Numbered from the stretch's first letter, positions 1 through 20,000 are shown. The stretch: DNA of 20,000 bases from a bacterium (GCA_046331705.1 JAXLQJ010000017.1:112439-132438), one strand, 5' to 3'. Made by a program: numbers and translations. Notes: generated from the sequence alone by a model not told the origin.

Positions 1-1803
1 GACAGCCCCACGCAGGCCGAGCAGCTTCGGATGATCCTCGAGCACGAGGGCTTCCAGGTCGACCACGCGGCCGACGGCGAGCGCGCGTGGGCTCTGTTCA
101 GCGCGTCCCGCGAGCCCTACGACATGGTGCTCAGCGACGTGCTGATGCCCGGCATGACCGGTTACGAGCTGTGCCGCGCCATCAAGGAGCGCGGCGCGAA
201 TCCCTCGACCCCGGTCATCCTCCTGACCGTGCTGCACGACGCCGGCGACATCATCCGCGGCCTCGAATGCGGCGCCGACAACTTCATCACCAAACCGTAC
301 GAGGCCACGTACCTGGTCCGGCGGATTCGTCACATCCTGACCAGCCGCGGCGTCCGCGAGGAATCGAGCCACAAGGTCGGCATCGATCTGGTCTTCATGG
401 GCCGGCGCTTCACGATCTCCGCCCACAAGGAACAGATCCTCGACTTCCTGGTGTCCACCTTCGAGGAGTTCGTGCGCGCCAAGCAGCGCGAGCTCGAGAC
501 GCGGGTCGGTGAGGAGAAGCGACGGCTGATCGAGCTCGAGGCGCTCACCGTCCAGCTCGAGACCGCCAACGCGCGCCTGGAACGCCTGGCGAACCTCGAC
601 CCGCTCACCGAGCTGCTCAACCGACGCGGGCTGGAGCGGGTGCTGGCGAGCGAGGTCAATCGCGCCCAGCGCACCGGCGCGCCGCTGGTCGCGGCGCTGC
701 TCGACTGCGACGACTTCAAGCGCGTCAACGATCGGCTCGGCCACGCGGTGGGCGACGTGGTGCTCACCGAGGTGTCGAAGCGCCTGGAAGCGAGCCTGCG
801 TCCGTCCGATCACGTCGCCCGTGTCGGTGGCGACGAGTTTCTGATCCTGCTGCCCGAGACCCGCTGGGCGGAGGCGCTCAAGGTCGCGGAGCGCGTGCGG
901 CTCGCGGTCTCGGAGGACCCGCTGGTGGTCTTCTCCGAGCCGATCCGCGTCACCGCGAGCCTGGGAGTCGCGCGCCTCCCGTACGAGATCTGCTCGATCG
1001 AGGAAGTGCTCACCCTCACCCGGCTCGCGATCCGCGACAGCAAGCTCGCCGGCAAGAACCGCGTGTCGACCGCCGAGGTCGCGCGGGGCGGCGGCAACGG
1101 CGGCCATTGCGCCGACGTCCGCGAGCTCTTGCGGCAGGAGGACTGTTTCCGCGCCGTCTCGCAACCGATCTTCCACCTCGGCGACGGAAGCCTGGCCGGC
1201 TACGAGTTCCTGACGCGCGGCCCCACGGGTCCGTTCGAGATGCCCGGCGACTTCTTCCGCGTCTGCCTCGAGAGCAACATCCTCACGCTCGTCGATCTGC
1301 GTTGCCTCAAGACCTGCATCGCGGCCACCCGCGATCTCGATCGCAAGCTGCGCTTCCACGTGAATCTGTTCCCGTCGACGCTGCTCGACACCCCGCCCGA
1401 GCGCTTGCTCACGCTCTTCCCCACCACCGCCGATCGCTACTCGTTCTGCGTCGAGATCAGCGAGCAGCAGTTCATCGCCGACCCCGCCGTGCTGCGCGCC
1501 CAGGTGCAGCAGTTCCGCAGCGCGGGCATCAAGGTCGCGATGGACGACGTGGGCTTCGGACGCAGCTCCCTCGAAGCGCTGCTGCTGCTCGAGCCCGACG
1601 TGGTGAAGATCGACCCGAAGTACGTGACGGGCATCGCTCACGACACCGGCAAGGAGCGCTCGCTGCGGCGCCTCGTCAAAGCGGTGGACGCCCTGGGAGC
1701 CGAGTTGGTCGCCGAAGGCATCGAGCACGAGCAGGATCTGATGCTGCTGCGCGACGTCGGCATCCCGTACGGCCAGGGCTTTCTCTGGGGTCGGCCGAGC
1801 TGA
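1..1803 (+). CDS. Response regulator receiver-GGDEF-EAL protein (diguanylate cyclase/phosphodiesterase), 5' end outside window
   Basis: Frame is open from base 1 (DSPTQAEQLRMILE...). REC motifs DMVLSDVLMP, LLT, FITKP. GGDEF domain with DPLT..LNRR, LDCDDFKRVND..GH..GD and RPSD-x5-GGDEF. EAL domain with QPI..YEFLTR, VNL, EISE, DDVGFG, KID, EGIE, QGF. Confidence 0.93.
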   Translation, partial: DSPTQAEQLRMILEHEGFQVDHAADGERAWALFSASREPYDMVLSDVLMPGMTGYELCRAIKERGANPSTPVILLTVLHDAGDIIRGLECGADNFITKPYEATYLVRRIRHILTSRGVREESSHKVGIDLVFMGRRFTISAHKEQILDFLVSTFEEFVRAKQRELETRVGEEKRRLIELEALTVQLETANARLERLANLDPLTELLNRRGLERVLASEVNRAQRTGAPLVAALLDCDDFKRVNDRLGHAVGDVVLTEVSKRLEASLRPSDHVARVGGDEFLILLPETRWAEALKVAERVRLAVSEDPLVVFSEPIRVTASLGVARLPYEICSIEEVLTLTRLAIRDSKLAGKNRVSTAEVARGGGNGGHCADVRELLRQEDCFRAVSQPIFHLGDGSLAGYEFLTRGPTGPFEMPGDFFRVCLESNILTLVDLRCLKTCIAATRDLDRKLRFHVNLFPSTLLDTPPERLLTLFPTTADRYSFCVEISEQQFIADPAVLRAQVQQFRSAGIKVAMDDVGFGRSSLEALLLLEPDVVKIDPKYVTGIAHDTGKERSLRRLVKAVDALGAELVAEGIEHEQDLMLLRDVGIPYGQGFLWGRPS

Positions 1804-1837
1804 GCGGCCCGAGGGCGCGTCGAACCCTCCGCTCGCT

Positions 1838-1866
1838 CGTCGCGGCGGCGAAGCCGCGCCGCGACG
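1838..1866. terminator. GC-rich hairpin between convergent genes (possible terminator or mRNA 3' stabiliser)
   Basis: Perfect 10-bp stem CGTCGCGGCG (1838-1847) / CGCCGCGACG (1857-1866) with a 9-nt loop. No U-tract on either strand. Confidence 0.35.
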
Positions 1867-1888
1867 CACGACCGACGCTAAGCGGCGA

Positions 1889-2581
1889 TCACGAGCCGAC
1901 TCGTCCGGTCACCATCGCGAGCATCGACTCGATCAGCAGGGGATTGAAGTCGGCGACCTCGAACGACTTGAGCAAGATCAGGATGTGGTAGTTGCCGATG
2001 AACGCCCAGGACGCGGCGCTCTCGTCGACCGACGCCGGGATCTCGCCTTGGCGCTTCGCTTCCTTGAGCAGCTCCGCGATCGCGTCGTGGAGCTGCAGGA
2101 AGATCTTCTTGAAGAATCGCAGCGGTTCCTTGAGACCAGCGATCCCTTCGGCGCTGTTGGCGGCGACCTGGTAGAGAATCGCCGCGAACTCGGGATGCGC
2201 ATCGAGGTGCTGGTAGTAGAAGTGCGCGATCTTGCGCAGCGTCGCGAGCGGCGACGCACCCTCGCCGACCACCTCGGTGATGCGCTCCACGAAGAACAAC
2301 GCCACCCGCTGGAACACCTCGCGGAAGAGCGCTTCCTTGCTCTCGAAATGCTTGTAGATGAGCGGCTCGGTGACGCCCAGCTCGGCGGCGATGCCGTTGA
2401 CGGTGGTGTTGGCGTAGCCCGAACGCGCGAACTGGCGCGTCGCGCACTCCAGGATCGCCTGACGACGCTGGTCGCGACTCATGCGCACTCGCGCCGGACC
2501 GGACCCTCCGGTGCCAGCAGCGGACGCTGGCGCGGTTGCGTCCGACGACGCGGGCCGCTTCGGGTTCGTCTCCAGCTTCAT
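1889..2581 (-). CDS. TetR/AcrR family transcriptional regulator (230 aa)
   Basis: HTH signature RRQAILECATRQFARSGYANTTVNGIAAELGVTEPLIYKHFESKEALF. ATG at 2581 is preceded by AGGAGG and overlaps the upstream stop (ATGA). Confidence 0.92.
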   Translation of the reverse strand: MKLETNPKRPASSDATAPASAAGTGGSGPARVRMSRDQRRQAILECATRQFARSGYANTTVNGIAAELGVTEPLIYKHFESKEALFREVFQRVALFFVERITEVVGEGASPLATLRKIAHFYYQHLDAHPEFAAILYQVAANSAEGIAGLKEPLRFFKKIFLQLHDAIAELLKEAKRQGEIPASVDESAASWAFIGNYHILILLKSFEVADFNPLLIESMLAMVTGRVGS

Positions 2582-2928
2582 CGACGCCCTCCTGAGCGCG
2601 ACGGGGCAGCACCCGAGCTCGCGCGCCCGGCGACGGCGAACTTGAGCTCGCGTGCATCGACCGCCGCCTTCACCCGCAACGCGTCCAGCACGCGCCGCTC
2701 CTCGAGCTTGAGATCTTGGCTCACGACCGGGTGGTCCACCTCGATCACGACGGCGCCGTCGCGCCACGCGATCGGACGACTGTGCGCCGCGAGCGTCGCG
2801 CCCGCGGCATCGGGCCACGCGCTGCGCAGCCTGAGCAAGACGCCGCCCGCGCCGAGATCTCCGCCAGCGAACATCCCGGCGAGGACATCCCCCAACGTTT
2901 CCGGTCGTGCGGTGCGTCGCTCGCTCAT
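2578..2928 (-). CDS. DUF721 / DciA-like protein (116 aa)
   Basis: Pattern PETLGDVL...LRSAWPDAAGATLAAHSRPIAWRDGAVVIEVDHPVVSQDLKLEERRVLDAL...LKF matches the DUF721 family (W..xVG..IA.H..P....G.L.V.V......L). Start chosen at MSERR (2928). Confidence 0.75.
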   Translation of the reverse strand: MSERRTARPETLGDVLAGMFAGGDLGAGGVLLRLRSAWPDAAGATLAAHSRPIAWRDGAVVIEVDHPVVSQDLKLEERRVLDALRVKAAVDARELKFAVAGRASSGAAPSRSGGRR

Positions 2929-2964
2929 CGGTGGCCAGTCGACCGTGGCGGCCACGGCTGCGGC

Positions 2965-2994
2965 AGAGTAGCGCTCGGGATCGCCCCAGCACAA
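2965..2994 (-). promoter_or_regulatory. Candidate sigma70-type promoter for the DUF721-TetR pair
   Basis: Minus strand TTGTGC-N18-TACTCT, about 36 nt upstream of the ATG at 2928. Partial consensus only. Confidence 0.25.
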
Positions 2995-3043
2995 GAAATC
3001 TTCGCGTCCGCGCCACATCCGCGAGAACCCTTCTTCGCTTGCC

Positions 3044-3052
3044 TGTTAGGAT
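3044..3052 (+). promoter_or_regulatory. Candidate extended -10 promoter for the histidine kinase operon
   Basis: TG-T-TAGGAT (TGnTAnnnT) ends 8 nt before ATG 3061. No Shine-Dalgarno lies between them. Confidence 0.4.
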
Positions 3053-3060
3053 TCGCGCCC

Positions 3061-4148
3061 ATGGACGCTCCACTCGCGGGCGTGGCCGCGCTGGCGGCGG
3101 CACTGGGCCTGGCGGCGGCGGGGATCCAGCGCGGCGCGATCCGCCGAGAGCGTGCGCTCGCCGCGCGGATCGACGAGCTCTCGCGCGAGCTCGCCTCGGC
3201 GCGCGACCAGCTGGCGGCGCGGCGCGCGGCGAGCGCCGAGTCGCAGGCCCTCGAGGAACGAGCGCGCGCGATCGACGCACGCAAGCTCGAGGTGGATCGA
3301 GCGATCGACGGCATCGCCCGCGCGCAGCGCCAGCTGGTGCAATCCGAGAAGCTCGCGTCCCTGGGCCGGATGGCGGCGGGCGTCGCGCACGAGTTCAACA
3401 ACCCCGCGCAGCATCTCATCATCAACCTGCCGTTCCTGCGCCGCGCCATCGATCGGCTGCGCCGCGTCCTCGACGTCGCGCTCGCGCTGCCGCCCGCCGA
3501 TGCGGCCGCCGCCGAGCGGCTCGCGAAGGCGATGGAGGACGCGAAGCTGGCGCGCACCAACGCGGACCTCGACGAGATCCTCGAGGGCCTCGAGGAGGGC
3601 GCGACCCGCATCGGCGAGCTGGTGCGCGACCTCACGACCTTCTCGCGCATGGACACCGGCGACCTCAAGCAGGTCGACGTCCACGAGGGCCTCGATGCCA
3701 CCATTCGGCTGCTCGGCTATCGCTTGAAGGACCGCATCGAGATCCATCGCGACTACCAGAAGCTGCCCTCCATCCGCTGTCACGCCGGACAGATCAACCA
3801 CGTCTTCATGAACCTGTTCGCGAACGCCGCGGACGCCATCTCGGGACGCGGCAACGTGTGGGTGAAGACCGAGCCCGTGGGCGGAAACCGGATCCGCGTC
3901 CGCATCAGCGACGACGGCTCGGGCATGAGCGCCGAGACCCTGGCCCGCGTCTTCGATCCGTTCTTCACCACCAAGGAGCCCGGGCGCGGAACCGGCCTGG
4001 GCCTTGCTACGAGCTACGACATCGTGACTCGACACGGCGGAAGCATCTCGGCACAAAGCGATCCCGGCATCGGCACGGTCTTCACCGTGGAGCTTCCGCT
4101 CGAGCCCGAGTTCGTGGAAAAGCCCGCGTCCGCGGGGAGATCCGGCGA

Positions 4149-4152
<4 letters not shown>
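3061..4152 (+). CDS. Sensor histidine kinase (NtrB/HupT-like HisKA-HATPase) with one N-terminal hydrophobic segment and a coiled coil (363 aa)
   Basis: [25 protein letters not shown] (H box), NLFANAADA (N box), ISDDGSGM (G1), FDPFFTTK (F box), GTGLGL (G2). Confidence 0.93.
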
Positions 4153-5665
<1,513 letters not shown>

Positions 5666-5669
<4 letters not shown>

Positions 5670-6874
5670 CCGCTGCGGCAGACGGCGACCGGCCCGTTCG
5701 CATCGCGGTTCTCGGGCTCGGGGCCGAGCTCGCGACGCGACTCGAACGCGATCTCGCCGCGGCGAACCAGGCCGCCGAGATCGTGAGGATCGACGAGACC
5801 GGAACGAGCGAGCTCTCGCGGTTCGGCGAGCTCGACCTGGTCGTCGTCGACCCCAAGAGCGGCAGTCACCCGACCGTCGAGCTCCTGACGCAGCTACGTG
5901 CCGCCGTCCCCGGCGCCGGCTTGATCGTGCTCACGCGTCACGCCGACACCGACGACCTCTATCAGGTGGTGCGGCTGGGCGGGATCGAGCGCTACTGGAT
6001 CCTGCCCTGGTCGCACGTCCACGCCGCCGAGCTGGCGCAGCTGGTCGCCGAGCGCAGGCTCGCCAACGAACGCGCCGCGCGTGAGCGCCGGCTGGCCGCG
6101 GAGTGTCGGGAGCTCGCCGCCGAGAACCGGCTGCTGCGCAGCGGCGCGAGCGGTGCCCGTCCGTGGAGCTGGTTTCCTCAGCTCAGCGAGGCGATGCAAT
6201 CGTGCCTTCGCGCCGCCCGCGCGCTCGCCGCCGGCACCGAGGACGTGTGCATCGTCGGCGAGCCCGGCTCGGGGCGAGCCACCCTGGCGCTCGCGCTGCA
6301 CACCCACGGCCCACGCGGCGCGGAGCCGTTCGTGCGCCTACCGGCGGCGCTGCTGCGGCGCGGGACGCTCGACGCAGGCGCCGCGGCACCAACCGAGACC
6401 GGCGAGCTGCACGGCGCGCTGCGCGTCGCCTCGAAGTGGGAAGCGGCGCGCGGCGGCACGCTCTTCGTCGCCGACATCGAGGATCTCGACGACGTGGCCC
6501 AGGCGGTGCTCGCGGGACTCGTCACCGGCGACCTGGCGGGCGGCCGCGAGACGCCTCGCCTCGTGGTGAGCGCCTCGGCGCATCCCCGCGAGCTCGGCGC
6601 CGAGGGCTCACTCCACCCGCGGCTCGCCGAGCGCCTCGCCCCCCACGTGATCGCCGTGCCGTCGCTCCGCGAGCGCGCGGCCGACCTCGCGCCGCTCGCG
6701 ACCCAGCTCCTCGAGGAGTGGTCGGAGCGCGTGAAGCGCCCCGCCCCGGTGCTCGATCACCAGGCGCTGGCGGCGCTCGCGCGCCGCTCGTTCGAAGGCA
6801 ACGTGCGCGAGCTGCGCGAGCTCCTCGAGCACGCCGCGTTCCTGAGCGGCAGCGGTCGCTTGGCCATCCACTGA
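5666..6874 (+). CDS. Degenerate sigma54-activator-like protein (pseudo-receiver + probably inactive AAA+, no HTH; 402 aa)
   Basis: Recognisable remnants GEPGSGRA, GGTLFVADIEDL, VPSLRERAADL, FEGNVREL. GAFTGA is absent and the protein ends just after sensor II. ATGA overlap with the upstream activator. Confidence 0.8.
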
Positions 6875-7102
6875 ACCGGCCGCAGCGGACCCGTCCCGCC
6901 GCCGAAGCGTTGACGGTGGTGGAGGCGCCGCTGACGGCTTGCTGTCGGCGAACGTCGCGAATTGCACGCGTGCGAACGCATCCCGCGCCGGCGGTCACGC
7001 GGGCGGCGCGAGCAACGCGGCGCTCCCACGAATCGGGGGGCGCCGAGGGGTTTCGATCGCGCCATCAATTCGAGACAGTTCCGCACGCTTTCCCGAGCCA
7101 CG

Positions 7103-7119
7103 CTGGCATGGGCGTTGCT
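7103..7119 (+). promoter_or_regulatory. Sigma54 (-24/-12) promoter
   Basis: CTGGCATGGGCGTTGCT versus consensus YTGGCACG-N4-TTGCW. GG(7105-7106)-N10-GC(7117-7118). It is intergenic, upstream of ATG 7158 and directly downstream of two sigma54-activator-type genes. Confidence 0.75.
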
Positions 7120-7157
7120 GATTCCCGCGCTCGTTCGACGAAGCGATCCCCAGCGCC

Positions 7158-7637
7158 ATGCGAGCCAGCGTCGCCGCCCCCCGGAATCCGACGAGCGCAC
7201 GATCGTCGCGGAACGCGCTGGCGCTCGTGCTCGCCGTCGCCGGCGCCGGCGGGTGCTCCGCCCGCGCGCTCGAGCCGCGACTCGCCGACCACGCGTTCGC
7301 CAGCGCCTGGGCCAGCCCGCTGGAGGGACCTGCCGTACGCGACACGCGCTTCGGCGTCGACACCGAGGGCGTGACGCTCTGGCTCGCGTTCGCCGACGTC
7401 CTCGACACCCACACCGTTCGAGTCCGCTGGCGCGATCCCTCGGGACGCATCCAGCGCGACAGCGGACCCATCGCGATCAATCGCGAAGGCGGATACCGTC
7501 CGCGCGCCGGCTTCAGCGCGCGCCTGCCGGTGCGCGACGCACCGGCCTCGTTGTGGCCAGGCGAGTGGATCGCGGAGGTCTCGTGGGACGAGCGACCGCT
7601 CCTCGCCCGCACCTTCGTGCTGACGGAGGCTCGATGA
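7158..7637 (+). CDS. Putative lipoprotein / exported beta-sandwich (Ig-like) protein (159 aa)
   Basis: Basic N-terminus, hydrophobic stretch ALALVLAVAGAGG, then Cys33 (imperfect lipobox). Mature part has the pattern VRVRWRDPSG...PGEWIAEVSWD...RTFVL, typical of small Ig-like domains. Its stop overlaps the next ATG. Confidence 0.65.
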   Translation: MRASVAAPRNPTSARSSRNALALVLAVAGAGGCSARALEPRLADHAFASAWASPLEGPAVRDTRFGVDTEGVTLWLAFADVLDTHTVRVRWRDPSGRIQRDSGPIAINREGGYRPRAGFSARLPVRDAPASLWPGEWIAEVSWDERPLLARTFVLTEAR

Positions 7638-8611
7638 ATCTCGCCGCCCCCTCGCCAGCGCCGCTCAGCGCCGCCGCCTCGTTCGTCCACGGCTACCCGT
7701 TCGAGGCGTGGTTGGCCGATCGCGGCCGCGCCACGCCGGCCGAGGCCGCGGCGCTGGTCGCGAGCCTGGCGGCGCAGCTCGAGGCCGCCCGCGCGGTGGG
7801 CGTGACGCCCGGGCTGGCGGTGCCGCGGCTGGTTCGCATCGACGCCACGGGCGCCCCGACCCTCGACGTCTGGGCCGCGACTCGACAGCAGACCCATCCC
7901 GAGGATGCGAGCGCCGCGCGGATGAGGTTCGGCCCGCCACCTGGCGAGACGCTCGACGAGCGCTCGGACGTCTACGTGCTCGGCGTGGTGCTCTACCACC
8001 TGCTCACCGGGCGCTTCCCGTGCACGGGCTCGAATCCGGTGGAGCTGGCGCTCGCGCACCGTCACCACGAGGTCGAAGCGCCCTCACGCATCGTGCCGGG
8101 ACTGCCGGAGGCGCTCGACGCGCTCACGCTGAGCTGCCTCGCGAAGGACCCCAGCGCCCGTCCCACGTCGCTCGCCCTGCTCGCCGACAAGCTCACCGGC
8201 AAGCTGCCCGAGCCGCTTCGCGAGCCGCCGCCGCCGGCGAATCCCGCTTCGCCGCTGCCGAACGTGCGCAGCGCCACGCTTCCGAGCGCCGCTCTGCCAC
8301 CCGCGCTCGCGGCGCCCGCACCCAGTCGGCGCGGCGGCGCCTGGCCGATCGCGCTCGCGGTGCTCGCGGCCGCCGCCGGCGGATGGCAGCTCGCGTCCCG
8401 ATCGACGGCGGGCCGAGACGTCACGATCGCGGCGCCGCTGGCGACCCCCGCGGTCCCCGCAGCGCCGATGCCGCGCATCGCCGCCGAGCCCACCGCCTCG
8501 GCGCCAACGGCGTCGCCCGCAGCGGCGGCCCCCGAGCCCGCGACCCGCGCGGCGACCGCTGCGCCGGTGACGGCGCCCCCGACGGAGCCCCCGACGCGGC
8601 CCACGCCGTAG
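7634..8611 (+). CDS. Membrane-anchored Ser/Thr pseudokinase (C-lobe only) + Pro/Ala linker; N-terminal part of a gene interrupted by TAG
   Basis: GGAGG RBS and ATGA overlap at 7634. Kinase subdomains IX-XI are clear (DERSDVYVLGVVLYHLLTGRFP; CLAKDPSARP). TM segment WPIALAVLAAAAGGWQLA. Ends in the middle of the Pro/Ala linker at TAG 8609-8611. Confidence 0.75.
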   Translation: MNLAAPSPAPLSAAASFVHGYPFEAWLADRGRATPAEAAALVASLAAQLEAARAVGVTPGLAVPRLVRIDATGAPTLDVWAATRQQTHPEDASAARMRFGPPPGETLDERSDVYVLGVVLYHLLTGRFPCTGSNPVELALAHRHHEVEAPSRIVPGLPEALDALTLSCLAKDPSARPTSLALLADKLTGKLPEPLREPPPPANPASPLPNVRSATLPSAALPPALAAPAPSRRGGAWPIALAVLAAAAGGWQLASRSTAGRDVTIAAPLATPAVPAAPMPRIAAEPTASAPTASPAAAAPEPATRAATAAPVTAPPTEPPTRPTP

Positions 8612-9295
8612 CGATCGCACCCCGAGACGCCGAGCGCGAGACCACGCACCCAACCCGTCCGCGCCGCTGCGCCGGCACCGGCGAGCGCGTCCGTCGTCGC
8701 GCCGCCCAGTCCGGCGCCAGCCACGACGGTCACGCCCGCCGTGCCCGCCGCGCACGGCGATCACGAGGCGGAGGTGATGCGATTGCTCGCCGAGGGCGAC
8801 GCGCTGCTGCGACAGAAGAAGTATCTCGGCGGCAGCGAGCCCGGCGCGCTCGATCGCTATCGCGCGGTGCTCGAGCTCGCGCCCCAGCACGCCGAGGCGG
8901 GCGCCAAGGTCCACCTCATCCGGACGACGTACCTCACCCTCGCCCGCGAGCGTCGCGACGGCGGCGATTTCGAGGCCGCGCACCGCTACCTGAGCGGCCT
9001 CGATCGCGCGTTCCCGGGAGACGCGGAGATCACCCGCGAGCTGCTGGCCGTCGACGCGGCGCGGGCCGACGCGAGCCGCACCGGCGAGCTCACGATCGAG
9101 GTGCGCCCGTGGGGCAACGTGTTCGTGGACGGGAAGTTCGTGGATCAGACGCCGATGCCGCCGCTCGCCCTGGGCGCCGGTGCCCACAAGATCGAGGTCG
9201 AGGGCGAGCGCGGCCGTCGCAAGAGCGTCGACGTGACCGTCCACGGCGGCGAGCACCGACGTGTCGCGATCGATCTGGAGAGCGGTGATGGCTGA
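8612..9295 (+). CDS. In-frame continuation after the TAG: Pro/Ala linker, TPR-like helices and C-terminal PEGA-like domain
   Basis: Same frame as 7634-8611 and open from 8612 to TGA 9293-9295. ALDRYRAVLELAPQHAEA is TPR-like. GELTIEVRPWGNVFVDGKFVDQTP..LGAGAHKIEV is PEGA-like. An independent start (GTG 8741 or ATG 8777) is possible but would lack an export signal. Confidence 0.7.
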   Translation, partial: RSHPETPSARPRTQPVRAAAPAPASASVVAPPSPAPATTVTPAVPAAHGDHEAEVMRLLAEGDALLRQKKYLGGSEPGALDRYRAVLELAPQHAEAGAKVHLIRTTYLTLARERRDGGDFEAAHRYLSGLDRAFPGDAEITRELLAVDAARADASRTGELTIEVRPWGNVFVDGKFVDQTPMPPLALGAGAHKIEVEGERGRRKSVDVTVHGGEHRRVAIDLESGDG

Positions 9296-10271
9296 CACGT
9301 CCGCACGAGCACGCCGCGGGCGATGGCTTCTCGTCGCGACCCTCGCGCTGGCGCCGTTCGCGCTCGCCGCGACCGCCCGCGCCGTCCCCGTGGCGATCGA
9401 CGATCCCGAGATCGTCGCGGGCATGGACGCGCTCGGCGCCGGCGACGGCGAGCGCGCGCGGACCATCCTGGAACGCGTCGCGCCGCGCCTCACCGCCGAG
9501 TGCAGCGCGCTACGCGAGAGCCTGGACGGCGACGATGCGCGACTCGTGAGCGCGTGCCACGGCGCCGCGAGCGCCTGGATCCACCTCGGTCTCGCGCGCG
9601 GGCTCGGCAGCGACGGCGCGCTCGCGCACCAGGCTTTCACGCGTGGTCTCGCGCTCGAGCCGGCGGCGCTGCCGCGCGCAGCGCTCACTCCCCCCAAGCT
9701 GCGCAAGCTCTTCGAGGCCGCGCGTCAGGCGGCGCTCGGCCGCGAGCAGGCGGCGGACCCCGGCGGCATCGCCGGGATCGAGCATCACCCACCGCTCGTC
9801 GCCACCCGCGGCCAGCCGCTCCCGCTCGACGTGCGCGTCCACGGCGCGTGGACGAAGGGCGGTTCGATCGACGTCGTCTACGTCGTCGCGGGATTCGACC
9901 AACCGCCGGTGCGCGCCCGGCTTCGCCCCGACGGCGCGCTCGCCAGCACGGAGATCCCCGCGGGCGTGCTGCTCGCGAGTCGCGTTCTTCACTACCGCTT
10001 CGACGCCGTCGATTCCGAGGGACGCGTGCACCGCAGCCGCTGGTACCCGGTGTACGTCGTCGAATCGCTCGCCGACGTCGAGCGAGGCATTCGGGACCGG
10101 CTCGCCGACGAGATCGATGGGCCCGCGCTGGCGTCGATCGACCAGCTGCGCGTCGCCAGCGAGCTCGCTTCCGCTACGGCCCTCCCCGATGGCGTGAGTC
10201 CCGTCGCGCGCCGCCCGGAGTCGCCGGATCGCAGCGTCGCCGGCGAGGTCGCCGCCGCGATCTTCCGCTGA
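9288..10271 (+). CDS. Secreted hypothetical protein, TPR-like helical domain + Ig-like domain (327 aa)
   Basis: GGAG RBS. Signal peptide MADTSARARRGRWLLVATLALAPFALAATARA (AxA site). AHQAFTRGLALEP..TPPKLRKLFEAAR is a TPR-like motif. IEHHPP..GQPLPLDVRV...EIPA...LHYRFDAVD is a beta-sandwich pattern. Confidence 0.7.
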   Translation: MADTSARARRGRWLLVATLALAPFALAATARAVPVAIDDPEIVAGMDALGAGDGERARTILERVAPRLTAECSALRESLDGDDARLVSACHGAASAWIHLGLARGLGSDGALAHQAFTRGLALEPAALPRAALTPPKLRKLFEAARQAALGREQAADPGGIAGIEHHPPLVATRGQPLPLDVRVHGAWTKGGSIDVVYVVAGFDQPPVRARLRPDGALASTEIPAGVLLASRVLHYRFDAVDSEGRVHRSRWYPVYVVESLADVERGIRDRLADEIDGPALASIDQLRVASELASATALPDGVSPVARRPESPDRSVAGEVAAAIFR

Positions 10272-10278
10272 TCCGGGG

Positions 10279-12009
10279 CTACGGCCAGGGCCCGGACTTG
10301 GCGCCGTCGCTGTCGAGGGTGAGCGGCGGATCCTCGGAGGCCGGCGGACGCACGCCTGCGGCGCTGATCGTGTACTTGTCGCAGAGCCCGTCGTCGTCCG
10401 TGTCGGTGACCGTGATCGTGTACCAGTAGTCGCTACCGTCCAGCGCGACGCCGAGGTCGGGAAGCTGCGTGCCGGAGTCACTGTAGGTCTTGGATCCCGG
10501 GCAATTGCCCGAGCCGTCGTCGTACGAGAACGAGCCTCCCGAGAAGAGACGCTCGAGGCCGCTGGCGATGGCTTCGACGTTCCGCCGCGCCTGCGCGCGT
10601 GCGTCTGCGATCGGCAACCCCACCGGCGATCCCGGCAAGACGTCGCCATACCCGAGGCGAATCAAGAGGGGCCGCAGAAACACCCGCCAGCCCATGCCCG
10701 CGGAACCCACCGCCAGCAGCGTCAGCGCGAGCCACCAGGCCCAGCTGCTGGAGCGCGACGCACGTCCGCGCCCCGCGCCCGAACGATCCGAGGCGCTCGA
10801 GTCCCCGTCCTCGAACGGAAGCGGCGACGGCGGCGTGAGGTGGTTCGGCGCGATTCGCTGCGGCGGCGCTCCCGCGTGCGAAGCGCTCTCGGGTGGCGGC
10901 ACGAACGGCGTGCGCTGCTCGAAGAACCGCGACTTGCCCCGCAGATCGCTGGCGATCTGGCGGGCGTCCGCGTACCGATCGTCCCGATCCTTCGCGAGCG
11001 CCTTGAGGATCACGCGCTCGATGCGCTCGGGCAGGTCGGGGCGGTGAGCACGCGGCGGGTCCGGCTGCTCGTTCACGTGCATGAGCGCCGTCTCGAGCGG
11101 CGTCGCTCCCTGGAACGGCACGTCGCCGGTGAACATCTGGTAGAGGACGACGCCGAACGAGTAGAGATCGGCGCGGTGGTCGAGCGGGACGCCACGCTTC
11201 GGGTTCGCTTGCTCCGGCGAGATGTAGACCGGCGTGCCGACCATCTGCCCGCTGGCGCTGAGCTGGGTGGTGTCGATCGCCTTGGCGAGACCGAAATCGA
11301 GGATCTTGACGACCCAGCGGGACTCGGGAGCGTCGGGGTCGAGCAACACCGAGCCGAAGCGCGTCGCGGGATCGACCAGAAAGATGTTGTGCGGCTTGAC
11401 GTCGCGATGGATGACACCGCTCGCGTGGGCGTACGCGAGCCCTTGGGCCACCTGGCAGGCGACGTCGATGCCATCGGCGATCGAGAGCGGACCGTGCACC
11501 TGGATCTGGGTCTTGAGGTCGGTCCCCTCCAGGAACTCCATCGACAGGTAGAACACGTCGCCCACGTTTCCGAGGTCGAAGACCTTCAGGATGTTCGGGT
11601 GCGACAGACGTCGTGCGACGCGGGTCTCGTGCTTGAAGCGCTCGACGATGGTCTCGTCGGCGGGGATCAGGCTCGGGTGGATGATCTTGAGCGCGACGGT
11701 CTCGTCCAGGTCGCGATCGTGGGCGCGGTACACGACCCCCATGCCGCCGCGGCCGATCTTCTCGACGATGTCGTAGCGCCCCGCCACCAAGGCCCCGGGC
11801 CGAAAGAGCGAGGCCCCGAAGTCGGCGCCTGCTTCGGTGGGATACGTGGCCCCCGAACCGGACCCCGACCCGGCCGCCGCCGCCGCAGCGGCCGCCGGGT
11901 CGCGCGTCGTCACCGCGTTGCCCGCCGCCACCGGCGCGAGCGCCATGCCGCAGCACGTGCAGACGGCGGCAGCGCCATCGAGCGCGGTATGACAGCGGGG
12001 ACAATCCAT
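10279..12009 (-). CDS. Membrane Hanks-type Ser/Thr protein kinase with N-terminal zinc ribbon and C-terminal pilin-like extracytoplasmic domain (576 aa)
   Basis: CPRC..CTCCG, GRGGMG, VALK, HRDVKPHN, DFG, GTPVYISPEQ, DLYSFG, LAKDRDDRY. TM segment WAWWLALTLLAVGSAGMGW. Confidence 0.93.
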   Translation of the reverse strand: MDCPRCHTALDGAAAVCTCCGMALAPVAAGNAVTTRDPAAAAAAAAGSGSGSGATYPTEAGADFGASLFRPGALVAGRYDIVEKIGRGGMGVVYRAHDRDLDETVALKIIHPSLIPADETIVERFKHETRVARRLSHPNILKVFDLGNVGDVFYLSMEFLEGTDLKTQIQVHGPLSIADGIDVACQVAQGLAYAHASGVIHRDVKPHNIFLVDPATRFGSVLLDPDAPESRWVVKILDFGLAKAIDTTQLSASGQMVGTPVYISPEQANPKRGVPLDHRADLYSFGVVLYQMFTGDVPFQGATPLETALMHVNEQPDPPRAHRPDLPERIERVILKALAKDRDDRYADARQIASDLRGKSRFFEQRTPFVPPPESASHAGAPPQRIAPNHLTPPSPLPFEDGDSSASDRSGAGRGRASRSSSWAWWLALTLLAVGSAGMGWRVFLRPLLIRLGYGDVLPGSPVGLPIADARAQARRNVEAIASGLERLFSGGSFSYDDGSGNCPGSKTYSDSGTQLPDLGVALDGSDYWYTITVTDTDDDGLCDKYTISAAGVRPPASEDPPLTLDSDGAKSGPWP

Positions 12010-12278
12010 GGCGGGTCGGCGGGCGGGAGGAATCGGCTAGCGTGATACAAGCCCGCCCCCAAGCAAAGCCACCGCGACGCACGACCGGGCTCGGTGCCTA
12101 CCGACGGGCACGCGGCCTGCCGCGCGGCGTGCCGGGCGACTCGAGACGGCCGCCCCACTGGCGAGCGCGAAGAAGCGCGTCTCACCTCGCCTTTACGGTG
12201 CGTTTCACTCGGTGGTAGATCCCGAGCCCTTCCCTGCCCTTCGTCTCCCAGCACGCGATTGCCCGCTCGTCCCTCGCG

Positions 12279-13436
12279 ATGGACATCGCCCCCCGCGCGG
12301 TCGCCACGATCGATCTCGACCGGCTGGCGCGCAACCTGGCGCGCATCCGAGAGCGGGTCGGCCCGGCGGTGCGCGTGCTGGGTGTGGTGAAGGCGGACGC
12401 GTACGGCCACGGCATGGCGCCGATCGCGCGGCGGCTGGTCGCCGAGGGCGTGTGGGGGCTCGGCGTGTCCTCGCCGAGCGAAGGGCAGTACCTGCGCGGC
12501 CTCGGTCTCGCTTGCCCGATCGTGGTGCTCGCGGGCGCGCGTCCCAACGAGGCGCGCGCCGTGGTCGAAGAGCGGCTGACGCCGATGATCGACGACGCCA
12601 GCGACGCGCGCGCGCTCGCCGAGGCCGCGAATGCGCTCGGCCGCACGGTGCGCGTCCACGTCAAGGTCGACACCGGCATGGGACGGCTCGGGATCGCGCC
12701 CGACGAGCTGGTGCCGTTCCTCCGCTTCATCCGATCGCTCGGCGGGCTCGAGGTCGAGGGGCTGATGTCCCATCTCTCGGTGGCCGAGGACCCCAGCCTC
12801 GACGCGCGCCGCTTCACGGCGCGTCAGCTCGCCCTCTTCGACGAGAAGATCGACGAGGCGACGCACGCGGGCTTTCGCGTCTCGATGACGCACATCGCCA
12901 ACAGCGGCGGCACGCTCCACCACGCGGTGGGTCGCCACAACTTGGTGCGACCGGGGCTCGCGCTCTACGGTGTCGATCCCGATCCCGCCGCCGCCAGCGC
13001 GCTCGAACCCGTCATGGAGGTGCGCGGCACCGTGCTCAAGGTGCGCGAGGTCCCGACAGGCACGCCGGTGAGCTACCGTCGCCTCTTCGTCACCGAGCGC
13101 CCCACGCGCATCGCCGTGCTCGCCTTCGGTTACGCCGACGGCGTTCCCGTGGCACTCTCCAACCGTGGCCAGGTGGCGATCGGCGGCAAGCGGCATGCGA
13201 TCCGGGGCGCGGTGACGATGGACATGACGCTCGTCGACGTGACCGACTCACCCGAGGTTCGCGCCGGCGACGAAGCGGTGCTCTTCGGCCATGGCGCGGG
13301 CAGTCCCGCGGTCGCGGAGGTCGCGTCCCTCGCCGGCACCATTCCCTACGAGATCCTGTGCTCGGTCGGCCCACGGGTGAAGCGCGTGGTGGTCGCGAGC
13401 GACACGCCCCGGCGCGAAGCAGCCCATGGCCGCTGA
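12279..13436 (+). CDS. alr: Alanine racemase
   Basis: PLP-lysine motif VVKADAYGHG, HVKVDTGMGRLG, LMSHLS, HIANSGG, VRPGLALYG, VSY, GYADG, VTMD, TIPYEILC. Confidence 0.96.
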   Translation: MDIAPRAVATIDLDRLARNLARIRERVGPAVRVLGVVKADAYGHGMAPIARRLVAEGVWGLGVSSPSEGQYLRGLGLACPIVVLAGARPNEARAVVEERLTPMIDDASDARALAEAANALGRTVRVHVKVDTGMGRLGIAPDELVPFLRFIRSLGGLEVEGLMSHLSVAEDPSLDARRFTARQLALFDEKIDEATHAGFRVSMTHIANSGGTLHHAVGRHNLVRPGLALYGVDPDPAAASALEPVMEVRGTVLKVREVPTGTPVSYRRLFVTERPTRIAVLAFGYADGVPVALSNRGQVAIGGKRHAIRGAVTMDMTLVDVTDSPEVRAGDEAVLFGHGAGSPAVAEVASLAGTIPYEILCSVGPRVKRVVVASDTPRREAAHGR

Positions 13437-14220
13437 CGAGATACCGCGGCTGCTCCGCCCGGTTCGCGCGCTGGGCGAGCGGATCGTCGCCTTCGTCACC
13501 GAGGTCGGCGGTGTCGCGTTGCTCTTCGTGCGCGCGCTGCAGTGGATCCCGCGCCGGCCGTTCGGCTTCCAGCTCCTCTTCCAGCAGCTCGAGACCCTCG
13601 GCGTTCAGTCGTTGCCCGTCATCTTGCTCACCGCGGTGTTCACGGGGATGGTGCTCGCGTATCAGAGCTACCAGGGCTTCGTGCGCTTCGGCGCGGAGAG
13701 CTTGGTGGGCACCATCGTCGCGCTCTCGGTGGTGCGCGAGCTGTCGCCGGTGTTCTGCGGCTTGATGCTTTCCGGGCGCGTGGGCGCGGCCATGGCCGCC
13801 GAGCTCGGCACCATGCGCGTCACCGAGCAGATCGATGCGCTGGAAACGCTCGCCACCAACCCGATCAAGTACCTCGTGGTGCCGCGGCTGCTCGCGTGCA
13901 CGATGGCGCTGCCGATCCTGGTGCTGTTCGCGGACCTGGTCGGGATCGGCGGCGGCTACCTCGTGAGCACCAAGCTCCTGGGCGTGGACGAGGGCGTCTA
14001 CATCCAGCGCACCTGGCAATACCTCGAGTGGGCGGACGTGAGGATGGGCCTGGTGAAGTCCCTGGTGTTCGGGATCACCGTGGCGCTCATCGGTTGCTAC
14101 AACGGCTTCTATGCTCGTGGCGGCGCCGAGGGCGTGGGCATCGCGACCACCCGCGCGGTGGTCGTGAGCTCGATCCTGGTGTTCGTGTTCGACTACTTCC
14201 TCACCGTGCTGCTCTTATGA
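13426..14220 (+). CDS. mlaE: MlaE-family ABC transporter permease
   Basis: VRELSPV..GRVGAAMAAELGTMRVTEQIDALETLATNPIKYLVVPR and GGAEGVGIATTRAVV; multiple TM segments. Confidence 0.95.
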   Translation: MAADEIPRLLRPVRALGERIVAFVTEVGGVALLFVRALQWIPRRPFGFQLLFQQLETLGVQSLPVILLTAVFTGMVLAYQSYQGFVRFGAESLVGTIVALSVVRELSPVFCGLMLSGRVGAAMAAELGTMRVTEQIDALETLATNPIKYLVVPRLLACTMALPILVLFADLVGIGGGYLVSTKLLGVDEGVYIQRTWQYLEWADVRMGLVKSLVFGITVALIGCYNGFYARGGAEGVGIATTRAVVVSSILVFVFDYFLTVLLL

Positions 14221-15008
14221 CTCGCGACGACGACGAGTACGTGGTCCTCAAGGGGTTGAGGAAGAGCTTCGGCCGCAAGCAGGTCCTCGACGGCCTGGAT
14301 CTCACCGTCAAGCGCGGCGAGAGCATGGTGGTGATCGGCGGCAGCGGCACCGGCAAGAGCGTCCTCATCAAGTGCATCCAGGGCCTGCTCGCGCCCGACG
14401 CCGGCGAGATCTGGATCAAGGGTCGCGAGCAACGTACGATACCGGCCCGCGAGCTCAACGAGCTGCGCAAACGTTGGGGGATGCTCTTCCAGTACGCCGC
14501 GCTCTTCGACTCGTTGCCGGTCTGGCTCAACGTCGGCTTCGGGCTCAAGCAGCACACCAAGCTCTCGACCGCCGAGATCCGCGCGATCGCCATCGAGAAG
14601 CTCCGTCAGGTCGGGCTCACCCAGGTCGAGGACATGATGCCCGCCGACCTCTCCGGCGGCATGAAGAAGCGCGTGGGGCTGGCCCGTGCCATCGCGATGG
14701 ATCCGGAGTTCCTCTTCTACGACGAGCCGACCACCGGCCTCGACCCGATCATGGCCGACGTCATCAACGAGCTGATCGTGGGGCTCAATCACGGCCTCGC
14801 GGTCACCTCGATCGCGATCACCCACGACATGGCGAGTGCCTACAAGATCGCGGACCGCATCGCCATGCTCTACCAGGGGAAGATCCACTTCGTGGGCACC
14901 CCGGACGAGATCCGCGCCACCCCGGATGCGATCGTGCAGCAGTTCATCCAGGGACGCGCGGAAGGTCCCATCACCGACGCGCTCAAGCGCGACTGGGGGG
15001 CGGCGTGA
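14217..15008 (+). CDS. mlaF: MlaF-family ABC transporter ATP-binding protein
   Basis: GGSGTGKS, MLFQYAALFDSL, LSGGMKKRVGLARA, YDEPTTGLDP, ITHD. ATGA overlap at 14217. Confidence 0.95.
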   Translation: MTRDDDEYVVLKGLRKSFGRKQVLDGLDLTVKRGESMVVIGGSGTGKSVLIKCIQGLLAPDAGEIWIKGREQRTIPARELNELRKRWGMLFQYAALFDSLPVWLNVGFGLKQHTKLSTAEIRAIAIEKLRQVGLTQVEDMMPADLSGGMKKRVGLARAIAMDPEFLFYDEPTTGLDPIMADVINELIVGLNHGLAVTSIAITHDMASAYKIADRIAMLYQGKIHFVGTPDEIRATPDAIVQQFIQGRAEGPITDALKRDWGAA

Positions 15009-16531
15009 GACGCGGCCCGATCGAGCTCTACGTGGGCCTCTTCGCCATGGCGGGGCTCGCGATCCTGATCTTCTTCACCGTCAAGGTGGGCTCGGCGTCG
15101 CTCGGCAAGGAGTACACGGTGCCGATCACCGCGTCGTTCGCGCAGGCGAGCGGGGTCGAGCCGCGCACCCCGGTCAAGCTCGCCGGCGTCAAGGTCGGCG
15201 AGGTCTCCGACATTCGCATCGAGAACAACCGCGCGAAGCTGACGCTGGCGCTCAAGCCCGACGTGGCCATCCCCAGCGACTCGCGCGCCGAGGTGAAGAC
15301 GCTGGGGCTGATCGGCGAGACCTACATCCAGCTCGTGCCCGGCACCAGCACGCAGACCCTCGCCAAGGGCGGCGCGATCGCCAACACCGCCGAGCCGACC
15401 GACATCGAGGCGCTGCTCGGCAGCCTGACGGGCGTGGGCGACAACCTCAAGGCGATCACCGACAGCCTGCGCAACGTGATCGCGAGAGAGCAGACCGAGA
15501 CCGACCTGAAGGAGATCGTCTCCAACGTGCGGGCGCTCACCGCCGGGCTCAAGGAGGTCGTGGATCACAGCGGCGGCAAGATCGACTCGGTGCTCGCCAA
15601 CCTCGACCAGATGACCGGCGGCGCGCGCGACGTGATCACCGAGAACCGCGAGGACCTGCACCAGCTCATCGCGAGCTTCCGGCACGTCTCGGAGCAGCTC
15701 GACCAGATCCTCGCGGCCAATCGCGGGAACGTCGACTCGAGCCTGGCGTCGGTGCGCGAGGCCACCCAGAAGCTCGACCAGACGCTCGCGTCGACGTCGT
15801 CGATCATGGACAAGATCGACAAGGGTCAGGGCACCATCGGGAAGCTCGTCAACGACGACGCCATCGGCAACAAGGTGGGCGACAGCCTGGACTCGCTCGG
15901 TGACCTGCTGGGCACGCCGCGCCGGCTTCAGACCTCCTTCGGCTACCGCGGCGAGTGGTTGGCGAGCTCGGAAGAAGCCAAGAACTACCTGAGCGTCAAG
16001 ATCCAGCCGCGCCGCGATCGCTTCTATCTGCTCGAGTTCGTGTCGAACCCGCTGGTGCGCGTTCGCGACGTCACGACCGTCGAGGAGACCACCGTCGAGG
16101 GCAACCCGCCCTTCACCACCGGCCCGCCGCCCTACCACTACACCACGACCACGCGGAAGCTGAGCGCCAAGGACGACAACCTCCAGTTCTCGGCGCAGAT
16201 CGCCCAGCGCGTCGACGACTTGGTGCTGCGCGGCGGGATCATCGAGTCCAGCGGCGGTGTGGGCGCCGACTACCTGCTCTTCGACGACCGGCTCAGCCTC
16301 GACGTGGACGCCTTCGACTTCGCGCCCGACGACCGCGACAACTTCAACCTGAAGCTCGGGGCGCGCTTTCAGTTCTACCCGAACCTCTACGTCCTGGGTG
16401 GCGTCGACGACGTCCTCAACGATCGCACCAAGTTCGAGACCGGACGCAGCGCGTTCCTCGGCGCCGGCTTCACGTTCACCGACGAGGACTTGAAAACGCT
16501 GCTGCTCAAGGCTCCAATCCCCGGCTTCTGA
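15005..16531 (+). CDS. mlaD: Long MlaD/MCE protein: TM-MCE-helical region-C-terminal beta-rich domain (508 aa)
   Basis: GTGA overlap at 15005. N-terminal [21 protein letters not shown] motifs [11 protein letters not shown] and [15 protein letters not shown]. Heptad-rich middle region, then [11 protein letters not shown] and alternating-pattern beta strands. Confidence 0.9.
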
Positions 16532-16646
16532 GCGGCTTCACCCCCCAGTGGTTCCCCGCGGCGCCCGTCGCGCCGTGGGCTTGGTCCATCGAGGCGCGGC
16601 GCCGGCGGCACCGCCGTCCGGCGAGTCACGAGAGAGGAGTCGACCG

Positions 16647-18200
16647 ATGCAGAAGGTGTCGCGGGCGCTGGTGAGCGTTTCCAACAAGGACGGAGTCGTG
16701 GAATTCGGCCGCGGGCTCGCGGCGCTCGGCATCGAGATCCTCTCGACCGGCGGCACCGCCAAGACCCTCGCCGACGCGGGCGTTCCGGTCACCAAGGTCT
16801 CCGCGGTGACCGGCTTCCCCGAGATCCTCGGCGGACGTGTGAAGACGCTGCACCCCAAGATCCACGGGGGGATCCTGGGCCGGCCGGGGCTCGAGAGCGA
16901 CCGTGCCGAGATGGAACGCGAGGGCATCACGCCCATCGGCATCGTCGCGGTGAACCTCTACCCGTTCGAGGCCACCATCGCGAAGGCCGGCGTCACGCGC
17001 GAGGAAGCCGTCGAGCAGATCGACATCGGCGGGCCGGCGATGGTGCGCGCCTCGGCGAAGAACCACGCGTGGGTCGCGGTGGTCGTCGATCCCACCGACT
17101 ACGCGACGGTGCTCGCGGAGCTTGAGAACGGAGGTGTGGTCGGCGAGCCGACGCGACGGCGTCTCGCGGGCAAGGCGTTCGCGCACACCGCCGCGTACGA
17201 TGCCGCGATCGCCGCCTACCTGGCTCGCGAGGAAGCGGGCGATCCCAACGCGCTACCCGAGCGCGCGATCCTGGCGCTCACCAAGGTGCAGGGGCTGCGC
17301 TACGGCGAGAACCCGCACCAGCGCGCGGCGCTCTACCGCACGGGCCCGGCACTCGCCGGCACGCTGGTCGCAGCCAAGCAGCTCCAGGGAAAGGAGCTCT
17401 CGTTCAACAACCTGCTGGACCTCGAGGCGGCGCTGCGAATCGCGAAGGACCTCGCCGATCCCGCGGCGGTCATCATCAAGCACAACAACCCGTGCGGCGT
17501 GGCGCGCCACGCGACCTCGCTCGCCGAGGCGTATCGAAACGCGCGCGCCACCGATCCCGATTCCGCGTTCGGCGGTGTGGTCGGGCTCAACCGCGCCGTC
17601 GATGCGGAGACCGCCCAGGAGATCGGATCGACCTTCATCGAGGCCGTGATCGCGCCGAGCTTCTCGGCCGAGGCGCGCGACGCGCTCGCCAAGAAGACCA
17701 ATCTGCGGCTGCTCGAGCTCGCGTTCGACGCGCCCAGCACGGCCGGCTTCGATCTGAAGCCGGTCTCTGGCGGGCTGCTGCTCCAGGACGCCGACGCGGG
17801 AACGCTCGCCGCATGCGAGCTCAAGGTGGTCACGCAGCGACAGCCGAGCGACGCGGAATGGGAAGCCCTGCGCTTCGCCTGGGTGGTGGTGAAGCACGTG
17901 AAGTCGAACGCCATCGTGTACGCGAACGCGAACCAGACGGTCGGCATCGGCGCCGGTCAGATGAGCCGTGTCGACTCGTCGCGAATCGCGGTGTCGAAGG
18001 CGCGGCTGCCGCTGGTGGGCACCGTGCTCGCCTCCGACGCGTTCTTCCCGTTCCGCGACGGCGTCGACGCCGCCGCCAAGGCGGGGGCCACCGCGGTGAT
18101 CCAGCCGGGCGGCTCGGTGCGCGACGAAGAGGTGATCGCCGCGGCCAACGAGCACGGCATGGCGATGGTGTTCACCGGCATGCGTCACTTCAAGCATTGA
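16647..18200 (+). CDS. purH: Bifunctional AICAR transformylase / IMP cyclohydrolase
   Basis: GAGGAG RBS before ATG 16647. [66 protein letters not shown]. Confidence 0.98.
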
Positions 18201-18207
18201 GGGCGAC

Positions 18208-19497
<1,290 letters not shown>

Positions 19498-19518
19498 GCA
19501 GGCGCTCGGCGGCGAGCA

Positions 19519-20000
19519 CTACTCGAGCAGCGCTTCGGCAACGATCGGCTCGGGTGGCGTCGGTGTAAGCCAGAGCGCTGCCAGATCCAGCTCGATCGCG
19601 TCGAAGGGCTCGGCGCGAACCGTCTCGCCGCCCGCGTGCGTGCCGGCGATCAGCCAATTCGCGCCGTCGCGCCGCAACACCTCCAGCGTCCGCACCTCGG
19701 GATCGACGAGCCACGCGTGGCTCACGCCCTCGCGGGCATGGATGCGGAGCTTGCGGACGCGATCCAGGCCAGCGGTCGAAGGCGACAGCACCTCGCACAC
19801 CCAGTCCGGGGCGATCGTCAGGTAGGCACCACCGGGCAATTGCGGAACCCGATCGCGGCGCCAACCGGCCAGATCCGGCACCAGGACGTCGCGGCCGAAG
19901 AGTAGCTCCGGCTCGTACAGGAGCCACCAACCGCCCGGCCCGCCGCGACCGCGGCCGAACCCGATCTCGAGGTTCGCGCTCAACACCGAAGCCGCGCGCT
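19519..20000 (-). CDS. Uma2 / DUF820 family PD-(D/E)XK-like protein, 5' end outside window
   Basis: EPEL..VPDLAGWRR, APDWVCEVLSPST..DR..K, AWLVDP. Frame is open to the window edge. Confidence 0.9.
   Translation of the reverse strand, partial: RAASVLSANLEIGFGRGRGGPGGWWLLYEPELLFGRDVLVPDLAGWRRDRVPQLPGGAYLTIAPDWVCEVLSPSTAGLDRVRKLRIHAREGVSHAWLVDPEVRTLEVLRRDGANWLIAGTHAGGETVRAEPFDAIELDLAALWLTPTPPEPIVAEALLE

Follow-up and report, generated by a model that had tools for sequence, protein, structure and literature searches.

A Hanks-type Ser/Thr kinase carrying a type IV pilin head domain as a candidate periplasmic sensor

Bacterial receptor kinases of the Hanks type, including the PASTA kinases PknB and Stk1 and the myxobacterial-type kinases with TPR, Sel1, or PEGA domains, share a layout in which a cytoplasmic kinase is joined through one transmembrane (TM) helix to an extracytoplasmic sensor. 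To our knowledge, the signals perceived by most sensor domains of bacterial Ser/Thr kinases are unknown, and it is an open question by what means a bacterium follows surface contact, the pilin pool, or retraction of its type IV pili. Membrane pools of pilin are reported to be read by sensor histidine kinases, with PilS reading PilA and FimS reading the minor pilins and PilY1 in Pseudomonas aeruginosa, and PleC reading PilA in Caulobacter (PMC6058289, PMC5979040, PMC7196804). PilS, FimS, and PleC are histidine kinases that are not known to have a pilin-like domain.

The protein described here is instead a Ser/Thr kinase with a pilin head. It may follow a similar logic to PilS, FimS, and PleC, in which a kinase in the membrane signals the status of pilins or pili. 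Its layout is that of the receptor Hanks kinases, from which it differs in having a pilin head as the sensor rather than PASTA, Sel1, or TPR modules: the NCBIfam model NF033483 (PknB_PASTA_kin) aligns to residues 72-441 at 326.3 bits, under its 450-bit equivalog cut-off, and no profile match to PASTA repeats is present in the 576-aa protein. Among known systems, the head comes closest to the P. aeruginosa minor pilin PilE (PDB 4NOA) and to the PilE-like pilins of Pfam PF16732 (ComP_DUS). A kinase-pilin fusion was not found in the non-subscription literature searched, and the public record of one orthologue is annotated just as "protein kinase," so that current annotation does not reveal the architecture. 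We rate the protein as a receptor Ser/Thr kinase with a previously undescribed sensor module.

A first-pass annotation of the window (the whole 20,000-nucleotide stretch of DNA that was analyzed, with a GC content of 0.65-0.77) proposed a Ser/Thr kinase fused to a pilin-like head, and both parts do lie in a single open reading frame. The ORF list and translation place the gene on the minus strand at 10279..12009, with the stop codon at 10279-10281, and the 576-aa product begins with a zinc ribbon, continues through a Ser/Thr kinase domain of the Hanks type, a linker, a TM helix, and a tether, and ends in a 109-aa pilin head. The interval first singled out, 10279-10745, comprises the stop codon, head, tether, and TM helix, and the C-terminal sequence quoted for it agrees with the last 155 residues (10282-10746), in which the TM helix is followed by ...ADARAQARRNVEAIASGLERLFSGGSFSY...YWYTITV...YTISAAG...LTLDSDGAKSGPWP.

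The zinc ribbon (residues 3-21; 11947..12003, minus strand) is a CxxC...CxxC motif identified by direct reading, formed by C3/C6 and C17/C20, and a CxxC-x(8-14)-CxxC pattern is present in all five full-length orthologues examined; Zn_Ribbon_1 matches 4 members of a 30-member family alignment, and DZR reaches just E 0.47 in the 576-aa kinase. The kinase domain (residues 79-352; 10954..11775, minus strand) matches Pfam Pkinase (PF00069) with an E value of 1.7e-48 and 165.8 bits against a cut-off of 31.7. Direct reading locates a G-loop (GRGGMG, 86-91), VALK (105-108), HRDVKPHN (201-208), DFG (238-240), and SPE (264-266), and the catalytic motifs are complete here and in 5/5 orthologues examined. 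By profile and motifs alike, the protein is a Hanks-type Ser/Thr kinase. An insert of about 17-20 aa between the catalytic loop and DFG (residues 213-232; 11314..11373, minus strand) is missing from the closest paralogous kinase, where BLASTP leaves a 17-residue gap (C46 paralogue), and is kept in the orthologues.

A weakly conserved Pro/Ala-rich cytoplasmic linker, delimited by alignment (residues 353-422; 10744..10953, minus strand), leads to the single TM helix evident in the sequence, WAWWLALTLLAVGSAGMGWRVFL (residues 423-445; 10675..10743, minus strand), preceded by the positively charged segment RGRASRSSS, in line with the positive-inside pattern. Alignments define a juxtamembrane Pro/Gly tether of 22 residues, RPLLIRLGYGDVLPGSPVGLP (residues 446-467; 10609..10674, minus strand), which is near-invariant among orthologues and has no pilin counterpart, appearing as a 12-residue insertion relative to all pilins aligned. 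The head (residues 468-576; 10282..10608, minus strand) is made up of a predicted alpha1-C helix and a four-stranded antiparallel sheet. It contains exactly two cysteines, as first reported: C503 (codon 10501-10503, minus strand) is the probable disulfide partner of C543, which lies in the loop D536-x-D538-x-D540-G-x-C543-D544 between strands 2 and 3 (10378..10404, minus strand). By its motif, this DxDxDG-like loop is a putative Ca2+ site. The positive charges on the N-terminal side of the TM helix and the two invariant cysteines fit a predicted topology with the kinase inside and the head outside.

An exhaustive phmmer search with residues 446-576 against 1.84 billion representative proteins gave 25 matches at E<=1e-3, about 14 of which we take as true members of the family. 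The best non-kinase matches, P0010, P0011, P0012, and P0014, are proteins of 145-156 aa (E 7e-24 to 4e-19) with 45-49% identity to the kinase head across its entire length; P0021 is a weaker prepilin match (E 7.8e-9, 34%). All five have a short leader followed by G|FTLVELLVV, a canonical class III prepilin signal. Eleven longer matches with multiple stretches (331-3041 aa, up to 10 stretches) were discarded as compositional; the seven of these that were scanned contain PKD, Ig, fn3, or DUF5801 domains or are otherwise unrelated, and P0028, P0030, P0032, and P0033 make up the unscanned remainder. A word-indexed search with the last 155 residues against proteins of 85-272 aa had 172 candidates, not one of which reached E<=10; given the free pilins recovered exhaustively, we regard this as a false negative of the index.

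Profile comparison gives the same relationship, with hhalign of six kinase heads against 22 pilins, built as separate profiles, yielding a probability of 99.94% (E 1.2e-36) over 108 columns at 44% identity. The likeness to PilE and ComP that had been noted from the sequence is borne out in the free relatives, 14 of the 30 members of the family alignment matching PF16732 at E<=0.01 (best 1.9e-22). The kinase head itself scores 14.2 and 15.5 bits (E 0.08 and 0.03), below the gathering threshold of 27.3, and we read it as a probable peripheral relative of PF16732 and not a member by the curated cut-off. Run against PDB sequences, a profile of kinase heads only finds no pilins, its best match being a fibronectin at E 0.1, and a mixed profile of kinases and free pilins matches PDB pilins solely through alpha1-N, which the free pilins contribute. 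The kinase-only result and the sub-threshold ComP_DUS scores mean that the link to pilins runs through the intermediate free pilins and the structural model. These comparisons establish the C-terminal domain as truly homologous to the heads found in small type IV prepilins, and we put the probability of the architecture together with this homology at 0.95 or higher.

The fold of the head was predicted with AlphaFold. The last 155 residues modeled as a single sequence gave a pLDDT of 47 and an unusable model, and with the 30-sequence alignment the pLDDT was 89.7 and the pTM 0.73; this alignment contained free pilins, whose homology is independently established by sequence. The model, numbered from the start of the 155-residue segment, has the TM helix at segment residues 2-30, a loop at 31-45, a 27-residue helix, and four strands, and the tether has a lower pLDDT (63-71) with no regular secondary structure. 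The top Foldseek match to the head model is the minor pilin PilE of P. aeruginosa (4NOA), and in a structure search independent of Foldseek, covering 48,161 chains, the top 23 rows are all pilins or pseudopilins. Among ESM Atlas feature neighbors of the head are ComP_DUS pilin clusters, with a score of 0.92. The model thus has a predicted globular pilin head, in which alpha1-C packs on a four-stranded antiparallel beta-sheet. The profile comparison and structure prediction suggested in the first-pass annotation both lead back to pilins, the former through direct homology to genuine prepilins as well as at the profile level. The soluble head is the same piece that crystallographers excise from pilins.

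The N-terminal part of a pilin is missing from the kinase. As the first-pass annotation stated, the G|F-x-x-x-E prepilin cleavage motif is not present, and neither TIGR02532 nor Pfam N_methyl (PF07963) matches the whole kinase or its last 155 residues, while the two free pilins of the same genome pass the cut-offs of both. Across the seven aligned fused sequences there is no conserved Gly before the helix, no Phe/Met at +1, and no Glu at +5; in the kinase itself Gly-1, Phe+1, and Glu+5 are all lacking. Nor is there a continuous alpha1 helix, as the 12-residue Pro/Gly insertion separates the TM helix from alpha1-C and is a loop in the AlphaFold model. The further suggestion that a kinase takes the place of the prepilin motif holds in that the motif is gone, but the replacement goes beyond the leader: a kinase with its own membrane anchor stands in for the whole of alpha1-N.

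The origin of that anchor is visible in the two closest paralogous kinases of the same genome, which are 52-54% identical from residue 2 and have the zinc ribbon, kinase, linker, and TM helix in common with the fused kinase, with Sel1-like or TPR-like ectodomains instead of the pilin head. BLASTP to the Sel1-repeat paralogue spans residues 1-448, including the TM helix, and pilin homology starts at about residue 468. This places the junction within the tether: what was grafted is the soluble head alone, onto a kinase-plus-TM scaffold that bears Sel1 or TPR ectodomains in the paralogues. Because the cleavage motif and alpha1-N, with its Glu5, are missing, cleavage by PilD and polymerization into a pilus should be impossible, and the kinase-borne head is presumably neither processed nor assembled.

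The 8.17-Mb genome, a draft in 118 contigs, also codes for two free pilins of the family, recognized by homology to the kinase head (L004, 9449-9898; L005, 9623-10075) and 47% and 45% identical to it. They pass the N_methyl and TIGR02532 cut-offs (24.1 and 29.4 bits versus 16.3) and score 23.7 and 25.2 bits on ComP_DUS, slightly under 27.3. More broadly, the free prepilins (those of this genome and their metagenomic relatives P0010-P0014, P0021, and P0035-P0038) resemble the kinase head, with 45-49% identity over the head, and share with it the two cysteines, the DxDxDG-like loop, and a terminal G-x-K-x-G-P-W; they differ in being canonical prepilins of 145-156 aa with G|FTLVELLVV. One of the two pilins in this genome is clustered with two further pilins, a prepilin peptidase (A24/PilD), a sigma54 response regulator, and four genes that resemble minor pilins and match N_methyl, and the other adjoins a HAMP histidine kinase. 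On L005 the two further pilins are located at 8283-8927 and 9013-9591, the peptidase at 11092-11970, and the four N_methyl genes at 15985-19500. The genome has 42 matches to Pkinase and 25 to the PilB/PilT/GspE ATPase family. Near the pilin paralogues and the kinase there is no sigma54 -24/-12 pattern, and a lone match in the window, at 7104-7118, is not above chance.

There are no pilus genes within the 20-kb window, where the neighbors of the kinase gene include alanine racemase, MlaE/MlaD, purH/purD, a histidine kinase, and two sigma54-type activators; an operon coding for a lipoprotein, a kinase C-lobe, a TPR-PEGA protein, and a protein of unknown function converges on the fused kinase. 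The gene order is conserved in five other records, all from close kin, and because it is confined to close relatives this synteny is uninformative on function.

The phylum of the host in GTDB contains six species genomes, and each of the six has one intact fused gene along with one or two free pilins. The fused orthologues across the phylum are open frames of 585-855 aa without internal stops. Only one kinase-fused cluster is present among the 1.84e9 representatives, with seven fused proteins in the 5.8e9-protein collection, and a locus search of public records with the kinase-head profile found five loci, all fused orthologues. The seven kinase heads form a single clade in the tree (support 95/96), and we infer that the fusion has one origin. 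The sister of this clade is P0013, a complete 160-aa protein from a 32-kb contig that is also without the prepilin motif. An AU test did not reject the free pilins as one clade (p 0.124), and nesting of the kinase clade within the pilins is not significant; the pilin outgroups and the modular kinase scaffold are our reasons for favoring a direction from pilin to sensor.

In pairwise comparison with five orthologues, dN/dS is 0.08-0.33 in the head, much like the 0.05-0.28 of the kinase domain, and is highest in the linker, at 0.24-0.77, with the proviso that dS is possibly compressed by a strong GC3 bias. The fused gene, junction included, is under purifying selection. The fold-forming residues, both cysteines, and the D536-x-D538-x-D540-G-x-C543-D/E loop are kept throughout the family, with D536, D540, C503, and C543 retained in all 17-18 stand-alone pilins of the family and in all seven kinases. 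The kinases have four further invariant head residues, K507, D527, W529, and P561, that occur in none of the free pilins, a pattern compatible with the head having acquired a new specificity.

The gene encodes a bitopic receptor-type kinase, with the zinc ribbon, kinase, and linker predicted in the cytoplasm, one TM helix, and the pilin head predicted in the periplasm on its 22-residue tether; that the head is a functional periplasmic sensor is probable. The short tether would place the head near the inner membrane, in the layer where unassembled pilins have their heads and the pilus has its base. There it could bind a periplasmic partner connected with the pilus, for instance the head of a pilin or minor pilin, the pilus stem, or the pilus machine. 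Occupancy by the partner would alter kinase dimerization and autophosphorylation of the activation loop, and the pilin pool or pilus state would thereby be reported to cytoplasmic substrates. We favor a pilus-related partner because environmental ligands of the extended pilus would be out of reach unless they enter the periplasm, and consider the chance that the cue is specifically pilin- or pilus-related to be a little short of even. Contacts between pilins, in the filament and in the membrane, are made largely through alpha1-N, and since the kinase has no alpha1-N any contact with a pilin would have to be head-to-head. In its most specific form, the proposal is that the head is a non-polymerizable pilin decoy, which would dock head-to-head with a pilin or minor pilin not yet assembled, or else at the base of a growing or retracting pilus; stated so narrowly it is tentative, and rather unlikely to be right in full. 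Were it correct, Ser/Thr phosphorylation would be a direct readout of the size of the pilin pool or of the extension and retraction of the pilus, and a pilus-state sensor would have been made from a part of the pilus, a type of receptor so far undescribed.

Several other explanations must be weighed against pilus sensing. The head could be a scaffold for binding a periplasmic solute unrelated to pili, such as Ca2+, a glycan, or a cell-wall fragment, which we regard as somewhat unlikely but as the next most likely reading. Other receptor Ser/Thr kinases sense through PASTA, Sel1, or TPR modules, and because the paralogues exchange ectodomains on the same kinase scaffold, the pilin head may be just one sensor module among several; the family-wide conservation of D536-x-D538-x-D540-G-x-C-D, the four kinase-specific invariant residues as candidates for a binding surface, and the lack of nearby pilus genes in the 20-kb window point in the same direction. 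However, the free pilins keep the DxDxDG loop just as strictly, so its role may be in the structure and not in sensing, and the putative Ca2+ site is read from the motif, the literature found to pair DxDxDG with a pilin concerning PilY1. Alternatively, the head may bind no ligand and serve as a constitutive module for periplasmic dimerization or for localization to, for example, the pilus machine or the cell pole. Strong conservation of both tether and head would suit such a role, as would the common activation of receptor kinases by dimerization, but pilin heads truncated at the N-terminus are usually monomeric in solution, and we think this improbable.

A third alternative, a genuine prepilin whose leader is a very large cytoplasmic one and from which PilD, cutting ahead of the helix, would release the head for pili and leave behind a soluble kinase, accords with the N-in, C-out topology that prepilins also have and with a Gly located just before the helix in some orthologues. 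Yet Gly-1 is not conserved, Phe/Met+1 and Glu+5 occur in 0/7 sequences, neither TIGR02532 nor N_methyl matches, the TM helix aligns with those of paralogous kinases that have no pilin part, and the Pro/Gly tether breaks what would be the continuous alpha1 helix, making this explanation highly implausible. Still less credible is an artefact of assembly or gene calling that joined separate kinase and pilin genes. The draft state of the genome, in 118 contigs, would allow for one, but the fusion is one unbroken frame in 6/6 independently assembled species genomes and in five public records, at least 0.69 of the sampled words of the gene are held in 14 DNA runs (10 of the 15 studies listed), and purifying selection spans the junction.

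The fused kinase raises the possibility that pilus biology is directly linked to phosphorylation signaling, and is of relevance to specialists in type IV pili and in bacterial kinases, although its restriction to an uncultured phylum of six species tempers this interest. It widens the catalogue of sensor domains of bacterial Ser/Thr kinases and indicates that a soluble pilin head, detached from alpha1-N, can be used as a stand-alone periplasmic sensor module. With the pilin head itself on a signaling kinase, there is a defined, expressible 13-kDa domain with which to fish for partners.

DNA near-identical to the gene is present in runs labeled activated sludge or wastewater from many studies. 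In RNA libraries, the gene is represented by five short contigs from four libraries, in pieces of ~160-250 nt at a depth of 2-4, which is too little to establish that the fused kinase is expressed or transcribed as one unit.

The word-indexed homology search recovered no free pilins, that is, stand-alone type IV prepilins homologous to the pilin head of the kinase, whereas an exhaustive phmmer search found them at E-values down to 7e-24; the blank from the word-indexed search was therefore misleading. In the window's own genome (GCA_046331705.1), a type IV pilus gene cluster lies on contig 11 (locus L005, 8283-19500), with three pilin genes whose products are 214, 192, and 150 aa long, four N_methyl minor-pilin-like genes, and genes for an A24 prepilin peptidase and a sigma54 response regulator; glycosyltransferases are encoded on its flanks. 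A second free pilin of the family is found with its neighbors on contig 4 (locus L004, 9449-16754), adjoining a 776-aa HAMP-HisKA-HATPase kinase and with a sigma54 response regulator close by, a layout resembling that of PilS/PilR-PilA. The 8.2-Mb genome has 42 Pkinase matches, 39 of which exceed the cut-off, and 25 matches to T2SSE (PilB/PilT/GspE-type ATPases), a signaling and pilus repertoire similar to that of myxobacteria. Its GTDB phylum comprises only six species genomes.

Some stand-alone family members (P0013, P0016, and P0026) lack the prepilin motif and retain a hydrophobic N-terminus; P0013 is a complete protein, encoded on a 32-kb contig. The 692-aa relative P0015 carries an unannotated 550-aa N-terminal extension before an intact FTLIELLVV pilin; either the fusion is genuine or the gene may have been called too long.

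On the low-coordinate side of the kinase gene, a rightward 325-aa ORF (window 7634-8608, + strand) matches only the protein kinase C-lobe (Pkinase profile positions 174-260), scoring 27.7 bits, under the cut-off, and continues into a transmembrane segment and a Pro/Ala tail; its product looks like a degenerate pseudokinase. The ORF is ended by a single in-frame TAG (8609-8611), beyond which the same reading frame runs on into a protein with TPR and weak PEGA matches (8612-9295, + strand), so the pseudokinase is possibly split by this stop codon. Homologous pieces are also present in the related records, close kin with an orthologous kinase locus. Within the kinase itself, an insert of 17 to 20 residues between the catalytic loop and DFG (11314-11373, - strand) is kept in the orthologues and is not found in the closest paralogue.

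At still lower coordinates, three genes on the + strand encode, in order, a histidine kinase (2716-4152), an NtrC-type response regulator (about 4149-5669, sharing its reading frame with ORF 2907..5669), and a second, degenerate sigma54-activator-like protein (5666-6874) with no clear receiver or HTH domain. Shortly downstream of the two activator genes is a sigma54-like -24/-12 element, TGGCATGGGCGTTGC (7104-7118, + strand), 40 nt upstream of a lipoprotein ORF starting at 7158; it is the only such match in the window, which is the number expected by chance. A gene for a putative restriction endonuclease of the Uma2 family (19519-19986, - strand) lies at the window's end.
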